Shown: piece after piece, positions 1 to 64,000 of the stretch
Layout of the letters: every line of letters begins with the position of its first letter
Position numbering within the stretch: the stretch's first letter is position 1
Source: Camelus ferus
Lineage: Eukaryota
Direction: 5' to 3'
Assembly: GCF_009834535.1 (NCBI RefSeq)
Contig: NC_045696.1
Coordinates: 87,484,001-87,548,000, forward strand
Length of the DNA stretch: 64,000 nucleotides
Notes under the pieces: model-generated
Database searches by the model: none
The model's input: the letters and a program-made list of their open reading frames with translations, nothing else
Told to the model about the DNA's origin: nothing
Translations under genes and position numbers: made by a program

Positions 1-129
1 TATTCTTTCTTAGCACCACCTCTGGAATCTGAGACTCCTCCACAGAGCTCACGTTGTGACCAATGTTTCACCTGAAAACAACTATGGGAACCCCTGGACC
101 CACTCTCCAAGTATGCCCCTCCCCTAGTA

Positions 130-560
130 TTGTAAACTACTGTTCCAGTCAGAAACATGAGGCATAATAACTGCTTCTTCCTCACCAAACCCCCACGTAC
201 ATTCAGTTCAATAAGACCTCTTTGGCTCTGTCTCAAATCAACTATCCATTTCCCTTCTCCTCCACTGACAGTATGCTGGTTCAAGAAAACATGATCTCTC
301 CCCTAAACTGCAAACAGGTTATATTGTTTGGTTTCTCTGATATCAGGTTTATCTTCTCATCCTAGTCTCCACAAAGCTATACAGGATGATTGTTCTTATC
401 TTGCTTGATATCCTTTCACTGTTTTCACTTGCACTTGAGAAAACAAATCAGTTAGCGTCACCCAATAGTCTCTGCTTGATCAAGAACAGCCTGTCTCAAA
501 TCTCATCTCCTACCCCACTATGGACCAGTTACATTGGCTTTCTTTCAGTTCTTTGTGTCA
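130..560 (+). mobile_element. L2 LINE remnant
   Basis: Diverged pyrimidine-rich sequence resembling the L2 3' region. Confidence 0.45.
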
Positions 561-611
561 GTCACCTCAGGACTTCTACTCAGAACAGAAAATCAGTAGA
601 CCTGTGTACGC

Positions 612-760
612 CCACCACTGACATGCTAGCTATGTGTAAGTGAACAGATCACTTAGTCATATTTTGAACTTTATTTTTCTCATCTGTAAAATACCTTCTT
701 CACAGAAGAGTTGTATGATCTTACATAGATACTATAGGAAAATGTGCTCTACAAAATTAA
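612..760 (+). mobile_element. MIR SINE fragment
   Basis: Core motif actgac..ctagctatgtg..cagatcactta..tttctcatctgtaaaata. Confidence 0.6.
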
Positions 761-1244
761 ATCTCTAAAAAAGAATACGCATTACACATGACTGTATTCT
801 GCACTCTTGGAAGCCTTGATAAAGAGACAATTTTTAATATCTCAGTGGACTTGGAAAAAAACAACTCTGGATAGAAATGGATAGATTAGTTTTGTCATAT
901 ATATTAATGATTGAAAGTGAATAATTCTTGTTCATAGATTTAAAAGATACCAGGAGAAAAGCCTCTGTAAATGTTTAGACTTAGCAAAGAATACTTTATA
1001 TAGAGGACTCTAAACCGAGACAAGACAGAATTATGTCAGGAAATATACAATATAGAGGAAGTGGTTATCCACTCTCAAAATCTGTAGGGTAACCAGAAAA
1101 ACAGCCTGTCAGCTGGTCTGTGGGGCAGTGTGGCATCCTTCTGTTATAAAGAAAATACCCCTTCAGACTGAAGAAATTTCCTGAGCATTTCTTAGAGAGA
1201 GGGTGTGCTATCACTGCATCCTCTTACTTTCTTTCCTTCATCTA

Positions 1245-1960
1245 TCAGGTCTTTATTTTGCTGTCATTACTCAAGGATATTTTTTTGGTGTGTATGGAAT
1301 TCTGGATTGACACTTCTTTTCTTTCAGAACTTTAAAGAGGTTGTTTCACTATACGTATTTTTTTGAGAAATTTTCAGTCATTTGAATTGTTGTTCATATA
1401 TATATTTTTTACTGTTTGCAAGACTTATTTTCCTTATCTTTGATATACAGTGTATGTGTGATATGTCTGAGAATAGTTTTCTTTGATTTTATGCTGTTTG
1501 ATTTTCACTAATTTTCTTGAATCTGTATATTTGTCTTTTGAGGGGAGTTACTAGCTGTTTTCTAAAAAAAAAAAAAAAAAGGAGTTTTTCTGCATTAATA
1601 TACTTCTCTCTTTCTGAAACTCCCATGGACACTGAGGCTCTGTTCACTTGTTTTCTATTTTTTTCTCTGCTCTTCAGCTTGGATGATTTCTAGTGACATA
1701 TCATGAAGTTAGCTGACTTTTTTCTATTATTGCCATTCTGCTATTGAGCCCTTTCAGAACAAATTTTTATTTCAGATACTGTGCTTTCCAGTTCTAAAAC
1801 TGCCATTTGGTTCCCATTTACAGTTTCTATTTTTCTCCTGAAATATATCTTTCCATTCATTTCAAGAGCTTTTACTCTTATATTACAGAGCATGGTTAAA
1901 GCTGCCTTAAAGTTTATGTCTGATGATTCCTGTATTTGATCCATCGTGAGCTGGCATTTG
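1245..1960 (-). mobile_element. Ancient L1 (L1M) ORF1-region fragment
   Basis: Minus translation ETVNGNQMAVLELESTVSEIK resembles the ORF1p coiled coil; typical antisense L1M text. Confidence 0.7.
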
Positions 1961-2083
1961 TTCATTTGGGAGAGGCCCAGAATGGGCACTTTTAATAAGC
2001 ACCTCAGTTTCTCTGATGCAAGCCATTTAGAACATCTGAAGGAAACAGAAAATAATACTGAATACATAAGGGACCCTGCTTAC

Positions 2084-2138
2084 CTTTTAATGAAAATTTT
2101 CAGTCTTAAAGAAAAACAGCTTGATAAAGACATATCCT
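2084..2138 (-). pseudogene. Possible pseudo-exon (phase 1->2): EDMSLSSCFSLRLKIFIK
   Basis: Acceptor ttttgttctcttttgcgag|, donor AAG|gtaagc, open in the required phase. Confidence 0.35.
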
Positions 2139-2556
2139 CTCGCAAAAGAGAACAAAATTACCCTATCTCATAATGTTCATCACCACTTGGTAAAGCACTT
2201 GCTATGATCACTTTGATGTAATTATATATTTGAGACTGTGATGTCTTACTCCAGTAGACATGCCCCTGACACACACACCCCCCCCAGTAATGTAAGAGAT
2301 ATCAACATCTTATACTATAGAATATCCCTGATTAAAATAAGTTAATAAAATGCCAAGCAAAAGAAAGGGAGCATTTCACATAATTAGAAGCATAAAGTCC
2401 ATTTAAGAGGACATGTTTATCTAGATTATTGAGTGCATAAAGGCCCAATTTTAATCTGATTGGTAATTTTCTTGGAAAAAATATTAATATAATTAATAAT
2501 GAAGAAAGATACACTCACAGAGCCACTAATTTTTTTTTTTAAAGTGAAGATATTAC

Positions 2557-2630
2557 CTATTTTGTTCCCTAGATACAAAAGTTCCAGTTAGAGCTGCTCA
2601 CATCGTAGTTCTAATACTCTCATCAAAAGC
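2557..2630 (-). pseudogene. Pseudo-exon (phase 2->1): LLMRVLELRCEQL*LELLYLGNKI
   Basis: Strong acceptor ctgtgcatttttcctgttattctaag|, donor AG|gtaata; CA|G joins the upstream exon as Gln. Confidence 0.6.
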
Positions 2631-3849
2631 CTTAGAATAACAGGAAAAATGCACAGAAGAGTTACACTGCAGGTTTTCTCCTACAAGATTACAGTGTATA
2701 GAAATAAAGTCTCTCATCAATTATCTTCATTTATGTGAAAAAAAAAAAAACATGAATTCTCTATTGTCCATCTAGAAACAACAAATTTTAATCACTTTAG
2801 CTTTTTTCAGCTTCAGTTTTGAGGTGTAGACATGCACCAGTTTAACTGGGACTCTATTACATCTCCCCTGCCTGAATGCTTTTCTCACCAGAAATGTTCA
2901 GTCTTCCTGAAGCTACTAATCCATAAACAATTATTCTACTCCAAAGACTGCTAATTCTCCAGGCAGAAATAATATAGAGTACTATTATTTTGTCATGACA
3001 AATTTTCATCCATTCAGCTTGGCCAGACAACAAATATTTATTTAGGATCTCCTTTTGTGAACACTGTGTTAAACTCTGAAAGGACGGTCATGAAGAAACA
3101 AGATAGAAATTCGGATTTTTTAAAAAAAACTTAATTCTCTTCCACAATCACTGACTATGCGGCACATAGGCACAAGGCACTGTACTATGTATGTGTGTGT
3201 GTGCACACGTTTCATATATATGCATATATATGCTGAATTTCAATTTATATATTTTATCTGAAAAAACAGACAAGAGCTTAACCTTTACTAATACTTAATA
3301 TACATAAAGATATTATATATGCATATATTTTATAAATAAGCATACACATTTAGTTATATACTCAAAAGTTTGGGAAAATGATGTGTTCTTGGACTCTCAT
3401 ACATCTATCGCAGCAGTAGCATATTGAATTTTAGTTTGCTACTTTGAGAAAAAAATCAAGCCTTTTTATTCATTAATATGCACAGTATTTAGCAGAGAGT
3501 TGCAAAAGCTTGAATTAATTTTTAAAATGATAGATACATAAATACGGAATGTATACACCTTCTAAGGTAGTAAATGCCACTTAGAAGTTGTTCAAATTTT
3601 GAGAGATTAAAATGGTAGAGAAAGTAGCATATTGGGTCAAATAAACTGTGCAGTATTTCATTTCTACAGTAATCCTCTGTGAATTTATGATTACTAATTT
3701 ATTTAGCTTCTTATAAAAACTATATGAATAGAAATGAATAGATATGTCCCCTATGAGGAAAACATACATTTTAATAATATATATTGTGGTCAATCTATTA
3801 TCTAGTCATTTGAATATATACTTTTTTAAATTTTAAACAATACGGTTAC

Positions 3850-3966
3850 TGAAGGGTGTATCAGTATTCCTGAACAAACGTTGCCATTATGCACCTTGTC
3901 ATTTTATGTAAAACTGGAAAACACTCGCTATGAACTAGCCAATCCACAAAAGCAGTTGATAAATAC
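3850..3966 (-). pseudogene. Pseudo-exon (phase 2->2): YLSTAFVDWLVHSECFPVLHKMTRCIMATFVQEY*YTL
   Basis: Acceptor aatacatag|, donor CA|gtaacc, one TGA. Confidence 0.55.
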
Positions 3967-4102
3967 CTATGTATTTTCAGGTATGACCCACACATTCCAA
4001 AATACAGACATGAGCTGACAAAAGCAGCCAAAAATGGGCAGAAGTAAATTAAGGGGAGAAGCAAGAAGCATGCAAGGGGCCAGAAAAACCAGATTTTAAA
4101 AA

Positions 4103-4423
4103 ACAAAAAAAGAGAAACAAAGACACTAATGAACTTATGTACAAAAGAGAAACAAACTCACAGACCTAGTAAATAAACATATGGTTACCAGGGTGGGGTA
4201 GATTGGGAGTTGGAGATTTGCAAATACTAACAACTATAAACAATAGATAAAAAGTAAATTTCTTCTGTATAGGACAGTGAACTATATTCAATATCTTGTA
4301 GTAACCTATAATGAAAAAGAACATGGAAACTGGTATGTGTATGTATATGTATGACTGAAACATTATGCTATACACCAGAAACTGACACATTGTAACTGAC
4401 TAAACTTTAATTTAAAAAAAAAA
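4103..4423 (+). mobile_element. 5'-truncated L1 3' end (cetartiodactyl/camelid type) with poly(A)
   Basis: aatgaacttatgtacaaaagagaaacaaactcacagac...aactatattcaatatcttgtagtaacctataatgaaaaag...poly A. Confidence 0.85.
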
Positions 4424-6389
4424 GGTGCACGATTAACCTTGGGGAAGGGGAAGGTCTCTCCCTAAAGTACAGAAGCTGTATCTCTTATTTGACACAAGAA
4501 CATGGAATTAGGAACATGGGTGCAATGGCTTCTGACAGAAGTCTTTCTAGACATGGTATCAGAGATGCAAAGGCAGCAAAGCCACACACAGAAATCATAC
4601 AGACTAGCAATTTTTATCAGAAGGCATTTTCTCTGTGACCACAAAGCAGGACCTTGTAAGCAGCCTAGAATGCTAATGTGGCCCCACCCTATCCCATATC
4701 AGAGCCTCCTGCCAACAGCCACACCAGAAGCTCTAACTCTTTTATTTAGTAGAAATAAAAATAAACTGACAGAGATTTTTTAAAATGCAACAAGAAAAAT
4801 ATACAAAAATGTGGTAAACTTACTCAACAGAGATATTTTCCTAAAGTTACAATCAACATTTTGCTATGATAAAAGAAAACAAAGTTGTAAAGACATAATC
4901 TCCTCTATTAAAGAAGATCACCAAAAAGAAAATTAATATATTTCAGTTAAAACATAATTAATTTAAAAAAATAAACAAGAACATAGGGTCAAAACAGTGA
5001 AACAAACGGACTGAAAAAATGAGCTGGAAGCCACAAAATGGAAATATGACAATTACTGTGTCATAGTCCAAGTCCACAAAACAAAATAAAATTGATGCTG
5101 GAAAAAAATGTGCAAATATGTTATTTAAGAGTGCAATTTCAGGACAGCAAAAAGCTAAAGAAAAGGGGAATGAGGCCGAGAAGAAGAGAGAAGAAAAATT
5201 ACAGAGGGCTTCACTGAACTGGCCATGGCAGAGTGGCAAGCATCCCTTACTGCTTTTCTTGAAGGACACTTTCCTAGAGGCCTTATTGCATCTATGAACA
5301 ATCTGTCCTGAGGACAGGGAAGGAGAATTTATCTGTAGGTTTCTGTATCCTTAGTGAAGGTTCACTGCATAGGGCTTCAACTCTCCCAGGCTTCTGAGTT
5401 GCACCAGTCTGCCCAAACATCGGCTGCAGAAACCAGTATCCAACAGAGCAATGATGACCTCGTGGGCCTTGCACAGGCCAGTGAACTCCTGATCTGCTGC
5501 TTTATGGGCCTGCACTGAGTCCATGGGTGACAAGTCAGTCCTGCTGTTTCTCACGCCTCAGCAGTAACAGGGAAACCCCAGAGCCAAAGGTGAGAGGCAT
5601 GGGAAGCAGGCATCAGACTACATACCACTGTTTGTCTGTTTGTTTTCTCTCTCTGTATATGACTAGAATGACCTGGAACAAGCAGCAAACCAACACCCAT
5701 GGTCTTTAGAGAAACAACAACCTAACTTCATGCCTGTTAGAAGAGCAAGCTCTTGCTAGGGGTACTGTGGCCAGAAAGCAACAAAGTTCATAGACCCAGT
5801 GTGATGCATAAACTGAGTTCTGTGGGATGTGACTGGTGAGGATGCAGATGTAGTAAGCAAAGAAAATTGTGGCCATAATGCAACTAGAAACAAATTTAGA
5901 TGCAAGGGATAAAAAAATGTGGTTAGTGGGGTGAGTTTGCTGATAGCCTTGCTTCTGGTGGAAGACAAGGAATATCTCTTGCAACTGTCCTATCAATTAA
6001 TAAGAATATAAGCATATTTAATGGTATAAACTGAAACAAATAAGAAAGATTATATTATTTCCTAAATTTGAATGGTAGGTGAGAAAGATGGAAGAATGGG
6101 AATAACTCTTCACACCAATGAAAATGAATGAAATTAACATGCCTAAAATAAATATAATGATGCGGCCAAGGTCACAAAATTATTAAGTAGCAGGATCAGG
6201 AAGAGAACTCAGGTCTTCTGATCCTTGGCAGGTGCTGAAATGCTGTCCAGCACTGCACTATTCCACGATGATCATGAAGCAGATGGTAGTCCTTAGAAAA
6301 CATTGAGCTGTAAACAACAGGATGCACGAGCATGTTCACAGAGGGCGTGAACACACACACTGCACACACACACATTCACATACATATAC

Positions 6390-6450
6390 CTTAAAACAAG
6401 CCAAGGCTCATTCTGAGTATTGCACATCTAGTTTTGTCATTTTTAATAAG
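6390..6450 (-). pseudogene. Pseudo-exon (phase 1->2) ending ...CNTQNEPWLVL
   Basis: Strong acceptor catttttttaccctctccaaatttacag|, donor AAG|gtatat; 61-nt length bridges flanking phases, but 3 stops. Confidence 0.45.
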
Positions 6451-6683
6451 CTGTAAATTTGGAGAGGGTAAAAAAATGTGTCTCCCATTTTTGCTTTGTT
6501 TTGATTCAGTCTGGACTTTTGACTTCTTAAAATAAACTTTTCTCCAAACACTTAAGAGACTTATGACAAAACACTACGTTGTGCACTTGAAACCTTAAGG
6601 AGGGACTCTCTATCATAGATACAGTGATAAGCTGTTGAATAGCATCCTACGTACGTGAGAGTGTGTTGCATCATCTAAGGTAC

Positions 6684-6802
6684 CAGAGGAATTTACAAAG
6701 ATGCTGTTGACCATATGCCTAATGTGCCCCTCTTCTTTAGACAACAAAGTGGATCAAAAAATAGCTGTATCTAAATTTCAGAACACATTTTGGAACATCT
6801 CT
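6684..6802 (-). pseudogene. Pseudo-exon (phase 2->1): EMFQNVF*NLDTAIF*STLLSKEEGHIRHMVNSIFVNSS
   Basis: Acceptor gtttatttcacattccag|, donor TG|gtacct, two TGA. Confidence 0.5.
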
Positions 6803-8589
6803 CTGGAATGTGAAATAAACATGCTAAAAACATGCAATTTGATTTTTGAATCTTGCTTCCAAACTTTGAGCAATTGATTATCTTTAGTTCACATTAGAGT
6901 TAAAATTAGAAATTTTAGACTCTTTTTTTCTGCTATAAAAGTATATCCAGTCACTTTATTGTTTAACTCAAAAGAGTCTTGGAATTCTTTCAGACTGAAA
7001 TATTGAACAAGGAAATAGTGAATCTGACCAGAGTGATAATCTTACAAATATACAGCAGAGTTAGAGATAAATGCCTCAAGAATCAAGTGACAGTATTTAC
7101 TCAGGCCCAGCAAAGAGAAGGCTGATAGACATTCTGCATCTGAGGAGTGTCAGCAGGTCATCCAGCCAAATCCTGGCTTGAAGTTCCATGGTTATTTGCA
7201 ATACAGGCTTGTTCCAAGGGTCACAGAAGCAGAGCACAGCTTTTCATTTGATGCTAGGCTGTATCAATAAATGTAAGAAGAGTGTACTGCACCCGGAAAT
7301 CTTTGTGAGCAGTGGTGCAACAGAAGCTACTTGTCTGAACCAGAAGAATGGCTGCTTAGACAGAAACCATTTGGTACATGGCACAGCTAGACCTCAAGGG
7401 TGAGAAACGGCTAGTCTATTAGGGCTGGGTTTCTTTTTTTTTTTTTTTTTTCTCTCCTGAAAAACAGAATCCCAGTACATATTTGTCTTCTGGCCTCAGC
7501 TCAGTGATTGTCAGAACCAAGAAAACAAGGCTTGACAGGCTGATGGGTGGACTGAAAAAATAACAATAAAGTGTGATAAAGCAGTGACTAACCTAGTGGC
7601 CCGTGGCTCAGATAATGCCATTGTGATGGCAGCCTGAAACCAGTGTGTTCTTCCAAGACTCAGAGCAGTGAATTCAAAACTGGCTGCCACTGCCACTTGG
7701 CTGATGTCTGGGACAACTTAGGGCAGGGAGGAGCCAGAGAGTGTTTCAAAGACACTGCCAACAAGACTGGAGGGAAGAGCATCTCCTATTTGTTCTCATA
7801 CAGCTGCCCGTTTCCAAAGGTCTCAAATATCAGAGGGCTTTGCAGGAGAGACTCTTGATCCTGAATGTTTTGTTAGGGGAGGGGATAGAGAAATGGAGGA
7901 GATATCTAATCATTCACAGAGACAACAGCTCTCAAACGGCTGTGCTTACATACTGTCTCTGGCAGGGCAGAACAGGCAGCTGGATTTGTTCATTTACTGT
8001 TTAATTCTGCAAGCAGCTGACTGGCAGGCCAGAACTCATTCATCAATGCCTTCAGAACCACGAGTTCAAGCCTTCCATGGAATCTTTGTGGCATTTAACT
8101 TAATGTGGTTTCTATATTTGGTGGGTTAGACGACTATGCAGGCTGGATCCTGTTTAAACATAAGGACTTATGGGCACAGAATACATTTATGGTGGTTGAA
8201 GGTGATGGGGCGGGCCAGATTGCCCTTCTAGGATGAGTATCTTCTCCCTGGGAGAGGCAAGGTTATTTAGAATTTCCATCAGTGACGCAGCCCCTGCCTT
8301 TGACAACGTGCTACTGTAACCCTACGTCAAGGGTGCTGGTCCTTGATAAGGCTCTTGTTTCTGTGCTGTCTGCATACCTTACACACATGTGCCCAACATC
8401 AAACGAAACTCAGGATTAATCAGCTGATGTTATAAATAGTAGTTTCAGGTTAAAGAATGAGACTGGAAACCCACAGTAGAGCTCCGCAAAACTACCAAGC
8501 TTCAGAGTGGACCCCCACAAAATTAGAATAGACCCAGATGGGAGGAATAAAGGTGCAAGCTCACCGTATGGTGCCGGCCATCACGGGAT

Positions 8590-8910
8590 AGTGTGGTGGT
8601 TCTAATACAGACTTTGACTCAACAAATCACTCTTAATCATCATCCTACCACTTCCTATATTGCTTTAGAGAATGTTAAATCTTCAAATATCAAAGAATTC
8701 ACGTACCCACCCTCCCCCACAAAAAAAAAAGAAAGGGAAAAATGGAAACGAGACACTTAACGCATGGAGCTTTTGTAAGGATTAAAGAAGATAATGTTAA
8801 AGTGCTAAGCATAGTGCCTCCTTAAAAAAAAAAAGAATCCCAGGACATATTTGTCTGAGAAATCTCCTCATACACATGAGCCCCAGAAATAGTAGTTACA
8901 ATGATTATAA
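8590..8910 (+). mobile_element. MIR, interrupted by a short insertion
   Basis: gtaaggattaaagaagataatgttaaagtgctaagcatagtgcct...acacatgagccccagaaatagtagtta. Confidence 0.5.
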
Positions 8911-9677
8911 TGATCATATTGCTATTTTGAATATTCTTTTTCCAGAATTTCTTTTTCTAATTTGAAGCTCTGTTACGGGATGGCCACCCAATCAGTATTT
9001 GTTACAACAGATTTTTTACACTAATTTATTACGCTGAGAATGTAGAGTGGGCTTGGGGCAGAATGACAGCTCCAGTCACAAGGCAGTCTGAGGAGAGCAG
9101 ACCACCAGCCCAGGGGAAGCAGAGGGCCTAGGGCATGCACGTGGTACAACAGGACTTATGAAGGGAGCACTGAGAAAGGAAAGTGATGGATGAGGAGGAC
9201 GAGACAAATACATCCACTCGATTTTTCACTATTCATTGTTGAGCCCCCCACCCCCACTAAAGGTTGAAGGCATGAAATAAATCCAATGCAAAGAAGACAA
9301 TCACCTCACTGACACAATCCAGAGCCCCCATCCTGTCATCTGCTCATTGATGCATTCTGCACCAGCAAGAGTTTCTCAAAAATGAATCCCTCATTTGTTA
9401 CAGCATCTGCATGACCTGTAAGGGCATTTCGGATATCACTTCTAAATCCTCTCACTGATCCTGGGATTTCTCTCCCTCTCAGCCCACAGGCCTGTGACCC
9501 CCCAGTTTCTCCCCTGTTTCAACCGGAGAGGTAATTCACAGTCTATCCTTACGGTGGAGAAGCTCAGATGGGATAAGATGTATGACAAGGCTGTGGGAAT
9601 TGTACAGCACTGCTCAAGTTTCAGTTCTAGGGAATCAAATGACCGTCAACCTACTGTCTTCTTCTAGGGCACAACGT

Positions 9678-9780
9678 ATTTAGTGATACAGTAAAATGCC
9701 ATGGGTCTTAGTGACAGAAAGAAGTGAGTTCAAATCTATGCTCTACCACTTACTGATTAAGTGACCTTGGACAAGATATC
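9678..9780 (+). mobile_element. MIR fragment
   Basis: gagttcaaatctatgctctaccacttactgattaagtgaccttggacaag. Confidence 0.65.
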
Positions 9781-10432
9781 GTTAAAGAATAGTCGTATAA
9801 TATTTTTAAATGATATACATGCATCCATATGCATATCTATCTATCTATCTATCTATACACACATGGGGTAGGGGAAAAGAGAGAGAAAGGGACTTGATGT
9901 AGAGTTTAAATCGTTCAACTAAAGGACTTTTTTTTCCTAGGAAAAAAGTAGCTTTAGGAGGGAAGCTAAATGTATGTAAATGTGTACGTGTACGTATATG
10001 TTTGTGTGTATGTATTTTGGTGGCAGGGATGACAGGAATCTAAATAATTGCAAAGTCATCAGAAGAGTTAGGAGCATTTCTGAGCTTATCTCCAGGAAAG
10101 CATACATCTGCAAAACTATGGATTTGATTCAAAGGATTTGAATGAAAATGGAGGAAAAAATGAAAAGAGAAAATACAGTTATGGTTACACGGAAAGACAT
10201 TTTAACAACTGGCCCAAGAAAAAACAGAATTTCTGGTTTAAAAAAATCTGGGAGAGGTCTCTAAGAAAAATAAGGAAAATCTCTCCTCTTTACTAGGAAC
10301 AGACTTGATGGCTCCCCCAAAGATAAGAGTACGGAAAATCTGCAGGTGAGGATGACAACACACGGAAAGTGTGAACTATAACACAGGCTGGACAGGGTGG
10401 CTATGGGTTATGGGAGAACTCCCCCACCCTTA

Positions 10433-10433
<1 letters not shown>

Positions 10434-10466
<33 letters not shown>
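10434..10466. repeat. (CA)n microsatellite
   Basis: Direct observation. Confidence 0.95.
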
Positions 10467-10468
<2 letters not shown>

Positions 10469-10923
10469 CACACTTTAATCCCTGAATAGGTTTTGACCTT
10501 GTAGCCATGGAGCTAAGAGTTCCAGATCACTCCAATATTCCTGGAGCATTTTTGGCCTCTCTTGAAATGGCCAAAATAATAGAAAAAGTATCAAAGAAGT
10601 AAAAACATAACAGCAGAGGACATCAAGGACATCTTAAAGTATGTAATATTTTACCCAGATACGTTGTTGCAAAAGGAGCAGTATGACCGCAAAAGCAATA
10701 GTAAAATGTTGCATGCAGTTAGTTAGGAAGGGCAAGCCATATGTTCTAATAATCCAATTCTAAGTAAAATGCATACATATTTTAGAGTTAGTGATGTGCA
10801 TTAGCATGGTACTTAAGAATGTTTCGACAACACAGGTTTTGGATAAAAAAGACAATGAGAAAAATAAACTATAACATGCATCATAGCCCACATAGCCTTT
10901 GAGATTATATATGACATACTTAC

Positions 10924-10976
10924 ACTGTGAGAACTAACTTCATCCACTTAGTTATACAGAATTGGCTAATTACAAC
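10924..10976 (-). pseudogene. Pseudo-exon (phase 0->2): VVISQFCITKWMKLVLT
   Basis: Acceptor ...aattcag|, donor |gtaagt, open frame; 89-nt upstream intron. Confidence 0.5.
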
Positions 10977-11065
10977 CTGAATTCCCTTGGAGCAAAATAC
11001 CAGAGCTAAAGCAAAGGCATTTCTGCTAACTAAAGAAGAAAGAGAAAGGAAACAAGGAGTCCTAC

Positions 11066-11205
11066 CCTCAGGATTATACTTCTTGTCTGTGTATGCATCG
11101 ATTCATATTTTTCATGAGCTTTTTCATCACATTTACTAGATTAATTTCTAAGCCATCTCAGCCAGACTGCTTTTTAGTATTATTCATGGAAGATATTTTC
11201 ATAGG
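11066..11205 (-). pseudogene. Pseudo-exon (phase 1->0): AYENIFHE*Y*KAVWLRWLRN*SSKCDEKAHEKYESMHTQTRSIILR
   Basis: Acceptor ctatttattttatag|, donor AGG|gtagga, 3 TAA. Confidence 0.5.
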
Positions 11206-11285
11206 CTATAAAATAAATAGTACATCCAAGAAATTCAACAAGCTATTCTTTTAAAATCTGAAAAGCACAAATAGTTTTTAAATTC

Positions 11286-11433
11286 TTTTTTTTTTTAACG
11301 TTTTTTTAGAGGGGAGGAAGAGGTAATTAGGTTTATTTATTTAGTTAGTTATTTTTAATGGAGGTACTGGGGATAGAACCCATGACCTCAGGCATGCTAA
11401 GCATACACTCTACCACTGAGTTATACCCGCCCC
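11286..11433 (-). mobile_element. Camelid-type tRNA-derived SINE (vic-1-like)
   Basis: Reverse complement reads ggggcgggtataactcagtggtagagtgtatgcttagcatgcctgaggtcatgggttctatccccagtacctcc with A/B boxes and A-rich tail; same family as 63471-63648. Confidence 0.85.
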
Positions 11434-12846
11434 TGCTTCAGATTCTTGAGAATAAGCCTAAACAGTTAAATACACCTTGTAATACAATAAATTAGCTTTT
11501 TTTCATGGATTTACAAAAATATTGATAGTCTCTGGTGGCTGTTTCTATCTTTAGCTCTTGTCTGAGGTAAACAACAAGAAGAGATGACCATGATATTGTG
11601 AAATTATGTAGATAGGCGAAAATAAAAAAAAAAAAAGACTAAGAGGGCTGTGGGGCCAGACCTCTGCCTGGATTTGCACCATATCTTAAAAACAGGATGG
11701 CAATATTGTGGGCAGACACTTATTACTGTAAATCATTAAGTGCCTCAGGCTTCAAAGTAGAAATATATTAGCTATATCTCATGGTTTCCCCAAACTCAGT
11801 ATTATTGGACAAAATAATGGCACTAGTGATACAACGGAAACAGAAAAAGTGCCTCTGGTTGTATTTTCAATTTATTATTCTCCAGACATTTCATTATAAC
11901 CTGGCCCAGCTTTTAAGTTCAAAGGGTGCACATTCTGAACAAAACGAATACATGATGAGGAAATCACCATATGTCCAGGACATTCATCTAAGCTTTAATT
12001 TTAAGGAAAATTAATAAATTAGTGATTTTTAACATTCTATGCTCCAGTGGGAAGAGAAAATTAGCACAAGGAACAGATGAAGAGTATTAATTCCATATGA
12101 TGAAAATGTTCTGAAAGAAACTGAAATAGGCAAACTTTGGAATTACAACTTTGGCTTGACATTTTCTTATAACTTGTCCTATGTTTGTTTTGAATACATA
12201 CATCATTTAGAATATGCTCTAAAAAACTCGAAATTCAACAATCATAATTGAATAAAACATGTAGAATAATTAATTTCAGTTGTGGTAACAGTAAATACTA
12301 AAATGAAAAAAGATTCAAATACTTGTTTTCATGTATTTATTTGCTATTACCATTAGACTAATAATTACACACCCATTATTTTAAGTTGGAAGGAAAATTA
12401 GATAATTTATGAATCTATTAAATTTGTGATTGTATCATGACATATAATCATTTGATGATTTCAGTAAGGTCATATAAATAGGAAAACTTTCCTGTCAGGA
12501 GAATGTGTTAATATTAGATTTTAAAGCTTAAGAAATGCTCACACATTTTTCTGTATCTTATTGCTAAATGTAAATTTATTCAAAGCAGAACATATGACTT
12601 AATGTAAATGGTTTGTCTTGACAAAAATGCCTGAGTCAAGTTGCTAATTAATAACTTCTCTGCTGTGTCCTGAATAAGACAACAGGCTATAAGGAGAGAA
12701 GCCTGGATATTAATTTGGGTTCTACCATCAACCATCTGAGTGATCTGAATAAGGTGCTAGAGGCTTTAACTTCATTATGAAACAACAAGAATCATCTAGG
12801 CTGAGCAGATTCGTAGGAACCAGAATCTGTAATTTCTTGTTCTTAC

Positions 12847-13160
12847 CAAGTAAGAGTTGTGTCACATTCAAATCAGAGATTGATTTCAGTTGATATTAGT
12901 TTCACATTATTGCTATGGGAATACTACTTAGTACCAATTTTGAGCAAACAAAATCTTTAATGACATGCAGTACTTTCTAACATTAACATTTTATTGAACA
13001 ATATTTGCATATTAGTGATCTATTAGACTGCTTATTTTTTGGACATTTATTTGAAAAGTGGAATTACTTAGCCTTTCCATGATATAAGCTCTAGAGAGAC
13101 ACAGAATGACCCAGATGTTCAAAATATCAAAATTTGCTTGAATTCTTAAATCAAAAGAAA
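12847..13160 (-). pseudogene. Pseudo-exon with one inferred frameshift: ISFDLRIQANFDILNIWVILCLSRAYIMERLSNSTFQINVQKISSLIDH*YANIVQ*.../KVLHVIKDFVCSKLVLSSIPIAIM*N*YQLKSISDLNVTQLLL
   Basis: Acceptor tttcttttattttttaatacacag|, donor TG|gtaaga; first 49 codons open in the phase dictated by the upstream exon. Confidence 0.6.
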
Positions 13161-14268
13161 CTGTGTATTAAAAAATAAAAGAAATCATGATGAAGTACAG
13201 GTTTCTTTTCCTGTGTCAAAAATAGTGCATTCCCACAATGTGTAGCATTGTTGTTTGCTTATTGGAAAGGAATGAACAATTGGGAAATAAATCATCTTTT
13301 TGGCATTGCCCTTTTATCTTTATCCTGTTCAAGTACTTATTCCAGGGAACACTTAAAAAACAACAAGCGCCACTTGCATTTTGCTATCAAATCTCAGATT
13401 TGTTTTCAGCTCTCAGTATAGAAAGTGAGTTTATAGTCTCAGGAAATGTAATTAATTATCACTATGTTTGTAGTAATTTAAAATAACCATATCAAGGAAG
13501 AGTGCTTATGACATTCAACTGATCTCATTTATTATTGTGTAGACTCCTAGCATCTCTATACTTAATGGCCTCTCAGTATCTCATGAGCAACACCATTTTT
13601 TATAACTTTAATTCAACTAGATTGGAAATAAGTCATTTTGGGGTCTCAGGCTAAAACTTAGTAAAACAGTTATTAACTCCATTTTTTTGTTTGTTTTTCA
13701 TCAATCATTTAAAAATCATTTAAAAGATCTTAAAAATTCTTTTAAGACCTAAAAGAAATTTGCCCTCCTAGTTTAACTAGTCATGTATAATCTCAAAGGC
13801 CAAATTTTAATAGATCATGGGCTACAAAGCACTTTAAAATGAATAGCTATCTTTGATAATAATATTGATTAAGTTTCAGACATTGCACTAGGCTATTTTT
13901 ATACATTTTTCATTGGTTTAACATATACATTCTGAGGGCCTACTAAGTGGCAGGTCTACGGAAGGCAGTCAGACTACAATGATGAGAATAGACACAATAT
14001 CTCTACTTGATGGCACTCCTAGTTTATAAGGAAATATATTAATCATAAATAAATACAAAATTATAACTTATAAAAAGTAAGTGTATGCCACTCTCAGAAA
14101 GCATAACTTCATGCTGGCCCTCCAATTATATAAGTAAGAAGTAGTATATTTTGCAGGGAAATTTGCTTAACCTCCGAAAACCTAAATTCTAAGGAACAAG
14201 TAAATCCAAGATTCAGACAAAAGTGATGTTTAATGTCAAAGGTAGAGCTCATAAGCAGTAAATCATAC

Positions 14269-14361
14269 TGGCTTTAAGATCTTCCACAATTGTGAAAAAT
14301 GATATTAGCATTTGTTCATACAATTCAGGAACAGACTCAGATGTGAATGAATGACATTTTC
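14269..14361 (-). pseudogene. Pseudo-exon (phase 1->1): KCHSFTSESVPELYEQMLISFFTIVEDLKA
   Basis: Acceptor ccattttcttaacctgtgttgag|, donor CA|gtatga, open frame. Confidence 0.65.
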
Positions 14362-14477
14362 CTCAACACAGGTTAAGAAAATGGTTTGAATCTCAAAGAA
14401 TACTTTTTTAAAAATTTAATTATCAGTGAGATTACTGTTTTTAGATGAGACTATACTTGGTTATATAAATAAGTTAC

Positions 14478-14587
14478 CTTAGCCTTTCTCAAACAATTTT
14501 AATAAACTGAATAAGAGTATTGAACCATTGTAAAATTCCATTGATAGTAAATACTAATTAATTTTTGATATTTTAGTGAAAATATAC
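14478..14587 (-). pseudogene. Pseudo-exon (phase 2->1): YIFTKISKIN*YLLSMEFYNGSILLFSLLKLFEKG*
   Basis: Acceptor aatttatag|, donor AG|gtaact; phase consistent on both sides. Confidence 0.55.
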
Positions 14588-15101
14588 CTATAAATTGTCA
14601 GAGACTATTTATGTTCAGACCTCAGTGTAATGTCATCACAATGACACCTAAGACTACCGAAAATTCCATTTTTTTCTATTTTATATTACTATATCACAAA
14701 AATAAGATTGGATGCTTTTTCCCCAGCCATTTGCGGGGAATGCACGACTTAAGATGTAGGTAAGACATGTGACGTGTGTGAAACTCACTGCTGGGGAGAA
14801 GTGTAATTTCAAGTCAATTCACACCCCAAATCCCAAAAGGTAGATGCTGAGAATTGCTAGCGCTATTTTGCAATCTATATGTTTCTCACACATGCAGCTC
14901 AGTGTAGCATATTGCAGGGTAAGTAGCAGCAAGGACTTAATTATTTAACAAAGGTCAACAATTCTCCAGAGTAACAGCCCCGGGTTATTTGACTTGCATG
15001 TATAAGAATGTTGACAAATACACAGTGCAACAGTATAAAGTATCCATGTTGTCTTGCGTCACACTAAACTATCATCAACTCCATTTTTCACTTATAAAGT
15101 G

Positions 15102-15106
<5 letters not shown>

Positions 15107-15162
<56 letters not shown>
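15107..15162. repeat. (TA)n microsatellite
   Basis: Direct observation. Confidence 0.95.
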
Positions 15163-15165
<3 letters not shown>

Positions 15166-16387
15166 CTTTTTATATACATATAAAGGATATAATTTCTTCT
15201 CCTAAATATCTTTTAAAATCTTCTCTGAAGTTATAAAAGAAAATACATGGAGATCATTTATACTGTACTCAACACATGTTTTAAAATCTTTTTCCTTTTA
15301 TTCAAACATTTTCTTCCTTTTCAGCATCTGTCTCATATGTTGAAAGTGTGCCCTACACTTTGTAAATTTTCACTGCCATTTAGAATTTAACCTTGCACTA
15401 TCTTTCAGAATTATAAATGTGCATGCCCTTTGATCTAACAATTTTGCTTTTAAGAAAATATCCTAGAGACATAAAATATTGAAAATATTCAGTGACTAAA
15501 TAAAATACTTTAAAATCATTTAATTAGAAAAATTAAATTAGTTGAACTTGATGAATGGATGGAAGTCCATGATGCATTAATGAATGAGAAAGCCAGCTTG
15601 CAAAAAAACCTGTAATGAATAATTTTTTAGTAAAAATAATTCATATACATATATGTGTGTATATTTGGTATGTAAGTGTGAAGAAGGTAGAGGCTATTGA
15701 TCAGGACATCAACATTGTTATATTATGAAGACAGAAAGTTCAAAATGGAGAGGAGAGCGTAGATTATTAATTTTTAAAGAAATGTATATCTTTTTAAAGA
15801 ATTTCAGTGGTTGCATTGAGTCCCTGATAATTTTGTTCATACTTTTAAATTCTTAATGACTCATATACTACATATTTTTGTAAGTTTTTCATAATATACA
15901 AAGAGTGTAAGATATTTTCTTCCTAAAGAGTTCATTCATATTTTGGCACCTGCTTAAATACCATAGTCAGAAATTTCAGAGGAGAGAAAATTTATTTCGG
16001 CTAAAATCAGGAAATTTTCATGGATGCAAATCTTTTAAAAGATAAGAAAAGAAAAGAAATTTTTAGTGAGTTAGAATATAAAGGAAGCTTCATTTGAACT
16101 TCTAGGTGGAGATGATAAAGACACAAATACACACAAAGCTGAATCACAGATAATCCATCCTTCAGTATTGAGGAAATATAAAGAAAATCATAAAAAAGAC
16201 AAATATTCAGAGGAGACTGCAGAAGGAAACTTTATACCATAAAAAATGAGTAAAACAGTAGTAAGAAAAATAACAAAAAAAAAAAAAAAAAGAAAAGATT
16301 CAGACATGATTCAGTGTCTGCTAGCTCTGTTCTTCTCCTTCCATTCCAGATGGAGAAAGTGTATCAATAAATTCCTAATACTCTTAC

Positions 16388-16495
16388 TTAGTATCATCTA
16401 ATTTCCAGAAAAACAAACTGTGACAATCATTGCAGATGGTTAGAATTTCAGCAGAAGAGGAACAATTGCAAGGAATTACTATTTTTGAAGGTTCA
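16388..16495 (-). pseudogene. Pseudo-exon (phase 2->2): EPSKIVIPCNCSSSAEILTICNDCHSLFFWKLDDT
   Basis: Acceptor gtctcattttaatag|, donor AA|gtaaga, open frame; 89-nt upstream intron. Confidence 0.65.
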
Positions 16496-16584
16496 CTATT
16501 AAAATGAGACCTCTATCCAAAACCCATTATATTCTTCATAAGGACAGAATAAAATACAACTAGGTGAAGTGCATTCTGACTTAC

Positions 16585-16647
16585 ATATGTAATGACACCC
16601 CTTCCATGGCTACATAGCCCATCAAAGTTGTATTGCACTACGGCACC
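16585..16647 (-). pseudogene. Pseudo-exon GAVVQYNFDG(+1 frameshift)YVAMEGVSLH
   Basis: Acceptor gttgaaaatag|, donor |gtaagt; removing one G from GATGGGCTAT restores phase with the next exon. Confidence 0.6.
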
Positions 16648-17078
16648 CTATTTTCAACCACAAAGTAAATGCAATAGCACTCATTGCTCAAACTAGTTAA
16701 GAGAAGAAAAAAAACAATTCTCAGACGAAGTTTGTTAACAATAATTTACTCATGCTAACTAAGAACAAATTAAATGTTGGAGAGCACTGCCAACTGAAGC
16801 ATAAGCAACTTGAATAAGATGGCAAGGGAAATTGTGCAGACTACAGGAAAATAAGTAAATAAGAAACACAGTAGGCAGAAAAGAGAAAAACACTCTGGTC
16901 TGGAATAAAATAAAGATTTAGGAGTAGGAATATCTTTTCCTAAAATGCTTTATACTCTGGAATATTTAATATGAAAATGAATTGAAACATGGAAAACACA
17001 GACATTAAGATAATACAGAGGGTGGACAGGAGGGCTGAGAGGTCTAAGAAAATCAGACTTGTATTATTAAAGGGATAA

Positions 17079-17655
17079 TTGTTGATGTCCTCCATTCAAA
17101 GACCATCAGAAATGCAACTGTGGTTGAACAAAGTTGACTTACTGATGCATTTCAATGATGGAGATCTCACACCATGAGGAACCACGGTATATCTTAGGAA
17201 GAGGATGTTAGTAAGAACTTCTTAGAGGTTTTGAGCTCATGTTAGGTGTCTGAGGAAAGGCTTCAAAAAAGCAAGGCTTAACTCTGGATTGGATGCTGTC
17301 AGAAAGAGGGTGATTCTATGATTACCTTCAGAATTCTTATCAGAAAGAACAAGGTGAGGCTGAACATTTGAAACACCAGTCATTAATATTGAACAGGAGA
17401 GTAAAACATCTAGCCATTTTTACAGCATGAATAAAGCTCATGTTTTGCCTGCATTCAAACATGATTAATTACAGAGTAGTCTTGGTTTTGACCCATCACA
17501 GTCACACAGTGACCACATCTGACGTTGGTGTTCTGTGAAATTGTTCCACTTCAACAGAACACCAAGGCCCAGTGATGTAAGTGCAGCTCCTAGAAATATA
17601 AAGGACTAAACAGCAATGCCAGGACAGTTCCAAGCTGTCAAGCTGCTCTTCTTTT
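17079..17655 (-). mobile_element. Solo ERV1-class LTR (MER89/MER90-like)
   Basis: gaggaaccacggtatatcttaggaagaggatgttag...actctggattggatgctgtcagaaag...gattctatgatt matches a remembered consensus. Confidence 0.5.
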
Positions 17656-17669
17656 CTTTTTGTTTTTTG

Positions 17670-18375
17670 CTTCTTTATTTTTAGTTAATAAACTTTACTT
17701 TTTAGAGCAGTTTTAGGTTCATAGAAAAACTGAGGGGAAAGTAGTGTTTCCATATGCACCCTGTCTCCACACTCACACAAACTCACCCACTACTGACATC
17801 CCATGGAACAGTGGCAAATTTGTTAAAATTGATGAACCCACAGTGACACGCCATTGTCACTCAAAGTCCATAGTCTACATTAAGGTTTACCCTTGGTTTT
17901 GTTTATTCTATGGTTTTTGACAAAGGTATAGTGACACAGATCTATCATATAGTATCAAACAGAATAGTTTTCACTGACCTAAAAGTCCTCCATGTCCTAC
18001 TATTCATGTTTCCCTTCCCACAGCCCGAGGCAGACACTCATCTTTTAACTGTCTCCCTTGTTTTGCCTTTTCTGGGATAGCAAACATTTGAAATTATACA
18101 GTGTGTAGCTTTTCAGATTGGCTTATTTCACTTGGTAATATTCACTTAAGTTTCCTCCATGTCTTTTCAGGGCTTGATAGCTCATTTCTATTTAATAATG
18201 AATAATAATCCATTGTCTGGATGTACCAGCTACTCACCCACTGAAGGACATCTTGATGGCCTCCAAAGCTGCCATAAATGTCATCTATAGTTTCTGACGT
18301 GGACGTAAGTTGTTAATTTATTTGGGAAAATACCAAGGAGCATGATTGCTGGATCATATGGTTAGAGTAGGTTTA
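17670..18375 (-). mobile_element. L1MC-type 3' end
   Basis: tttttagagcagttttaggttcatagaaaaactgag...attgatgaacccacagtgacac...aaagtccatagt. Confidence 0.85.
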
Positions 18376-18882
18376 TTTATTTTAGAATGAAATGAATGTT
18401 TTTAAAGAGGGCAGGAGAGCGGTAGTATGGAACATGAAGAGAAACAGATACTGTGCAAAGCAAAGAATATATATGAGGAGAAGGCATGAAAAGATAAAGG
18501 TGTGTCTGTTGCATAAGCTGAAGAAAGGCTTCCATGCCAAACTGAAAAGCCTAAACATGGTCCACTAAAAAAAGGGGGATTATTGGGAGGTTTTGCAAAG
18601 AGAAGCAGAGTAAGGTGTGTTCTTCAAGAGCATTCATATGGCAGGCATAGTCAGAGGAAGTACTTCAGAGGTAAAGACACATTGAAACAGAAGAAAAACT
18701 GCAGTTTCTTTCTGTGGTTGATACGAAATAGATAGTCATATCTAGGTCTGCAGTGAAATAATGATAAGGTTTTTGGTTTGGGGTTTTATTTTCCTTTCTT
18801 CCTTCCAGCAACTTCTTGACATGAATGCTATATGGAGGACACTGATGCATGTGGTAGTTCTAAGGTCATACTCAGGATGGAC

Positions 18883-18976
18883 TTAAAACATTTGAGAGCT
18901 GTGATTTGCCCCTGTCCTTAGCTCCAAATCAAGTGGCCTAAAAACACACTGCAACCATTCTGACAAATTATGCAAC
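18883..18976 (-). pseudogene. Pseudo-exon (phase 2->0): LHNLSEWLQCVFRPLDLELRTGANHSSQMF*
   Basis: Strong acceptor ttcttttatttgtttttcgtag|; phase joins the preceding exon (AG|G = Arg); donor degraded or uncertain. Confidence 0.65.
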
Positions 18977-21779
18977 CTACGAAAAACAAATAAAAGAATA
19001 CAGCACTTCAGAAGTTGTCTTTTTCAGACATTCTAGCCAGAAAATAACCAGCATCAGTGTCTTCCAACACTGGTGGTTTAGGCCATGGCTAGAAAACTAA
19101 ACAAGCACCATTCTTTACTATATAAGCTCCATTTGGTGTTTGAAGGTTTTTGCAGTATATCTGCAAAGTACTAAAGTTTTAGAAAGAAAATCACTCCACT
19201 ATTTTATCTAACACCAATGTCACGTTGAGAAATTTCCCAAATGCCAAAAATATTACATAGCTCCTTCATATTCAAGAACCTTAATCACGCCCTAGCCTGG
19301 GGCTTTAGGATTGCTTCCTACATCAGAACAAGTTATAATCTAAATTTTTTTTAAAGATCTATAAAATACATCTACCAAATGACTGCTTTATGAGGCAGGG
19401 GTTATAGGAGATAATAAGACCAGATGCAATTTTCCGTGGAAATAAGAAAAATCTCCCATTATTTTATACTTTCTGCTGAGTTTAAAATTCTAATTCCAAA
19501 CATTCTATTTTCTTTACCTTGTAGAAAAATACATTATTTGGTAAAACAGTGAGGTGGGCTAGGACTTTAAAGATTGCAAGTTTAGTCCATTTTTTTCTAG
19601 TAGGATATGAGATCTTCATTTATAAAATAAAAGTGATGAGTTAAAATGCACCTAAAATATGACAATGTGATTCTTTAATAGTATATTAACATGCTATATA
19701 AATATTCAGGGGAACACTTACTTATTTTTCATTATCCCCTTGATTAAACCAATAATTTATTTGACTGCCTTAGAAATATCACTGAAACCTTACATCCTAC
19801 AGCTTATAACCACATGACCTTGTGCAAGCAGACAGAATTGGGTTGAAATGTTACAACTAAATTCCAAATATAATCCAACAATACAATCCAACCTCTAATA
19901 ATGAAATCACATCCTAAAAATTACTTTCTTCACTTTATAATCCATATATTTAGAATCAGATTGTGCTCAAACTGAGAATCACAGTAGTTTACACCACTAG
20001 TTCAGAAGGAAAAATCTACTTGCCTTTTCCCTCAAATCTTTATTCTAATTTTAATGCCTACATGATAATTATTTTATATATATAATTTTTTAAATATCAA
20101 CCATTTAGTCAGCTCAGGATGCATTGCTTGAGAGTCTGGAAAGCACAATGTGTGGTAAAGGATAGAAAAAAATCTTAGGGTAACATCATTAAGAACTTAT
20201 CAAGGAAATACAAACAAACATACATACATACAAATACTTCTGTCTCTCCAAGTGTAATCTCAATGGCAATCTTCCAGACAAAAATAATAGACTAAAAGTT
20301 GTTTGCTTTATTCAAGATTTATACTGACAAATCACTCATGAAGGGGGTTAAGAACAATGAGGACCAAAAGGAGAAATAAATAGGTCCAGTTAAATTTTAA
20401 GTTTTAAAATCTCACAGCCATATAATTTTAGTTATACCATTTTTAAGCACTGCATGTCTCTTTTTTTTTTCCCCACCCCTCTTCCAATCACGATTATACA
20501 TGTTCTTTAAAGACCAGCTCAAATGCCAACACCTATATGGAAACTTCCCAACCATTACTTCATCTCAAATGAGAGCTAATCTCTATTTAAGTAGTGAAGT
20601 GGCCAATTGAGTAGCTCCTATCTGCTAACAAACACTTGCTGTTTTCTTTTCAATTCTAACAGAAACTTTTCACAATGGACATTAGAACCCTTAAGAAGTT
20701 TGCCCAAGGTGATACGAGTTCAACTAGGATTTGAACTTCAGAATACCAGTCTCCAAATCTCATGTACTCTCTACAAATATATTTTCTCTTATTCTGAATA
20801 AAACAAAATAACATAGAATATTTCAAAATAGTCCCTATACTCATTCTGGTTATAATTTACTATAATGGTTCTTATAAATTATCTGATTGGGAGCAATAGG
20901 ATATCTTCAAGTTTCACTGGAAAGCACTAAAAACACTTATAGCCCCCCGCAGATTCAATAGAATATAAATGTCAATATTCTCCATGAGTAGGCTTGCCTG
21001 GCAGTGAAGCTTAATTATACTTATGTGTAACTCAGACATTCTAGTAAGCAAAACAGAAATAGAATATAAAAGCAGTGAAAGTCTTATCCTGAAACAACAG
21101 TCAATGGATAGCAAATGAAAGGAAGGAATAACAATTGGTACCCACTTCTTTTTACCAAAAACACTTTTAATAAACATTACTGTATGCTCCTCATTGTTAT
21201 TTTTGGACCAAATGACTGACTTAAAATACTGGGTTTTTTCTGCTAGTAATGTGACCTAGAGTTAGCATAAACTGACAACAGAGGAAGCATGGTGCATCGA
21301 TGGCCTCAGGATGGGAGGGTCCAGGATCAGCAGTAAGACGCTTAACTGTATTATATTAAAAGAACTACTGGGATATTCTACTTGGTTTATTTTTTCTTTA
21401 AAAAATAATTTATTTTTAAGTGGCTAACGTCAAACTCTAAATCATATTTTAAGGAACACAAACTCCTTAGTATTTTCTCCAGTAATTCCCAATTCAATAT
21501 TATTCTTTCCTCTGAATTTTAAGTTTTAATTATTTCAATGAGTGAAAAGTTAAATATTTCTCTTTCATAAAATTAATGAAACCCCACGACTCTTGGATGA
21601 GTTTCTGGTTGCTTTCTTCAAAATAATACATATTTTAACTTTTCTTACATGTACCAACAAATTAATTCATATATTTATTCATCCTATATTTAACAAATTT
21701 CTATATTTAACCATCTGGGCCAAATGCATAAAGAGATAAATAAGACCTCAGTTTTTCCCTAAGAAGTTAGTTGTCTGTG

Positions 21780-22088
21780 GCTGCACAGTTCAATATGGTA
21801 GCCACTAGAGCATGTGGCCATTGCACACTTGAAATATAGTTACAAATGAGAGGTGCTGTAAGTGTGAAATATCCACCAGACTTTAAAGACTTGGAATTTT
21901 TAAATGTATGTAAAATATCCCATTAAGATTTTATACTGATCACATGTTGAAATAATTACATTGACTATGTAGAGTTATACATCATATATTATTAAGTTAA
22001 ATTTATTTGTTTCTTTTTAATGTTTTAATAGTTGTACTAGAAAATTTAAAATTATCTGTGGATTGCATTATATTCCTCTTGGACTGCT
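21780..22088 (-). mobile_element. MER33 hAT-Charlie DNA transposon
   Basis: caatatggtagccactagagcatgtggccattgcacacttgaaat...tgctgtaagtgtgaaat...ctagaaaatttaaaatta...ttggactgc. Confidence 0.8.
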
Positions 22089-22199
22089 TATATATTCCAT
22101 TTATGTATATGTATGTATCTTATCTAACTATGCCAATCAGACATAGTTTATAGACTTAAGGGAACATATGTTCTAAGTATGTATTAGAATATTAGATAT

Positions 22200-23570
22200 G
22201 TAAAAACATGTCAAGTGGGACTTTAGGGTTTCACTGAAGCTTCCAAGCTGAAGTGAATGAGGTACAAATGCACACAATTCTAAATAGCAAAGCTAGACAC
22301 ATAAACGTAGGACTAACTAAGAATAAGGCCAACTATAACCAATACTAGTCTTCAAGGTCCATCAAGCATGTGAAGATTTATTGCCTGGGGCGTGGGGAGC
22401 TGTTATAAAGGAACTGCTACGTGTAGAGAATACTGCAGCATTCCCTCTTCACCCCCACAGTGGAGAGGTGGGGGATGCCCCTCCCCTACCCCACCTCAAG
22501 GCAAGTGAAGGAGGCACCAGGAGCACACTCTCAGAGGTTGTGGATGCTTGTGAGAAGGGGAATGCATAGCTTTGTAACCAAAAGGATGCTATGCTGACTG
22601 AGCTGCTTAAACCTTCAGCTTGTCCAGGGCAGCCACCAGGGCCAAAGTCAAGAGCACTCTTGGTAGAACCTTTATATACAAGTTGGAGGTGGGGCATAGC
22701 TATCTGTAATGACTTTTGTCCAAAATCATCTGAAGACAGAAGGCTTCCTTAAACAGCCTACAAAAAGAGAAGTCAACGATAGCACAAGCAACACTCCTGT
22801 CACTGGTGGACAAGAGTAGTTCAGGTCCTTAAGGCCAAGAAGATATCACAACGGTAGCTAAACTGACATGTTTTAAAAGGATACTGACCAACAGAAACAC
22901 CTACTGAGGTGAAAGTGGTCCCAGGGGAAATAATCGGAATGGGGTTCCACTACAGATTAACAGCTGTGGGTTGACTAACATGAAGTCAGCCAGAGAATGT
23001 ATCACCATAACAGAAGACACTGAAACTCAGGAAGGCTTTAAAGTTTTGAAAAACTGCACTATTAATCCTGCACAAAAGAGCAGGCATTAGAACACCTGCT
23101 TTGAACAAAAGACCTCACCAACCAATACTGAACCACAGGCGTCAGCTAAGTATAGAAACATTTGCCCTTATTCTTCACATGCTGGCTACCAGTCCAACTG
23201 AACATGAGCCAGAAGCTGGGGGAGGGGGGCTGAGAAGAGGAGTTAAACGGAACATGGGGGCTCAAAACAGACAGCAGAATTCTTCCCCACTGCCCTGCAA
23301 AAGCACATCAGACTTGAGCTGAGCATTCAAGGAGAAGATTGAAAATAAATGTGAGAATAAGGCTTTGATTCAGACTTGTCCTAAATTTGAATTCCTGAAA
23401 ACAGTATTTTCTTGTTTTGTTTTGTGTTTTTAATTGTTTTTAACATCTAGAAGTAATCAGAATGTTATGGGCTCTATGCAAGATCCCTTAGGGTGGAAAA
23501 TTAGCATCTGATAAAGCATGTTTGAAATAAGTGGCCAGAAAAAATAAAGTAATTCTCTGATCATAACTAT
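22200..23570 (+). mobile_element. Ancient LTR, LTR78-like
   Basis: GC-richer block with ggggagctgttataaaggaactgctacg and a 3' aaaaaataaagt...tgat end. Confidence 0.45.
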
Positions 23571-24414
23571 CAACTTCCACCTATTAAGTATAAAATGAGA
23601 AATATGGTGAGCTGTGAAAAATAACTTATCAGAGCAATTCACCAATGATTTTGAAACTTTCTCCTTATACAGATTAACTTTTCATACTATCGAAGAAAAG
23701 GAACTCCTATTCTTATTTGATACTGCCTCAAAATGCTTTATATAAAGCCTATTAAACTTTGAGCATTATTGCATCATACAAACTATAAACTTCCACTTCT
23801 TTTAAATAACAATACAAGAAGCAGTTATTCCTGCCTTGTAATTTCAATTCCAAACCTAACTTAACTATACAACTTTTCAGACAAATATGTAGCTAGGTAA
23901 GTAGGGCTCTCTTTTTAAGATGTAAAATGTATCTGAGGATGTGTGGAGTGCGGTGAAGAGGAATGTTCTAGAAGTGGCTTAAATAGGACTAGAATGAACT
24001 CATCCTTATTTTTTTCTCCCAAAAGTCTCCTTCTGGGGGAAATTTGTAGCTTAAATCAAAATTTTGAGATGGCATAGAAAACCCATGCCCAGTCCAGGCC
24101 TCAGTGTCCATGTATCCACAAAGGACCAGCAGAAACTGTCAAGACTGGAGGGGCTTTATGTCAGTGGTGGTAGGAAAAGCCATCAGAGTGATGTGCCAGG
24201 TTTATTAGAAGCAAGATCCTGCTCCAGGTAAAAAAAAGAAACTGCATGGAGATGGGGAGAGCTCCAGGCAACATGCTTGACTGTCTGGAACAAACCCCCT
24301 GTGCAGAGGACAAAACAGAAGCAGAATCCCAGGACAGACCAGAAGTTAGACCAGAAAATAAGAGATGGGGTTAGCAGAAAAAGCAGGATGCTTATAAGTA
24401 TCCCACACTTGAAA

Positions 24415-25520
24415 AGTATTTATTTTTAACATGTCATTCAATATAAGATCAAAGTACAAACATCGTAAGTGTCAGCTTGATAGCTTTTCACAAATTAAAC
24501 TACACCTATGTAATCAGGACCCAAAATAAGAAACAGAATATTATCAGTGCTTTAGATGCCTGTTTAATGATCCCTTCCAGCCATTACCATCTCCCAAACT
24601 TTCCATTATCCTGAACACTAAAAACATAAATTGGTTTGTCTATTTTTTTTTTTTTACTTTTACAAATTAAATTATACAGTATGTATGCTTTGCCTCTGGC
24701 TTATCTGACTCAAAAGTATTTTGCAAGATTCATCCATATTTTTGTGTATAGTTGTGGGTCATGGATTCTCATTGCTCATCCACTGTGTCAGTATACTGCA
24801 ATTTACTACTCTTTCACTGGACACTTAGATAATTTCTAGTTTGAGGCAATTATGAATAGTGCTGCTATAAACATTCTATCTTGTGTCTTTCATTAAGCCT
24901 GTATACCTATTTCTTCTGGGTATGCACCTAGGTACAGAATTGCTACATCATTAAGTAGGCAATTAAGCTTTAATAAATGCTGGTTAACAGTTTTCCCAAG
25001 TTATTGTAATAATTTATACCCCCAGGAATGTAGGAAAATTATGTTGGTTATACATCTTCATCACACTTGACCTTTCCTATCTGCTTCATTTTAGCCTTTC
25101 TGGTGGTATCACATTGGAGGTTTTCATTTACATTTCTTAATGATTTATGAAGTCAGACAACTTTTCATATCTTTATGAGCTATTTGGATATTTTCATTAT
25201 TGTGTCTTCAAATTTTCTCCCCATTTTTGTTATTGGATTATTACTCTTTTTTATCTTATTTATTAGGACTTCCTAATATATTCTGGATGAGCCCATTTTT
25301 CATCTATATATATATGCATGTGTATACATATATATATTCTCCTTCTCTGTGTGTTATTGTTACATACCATTAATGGTATGTTTTGTTTACAAAAGTGGTA
25401 AATGCTGTCATAGTCCAATATTTTTTTTCATTTATGGTTAGTGGCTTTTGATCCAGTTTAATACATCTTCTTAGATGTTCTCCTTGTAAGTTTTCCTCTA
25501 ACACTTTTATTGCTGTACCT
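24415..25520 (-). mobile_element. L1ME-type 3' end/ORF2 remnant
   Basis: aagtgtcagcttgatagcttttcacaaattaaactacacctatgtaatc...gcaattatgaatagtgctgctataaacattc. Confidence 0.8.
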
Positions 25521-26623
25521 CAGCCATATTTAAATGCACATAAATTTATATAGGGCACTGAGGCAAAGTTTCTGTCAAAACCCTTAGCCTATATAGAAGA
25601 AACTTCTAATATGCTATCAGACCAGGCAGGGCTGTAGGTTCAGAATCAAGGTGGGGCCACGCCTACTCAAAGCAGGACTTTTCAAACATTCATCTGAACT
25701 TGGGAGCTCTGAACTAAGAAGTTAAAGAAAAGAAGCAAACTGCTTTCAGTATACTTACTGTCTAATTATGATCCAAGAAGATGTAAGACAGTAATAGGAG
25801 TGAAATTTGCAAAAACGGTAAAAATAACTCTAGGGATTATAATAGCACTGATTTCCATAAGATGACATCAAGTTGCTTCAGGCTCATTCACAGCCTGAGG
25901 CTCAAGCTATGAGTGCACAAAAGTATGATAGCCTCCCTCTCCTGTTATGTCACAAGGGTTATTTCAATCCTCCATGTAGAGGAATTCAGGGAGGTATAGA
26001 CAAGTGTGCAAATGCTTCTTGTATATATCAGTGAATTAGACACTACTGGTTACTTGTTACAAATTGGATTATTTGATCTGGCATTAAATGTAATCTATGT
26101 TTGGACATATATTTCAATCAACCCTGATTATTTTGTTTTCTTACAAAATCTTCAAGGTCTAGTTTTAACCCTTCCCTGCCCATTTATCATCCCAAACATA
26201 TGTCCAGGTGTTTACAGACATGTATGTATGTTGGTTGGGGCAGCTCATTCTAGCTATCACACTTCCATCATGTGTTAGGTTCACAAAATTTATAACCAGT
26301 TGATGTTGGAAGGCCTTGATGTGCTTTAGGGAAGCCAGATTATTACACAACCCAGACTGCAATGCTCTATGTATTTAGGAGTTTTGATTTTTTAAAAAAT
26401 TGAAATATTTGTTTGTGCTCACCTAAGATCAATGCATTTCTCCAGTAATTAGATGAGAGGTTAAAAAAAGTAAAAGAAAATTTTCAGCAGTTCATTCCAA
26501 TTTGTTAGTTCCTCATCAGGCTCAAGAAATCTGCATTTTACCAAGTCTAATAAAGAATACATGGAAGACTATGTGTTTTATACATAGCTAAGACATGAAT
26601 TTTCTATCACTGTCAACGAGTAC

Positions 26624-26799
26624 CTTTGTAATCCATCTTTATTTAAAATGGCATTTAATGGCTTGGCAATATTTATAATGCAGAACAACTGTATTATTTC
26701 ACAGAATGCACATGTGCTTACAGCTGTCCATGGTACTGCCTGCAGCTGTGGGATAGTTTGCACAGTTTGCTTAGTAAATACCTGGGCTTCCTGTTTTAT
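26624..26799 (-). pseudogene. Pseudo-exon (phase 0->2): IKQEAQVFTKQTVQTIPQLQAVPWTAVSTCAFCEIIQLFCIINIAKPLNAILNKDGLQ
   Basis: Acceptor tgtttttcttctcacag|, donor AAG|gtactc, fully open 58 codons. Confidence 0.7.
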
Positions 26800-26984
26800 C
26801 TGTGAGAAGAAAAACATGAAGCCCAGATAGTTTGTATCAATTATGCTGTAAAAAGCATTGGCTGGTCTTCTCAGCAGGACTTCTACTGATCCAAGTTCTG
26901 TCAGGATCTGATACAATGATTGTGGACAATTCACTTTGTGTCCGTAAGTCTCATTTTCCTTAATAGTAAAATGAAGATGTCTGT

Positions 26985-27075
26985 TTTGTTAATTGAAGTA
27001 GAGTTGATTTACAATATTGTGTTAGTTTTAGGTGTATAGCATAGTGATACAGTATTTCTACAGATTATCCTCCAT
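26985..27075 (-). mobile_element. Short L1 3' end (cetartiodactyl type)
   Basis: attgaagtagagttgatttacaatattgtgttagttttaggtgtatagcatagtgat. Confidence 0.75.
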
Positions 27076-27678
27076 AAAGGTATCTGTTTTAATTCTATGT
27101 TTTGCAAATAACTGAATTTCCTTGGGAATTAGGACAAGCAAACAGAGCTCCAGAAACTTCTGCCCTCTTTCAAATACTGGAGTTCTAGGAAAATATTTAT
27201 TTGAATAAAACATTTAATCCTTTAAGCATGATTAACAATAATGCCCCTTTACTTTCTAATGATCTTTGACTTCTTGCTAAAGAAAGGCAGTTATTTTGAG
27301 GTGTTTAAAAATTCTCACTTTAATGTTAATCAGAATTGAAATTTTATCTTGGCTTGGCTATTCTACCAGTGTCAAGGGAGAAAACAAAATCCCTCTCTCA
27401 TGATCACTTCACCTATAAAAAGGGAGATTATAAGACTTAATGCCTCATAAAGTTGCTGTGACTAATAAATCAAGTAATCCCAGTGGAGTACTTAGGATAG
27501 ATCTTAGCAAATTTTGGAGCACATAAAAATATCATCAGTGCTCTTTCACGTTTTGTCATATATAATATGTACTCCCTTGATCACATATAATAATAATATC
27601 AAATTGAAACTAATTTTGTTATTAACTATAGCATTTTTATAATACTAAGTCCTAGGCTACACTCAAAAACACAGACTC

Positions 27679-28136
27679 TGTATTAGTTTCCTAGGGCTGC
27701 TATAGCAAGGTACTTCACAAAGTAGGTCTTTCAACAATAGACATTTATTCTTTCATGACTCTGGAGGCTCAAAGTCTGAAGTCAGAGTGTTAGCTGGGTC
27801 ATGGTCCCTCTCAAGTCTCCAGGAAAGAATCCTGTCTTGCCTTTTACAGCTTTCTGGTGGATGCCAACAATCCTAGGCACTTCCTGGCTTGTTTTTCGCC
27901 ACTTCCTTCACAGTGCTACCTCCTTTCGCTATGTGTCCTTCTCTTTCTCACTCTTTTTCTCTTATAAAGACACCAGTCATTGGATCATTGGATTTAGGGT
28001 TCATCCATAACCTGTATGACCTTATCTTAACTTGATTATGTCTTCAAAGACCCAATTTCCAAAAAAAGGTCACATTCACAGGTGCTGAAAGTTATAACTT
28101 TGATATACTTTAAGAGACATGATTTAACCCACAACA
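27679..28136 (-). mobile_element. MaLR solo LTR (MLT1B/C-like)
   Basis: tgtattagtttcctagggctgctatagc...tcttataaagacaccagtcattggat...aaggtcacattcacagg...acccacaaca. Confidence 0.85.
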
Positions 28137-28339
28137 GGGTCCATAAAGAAATGGACAGATACTGAGCTTAAATTGCTAAATAATTTAGTGGAAGTTTGCA
28201 TATCCTAAAAATAATCAGACATTAATAAAACAAAGTTGGAGAAGTCTTAATATGGAACAAACTTTAATATATTCAGAATATGCCTTGTTAATATATAGAA
28301 AAATCAATAATTTAATATGGAGAGGAGTTTTTAGGACAT

Positions 28340-31300
28340 TATAATTATTAACCTAATGAAATTCCAATCCAAATAACAAAAGATTTCTGAATATGGATAT
28401 GTACTTTAACAAGCTAATTCCAAGATTTATAGGACCTAACAAAGGGTCAATAACAGCCAAGTCAATTGTGAAGGAAATGTTTTTACATCTTGAACTACTA
28501 TACACTTAGATATTATTAAGCTATTTTAATTATGACACTGTAACACTAGCACACAAACAAATAGATGAATGGACCTAATTTACTAGTGCAGAAACAGATG
28601 CAAATATATATAAAACTTGGATTGTGAAAGATATGGTATTACAGATTAGTGGTAGACATTTAAATGGTGTTTAACGATTGCTTGTTAATAAAAAAGAAAA
28701 AAAAAAAGAATCCCCTCTGCAATGCAACAACCAACTCTAGACAGATTAGAAAACTAAATGTGAAAAGTCAACTTTACAACTTCTAAAAGACATGCAGAAA
28801 ATTATTTTTGTGATTTCTGGGTAGGTAGAATTTCTCATGAAATCCTGAATTCTAAAATGACATATTAAAGAAAAAGACATAAAATTGATCACATTAAAAT
28901 TCAAGTCTTCTGAATGATAAACATAAAAAAGTGAAAAGTCAAAACTTTTGGTAAAACAATTAGAAAATAGCTATGTACATCAACAAGAAAATAGAAAAAT
29001 ATTTTGTAGTATTTTGAAAAAATGGAATTCTATAGCAATAAAAATTAGATATAAATTAAGAGCAAGTTAAAAATCAATTTGTAGATAAATTTAAACAATA
29101 CCATATCATTTATATAGAACTACAAGGACAAAACTGCTTGGGAATGAGAAAAAAGCCAAGATAGCAGTTATTTTTCGAAAGACAAGTAAGAATAATATGA
29201 TTTGGTTGCAATATTCATTTTTTTCAGATGAGAAGAATATTAACTATTATTTTTTACATCTTTGTATGTATTACGTTTCATAATACTTTAAAAATTGTAT
29301 ATAATAGTAAACCTCAGCTCATTCCTTTCTTCTCTTAAATCACAAAAATGTACTATAGACATCTGAGTACATGTTATATGTTAAATCCGATGGGGGAGGA
29401 TTCTGAGAAGATAGCAGCAGCATTTTTTTCCTGTCACCTGTACCTGTCCACTTAAAACACAGGTGGAGGAACGAGGACAGCGAAACAAAACTCTACACAC
29501 AGCATCTATCAAAACAGATGTAGGTTCCCCTTAGCTTCAAAATACACTCAGATGATGACAAACACTGAAGCCAGAAGAAACTGTGTTGTGCTCACAGTTA
29601 TGCAAGAGAAAGCAATGGAACACCTGACTGAATCTGAGAGTCCCAGAAGAGCCCAGAGGTACTCACTGTACCTCTGCCTGGATCACCAATGTGAGAATGG
29701 AAAGAGATTCACGCTTTCCAGTAGAATTCCACAGGAAGGGCCCAAAGCAGTCTGATATTACAATTCTAAAATGTCACCAGTAAACGTCATGACAAAACCC
29801 CACAATGGAGATCACCTGCTGGGAACTGAATCAAAACTGAGCAGCAATAATACAATACAGAAGCGAAGCTAAGAAAGTACAGATTAAAGGGGTGGTGGGA
29901 GGACACAGGCAGGACTTCTCAAAAAGTAAACTACACTTTTAAAAATTGCATGGAAACAATACAAGAAAAAGTGCTGTGAAGTTAGAAAAACTATCCAATA
30001 TCATGCCTCCTCTAAAAGTGTGGCTAATCAGCTGCTTGTAAAACTGGACAACTGACAAGATTGGGTCAAATCTATTAAAAAGTTGTTGTTAGAATATGGA
30101 GCAAAATATATCCCTAAAAATAATAAAAGTTTGCCAGAAACATGCTCAAAACATTGTAAAAAAATATAAGCTATCTATTTAAAAATAAGCCAAAAGACAC
30201 TAAGAAAATAATATAAGATAATAGAGAAAAAAAAAAACTAGAATTAGAAAACTCAGAAATGTCATAATGAGACTCAGGAAACAATTAGAAATAAAAGAAA
30301 AAATTATTTCAGAAATGAAAGTTAAATTAAAAAGAAACATAAATGAAAATAAACACAATATATTATGTTTCCTTAAGCAATAAAGAATGTGATGAGGAGA
30401 AAAAATTAAATAAAACATAAATGAAAAAATAAAATAATTTAGGAGGAAATTGCAAATTTACAAAAAAAGAGGATCAAACTTTCATAAAATTGGAGTGTCT
30501 AAAGGCTAATTACTGAATGATATATTTAACAAAATATTTGTTCAACAAAAGCGTTTGAATCTCCATAAAAAATCCAACTGTAATTCTTAGATTATGGTAT
30601 TTAGATTCTGATGGAAACAAACTGAAGCAAGAAAAAAAAACAAAAAAAACCAAAAACAAAACAAAAACAACTTCCCAGACAAAGAAAAAACTTCTTAGAC
30701 AATCAGAGGAAAAATGATAAATGGCTGGATATTTAATGATACTGAGGAATTACTGTTAATATTATAAGTGTGCCAATGTTGTTGGGACTATGTTCAAAAA
30801 AGTTTCTATATTTTAGAAATGCACGTGAAATATTTACAGATAAGATGAAGTTTATGGATTTGCCTCAAACTAATCCATTCTTCAAGAGAAAATAATTGGT
30901 TGGCAGTCTAAACAAAAGAAAATGGATCACGATGATAATAGTTAAAGCTGGTGAATGCTACTAGTTGTGGGGGGGATTTATTATAATATTTGCTGTCATT
31001 CTATGTATGTTTAAAACTTCACAAGACATAAAAAAGTAAAAAATGTTATTAGAAGATAAATTTCATAATCTCCACTGTACTACAGAGAAAATAAGCAAAT
31101 TTATGAAAATTAAAAAGAAGGTGATTCACATTGAGGGCAGAGAATGGTACTATCTTCCTCTCTAGAAATAAATTATCCTTATTTATAAAGAAATCTTAAC
31201 AAACCTTAAGAACTTAATGGAGGGAAATATTCATGGATTAAGAACACAAACATAAATACCTAATTTTATTCAACTAATACTTTCAGCATATATATTGAGT

Positions 31301-31460
31301 ACAACCTATGTGATAGATACTCTTCTAAACACAGCAATAAATATATAAGAAAAAAATTGAATAGACTTTACAAATTCTAGGAAAAATTAATATTCTAATA
31401 ATATTTTAAAACCAGGATAATTAAAATAATCCTAAATGCAACCAGGTAGTAAGAAGCATT
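28340..31460 (+). mobile_element. Cluster of highly decayed L1M/L1ME fragments
   Basis: A-rich ORF2, 3'UTR and 5'/ORF1-like text (aacaagctaattccaagatttata; atggctggatatttaatgatactgaggaattactgttaat). Confidence 0.6.
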
Positions 31461-31868
31461 TCATTCTAAGAAACCAAAATCAATTTGGCCCAACTATGCT
31501 TTCCATGGCATGGAATATGAGGGGAAAAAATTACTAAAAATAAAATTTTCATCAGAGCCTTTTAACCTGTAGCAAATGGAGTTGGGACAGGAAAGAGGGT
31601 CAGGGCCATGTGGGAAGAAGAAATAAAAATAGTGAATGAAAAACAGCAGAGAAACAGAATTGTCTGTTATAGGCTGACTCAAGGTATTTCATTAAAAGCT
31701 ATAATGTACTTTATTTTGACTGACACATCCACTTAATTATTGGCTGGGATATATCAGACTTTTTTTTTTCTCTTTTTTGTTTCTTTCCTTTTAAAAAAAT
31801 ACAATTTGCTAATAAACAAATTATGCTGGGCCACTTAAAAACTTTCTAAACTAAAAATTCAAGCCTAC

Positions 31869-32167
31869 ATTTGTCATTTCCCCATAACTCATGGAGAGAT
31901 AGTCCCAGTGATCACCAAAGTAAGGGAGGGGGACCTTGAACAGTGATTCCTTTTTATAAATATGCCCATGTTAAAATATCACTTTGCTTATTATTCATGT
32001 CTATGTTAAGATGTCCCTGTGGTTGTTAGCATTGTTTAAGACGCTATAGCGCTAGTGCTCTGTTAGAAAAAAAATTCCATCTGCTTGTCTACTGTGAATA
32101 TGAACTGATAGAAAAGAAGAAATAATATATTCTGCAGGAAGCAGATCCACTGGAAAAGGCATCCTAG
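31869..32167 (-). pseudogene. Pseudo-exon (phase 1->0): RMPFPVDLLPAEYIISSFLSVHIHSRQADGIFFLTEH*RYSVLNNANNHRDILT*T*IISKVIF*HGHIYKKESLFKVPLPYFGDHWDYLSMSYGEMTN
   Basis: Acceptor ccattttctgattttcag|, donor AAT|gtaggc, 299 nt, single frame with 4 stops. Confidence 0.6.
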
Positions 32168-32789
32168 CTGAAAATCAGAAAATGGTGAACAAAAGCAATT
32201 TGTTAACTTTCTGTAAGGCCATTCTTCTAAAGTAATAGCGATTTTTAAATGTCAGTTAAAAAGACTCCATTTTATTAAATCAATTGATATTTTTTGCTTT
32301 AATAGTATTCAACATTTTTTGAATAATTTTAATTCAAATTTTTGAATTATTATTATTTGATGGTATTGAATAGGCAAAAGTATTGATATTAAGGACTGCT
32401 ACCCATTTCTTCTATAAATACATTAAAGATAGAGAAATATACTGAGCTACTAAACTATCTCAACATATCCTTAGTAATAATACTTTACAATTAACTCAAT
32501 CAAGAGTAAAAATTTTAATATGGAAAGTGTACTTTTTTGGCTTTCCATCGGTTTATTGCCAAACCATACAAAAAATAAGCTGCATAAAGGCTGTCAGGTG
32601 CAGTAGACTGGAACACTTTTCACTGACTTTTCAGTTTATTTCATAGACTCACTGCATAAATACTAACATTAACCATGAAAAATCTACATTGTATTTGAAC
32701 ATAGTATAAACACTTAAAATAACTCGTTATTAACCATTTCCACATTTTTCAGTTGCCTGTTTGGTGTCTATTATTTCCTTTATCAAAAA

Positions 32790-33030
32790 ATAATAATGAT
32801 AATAATCACATTTGATGTGTAGGGAGTACATATCTTATACCAGGCATTATTCTAAGTGTTTCACAAAAACTTCCCACAACCACTCTATGACTAAGGCGCT
32901 TTGGTTACCCCTACTTTAGAGGTAACTCAGAAAATTAAGCAATATGCACTAAGGCATATAGAGGGGAAGAAACGGAGAGAGAATTCACATTGAGTTAGAC
33001 CGAGCCTGAAGCCTACAATTTAACCACTGC
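32790..33030 (-). mobile_element. MIR
   Basis: ccaggcattattctaagtgtttcac...ccacaaccactctatga...cccctactttagagg..actcagaaaattaagcaa. Confidence 0.6.
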
Positions 33031-33528
33031 AAAGTACCAGCTCCATGGAACAAGCCTTACAAACACTGAGATAGAAGATGTTTTGAATAATTTCTAAATC
33101 TCACATATAGGAATATCAAATAATTGCATGAAGGTATAAAATTAACTTAAAATTCACTTAAAATTACACATTATGACCTAGAACTTTTCCTTCTAAATAA
33201 AACACTTTTATTTTTCTTATTTTTCCTTTTTGTTTTTTATTTGTTTTTGTGAATTTATGATGTATCACTTTTTTCTGAGAAAGATGTTTGTTTTCCAGTT
33301 TAAACTTTTCTTTTTCCATATACTTAAAGTATAACAAAAACACATTCTTAAATAGGACTTTTAGAGGTGAGCCTATAAGCCTCTGCAACTTTCCACAGCA
33401 AAGCAGCAGATTGAAAAAGATCATCTTCCCCCTACTTCCATTTTCTTTGATTACAAATCTGAAAAGCTTATAATCTTTCCAAAATTCTGCTCCCTATGTG
33501 GGGCCAGACTAAAATTTAGAGAGGCGTA

Positions 33529-33629
33529 TAGTTGCCAGGTTTAGAAAATTAAAATACAGTACACCCAGTTAAAATTTAATTTCAGATAAACAATATGTAA
33601 TAGTGTATTGTATTTTATCTTGAAATGCT
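33529..33629. mobile_element. Internally deleted MER53 MITE
   Basis: gttgccaggtttagaaaattaaaatacagtacacccagttaaaatttaatttcagataaacaa...tgtattttatct. Confidence 0.7.
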
Positions 33630-34101
33630 GAAGAAGAGGCATAGAAAGTGAAATAAGAGGTGTCTCAGCTAACATTATGGGTTATCTTGGAATATTTGTC
33701 ATTTAAAATAGGCCACCAGCAGTCAACACAGCTCCAGCAGACGGGCCACATGACCACCACCAGGCGTCTCCTAACAAATAAACTGGAGGCCAGCTTGGCA
33801 GCTTCTGGTGGTCAGCTCTATAGAAGGGATAAAATACCACTGACAGTAGGTATAGGAGTAGAAATGCAATAATATGGAGACAAATTCATGTGTCAGAACT
33901 CGGCTCAGAGGGGAAATCACATGATTAGAAGGAATAATTTGAGACCTTGCTTTAAATCTCATGGATTTTGTTAAACTGCCCTCTAAAGAGGGTCAAAATG
34001 GCAAGCAGCATTGCTCTCTCTCTCTTAGCAAAAGAAGAAAGTCTGGACGGTACTAATCTGCATAGTATACGGAGAAGCTCCATCTTGGTAAGAACACTTA
34101 C

Positions 34102-34431
34102 TCTTCCCTCTCTCACTCTACCACTCAAAGGCTCCACTAAATTAATGTTGAAAAATTAAGCATATTGGTTTGAATGGATGCCAAACTATTGTCTGCCTAG
34201 GCTACCAATTTTGGACCCACTTCATACACCTAGTGGTATGCTGGTAAACTAGCTGTGGGAAAGGATAGTAGGGTTGACTTCTAGCATGTGCCAACGTGTA
34301 CAGCATACGTGCTACCACCATAGTAAATTTCACCCAAAACTGGCTTATTAAATTTCTAAATATTTGAAAATGAACTCTTGCAAGATTTAAAGAGCAACTC
34401 CTGCACAAGATGTACACAGGTCACATTCTAC
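34102..34431 (-). pseudogene. Pseudo-exon with one inferred frameshift: ...KFNKPVLGEIYYGGSTYAVHVG / ARSQPYYPFPQLVYQHTTRCMKWVQNW*PRQTIVWHPFKPICLIFQH*FSGAFEW*SERGK
   Basis: Long polypyrimidine acceptor at 34431, donor GA|gtaagt; 3' frame ends phase 1, matching next exon. Confidence 0.5.
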
Positions 34432-34546
34432 CTCAGGATTAAAATGACAGAAACAACAAAAAGACAGGATTAAATGACAGTGCTCAAGAGACCTTTCTAG
34501 AAGCACATGACACCCAGAAGTTTTAGATCAGTGTGGCGGAACTCAC

Positions 34547-34758
34547 AGACTGAATGAGCAACTCCTTAAAACCAGGGAGGGAGGAGACGAGGAAGAAAGA
34601 GATGTCACAAATACAGGATGATGTAAATACTTCATGAATGTATAGGCACCACACTTGTGAGTGTTTACAGAGATTTCTTCAGATGTCTCTTTAATCTTAT
34701 CTTTCATGAGAACTTCCATGATCACTTCTTAACACCTTGTAACATTCTCTCCTCTGTG
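34547..34758 (-). pseudogene. Pseudo-exon (phase 0->2): HRGENVTRC*EVIMEVLMKDKIKETSEEISVNTHKCGAYTFMKYLHHPVFVTSL...
   Basis: Acceptor tatgtattcttataag|, donor CT|gtgagt, one TAA in 70 codons. Confidence 0.5.
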
Positions 34759-36774
34759 CTTATAAGAATACATAGTATGTTAACTCTCAGTAAACAGGAA
34801 AAAAAATTATTGCAATTAATTGTTAATATCTATTTAAATATCTACCATGTCTGACTATGAGCTCTCTGAAGGTAGGGGCGAGTTTATTTGTATCCCAGAA
34901 TCTTTCAGAGTCTCGGGTGTATAGTAGATCATCAATAAAATAAAGCTTACTGGAACTCAGTATTAAAAATCTTTTAAGTTGTTTAGAAAAAGAGCTGCTA
35001 CATATAGGATTCTTATCACTTTGGTTTTAATTCTTCCAAAGAAAAAAGGGCATTAATTTATCATCCTTATCAGAATGCCAAGTAAACTGAGTTTCATGCT
35101 GTTGTTTATTGCCCTCCATCCCAAATGTTGATAGAATTTTCCTTTTGAAGGTGAACAAAGCTTTGTTCAATTATCTCTACAGTGAACTCACAGAATCAGA
35201 GCTCTTGCTGTAATTCTAGTATATAGTTTCTGTGACTCACCTAGACACTGTTTCAATAGGAGACGTATCTTGTGATGAAAGTGTCAAGTACACACACTGG
35301 TCTACTGCACACAAGCACAGCATGCAATTGATAAAAGCAGCCTGTCAGTGAAAGACTGATGAGAATGTATTTCATTTCAGGCCTGATGCCTAGCTAATGA
35401 TAAGAAATAAGAAAAACAAAGGGCATAAATGATAAATTTGCTGAATTTGTTTTAATGTCATTCTATAAAGTGATATCATTTTCATTAAAATCAAACCTGG
35501 TTTCATTCTTAAAGTTCATAGAAAATATATTTCCTTAAGGAATAAACTCAGGTAAAGTCATGAATGAAAGAACCTTGGATCATAGCCACTTTTAAGATAT
35601 TTTTTCATGCAACTTTTCTGATATAGTGATGTGTTAGCAGCCTCTGCATGATATTGAACTGCATTTAAAATAGAAGTTAACAACAATCCTCTGCTTAAAC
35701 TTAGGGTATTGAAGAAGGAATCTCAGAAAAGCAGAACATCAAACACAATCCTTCAAACTCCAGACCAACAGGCTAAAAACTAGAATGAGATAAAAAAATA
35801 TATACCTATCTACTTATATATTATACATAAAATATGTAGAAAGTTTTATATGGAATGAGATTTTTTCTAAACTGAAGCTTACACCTAGTGTATGAAAAGT
35901 AGAAATTTTTTACACTATTTTAATTAAAGATAAATATACTTGTCAAAAATAGAGAGGCAAATAAAAATACACAGACGATATCACACTGTAGTCTTAAAAG
36001 AACCAAGAGAAACATTTGTCAAATTGATTACCTGACCCAGATCTTTTATCATTAACTCTGTTGATTCCACTTGACATTCAGAAATATTATACCAGAACTT
36101 CAATACTACTTTCATGAAATTCTAGATATCTAGGAATTTCAGATTAATAAGAACTGACCTATTAAATATTAAGCCTCAGGGAGAAGGGAAGGTTCATGAT
36201 TCAGAAACCAAAATAGGTATCAATTCCCGAAGATGAGTTTAAAATAAAGCTGAAGATCTGATTATAGAAATTAGTTTTCATTGGTATAGCAATGAGGAAT
36301 AAAATGCTAATAAAAACTTATTTTAGAAATTTGGCATTTTTATTGAAAGGCATTAATATTGAATCGCTGGTTATAGTCTTTATTAGAAGTGGATATGCTG
36401 ATGAAATTTTCCTCTCTATTTAATCTAAAGTTACTTTGAAGTAGTTATCTGTAGTATTTCTTAATGTTTTTCTCAGTAATCCTATTAAATATCTATATAG
36501 GCTACCACATAATATTAAATCTGATTTTTAAATCAGTTTAGCTGTTGTTTAGGGTCTTGGAAAGTGTCAGAAAATCAGAACATGTCAGAGTTGAAGAAAA
36601 TCTAGAAGTCAAATTGTGTAACATCTGAACAAAAGTTGCCAGAATTATTATAATTTGAAGATTTATATCCTTGATTAAAACTTAGAAATCATATTATATT
36701 AAAAATCTGAACTACTACTGCTAATTTAACATAAAGTATGACATGTATCTTGATTTAACTGTCCAGCAAGTGTG

Positions 36775-37012
36775 TATTGGGTGAGGAGTTTAAGCTGGGG
36801 GGAGGGATAAATTGGAACTGGGATTAGCAGATACATACTATTGTATATAAAACAGATAAACAGCAGAGATCTACTGTGTAGCAAATGGGAACTATATTCA
36901 ATATTTTGTAATAACCTATAATGAAAAGGAATATTAAAAAGAATATATATATAAATGAATCACTTTGCTATATACCTGAAACATTGTAAATCAACTATAC
37001 ATCAATAAAAAA
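36775..37012 (+). mobile_element. L1 3' end (cetartiodactyl type)
   Basis: gggattagcagatacatactattgtatataaaacagataaac...gaactatattcaata...aacattgtaaatcaactatacatcaataaaaaa. Confidence 0.85.
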
Positions 37013-37249
37013 GTTACCTGATATTATAAGATTTACATAAAGACTATAATATTCTATATTCACACTAGCAATACATGACTGCCCTTTTCTCTACATGTTT
37101 TCTAATAAGTTGCTATTTTATAGTTTTTCAGTTTTTACTTCTACATGAAGTGATTACTTCTTTAGCATAAGCTGCATTTTTCTCGTCTATCTGAATTTAA
37201 ATAAATTTCTAATTCCACATAAAACTCGGTACCAAACCAACAAATTTAT

Positions 37250-38620
37250 ACTTTTTCAACATTTACTTATTTATGAAATATTCTGAGTCCCTAATATGTG
37301 ATACTATCACAACCAAAACTGATATGTGAGTTGAGACAAAATGTAAATAATATACAGACAGAGAAAGAAATAGAATTAGTAACAAGTGTTAATGAAAAAA
37401 TAATGCAGATGATTGGGATATGCAATTTAAATAGGAAAATCAGAGGAGATATCATAGAGAATATGACTTTTGAACAAAAACCTGAAAGGCAATAGGGAGG
37501 AATATTCCAGACTGGAAGAAAAACTGATGCTAAGATCTTATAAAAGGACCATGTCTAGTTGGAGGAATTGTGAAGATATCAACAGAGAGAAAAGAAATCA
37601 CAAAGACAAGGCTATAGAAACAAGGATGGCAGATCATGGGGTGCTTGAAGGTCATAAGAGTTTGATTTTGCTCTGCTTGGCATGGGAAGTCATTGGAGAG
37701 TCTTGAGAGGCATCCTATGTTTAAAAAGAGATCATTCTGCCCAAGGTATTAGGCACAAACTGTAAGGAGGTAAGTTATGATATAAAAGAGGACTAACAGT
37801 GCTTCAGAACTTCCTGGACTCAGATAGGGAGAAGTGGTTGGATTTTGACCCGAGGATCTGAAAGGACAGATTAGATATTTATTGAGATAGAGAGAATGAC
37901 CAGAGGAGGAAGTTTGGAGGGGAAGATAAGGGGTTTGATATTAGCACAGTACATTTAAGATATATTTTAGATCTCCAAGTAGAAATATTGATCAGATTGT
38001 TAGCTACATGGATCTGGGATGATACAGAGGTCAAGATTGGATATGAACATTTTGGAATCATCAGCATACAGATGATCCATCAAGCCAAGAAAAAACAGAA
38101 AAGATCAACAAAGAAGTGAATGCAGATGTAGCAAGTGATCCTTGAAAGTTAAGAGTTTGGGAAAGTGAGAGGGATGCAGTGAAAGTGAATAAAAAGAAAC
38201 AGCCAGTTCAGTAGGAGGGAAATCAGGAGAATGTGGTATCCTGGATACCAAGTGCAGAAAGGAATGTGTGTGATCACCTGTGTCATATGCTTCTGGTAAG
38301 TAAAATGAAATGGAATAGATTCTCACGTTTAGCAAATTAAGGGCCCTGGTGTCCTGGATAACAGCAACTTTGAAAGAGTAGTGGAGACAAATGCCTACTG
38401 AGAATTGGTTTGAGACAGACTGAGAGAAGAACTAAAACTTCTTTGTGGAATTCTGATATAAAGATATTGGCAAAATCGGCACGGTTGAGTAGATTACAAG
38501 ATCAAGAGAATCGTGTTTTGTTTTTAAGATGGAAGAAATAGCAGCATGCTTGTATGTAAGTGAGACGGACTGAAAAGAAAGGGTAAAATTAAAGTCAGAG
38601 ATGAAAGTGGATAAAATTGG
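37250..38620 (-). mobile_element. L2 LINE
   Basis: Purine-rich antisense L2 text: gactttgaacaaaaacctgaagg; atgaacattttggaatcatcagcatacagatg; tttttaagatggaagaaatagcagcatg. Confidence 0.8.
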
Positions 38621-38659
38621 GCACAAGTTAAAGCAACTCTTTTGTAGAGTTTTGATACA

Positions 38660-39390
38660 AATTGACTACCATCGTTCTCTGGTTCCACTATAAAGCACAC
38701 TAGCAAAGTCCATAGCATAACAAACACACAGTTTCTATACAGATAACCTATCTGCACAATTCTGCCACAAGTTCAGCTACGTGATTACAAAGAGTCAGTG
38801 AGTTTGTTTCAAAATCTGTCTATGTCAGCTGAACTTGTCATTATTATTATGCAAGGTAGTTCTTAACTATGCAATGAAATGAAATATGAATACTTATAGA
38901 AAACCGTATCTTTGGTGTAAACTGTGTTGAATTCTTTAGAAAAAACAAAGATGAGTTACCACAAGGGAAAGAAAAGCTGTGATGTTATACATGATAAAAC
39001 TGTAATTAAAAAAAAATCAGGAAAAGGAACAATTCATAAAAATATAAAAGTAGTTTGCACTTAGATACCTTTGAAAGTATCTCAATTATTTTCCCACTTA
39101 AAAAACCCTGAAACTTCAATGTTAAGGAGTGCATTGTGGGATAGGTTTATGAAGAAAAATGGGTTGGCTAGAAAGAACACATCCATACTCAAGGAAAAGA
39201 CTTGAAATTATCTCAAAAGATTGAAGGCAGCATTTTATTTTATATTAAGTTTATCTCATTTAAATGTTAATCTCATTCAAATTAAAATGTTTTAGGTATG
39301 TTTGAATTGTTTTCTGTGGCTGGCCACTTAAAGAAAAATTTAATTGACCACTAATAGTTTTGATCAATTTGGATAAAAGTGTTTCTACCA
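38660..39390 (+). mobile_element. Ancient TcMar-Tigger remnant
   Basis: Decayed transposase-like text gagtgcattgtgggataggtttatgaag...catccatactcaaggaaaag. Confidence 0.45.
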
Positions 39391-39479
39391 TATGTTTCAA
39401 GACCAATAGTCAAAGAGCAGACAAAGACTTATTTGCAGGTGTCAAGATAAAATTTTAAGAAAATAATTAAGATGAAAAT

Positions 39480-42000
39480 TAAAAGTTCCCTCAAAAGTGA
39501 ATGATTAATGCAATTAAAAAATGAACAAAACATAAAGCAAAAGTACAGCAGAGATTACCAGAAAACACTAGTGCAGTTATTTTTAAAAAATTATTGCAAT
39601 AGACAAGCATCTTGCTATACAGAAATAAGACACACAAAAAATATTAACAGGAATATGAGGGATATGGCTGAAAATGAAATATAGATGAAAAAAATACGTA
39701 AACAAAATATAGTGAATAAAATCTCCCCTTACATTTTAAAACAGAAAAGAAAGAATGTTTTGGCCAAAACTGTTAATGTTCAAAATATAAAATTAATACA
39801 AAAAATAGAAAATATGAATAGACAATTTCTATTAAAGCAATTAAATCCTGTGTTGAAAAATTTCCCTTCAAAAAGACACTAGGGACCAGGTGTTTCATGT
39901 TTTACTACCACAAATCCATCCCAAGAGTGAAAATCCTTTTCACATACTAATGGTTTCAGAAGAAAGAAAGAGAAGTCTACTTAACTCATTTTTCAAGACT
40001 GGAAAAGCCTTTACACCAAAGGCATTACAGGAAAACAAAATTACAGACTACTTAATGGTTTATAAATAAAGCTGTGGAAATCTTAAGTAAAATATTAACA
40101 AATTACATCAAGCCATAAATAAACAATTAAATACATCATATCTCATTGATGTATAAAGTTTCACCAGCATCATAAAATTTATCAACGCAGTAATTACCCA
40201 AATTAGGACATTAAGACAGAAACCTGTATAATAAGTATGCTAAAATTAATTTTAAAAATCTACAACCATTTCTGATTGAAAAGCAATGTATATCAAAGTA
40301 GGAATAGATGGACATTTTCTTAACATGATAAAAGATATTTTCCTAAAATATCAACTTCATAGTAAATACAAAACTTTAGAAGACTCCTCTTTCAATTAAA
40401 CACAAGACAAAGTTATCCACAATCACCAGCTCTGTTTTATATGTGCTGTATTTCTTAGCCAAGAAAAATAAATAGAAGCTCTAAAGACAAAAAGGAAAAA
40501 AAAATCCATACACAAGCAATTAGAAGCAATTAAACAAGTTTGTAGTATAGACGATCTACATAGAAATCAGTGGTGTTCCTGATTATTATTACATCAGCAA
40601 TAACAATTAAAAAGTATAACAGAAAATTATGCAAAAAGAACAGTAATAATTTAAAGGTACTTGGTAATACATTTTTAAAAGAAGTTTATTAAGAAAATTG
40701 TATGTTATTAATGAACATAAAAGGAGATGTGACCACAGTAATGTATTATTAAATATTAGAAACATGCTGATGCCCCCTAAAATCATCTATAAATTCTTTG
40801 AAGAACTAGGAGATTGAGTCTAAATTCATGAAATAGTCTAAATTCATTTTCCAAGGGTCACCAAATTGAAACAGAAGAATAATGAGTAGATCTGGCTCTG
40901 ATAAATCAATACTTAAATAGAAAATATGGTAATTAAGAGTGGGATATCAGTGAATGTTTAAGCAAACAGATCTCTGGAATCCAATAGAGTCTCAAATAAG
41001 ATACAATTATACATGTGAAGGGGTAGATGTTGAAGTACAAACTCATCCATAATAGTGCAAAAGAATTACTAATTTACTGCACTACTAAAATAGACTTTCT
41101 AATGGAAAAATATTAGATATGTATCAACAAATATATAATAATTGATAAGCCAAATGTAAAAACCAAAATTTTAACTTCTGAATTAAGTATAAAAATGGAT
41201 TTATGATCTAAAGGTACAAAATTATTTTGAGAGAAAGGCAAATAAGTTACAAATCTTAAAGAAAAATATTAATAAATTTATTCACCTAATTAAATTATTT
41301 TAAAAAATTGGTGTGACAATGTTAAAAACCTCAAAGTTCTGAAAAAGAGAAGGCAGATGGAAAGTATTTGCAATATGTAACAGAAGAAGTATGAATTTCT
41401 AAAATGCATTATAAGTAACATTCAAAACCAATTTGAAAAATACAATTAACTCAAAATAAAAATGGAGAAAGAACATTAAAGTGCAAATTACAGAAGAAAA
41501 CTAAGTGGTGAATAAACATAAGAAACTGATATAGGATCAGACACTGTTAATTAAAGAAATGCAAATAAAAACAAGATATATGTAATTTCTCAACATCACT
41601 GTGGTCAAATGAAGATACTGAGAACACCTAGTGTTGGTGAGGACACGAGGAAACAGGAGCTCTCACACCCCACTGGTGGGAGAGTAGATAGGTGCAACCA
41701 CTTTGGAGCCATTTCTAGCAGCATGGAGAAACTGTTCAAGCTCTTCTACGTCTAACTTGGCCCCCGGGAGCTATGGGCAAGCTTAGCAGGTGCAGCACTG
41801 TACACAGAGTGAAACTTTATTACTAAGGGGAGGTGTATATAAATTGTGATAAATTCAAATGAGAAAAAATTATACAAAAGTTAAAAAGTAAAAACTCAGA
41901 AGAATATATGCGTGGAAACAGAATAACATACCATCTCTTTGAAAAGGAAAATTATGAAATACAAAATGTAAAACAGTAAGAAGAGAAGAGAAATGAGGGA
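39480..42000 (+). mobile_element. L1ME ORF2/3' remnant
   Basis: cactagggaccaggtgtttc; ggaaaacaaaattacagac; aagaaatgcaaataaaaacaag; cccactggtgggagagtagataggtgcaaccactttgga. Confidence 0.75.
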
Positions 42001-43538
42001 AGGAGAGGAAAAGAGAAGAGAGGATTACTTTTCCTTAAGGATTATTTTTAGATTTTAACCTCAAAGTCTCTTATTTTGTCCTACGGATTTTATTTCTTTA
42101 TATATATACATATGTATATACATATGTATATATACACACAGATTTAGTGTATATATGTATGTATGTATATTTGTATTACATATATGTATGTTTTTGTTTC
42201 AAACTTTTTAAGCAAAAAAAAGTTACATAAAAAATTGAGATGCATTTGCACTCAACTCCAGTTCTATTTCTTCATTAATATCCCTGAGAAAACTACCATG
42301 AGTTTAACATGTATCTTTCCAATTCCTGATTTATATTTTTCCCAGATATAACCATATTCAGAAATAGTACATACAGAATTGCTGTGTGCATGTTTCTGTG
42401 TGTCTACTCTGATTAACCTGCTTTTCTATCTAAGATTATATTTTTCCATCTCTGGTGTTAATGCAAAATAATGTCTTCCATTTTATCTGTCAGATAGCAG
42501 TCCATAGCATAAGTAATTGATATTTTAGGTATACATTCCCTTACTGAGAGACACTTAAGTTGTTCCTAATTTTTCAACTGTCCAATCATTAACTATAACC
42601 CTCTGCTGATACCGAATGTGGAAGTCTTCTTGCTGTCAGAGCTTCTGGTTCATGTGCAGTGTCTGTTTAACGATTAAACACACTGAATGACAATGTTCTA
42701 TATTAACCCCATTAGGAATAAGGCTCAGAGAAATTAATGTCTGAAAATCATCAAAGTGATATGTGGGGAGCCAAAATTTGTATAAGGTCTAGGTTATTCA
42801 AGAAGTGATGCTCTAACCAAAGCACTGTACATTGCATACCTGACTCACAGAATTAAATCTTTATGCTATTTATTTTCCCATGTTTTCACAAAGCAAATAT
42901 TTTTCCCAAATGTATAATTTATAGGGATGATGATGAATATCATTCCCTAAATATGCTAAAATCTGACTGATAAAAGGTTTCATTTATAAAAGGAGATCAT
43001 TTTTCAAAATATGTTTACTTGGTTTAAAGGTTACAAAGAAAGATACATTTTGACCTAAAAATGATAGACTGTTTCTAACTCAGTTTAAGACAATCAAATG
43101 ATAAAGAAATAAACTTGGGATTGCTACTGGGTGAAGGCAACTCAAGTTTATCACCCTCAGGTCACAAGTTTGAATCTCCTCAAGCCTATTGCTGATGGAA
43201 AATCACTGCCCTCTGACAGCTATGTACCTTTATTTTTTTTTTTCAGCACAAAACAGTAAGAATCAGCATTTTCATCTCTGCACAAAAAGTTTCAGTTACA
43301 AAATAAAAATAAAGTGATGGTCAGCTCCTATCCTCTCAAAACCATAAAAGTTTCTCTCAAAAAGAGAGAAAAAAATGGGTTTACAATCAATAAAAGTTCT
43401 ATATTTGAATAATAGAAAAAAATGTTCAGTATGTATACCTGTGTTGGAAGTGGGGAGTTGATAGGCGTAGAGAAAAATCCTGCACAGCAATGAAAATAGG
43501 TAAAAGCTAAATTCACCCAAAAAGGGATTGGTGCAAAC

Positions 43539-43727
43539 CTGGAGATCTTCTTTTCCAATAACCAAAGATTCCCTCACTCTTCCACCATATTTGCTTTCAT
43601 CAGAAAAATAGACAGGATACGGCCGAAATTCTCCCTTAAAGGGGGCATTAAGGAGCAGGTGGATATCTATTACTATTTTCATAGGGTAAATTTGGCTACA
43701 AGTTTCTTGGATATATATTTGCAGGGA
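43539..43727 (-). pseudogene. Pseudo-exon: SLQIYIQETCSQIYPMKIVIDIHLLLNAPFKGEFRPYPVYFSDESKYGGRVRESLVIGKEDLQ
   Basis: Fully open segment inside the 173-aa ORF 43296..43817; acceptor at 43727 (alternative 43666); donor CAG|gtttgc, phase 0. Confidence 0.6.
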
Positions 43728-44129
43728 CTGTTTATTATTTAAATATGTAAGATACATAAAGCATTTAGCATAGTAAAAGTAAATTTTTTTAATATCATCA
43801 AAATAAAACATTTTCATATTAACAGTTTCAAGCTGGCCCTAAGATATCAATACAGACTTTCCTGTAGAGAACGTTTATTTCCTTTCTAAGTCACCCTGAT
43901 TTTCATATGCATATAAATTTTTTTAAGTTAATGCATATTTAAGAATGCTTCACTCATATAAGAATAAGCATTTTTTAAAAGTGATTGTTCCTTTAAGTGC
44001 TGCTAATTAGGGCAAAAATAAGAAAAATATATTTGCTACATATATGTCAAACAATTTGTATAGCAAATAAATAACTCATGCAAACCTATGGGAAATAAAG
44101 CAGTAGAAGAGGTAAATTATAAAATAACA

Positions 44130-44900
44130 TGGATTTTCCAAGAAGAGAAAATGTGAATGGTCAATAAGTATAAAATAATCAGTATCTTTAGAATTTACGG
44201 CAATGCCATTGAAAACAGTAAGAAATCATTACAAACCCACCAGGCTGGCAAAACTAAAGGTTAGACAATGACAAGATTAGTCCAGGATCCAGAGCACCAG
44301 AAACTCATTCATTGCAGATGAAAGAGAACCTTGATACAGTCCCTTTGGAAAACAATTTCATGTTACCTAGTAAAACTCAATAAGATCACACCCCGATCCA
44401 GCAAATCCACATCAAGTATATAATCTAGAGAAACCCTTGTTCGTTAACCAAAGACCTGTACAAGAATGACCACAATAATAGTGCTTGTAATAACAAGAAA
44501 CTAGAAACGACTGAGATGTATTTTGAAAGGAGAAGAATGAATAGTAGTGTACCCATAAATAGAATACTGTGTAACAGTAAAAATGTATAGACTACATCCT
44601 ACACATTATTATAACTGCATCTCAAAAATATGATGTTGATTGATCATGTAAGTCTCAAAGGAATACTATATGTATGATGTTACTTACATAAAGTCCCCAA
44701 ACTAGCAAAATTAACAGTATGTGTTTTACTAATAAATACACATGTAGTAAACAATAAAGTAAAGCAAAGGGATGATAACAATATTCAAATCAGATTATCC
44801 TTGGATTAAAAAGAGTGGGATCTGATTGTGAACATGTACAGAGAGACTTTCAAAGACCTTGGTGATATCAGTATCCTATTTCTTTACCATTTTCAAAAAT
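44130..44900 (+). mobile_element. L1ME 3' remnant
   Basis: cccaccaggctggcaaaa...ccctttggaaaacaattt...gatccagcaaatccac...atctagagaaacc. Confidence 0.75.
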
Positions 44901-46043
44901 ATATAACTGACATAACAAACAAATGAATGAAACCAAAAGACATATAGATGTTTCACAGGGCTGTAAGAGAGGTAAACTGGGAGATGATTTGGTTTTCCTT
45001 TTTAAAGGCAGAAGGGAGCTAGTCTTTTGTTGCATGAAGAAACTAGAAGCACAAAGGGAAAATTAATGGTCCATTAACAGTTTCATGAGTCAAGCTTTAT
45101 GACATAACTGTCCCTACAGGAAGAGATTTCATGGTATCAGTGATGGCTGTTGGGAATCAGGACTGGGGAAGAGGGGAGGAGACTGAAGGGAAGGATACTT
45201 ACAGCATGTATGCAAAAGGGAACGAATTTGCCTACATATCAGTAGCTGATTTTTATATCAAGAGTTTCTCTGCAATTAAAAGGCTTTGAATGCTTAGTTT
45301 CAAAGACACATAGGTTAACCAGCAGTTTAAAGAACTGTAAATTGTTGGATAATGATATCAGTCTAGCTCGCTCCATTCACCCAAATAGAATTCTTCAATC
45401 ACCAGCAGTAATTACTTGGATTTTAGCTTTTCAAGCACCAAATCCAGATCATGATCAATAGCGAGGAAAAAAAAAGATGTAAATGAAATGCTGTCACTGA
45501 TAAGTTCTGTAACATCAGTGAAGTCACTCTGCCTTTCTATAATTACTTGTTGGTTAAATGAGATTATATGGGATCATATCCAAGAGCCTCCTCTAATATC
45601 TTTGTTTTGTTCTAATATCTTCGATTCTGTAATAATTTACATGACGTACTCTTTTGGTAAATGTGGGCAATATATCTACAAATGTATTAAAAACATAATA
45701 ATTGTAATCATGAAACTTTCTTTTGTTTCTACATCTGTTAAGCCTTTACCTAATGTTCTCTCTGAAAAAATAAATCCTTAATGAAACACACTGAATTCAC
45801 TCCACTTTTGTAAACAAAGATTAATGAATGTTAAAATTATTGATTTATGTGTGAGCTAATATAATATCACATCTACAGATAGCAAACATTATGGTTATTG
45901 ATGTATAGAAATGAGCAATTTGCAAGTTCTATTTCAGAATAAAAGTTTAAGAGTAATGAAATCCTCATATTCACAATCAACTTTCTACCATGAAGAAATA
46001 ATAAACCTTGCCTTGCTTTATTCTGCTCTCATTTAAAGTTTAC

Positions 46044-46421
46044 CTTGCCCTCTAGAAGTTATTCTCTATCTCACTGAAAAGCCTTCCTGCCAATTTTAAG
46101 CCTCAAGTGAAAGATGCATGATCAGAATTTTGTCAGTGCATTAGTTTCAGTTCAATATGCAGATCATAATACACATTTGTTTAGAAGCCAATTAATGAAG
46201 TGGATTAGTTTCTTTATCTGGGAGGGTAAGTTAATACTTCAAACAGATGATGGAAGTAAGTTTCCTTTTAACTTCCCCCTCTTCCTAAAATTTTCTGGCA
46301 CTAAAGATGAAAATTTCCAGTTCTGATTCCATACATGACACCCGGTTCTTGTGCACAGCAAAACAATATGTCACTAACCAACAAAGCAGATGTGTGAATG
46401 ATGCTCGAACTTTCCCTTTGC
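46044..46421 (-). pseudogene. Probable pseudo-exon; 3' boundary and frame uncertain
   Basis: Acceptor ctgtctttcctttaaaag| at 46421; candidate donors after 46342, 46335 or 46044 (AAG|gtaaac); reading frame ambiguous. Confidence 0.3.
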
Positions 46422-49005
46422 CTTTTAAAGGAAAGACAGTTTCATTTAATAAATGACACAAGAAATGAAAAGAAAAGGCTGAATGCCTGAAAGTAAAGAT
46501 CTCCATGTTTATTGTGGACTGAAATAGGGCCAATAATTCTGTCAATTCTATTAGCTTCCACCTCCCTCTTTCTGTACCTGCATGGATTTTAATTGACAGC
46601 AGTGCTGAGCCCACCAACATTACTGCCATCAAGGAAGAGTAGGTAAGTCATGGTGAGCTAAAACAAAGAAATTGCTTTCTGGAATTGCATGTTTGATATA
46701 TTCATAACATTATTTGCCTAAACAAATTCTCTATGGAGTGTTCCTCTTTTATTCTCCCTTAAATTGATAGCAAATGCTTCGCTTTAAAATTCAAAGCCCT
46801 TATGACACATATTGATCAAGGTCTAAAGAAATATTATTTAATATCTAACAGAAATGATCAACTCATACATCACAAAAAACTCAGTCTTTTTTAATAACCA
46901 AAACCTGCCTTATCTTTATTTTTATCTTTCTAAATATACACATCCATAGAAGAGATGAAGCAAATAATACTGTGAATTGATTCTACCCTTACTCTTGAAG
47001 TTTCTCATATTTCTTGAAAATAGATTATAAGAGGGAGAGAGTATATGGCTATGCACAGGAGCTAACAGGAGAGATTAATCAAATATAAAAATATCTTTCA
47101 GATTTTTATATAGTTAGTATAATAAGTCATGTTTGAGGCTTATAATTGGACTGAATTGAAATAAAGCAAGTTCTAAAAATTTACTGACTACCATATATGG
47201 TAGATTTCATTTCCTATTCTTTGGCGAGAGGAAGCAACATTTCCTATGACATAACTTAAACATGCTCATACTATTTCTGTTTATAATAATGTATTTTCAG
47301 CATGTGTTAGTACATTTTGAAAAGAATTTGGAAAATATATATACTCATTCATACTTTACAAACGCAGAAACTAGGGCTGATAAAACTGACATCCCATAGC
47401 TAGCAAATGGCAGAGCTAGGATCTGCTTTCTGTGCCCAAAATAATTTTTTTCAGTTGCCAGTATTCCAAATTCAGCAATCTTTATATTCAGTTTTATCAA
47501 CAAAAACCATCTCAACTCCAAGATTAAAAAGAAATGTATAATTCTCTTTTGGGAATATGGATGTGTGAAATCATGTTATACATGTAACACAATAAAAATA
47601 CAGCTATTTCTTTCTAATCTGTCTTCTGAGTCCCCTACCTAGTGAAAGAAAGGGCTGTAATCAGATAAGCTTTAAATTTATGAATCTCAGCATTTCCAGG
47701 TTTTAATGCTCCCTGTTAAAGGACTGATGATTTCCAATACAAATGCAAACACTCATATTAAACTCCATTATAGAACCAAGTTGCGTCTGAGTATCAAAGT
47801 GTCTAAGTCTATGGACACTGGGCATTATGTGCACTGGGTGGCGAGGTCCACATGTGTCATTCTCTGGTTCTGAGTAGCAGAGGTGTGTCCCCTGAACTAG
47901 GTCCTCCAAACTATGATCCTTCTCCTCATGTCTTTGATATTTAATGGTGTCTATTACTCATCTCTTGCCATACCACTGCTTATGGGCATCAGGATTCTGC
48001 CTGAGCAGATCCTCTGAATGACCTCTGTGAAACAGAAGTCCCATCACCAGGGCGCATAGAAACATCTGGATCCCTGCACACTGGATTTGGGAGGCGAGGA
48101 GCTAATGAGACAGTCACTTCACACCACTGCCATGCCATCATTCCTTTCTTGCCAAATGTGGCCAACTGCAGGGCTTCTCCCAGAGTCATGGTTCTCAACA
48201 TTGATTGATCATTAGAATCATCCAGAAAGCAATAAAAAAACACCAACCCCCACCCTACTGTTCAAGACTGATTTAATTGTATTCTTTACCATCAGAAAAA
48301 CTAAATCAGAATGTCAATGTATGGGAAACATAACACTGGTATTTCAACAGAGAATCCAGAGGATTTTAACGTGTAGCCAGGACCACTGTCCTCCGGGTAG
48401 GCAGCCTTCCCTGGTCTACTTCCAGGAAGACATCACACCACTCCTCTCTACTCCATGTTCCAGGACTGCCCCAGACCTGTCCATATAGCTCAGCTGTGCA
48501 ATGGGCCCCACTTTCTCTGCCCTACTGCAGATTCCACCAGAGAAGGGAGAAATGGAAGACAGCAAATGTACCGTTTACTTAACATCTCTGATTAAGCCTC
48601 AGACCTCAGTGTTAGTGATTATACCTTAATACTTTTCAAAGAAAAAATAGTACCCATATCAATTATCTATGTCTAAGCTGAAAGTCCTCCATAAGCATGT
48701 ATTCACAAAATAAATCAAGTTCAATAAGGTATAAAAAATAATGGCATGCCTGGATTTAAAGTTTCTCAGTCAAAAAGCAAAAAATTATCATCTCAGGCCC
48801 AACCCAAGAGTAAATAGCAAAATAATGAATTTGATGATATTAAATATGACCAAAGAAAGATTACTACTGTCATTATAAAAAAATTAAAATATACTTGAGA
48901 ATTTCCAAGAATGAAAATATTTAAACCTGACTTACTTGTAAACATATATTAATTTAAAATTCACTTTTCAAACTGCAAAAATACTGTTAAATATATGTTG
49001 CTTAC

Positions 49006-49186
49006 ATCTCTCGTCTTAAAGAGATAATACTATGACTTTCTGTTCTGAACTTATCATTTTTGAACGTTGATGGGGTTGCAAGGCTTCTGTTACGATACAG
49101 GTCATTTCCTCTGAACACTCTGTATGCACATCAAGTAGCTGCCGCTTCTATCACTGCAGCACTGTTTTTCTCTTTGAGATTATTAG
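49006..49186 (-). pseudogene. Pseudo-exon (phase 1->2): NNLKEKNSAAVIEAAAT*CAYRVFRGNDLYRNRSLATPSTFKNDKFRTESHSIISLRRE
   Basis: Acceptor ctttgtcttacctaatctctag|, donor AT|gtaagc, single TGA in 59 codons, several CpGs. Confidence 0.55.
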
Positions 49187-52100
49187 CTAGAGATTAGGTA
49201 AGACAAAGTTTTCCACATACGCAATAGCGTCTAAACCAATTATTCACATTTCCTCTACTTAAACACATTATTAAAGAGTGTGTGTGTGTGTGTGTGTGAG
49301 AGAGAATCTATGTGTTATGCCTGGTTTACGTGGGTAGAACTTCAGGATAACTCAAAAGATGCCTGTGGTCATTTATGTATGGCTTCCCTTGAGTTTTTAG
49401 CTCATTGCTGTGAACACCCAAAACACTTTGCACTGTTTACTCCAGCTCTATTAAACTGAGATTTATGGTCCACTTTTCAACCCAAGAAACTTCCCCAGCA
49501 CCCTGAGCTTCTAACTTTCTGCCCTCTTCCTCCATCAAGGCCATGTGGATTTGTTCTCTTTTCCTACTCTTAGGAATGATCCCAAAGTTCAGATCTCTCC
49601 TATAATCATGGCCAGTTTCTGGCTGATCAATTTATTCATAGGAAACACTTCACTTAATTCTTACTTTCGACTACTATCTCTGCCTCTCTACATCTTCTTT
49701 TCTTTGGAGAGCATTAGACTTCTAATGTTAAAAAATTTTCTTGTTCTGCAGTCCATGTCATTTTCCAAGCTGGTTCTGTCATTTGAATTCCATATTGCTG
49801 CATTGTAAAGAGGCCAAACCTTTCCCATATCTCTAAACTTTTTTGTCTATTTGATTATAAAATGTGTATATAACAATATATATAAAATTTATGTACAAAT
49901 ATACATGTAAATATAAATAAATAAATATATAAAATGCTTCTCCCATCCACATTTAAATTATTTTGAAGTATAGTCGATTTACAACATTATGTTCATTTCT
50001 GATACATAGCATAGTAATTTATTTATATATATAAATGAGTATATATTTATATACATATATATTCTATATCTACTTCTATAGAAGAGCAAATGGCATATTA
50101 TGATAAAGGGCAAGAAAGGGTCCAGCTAACCTACACAGTTTTTTTTTTGTTGTTCAATTTGGATATTTTTTTCCTAACCAATTTACACTTAAATTCTCGA
50201 TGTAAATTTTTTAAAAAGTAAAATAACATTGTTGTTATACCCCTGTCATCCTTCACCCAAAAAAATCTTTGTGAAAATGAACGCCACTGGAGTCTAACTC
50301 TATGCTGTTTGTAATTGAATTTGAAATAACTTTGACATTCTGAAAGTTCAAGTTAGGAAAACAGCAGTTGTTCTGATTGATGACATAATGGTGTGTGTAC
50401 ACATTCTGTCTCCTTCAATAATACTGCTATTATTATAAAGAAAAAAAGATGACTTAGGGTAAGAATGAAATTTTCCTGATTTTTTGCAATAAGAATAATT
50501 TCTTTTTTCTAACCGAAGGCTAAGCTGTCAGCAAAGATATGCCATTATATCAGTATTTATGAAGCTGTTACATTTCCTGTGAATTATATATCATAGTATA
50601 AATGTATTTTTGTCAAAATTTAATTTAATTGCAAATAACATTTGGCATTTTCCAAGTAGCTTATACTTATTTTGCTGTTAAAATAGAAAGTGATCAGAAT
50701 TCTTTTCAATGAGCTCAAGACAGTTTCAATACACTCTAAAGTCCATTAATTTAGAATCAAGAATTTAAATCTCTAATTTACATGTTCTAAAAGCAGTTTG
50801 ATATTGTAAACTGCACTTGAAAGAACAGCATTAAGCAACTCAAGTATATTTTGAGCAACCTTATAGTATTTTGCTATAGTTGTAACCACATAGGAAATTG
50901 TTATTCTATCACCCTCACTTTAGAATAAAATTAATGCCCTTTAGAACTGAGAGGCTTGTTTATTTAATTAGTATGATATAATTCAGCTTCTCACACATTG
51001 TCACACATCTAACTACCTTTTACACAATGATTTGGTGAATTGTAGGAGTTTTGAAAGCAACACTCACAAGTACTTCTCTTTTTAAATGGAAATGCTACTG
51101 TCTCTAAACTATTCTCAAGAACTGATCATTATATTTCTAATGTTACTACTTACATACTCTTTAAGGATTATTCACAACAGTGACTTTGAAATGTTTCTTA
51201 ACATTTAATTGTGTAACAATATATAATTCACACTGTACTTTAGATTCTCATTTAACTTATACATATATATGCAACTGTATCCTAGTAAATCACCTGGATT
51301 TTTCCATTTTCACAACTTTTTATCTTCTATTGTTGCTTCTGAGCTAAGCTATTAATTGCTTCCTGGTAGTACTAAATTCAATATTTAAATTGTTAATTGT
51401 ACCATCATTATGCATATATACACTTTTGTTTCACTGCTGATTCTATAAAGATTTTGATCAAACAACATTAAAAATATTTTTTCCCCTCATTGGCACAATA
51501 TTCTATTTGCTTTTTAACATTTTCCTCTAGGCTTTAAATTTTTTTTTACCTTTCAAAACTATTTAAATCCATTGTTCCTGACATTACTAGTCTGTTCATC
51601 AACTAAATGTGATCTAAGTCCCTTAATACAAATGATATAACTATCCCAGTCAATAGTGAAGTTAAAGGCCTTAGAATAATATCAGATACATGTCTCAAAT
51701 ACTTGATCAGACAGAAGATAGTCACAAATTTTTATGCTTGATTTTTTAAAAATCTAATTTACCAAGTTAACTGGTCTGGAACTGAAGTTTCTATCATCAA
51801 AGTCTTTATTTTCCCAATTGTAATGCTATTAATTCCATGATGGCATGTATTATTTGTAACATAGATGCACTAATATTTTGAAGTAGCAGGTAAGCTGTAT
51901 TTTTACACGCATCAAATAATTATCTAAGGACTTCCAAAAATAACTCACTTAATTCTTATTTTGCAAATAAAAAAGACAAAGCAAAAAGGAGATTAAATAA
52001 TTTAGCCTAAATCACATAGGTAGAGGGAAAACAGAACCAGGATTCTAATCATACAAGATGACTGGAGAGTTTCCCTCTAAGCAGTTCAACAGTACACTAT

Positions 52101-53013
52101 TGTCTGAAAGAACATTGTACCCTGAAAGGAATGCTTTCTCTGCCATAGCTCTAAATTAAATTCTAATCTTCGTGAGTTTGGGGGCCAGCCAGATGAGATG
52201 ACTGCAGACTATACATCCGAGGTGGGGATGGACCATGTGTGTTTTCCATTCATCAGTGGTGATCCTGTTGGGTTGTTGCCTCTCCATGATCAAAATACTT
52301 GGACTCCTTGATGTCCCCTGGCTGGGGTGGGCCAGGTTTATTTCTTACTTACTCTTCAATTGAGGGTACAGACTTGAAACCTATTTTTTGAGGAGAGACT
52401 TTCCTACTAGACTCCCTACATTACACGGACCCTGGGTTTTTCCTCCTGGATCCCAATTCCTGTGGGGTGGTGAAAGACTAAATTTTAAGTTCACTTTGGC
52501 AAATGCCCTCAATATACAAAGCCAACGTAAGGGCTCTACTTAATTATCTGGCTACCTACTTATACTTTGGGGGAAAAAAAATTCCTTTCTTTGTTGCCTA
52601 AAAGCATTTACATTAAAAAAAAAAAAAAACTATCCGGGATATTAGCTGTTTGGAGAATTGATGTGTACTTCAGAAACCGGAGTTTATTTTAGCTTTCTTT
52701 AAAACCGTGGTATCCAAGTTCCCCTCATTTTGACCATGGATGCTTGTGTTCAGTCATATTCAACACGAAAACTTACTGGACATTCTAAGGAAACTTAGAG
52801 AACACAAGAGGAGGACAGAAATGCTTGCATAATAAATCATATCATGTAGTTACTTGGAGTAGTAACGTGTGCTACACTCATGATTTTCTAATGTGAATTA
52901 ATACCCTCGAAATTAAACTTAAGGTCTAAATATGAGAAAAATCTAGAAAGAAAAGTTTAGAGCTCAACTTACAAAAATTTGAAGTCATTTTTCTAACAAA
53001 ATTAACTCAATAC

Positions 53014-53138
53014 CTATAACCCTTATTTTCTTTCTTAATTTGTATACAGATTCATATATTCAGTTTTCAAAATTGTCTTATTTACAAGTACTACGTTGCA
53101 GTTAAATATTTAACAAAGTATATGTGCAAAATACTAAA
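53014..53138 (-). pseudogene. Pseudo-exon (phase 2->1): LVFCTYTLLNI*LQRSTCK*DNFEN*IYESVYKLRKKIRVI
   Basis: Strong acceptor tgtttttgtttcctttccttag|, donor AG|gtattg; phase bridges the flanking exons; 3 stops. Confidence 0.4.
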
Positions 53139-53599
53139 CTAAGGAAAGGAAACAAAAACATCTATTAATAAAAGATTATTAACAGGACAAAAGCTGAGTG
53201 TTTAGACAAATTTCTTTGTCATTAAAGTCAAAGCTATCAAATGTCAATAAAACTGATTATAATTATTTTATTTAAAAATTTACATTTGAAGAAATTTTTA
53301 TGACTAATGTAAGAGAATTTGGATTTTGGATTGGTATTTTAAAATGCTGATTTAGTAAATCAGCAGTGTTTTAATAATGTGGCTGTGTAATGAATGGCTT
53401 AGAATATTTTCCTTCTAAATTTTATTTGTGGAATTCTACAACCACACAGTATCCGTTGAGAAAACGTCAGCTTAAGATACACAGTATTAATGATTTTACA
53501 AATTCTAAGCCTCATAGATCTCGTACAGGTATCTCTATTTAAAGGGACTTATAGGTTCTTATGAAGCATTGAATTAAAAGATGAGGATGAATTTTCTAT

Positions 53600-53932
53600 T
53601 CTTCTTCTGGTGACATGTTTTGGCTAATAGAATGTAATAGAAGCAACAGTGAGCCAGTTCTATGACCAGGACTCAAGAATTTTCAGAGTATACACTCACT
53701 TTCTTGGAAATTTACCACTACCATGTGAATAAACCCAGGCTAGCCTGCTTATAATTGTAGACCCATGGCCCTCTACTTATTTACTGCAGATACACAAGAA
53801 GCCCAGCTAAGATCAACTGAGCCTGGCTCAGAGCTAAAAAACTGCCCCACTGACCTGCCAACTCATGAGCCAAATAAGTGCTTATTGCTTTAAGTCACTG
53901 TTCTGAGATAGTATGTTACATGACAATAACAC
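53600..53932 (+). mobile_element. MaLR LTR (MLT1G/H-like)
   Basis: ttttggctaatagaatgt...ccatgtgaataaacccaggctagcctgc...ttattgctttaagtcactg. Confidence 0.7.
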
Positions 53933-54866
53933 CTTAAAATCACTTAGCGCACTCCAAGTACATTGTAGGAGCACAACTTTTATTAATAACTGTATATTAT
54001 CTAAATTTCCTCTATGTGTTAACATTACACCATCCTGTCTTTGTTAACCCATCTCACCTTGACTTCCATTGCTTTAAATAATTCATTTAACTAGCTAATT
54101 TTTGTACTGTTAATATTATTCATCAAACGGTATTATGTGTTGGTTTTTGCCAGTAAGAAAATAAGAACTAATTGTGAGGTTAGCATACTTAGCACTAGTG
54201 ACACTGTATTTTTTGTTACATATTCTCATTTGACCAATAAAAATACTACCAGCAGACTAGAATTTAGATCAAATGAAACATAATTATTTCCCCTAAAAGA
54301 TGACTGGGAAAAGATGCCTTTAATCTTAGAAGAAAGAGATAAAGTAGCCTCTGTTTCCTATATTTATAGTTATTAGTCATATCAACTCAGAATAAAGTTT
54401 AATTGAACAGCAACTTTATTTAAAGTTTAAATAAACAGCCTTGTTTATTTACTATTTTCCTAGTGTGATAGAGAACATAGAAGTCCTACACATTTTCAGA
54501 ATGAGAGAAAGCTAAAGGTGGAATGAGCCTTAGAGACTCCAAGAACACAGATCAAGAAATGAAAGGATATAACAGTCTTTGTCTAAAAGGACTGATGGTT
54601 TAGTTCAAGTGACAATATGATATTTGTGGAATTAAGGAAAAACATAGGCACCTTTTGAAACAATGGAAGAGAGAAAAAATTAGGAAGAAAAAAACTAAGA
54701 ATATTGAATATATATCAACCATATGTGGCTGCTGAAAAGTTAATCTATTAAATTAGTCAATCAATTGCCCCCTCCAAAACCCCACAAAATGAAACAAAAC
54801 AACCAGAAAAACTTAGGCAACAGTAATAATATTATCTATAATATATACTATAATGCATTATATATA

Positions 54867-55059
54867 CAGTTGATCCTGGAACAATGAGGGTTGGAACTGC
54901 TTGGGTCCCATTTGGAGATATTTTTCAAAAGTAAACACTACAGTACTACAAGGTCTGTGGTTGGTTGAACCCTCATATGTGGAAGAACCGGGAATATGGG
55001 GGGCCTGCCGATTGTAAATTATACGAGGATTAACCTCCACATTATTCCAGGGTCAAGAG
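54867..55059 (+). mobile_element. Tigger2-derived MITE (Tigger2a-like)
   Basis: TIR-like cagttgatcctggaacaa ... ttattccagggtcaagag, flanked by TA. Confidence 0.8.
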
Positions 55060-55489
55060 TATTATCAAGTGAGAAAACTTGAATAATTTAGTAATGAATT
55101 TGATGTCCTTTATTCAAAGGAACACAATCCATAGATTGGGGGAGTCCAGTGCCTTATAAGCTGTAGAACATTGTTCCCAAGAAATTTTGGGCAAGAGAGA
55201 CTTTCACAGAGTGCTGAAAAGGCACCGTGGAAACAGGACATGACTGGAGAGGAGGATTTCCTTCTAAGGCCAGCAGGTCCTATTTTTGAGGGTAAGGTCA
55301 GAGAGCTAAAGCTGAAACGGAGGACTATAATTGGTGTATGTTTAGGTTTCCCTGACAGGTGTTTCTCGTAAGTGCAGGCTGACTTAGGTTGAGATTTGTG
55401 ATGTGCTGTGGGCCACGGGGGTAGCCTCCATTTTGTGAGTTTCAATATAGGAATTAAGTTTGTCAATAAAATATATAATTGTTCTGTTC

Positions 55490-55495
55490 CCAATT

Positions 55496-55557
<62 letters not shown>

Positions 55558-56423
55558 TTGGGGGTGGGTGCGGAGAGTTCTCACAGCACAAGCTATTCTC
55601 TGTGACAGCAGTTAGGTGTCCTACAATTTAACTCAATTCTGAAAATATCTACTTGGAGATAGCATCAGATCCCACTTGGTCCCACAGGATGCCCCCACCC
55701 CACTTCAGAAGCCAAATGCAAGTACAGATTTGTCACCTGTGGTTCTGTGTTTCTGTAAGTCAGCGGTTCCCATGCCCCGCTCCTGAGGTTTGATTAACTT
55801 GCTAAAGCGGCTCAGAGAACTCAAGGAAACAGTTACTTACGTTTACAGATGACAGCCAGATGAAGAGCCGCACAGGGCAAGGTCTGGGAGGGTCCCCAGT
55901 GCAGGAGCGTCCTTCCCTTTTTAGAACTGGGACCCATCAACCTCAGGAGACGTGTATGTTTTACCATCCTGGAGGCTCTCTGAACCCAGCCCTCACAGGG
56001 TTTTATGGAGGCTTTGTTGCAAAGGTGTGACTGGTTAAATCATTGACCCTTGTTAATTGATTTAAACTCCAGCCCCTCTCACCTCCCTGGAAATAAGGAG
56101 GAGGGTCTGAAAGTTTCGACCTAGTCATGGTTGTTTTCCCTGACAGCCAGCCCCCATCCCTTGGTCCTTTCGGAAAGTCAGCTCACTAGCATAAACCCAG
56201 TTGTGGTGGAACAGGGCTTGTTATGAATAACAACACATGCATTTCACCTTCATGGCTCTGAAGTGATTTTAGGAACTGAGGACAAGAGACCAAATATTAT
56301 GACAGAAAAATGCACCCACTGCTCTTATTGCTCAGGAAATTCCAAGGGTTTTGGGAGCTGTGAGCCCAGAACCATGAAGGAAGAACAAATTATATATTTA
56401 TGTATTATAAATCACAATATCAC
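55490..56423 (-). mobile_element. ERVL LTR, MER21-like
   Basis: ggtgtcctacaatttaactcaattctga...atagcatcagatccca...tttgattaacttgctaaagcggctcagagaactca...aaatcacaatatcaca. Confidence 0.85.
55498..55556. repeat. (TG)n microsatellite
   Basis: Direct observation. Confidence 0.95.
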
Positions 56424-56822
56424 ATATACAGATAAAATATATACATGAATATATAAAATAGCAGGGGTGCTAGCTCCCTAAAATACCCTATGTTGATCAA
56501 ACGACATATGCTAGGTGGTAGCAAGCAGAATGGGAGAAAAATAAAAACACTGTCTTAGTAGAATTGATTGCTTGGAGGGATCTTAATCAGGTGAATACAC
56601 TCAAAGTAATGAGACAGCTGTCTCCAGAGAAATTAGACTTTTATTTGGCCATAGAGATTGAAATTAAGACTAAGGATGAAAGCTACGGCGAGATAAGATT
56701 AAACTTTATGTTAATGAAGAAGATCTGTGTAATATTCAGACCCCACAAATACAGGATGTCTGCTTGAGAGATAATAAATTCACAGTTACCATAACTGTTC
56801 AAGTTAAAATTAAAACAGTTAC

Positions 56823-56981
56823 TTAGTGGCATCACTGTGGATGTCATCCAAGTCTAAGATGTGACCTTGTAGTTAAAACATTTAAGGCACTTTATTAGAC
56901 TGAAAGGTATATGAAACTAGTATAGGGGGAATCAGTTTAACACGGACTGTTAGCCCCTCTTTTTCTCCTTTTACTGATGAC
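56823..56981 (-). pseudogene. Pseudo-exon (phase 2->2): SSVKGEKEGLTVRVKLIPPILVSYTFQSNKVP*MF*LQGHILDLDDIHSDAT
   Basis: Acceptor ttttttatattttataacag|, donor AA|gtaact, 159 nt; phase fits next candidate exon. Confidence 0.45.
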
Positions 56982-57220
56982 CTGTTATAAAATATAAAAA
57001 ATAAAGTGGGCCAATCACAGGTGTAAGTTGTAATCCCTCCAACCACAATTTAACACAATTTAACTCATAAGCCCTGCTAAGGAAGTAAACCTGTATTTGC
57101 AGTAACTCAAATCAGTCTGGGAGGCAAATCAACATGAAAGTGCTGCCTCCGATTTATTTACACTGAGGGGCTCCTGGGCCTGTGGAAAGGCCTTCAGCAC
57201 CCCCCAGAATTAAAACATAC

Positions 57221-58125
57221 ATGCTCAGACTTTGAATTTATTAAATAACAAAACAACAGCAAAGACTTTGTTTTATGCTTTCTCTTTCAACATCCAAATT
57301 TCCACCCATTACCTCTTTTAGAGCATCTTTTTTGGCCCTGGATATAGCACTACATCCACACTTTCAACATCAAAACTTCATATTGTAATTTGGGGAGGGC
57401 ATGATGCTTTACCTGAACTAGTCCTGTGCAGTCTTGCTTGGGAGAAAACCCTAATGTTACTTTCTTGTCTTCCAGGGAAGTATTATGCTTTTTAAGGTCA
57501 GAACCTTCAAAGAGTCTGTCCTCTGTTTTTCTTTCTCTCGTTGATGCCAATTACTATTAAGATGATATATCTCCCTTTATGTATTCTTGGTTCTAATTTT
57601 ATGAGAAACTTTGCTTTCTCAGAGAGTTATTAACTTTTTTTAATAGCATTGTCTGAACTCAAATATACTAAATGTTATACTGGAAATTTTACTTTTTCAA
57701 CATTATATCCCCAGAAGAAACACTAAACATAAATATTAGGAAGAACCTCCTCAAAAATGGTGTTCAAACACAGAATTGTATTATCTGAATCTTCCTTCTT
57801 AGAAAAAAAGACTTAAGGATTTGATAAAGAAATTGTTTTCAGGTATCAGAGATTTTAACTCATTTTGTGATTCTGTAATTTATATAAAATATCACTATTT
57901 GCACATATATCTTATTTTAATAATAGGGCCTTAGATTATCAGTAAATTTTTTCCCTGAGAATAGCACTTTTTTGAAAAGAACATTTTTGTGCCTAAAAGA
58001 AAGTCACAAAAAACTTGTATCTCCTGTAATCAAATTATTTCAAGTTTTGTTAACTGTTCATCTAGCATATTTTTCAATGCTTACAAAATTAAGAAGTCAT
58101 TTTATACATTCCAGCTTTCTTGTTT
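57221..58125 (-). pseudogene. Possible large 5' pseudo-exon of the fossil gene
   Basis: Acceptor ttttcttttaaacaaacctataatag| and donor AT|gtatgt. Contains the K/E-rich open stretch ASTRERKTEDRLFEGSDLKKHNTSLEDKKVTLGFSPKQDCTGLVQ; several stops and frameshifts are needed. Confidence 0.3.
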
Positions 58126-59173
58126 CTATTATAGGTTTGTTTAAAAGAAAAACATGTTAAGAAAAAAATATATAAATCTTCCTATATCACTATCTTGAAC
58201 CAGAACCCCAAGTTGTGGCATCTTAATAAAATTTAAGAATAAAGGAACTACACTAAGATGAAGCTAACATTCTGATTGAATGCCAAGGAGGGTCTTAGGA
58301 AAAGTCTATCTTTGAAGCATTAAGATTGTATTTTTAGGAACAGCTTAGAATAGTTTGAATGAAAGGATTGAAACTCCACTTTAACTGGCAGGACCATTAC
58401 ATTCCTGTTTTCCTGCCCTCAGTTCTCACCTCCTCTCATGGACACACTGCATGTATAGCTATGTACGAAACAATTCCTCTGGAAAAACCTAAAAACTGGT
58501 GGAGGGACCCTTTCACATCAGACAAATGAGCAGGAAACCACACAGAAGTATGCAGGAAAGACTGAGACAAGACACAATCTGTCTATGAACCCCATCCTAG
58601 GGCTGTGACCCCTAGTTGGGAAGGAACACACAAACTGGAGCTTCTCTCTGAGGAACAAGAGGGTGGTGCCCCACACCAGGTATCCCAGCTTTTAAGACCA
58701 GCCCTTCAAAGATGACCCCCAAAACATCTGGCTTTGTAAACCAACACAGCTCACATCCTTGAGACCCACAGAGTTGTGGCGAAATGAGGAACGTCTCTTA
58801 AAGGGCTCATGCCCAGATTCACCCACCCCACGGCCCAGCACAGAAGCTGTCCTTGAAAAAGAGCCCAGAAATCACGTGAAAGGAATCACTTCCTAATTTT
58901 AAAGCTTTGGTTTAAGGGGAAGAAGCCTGTTGTGATCATCTTTGGGAAGGGAGGCTGGTGGGCACCATGGGCTTGCTCTCCCTCTGCCTTGCTAGAGTTG
59001 GCAGGTGCAATTTTTTTTTAACTTTTTTGCAGGCACCATCTTTATGTGCTAACTGGCAGGTGCTATCTTGTGCTCTCTATGCCTGGCTAAAGCCAGTTGA
59101 CATCTTTTTTTTTTCTTTCCCTTGTGTCTTCTCTCTCTCTCTCTCTCTCTTTTTCCTATTTCTTTTCCTCCCC

Positions 59174-59177
<4 letters not shown>

Positions 59178-59216
<39 letters not shown>
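59178..59216. repeat. Poly(T) tract in L1 5'UTR
   Basis: Direct observation. Confidence 0.95.
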
Positions 59217-59217
<1 letters not shown>

Positions 59218-61596
59218 GCGAGTATCATCTTTCTATTGCCCCTCTGCCATGCTCCAGAGCACCAGTATCTCCCAGAGGGGTGCATCTACACACATCTGGT
59301 GCCCTGGTCTTTACAACTGGTAACACAGTTTTTGCAGCTGCCACCCAGGAGAAATCCCTTGGTCTCCTGGCTCCGGAGGCCAGGAGGCAGGCTTGTGTTC
59401 CTGAGTCCCATGGTACTGTAACAATTGGATACATGGTTCTTGGCAGACAACCACTCCCAGGGCACTGCACAGACAGCACACTGCTTCTCCACGAAGGAGA
59501 AGGCTTCCAGTTTGCCACACTTCAGGGGCCCATGGAGGTGCTCTCAGGAATGAAGCCTGGTGTATGCAATCAAGACCCCCTCCCACTTGCTGATATCTTC
59601 CGTAAAGGAAATTCTATGCTTCTGTGGGATCCTGATTTTTGCAGCTGCAGCCAGGAGACAACTCTACATCTCCTGGCTCTGGTGACCAGGGGGGCCTTCC
59701 GTGCAAATATCCCATAGGACTGGAACCAATGGACAAGTGTTCTCCAATAGCTACTGCCCCCCAGGGCACAGCAAGAAGCAACAGACACAGGAGCTCAATC
59801 TTTCTGGAAAGAGACCTATTACCTTATCACTGTATCTTCAGCCTGAAGGGCAGGCTTCTAATTAAACACACACTTAAGGGATATAAACCTTTCCTAAGAC
59901 CTTAGAATGTGGGCACTGTGTTTTGTACTCTCTCTTTCTCTGCCATATTCCACAGCATCAAGGTCTCTTGGAGGGGAGCTCTTATATGTGTTTGGCACCC
60001 CAATTTGTATATCTGGTGCCCGGTTTTTGTGGCTGCCACCCAGGGATATGCCTTGATCACCTGGCTGTGTTGGTCAGGAGGGCTTACGTTCTTGGGCCCC
60101 ATGGGACAGTAACAACTGGAGGGACAGTTCCTGACAGGCTGCCATACCCAGGGCACTGCACAGACAGCAGGCTGAAACATACCGCCAGCCTTTCTGTGAA
60201 AGAGGCCCATGTGTCTGTCCTGGAGCTTTGGCTTTAGGTTTGACACAATCTAGAGGGTATGGAGGTGCTTTCAAGGAACAAAGGCTGGGGGAATGCCATC
60301 TTTGAGCTCTATTTCTGCCTCACTACAGCTCACTTGTATCTTCTATAAGGACCCTGCACACTCCTCTGGAGCCCTGAATTTTGAGACTTCTGCCTAAGGG
60401 ACATTGCCAGATTGCCTGGCTCCAGTGGCCAGTGGAGTTTACACTTCTGGTGCCAGGGGTATATATATTTGCATTCTTTAAAAGCTGTTGCCTGTGGGTC
60501 TAGATTCCAATCAGTCTAAGTCTAGGTACTGGATAGAATCCTCCTTTTAGGGACACTGACTGGTCCTCAACTACCAGGAGCTATAAAAGGAAAATAGGTT
60601 ATTTGGATAATCACAAAGGTTTGAGAGACAACAAAGAGCTAGGGCAGGGTTGAATGATAAGGTTCATCTCCTGCAAAAGGGCAACATGTCTATACTGGGA
60701 GAAGTGCCTCTTCCATCTAATGCAAGGAAACTGACACAGAGAGTTAAGCAAAATAAAGAAATAGAGAAATGAATTCCAAATAAAAGAATAAGATAAAATG
60801 TTAGGGGAAAAACCTTTATAAAAAGGAGATAAATAATTTACCCAACAAAAAGTTTAATGTAATAGTCATAAAGATGCTCATCAAACTTGAGAAAAATGGA
60901 TGAACACAGTGAAAACTTCAACAGAGAGATAGAAAACATAAGATAGTTCCAAACAGAAGACACAGGACTAAAGAATTCAATAACTGAACTGAAAAGTGCA
61001 CTAGAAAGTTTCAACAAAAGAAAACTTTTGTTCATGAAGCAGAACAAAAGAGCAGTGAATTCTAAGACAGGGCAGAGGAACTCACCAATCAGAGCAGCAA
61101 AAAGAAAAAAAAAGAATTTTAAAAAGTAAAGGCAGCTTAAAGGTCTTATTGGTCAACATTGAATGCACTAACATTCACATTGTAAAAGACCCAGAAGGCA
61201 AAGAGAGAGAAAAATTGGCAGAAACCTTATTTGAGGAAATAATGGTTGAAAGTTTCTCTAAAGAAACAGACATCCAGATCCAGGAAGTCCACAGAATTAC
61301 AAATAAGATGAACTCAAAGAAACCCACAGTATTATATTATAACATATAATACATTGTAATTCAGATGTCAAAACTTAAAGACAAGGATGGACTCTTAAAA
61401 GCAGCAAGAGAAAACTAACTTGTTACATACAAGGAAACCCCTGTAACCCCTACCAGTAGAATTTTCAGTGGAAACAATTGTAGGCCAAAGGGAGTGGTGT
61501 GATGCATTCAAAGGGCTGAAAGAAAAAAAAAATTTTCAACCAAGAATATGTAACCCAGCAAGATTATCATTCAGAATTGAAGGAAAGATAAAGAGT

Positions 61597-61820
61597 TTTC
61601 CAAGGCCAGTTATTCCTGGGTCATCTTCTGGTCCCCGGAGGCCTGCAACAGGATCTCCTTAGTCTCTTTAGCTTCTTGATAGTCTCTGGCCAATTTTTCA
61701 TTCTAGCTCTGGGCATGCTTCCATTCCTGTTCAAGTTCCAGAGCCCTGTGGGTCTGTTCTTCCAGTTCTTGCTGAACCTTCTTAGTATATTCCTTGATCT
61801 GCTTCAGTCTCTCTAGCAGC
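61597..61820 (-). pseudogene. MSN: Moesin mRNA fragment (coiled-coil region) inserted antisense into L1 ORF1
   Basis: Minus strand translates [72 protein letters not shown], matching moesin [74 protein letters not shown] as recalled. Confidence 0.92.
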
Positions 61821-63470
61821 AAGAGCAAAAGCTAACAAAGTTCATCACCACTAAACCAGCCTCACAAGACAAATTAAAGGGGCTTCTTTAAGCTGAAACA
61901 AAGAGTACTAATTAGTAATAAGAAAACTTACAGAAGTGTAACCTTGCTGGTGACAGTAAATATATAGTTAAGGTAGTGGACTAATCATTTATGAAGCTAG
62001 TATGATGGTTAAAAGATTAATGGAGCAAAAATAACTAAGTACAGTAATTAGTAAGGAATATATAAGATAAAAAGATATAAAGTTTGACATCAAAAACATA
62101 AAACGTGAGTGGGGGGAACATTAAAAATGCAGAGTTTTAAAACATTCAAACTTAAGTTGTCATCAACTTAAAATAGATTGTTTTAAGATACAAGTTGTTA
62201 TATATAAGCCTCATGGTAACCACAAAGCATAAATCTCTAATAAATACAAAAAAGATAATGAGAAAGGAATCCAAGATACCACTAAAAGTCATAAAACCAC
62301 AAAGGAAGAGAGCAAAAGGAGAAAGGAACAGAGAAACTGCAAAACAGGCAGAAAACAGTTAACAAAAGGGCAGTAAGTATATATCTATCAATAGTTACTT
62401 TAAATGTAAATGAAGTAAATTATGCAACTAAAAAACAGAGAGTGGGTGAATGGATTAAAAAAAAAAAGACCCATCTATATCCATCTGTATGTTGCCACTT
62501 CAGATGTAACGATATATACAAACTTGAAGTGAAGGGATGAAAAAATACATTCCATGAAAATGAAAATCAAAAGAAAGCTGGACTAGCTATACTTATATCA
62601 GATAAAATAGATTTAAAACAGGTAGGAGACAAGGGTATTACATGTTGCTAAAGATGTCTATCCAACAAGAAGATATACATTTCTAAATATTTATGCACTC
62701 AACATAAAAGCACCTAAATACATAAAGCAGATATTAATAGACCTAAATGGAGAAATATATAGCAGTATGATAATAGTAGAGGACTTTAATACTCCACTTA
62801 ACCAATGGATAGATCATCCAGAAAGAAAATCAGTAAAGAAAATGTTGGCTTTAAATGATATGCTAGATCAGATGGACTTAATAGATTTATATAGAACTAA
62901 ATAGATTTATATATTCCATATAAAAGAAAGAGAATACATATTCTTCTCAAGTGCACATGGAACATTCTCCAGGATAAATTATATGTTAGGCCACAAAACA
63001 AGTCTTGACAAAGTTAAGAAGACTGAAGTCATACCACCCCTCCTTTCTGACCACAATGGTATGAAGCTAGAAATCAAACACGAGAAGAAAACTGGAAATG
63101 ACAAAGATTGAAGCAGTAATGAACATAGCAGAGACTAAAAAGACAATAGAAAGGATCAACAAAATCAAAGCTGGTTCTCTGAATAGATAAACAAAACTGA
63201 AAAACATTGAGTTAGACTCACCAAGAAAAAAAGAGAATTTAAATAAATAAAATCAGAAATGAAAGAGGACATTTTACAAGTGCTATCACTGAAATACAAA
63301 TGATTATAATAGGCAACTACATACAATTATATATATCAACAAATTGGACAACCTAGAAGAAATAGATAAATTCTTGAACTATACAATGTTCCAAGACTAA
63401 GTCATGAAGAAACAGGAACTCTGAACAGACTAATTACTAGTAAGAAGAATGACTCAATTAAAACCTTCCT

Positions 63471-63648
63471 GGGTGGAGGGTATGGCTCAAGTTGTAGTAA
63501 AGCATGCTTAGTATGCATGAAGTCCTGTGTTCAATCCCCAGTAGCTCCTCTAAAAATACACAAACCTAATTACCCCTCCACCAAAATGAAATAATTAAAT
63601 AATACTATAATAAATAAATAAAATTTTTTAAAAATAAAAATAAAAAAT
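63471..63648 (+). mobile_element. Camelid-type tRNA-derived SINE (vic-1-like) inserted in L1 ORF2
   Basis: gggtggagggtatggctcaagttgtagtaaagcatgcttagtatgcatgaagtcctgtgttcaatccccagtagctcc head, AT-rich tail, flanking near-TSD aaaaccttcc/aaaacctccc. Confidence 0.85.
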
Positions 63649-64000
63649 AAAAACCTCCCAACAAACAAAAGTCCAGGACCAAATGGTTTCACTGATTAAT
63701 TCTACCAAACATTCAAAGAATAATTAATACCAATTCTTCTCAAACCCTTCCAAAAAAATTGAAGTGGAAGGAGCACTTCCAAACTCATTTTTATGAGGCC
63801 AGCATTACTCTGATGCAAAACTAGACAAGGTTATCACAAGAAAAGAAAATTACAGGCCAATATCCCTGATGAACATGGAAGCAGAAGTCCTCAACAAAAT
63901 ATTAGCAAACCTAATTCAATAATACTTTAAAAATATCATACCCCATGATCAAATCAGATTTATCTGAGGATGCAGGGATGCTTAAACATCTAAAAATTGA

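Follow-up and report, generated by a model that had tools for sequence, protein, structure and literature searches.

The ORF1 of an old L1 element in the window, i.e., the whole 64,000-nt stretch of DNA analysed here, is interrupted by an antisense fragment of the moesin (MSN) coding sequence. The best reading of this insert, and in our assessment a probable one, is that it represents a class 2 templated insertion, that is, repair of a break with an RT product after the L1 had landed. Events of this class have already been described (PMC4516963, PMC5110952), and the insert would be a natural, well-preserved instance of them.

A spliced moesin fragment in antisense orientation

The insert, whose length of 223 nt counts the hexamer shared with L1 (61597-61602), has the following parts.

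61597-61819, minus strand: spliced MSN coding fragment, 223 nt, truncated at both ends, with two in-frame stops and no indels
61768-61819, minus strand: last 52 nt of the upstream MSN exon (44/52 to the exon; separate BLAST match to L003)
61607-61767, minus strand: complete 161-nt MSN exon (137/161)
61597-61606, minus strand: first 10 nt of the next MSN exon (10/10)

Without gaps, the insert matches three consecutive joined MSN exons of its own genome (locus L002, G000:C37) at 191 of 223 positions. These are presumably exons 9, 10 and 11 in the human MSN numbering. The alignment score reaches 318 with the joined exons versus 232 with the genomic MSN sequence. The intron that precedes the 161-nt exon matches the insert at 10 of 52 positions, compared to 44 of 52 for the exon, and the 10 nt beyond the second junction correspond to the start of an exon, not to an intron; this decamer (61597-61606) occurs once in 40 kb of the MSN locus. 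Given that introns are missing from the alignment at both joins, two splice junctions are crossed and both ends of the insert lie inside exons, which rules out a single-exon or genomic (unspliced) origin. The original prediction placed an antisense MSN fragment in L1 ORF1 and deduced an mRNA template from the crossing of at least one exon junction; both claims are borne out by the 191/223 match and by the L1 domain identified in the flank (see below), and the caveat that the fragment might fall within one MSN exon does not apply to a piece that spans three. As for its proposed limits, 61597-61820, the start is correct, whereas the exact end is 61819.

The donor exons are intact, and L002 contains four exons with GT/AG ends. 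In its last exon, 36 of 36 aligned residues are identical to moesin in the PDB (1ef1_C), and it is on this match that the moesin identity is based, because a PDB search with the 53-aa exon retrieved only ezrin, with a weak match. Over the 161-nt exon, two other ERM loci, which we take to be radixin and ezrin, agree with the insert at 94/161 and 85/161 positions, respectively, as opposed to 137/161 for MSN, and accordingly were rejected as donors. Thus, the best match is indeed MSN, contrary to the possibility, raised at the outset, that it would be another gene. The minus strand of the insert reads as an ERM coiled-coil peptide interrupted by the two stops, and this peptide matches the Pfam family ERM_helical with an E value of 3e-7, below the curated cut-off of the family.

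A DNA search of the genome with 61597-61822 yielded two matches, the insert itself and G000:C37:5330207-5330370. No other MSN copy with the exons of the insert was detected with the insert, the 161-nt exon (as DNA and protein), the upstream exon (as protein) or the insert with its flanks as queries; among the best-scored candidates, the queries without flanks matched the gene, the insert and the two paralogs alone. This search scores the best candidates alone (2 to 9 for the MSN queries), so that a decayed or deleted donor retrocopy could escape, and the upstream-exon protein query missed the insert's own 52-nt part, which sets a limit for short pieces. The following exon matched the gene alone as DNA and, as protein, one extra locus, L048 (G000:C35:11481078-11484212). 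In this retrocopy, the exons are joined, and each is 87-97% identical to its counterpart in the ezrin-type locus on C8; the search is thus able to see retrocopies. Given this affinity and the lack of a match to the insert, L048 was rejected as the donor.

These results bear on the possibility that the patch was copied from DNA, the source being an older processed pseudogene of MSN, which either disappeared afterwards or is absent from the assembly. Templated insertions from DNA are known (the non-RMDR class of PMC4516963), and the genome does carry an ERM retrocopy, the ezrin-type L048. Nevertheless, neither DNA nor protein queries covering three exons detected an MSN retrocopy among the scored candidates. 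Furthermore, the divergence of the insert from MSN is no greater than that of the host L1 from its family, which would leave little time for an intermediate MSN copy. We therefore regard a DNA donor as quite unlikely. A literature search for a moesin pseudogene or retrocopy turned up no primary report. The original prediction likewise considered a pre-existing MSN retrocopy closer to the insert, or further L1 copies with the same insert; neither was found among the scored candidates.

The host L1 element

The L1 sequence continues on both sides of the insert.

~58450 (start approximate)-61602, plus strand: left part of the host L1, 5' region and broken ORF1, aligned to related L1 copies
61824-64000, plus strand: right part of the host L1, end of ORF1 and broken ORF2, resuming in register with related copies

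The element (G000:C1 ~87,542,450-87,550,350) is near-full-length and extends ~2.35 kb past the window, with the 3' end near L007:2350. Colinearity between the right part and another L1 copy extends over 1.6 kb, and a stop-free stretch on the plus strand (61447-61659) matches the Pfam domain Tnp_22_dsRBD (E 5e-12). The element is decayed throughout, with stops and frameshifts, and no credible match for a target-site duplication was identified around it. A recombinant origin of the host L1 from two elements is unsupported: the two halves share non-majority bases with the same relatives only weakly (Spearman 0.42, p 0.053, 22 copies), a correlation that is uninformative rather than negative. With respect to host gene context, none of 26 other long ORFs tested, out of 71 listed in the window with at least 75 aa, yielded a Pfam match at E 0.01, a search in which short exons would be missed.

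Several additional features were noted in this element. A SINE with an A-rich tail (63470-63659, plus strand) resides in ORF2 and is flanked by a 10-nt duplication (63460-63469 and 63650-63659, 9/10); similar sequences are found at 11275-11426 of the window and in L003. Retention of the duplication and tail by the SINE is a weak control for the insert because the SINE is younger. The 5' region of the L1 is interrupted at 59100-59217 by (CT)n and a 38-nt run of T, which could have originated either by slippage or as the tail of an element inserted in antisense, and repeated units that are ~71% alike occupy 59240-59480, 59630-59730 and 59940-60170.

The junctions and the empty site

A flank search of the genome, with the best 40 of 2082 candidates scored, gave 75 matches, from which 28 other L1 loci were fetched, 27 of them with a right-flank match. 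In none of these 27 loci is the insert present at the same site. An L1 subfamily carrying a captured gene piece is thus not what we observe, the insert being found once besides the MSN gene. For the tally of junctions, duplicates (L022 and L036) were removed, and 25 of the remaining 26 copies were counted, a few of them out of register via indels. L021 and L022 (G000:C37:76,759,596 and 76,355,710), which are 400 kb apart, have identical scores and junction sequences, indicative of a recent duplication or an assembly duplicate.

In the related copies, the empty site reads TTTCCA, then GACA (15 of 25), then the right flank. TTTCCA is the majority sequence at all six columns and is exactly preserved in 8 of the 25 copies. 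Compared to this site, the junctions are as follows.

61597-61602, plus strand: 6-nt microhomology TTTCCA, identical in L1 and antisense MSN, confirmed in the donor
61817-61823, plus strand: right junction; after the CAG that terminates the donor match comes CAAG, in place of the GACA of related L1s

The hexamer, originally noticed as about 6 nt common to L1 and MSN at the left junction and now confirmed in both the donor and the 25 L1 copies, sits at the mRNA-3' end of the insert, where cDNA synthesis would start. At any one junction, the probability that antisense MSN matches this L1 flank over at least 6 nt by chance is 0.0005, versus 0.0028 in the sense orientation. On the right, L1 resumes at most 4 nt from the point where it stopped, with 0-4 L1 bases lost or changed, in accord with the claim that few L1 bases had been lost. 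This junction might reflect either the loss of 1-2 L1 bases with a 2-nt addition or the replacement of 4 nt, two possibilities that are ambiguous after ~12-15% decay.

The insert has no target-site duplication of at least 5 nt, with at most a 2-nt CA readable on both sides, and no poly(A) or A tract at its ends; the L1 endonuclease motif TTTT/A is absent from the break on both strands. A very short duplication could have eroded, given that no duplication was detected around the host L1 itself either. These observations uphold the view that the insert did not arise by canonical processed-pseudogene formation. A related scenario appears very unlikely, namely that the insert is what remains of an L1-endonuclease event in which an MSN retrocopy arose by internal or twin priming and the half primed at the poly(A) either failed to form or was later precisely deleted. 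Twin priming does yield inverted, internally primed cDNA of similar size (median 292 bp in somatic insertions; PMC12016303), and there is a T4 run on the minus strand ~7-10 nt to the right of the junction. The L1 bases between the junction and this run are retained, however, and the break itself is not at TTTT/A; there is no sense half, poly(A) or duplication, and a clean later deletion would have had to spare both flanks.

Age, decay and presence in read sets

Outside CpG and the shared hexamer, the insert shows 25 changes in 205 sites. In a first count, based on a MAFFT alignment of 23 L1 copies, some of them badly aligned, 38 changes were expected at L1 rates, making the insert about one third younger. 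A second count, for which we retained, post hoc, the 1760 columns that were free of gaps, showed 70% agreement and lacked a CpG signature (197 changes), gave 28.8 expected versus 25 seen, a ratio of 0.87 (interval 0.56-1.24). By these counts, the insert would be as old as the L1 or up to about a third younger, and decay of ~12-15% suggests an age of tens of millions of years. The age of the insert is thus inseparable from that of the L1, and the empty site is known solely from paralogous L1 copies.

Non-synonymous sites have accumulated 15 changes against 16.2 expected, and synonymous-type sites 10 against 12.6. Because both kinds of sites changed alike, there is no selection for coding; with change counts near the neutral expectation and two stops, selection on the insert was rejected, and the insert decays neutrally, without any hint of a function. 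The absence of strand bias (13/68 G and 7/45 C changed outside CpG) led us to reject APOBEC-type cDNA editing as well.

In 20 of the 24 sequencing runs listed, a fraction of 0.94-1.00 of the words from 61400-62000 (of which the insert makes up 37%) is present; the listing ranks holders, so that empty alleles would not show there. After exclusion of 8 runs marked as possible sources, 12 runs from 7 studies and three organisms carry this segment. The insert is not an assembly artefact.

Probable repair of a break with moesin mRNA

We propose the following sequence of events. The L1 would have inserted first and the moesin fragment later. A chromosome break would have occurred in the germline or early embryo inside the already integrated L1, and the left broken end (...TTTCCA) would have paired with 6 nt of moesin mRNA or of a copy of this mRNA. 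Then, ~217 nt would have been copied toward the 5' end of the mRNA, across the two splice junctions, and end joining would have linked the new strand to the right side of the broken L1, with loss or addition of a few bases, after which the patch would have decayed neutrally. L1 ORF2p acting in trans is the usual suspect as the enzyme behind such patches. Direct priming of the broken end on RNA, as opposed to the capture of a free cDNA, is a tentative part of this proposal: the microhomology falls on the side expected for mRNA priming, but with a captured free cDNA, too, it would be on this side in 1 of 2 cases.

The observed properties agree with those of class 2 templated insertions, namely a distant, intact donor (donor on C37, insert on C1), no duplication of at least 5 bp and no poly(A), and marks of end joining (6-nt microhomology on the left, 0-4 nt lost or changed on the right). 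The insert is also an intron-skipping mRNA piece truncated at both ends, as in RMDR. At Cas9 breaks in mouse zygotes, spliced internal pieces of Pcnt and Inadl without poly(A) have been captured (PMC4516963), and experimental patches are 73-414 bp long with a median of 191 (PMC5110952). Reports on L1 at Cas9 breaks and on repair in cis (PMC9237045, PMC12065846) leave this reading unaffected.

The original prediction favored microhomology-mediated, RNA-templated break repair or template switching. The former is supported, whereas ordinary first-strand template switching does not fit because the insert is antisense and L1 resumes in register afterwards; such switching gives chimeras of the same orientation (PMC13174262). 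A twin-primed mRNA/L1 chimera was rejected as well: its antisense partner should form the 5' end, and here ~3 kb of sense L1 lies upstream, in register.

A different form of switching deserves consideration, albeit as an unlikely one. During second (plus) strand synthesis of a full-length L1, the L1 RT could have left the L1 cDNA at the 6-nt match, continued on moesin mRNA for ~217 nt and then returned to the L1 at nearly the base of departure, so that the newborn element would contain an internal antisense cassette. This scheme predicts the antisense piece, the microhomology at the left end and intact L1 on both sides, and is compatible with the ages of the insert and the L1 under the second count (ratio 0.87), but not readily with the cruder one, under which the insert is about one third younger (25 versus 38 expected). 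An 18-bp piece of GPD2 mRNA that ends a non-classical L1 insertion has been interpreted as an RT switch to cellular RNA (PMC1920257). The scheme requires, however, two jumps with a return within 4 nt, and the antisense mRNA/L1 chimeras that have been catalogued are 5'-end fusions ascribed to twin priming (PMC13174262); no primary report of such a mechanism was found in a literature search. Moreover, the other patch detected in this genome is in the sense orientation.

That patch (L045:1205-1465, G000:C1 ~48,031,000-48,031,270) is mRNA-derived and resides in another L1 ORF1, sense to L1. Its matches include two separate segments of a single C18 locus and several copies devoid of introns, with intronless relatives on C2, C3, C8 and C35 that are possible DNA donors. 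One sense and one antisense patch are compatible with orientation-blind patching (n=2).

By itself, one dead fossil has little significance. Its value lies in providing clean data on a natural event: the sister L1 copies supply the empty site, so that the junction is still readable after what may be tens of millions of years. Were such patches compiled across the genome, one could estimate how often breaks in the germline are mended with mRNA, and the orientation of the patches together with the side of the microhomology would discriminate between direct RNA priming and the uptake of free cDNA. Should antisense inserts of the same age as their host L1 turn out to be the rule, template jumps during synthesis of the second L1 strand would be suggested; such jumps, if real, would constitute a chimera class outside the catalogue of PMC13174262 and provide a fossil view of a poorly understood step.

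Comparison with known systems

Processed pseudogenes generated by L1 TPRT resemble the insert in the removal of introns and neutral decay, but the insert lacks the mRNA 3' end, the poly(A), the duplication and the endonuclease site. The mRNA/LINE-1 chimeras (Law and Burns 2026, PMC13174262) similarly join an mRNA piece to L1, with antisense cases among them; those described are 5'-end fusions inside one duplication, whereas the MSN piece is internal and L1 resumes after it. The non-classical, endonuclease-independent L1 insertions (Sen et al. 2007, PMC1920257) share the lack of a duplication and tail, the off-consensus site, microhomology and filler bases. In the cases reported there, however, L1 RNA serves as the patch, whereas in the present case a cellular mRNA patches an L1 target, with a loss of at most 4 nt from the target.

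RMDR (2015, PMC4516963) likewise involves an internal, intron-skipping mRNA piece truncated at both ends, without poly(A) and with a single microhomology; the Pcnt case is also reverse-oriented. The MSN insert differs in being a natural germline fossil rather than the product of a Cas9 break, such that the break and the enzyme are not observable.

With class 2 templated insertions (Onozawa and Aplan, PMC5110952), the insert shares the short patch, within the 73-414 bp range, the distant intact donor, the absence of a duplication, poly(A) and TTTT/A, and microhomology with small losses or additions at the joins; spliced cDNAs are among the TSIP donors listed there. Unlike the members of that class, the MSN insert is ancient, appears to be common to three organisms rather than polymorphic, and sits in a repeat for which sister copies reveal the empty site.
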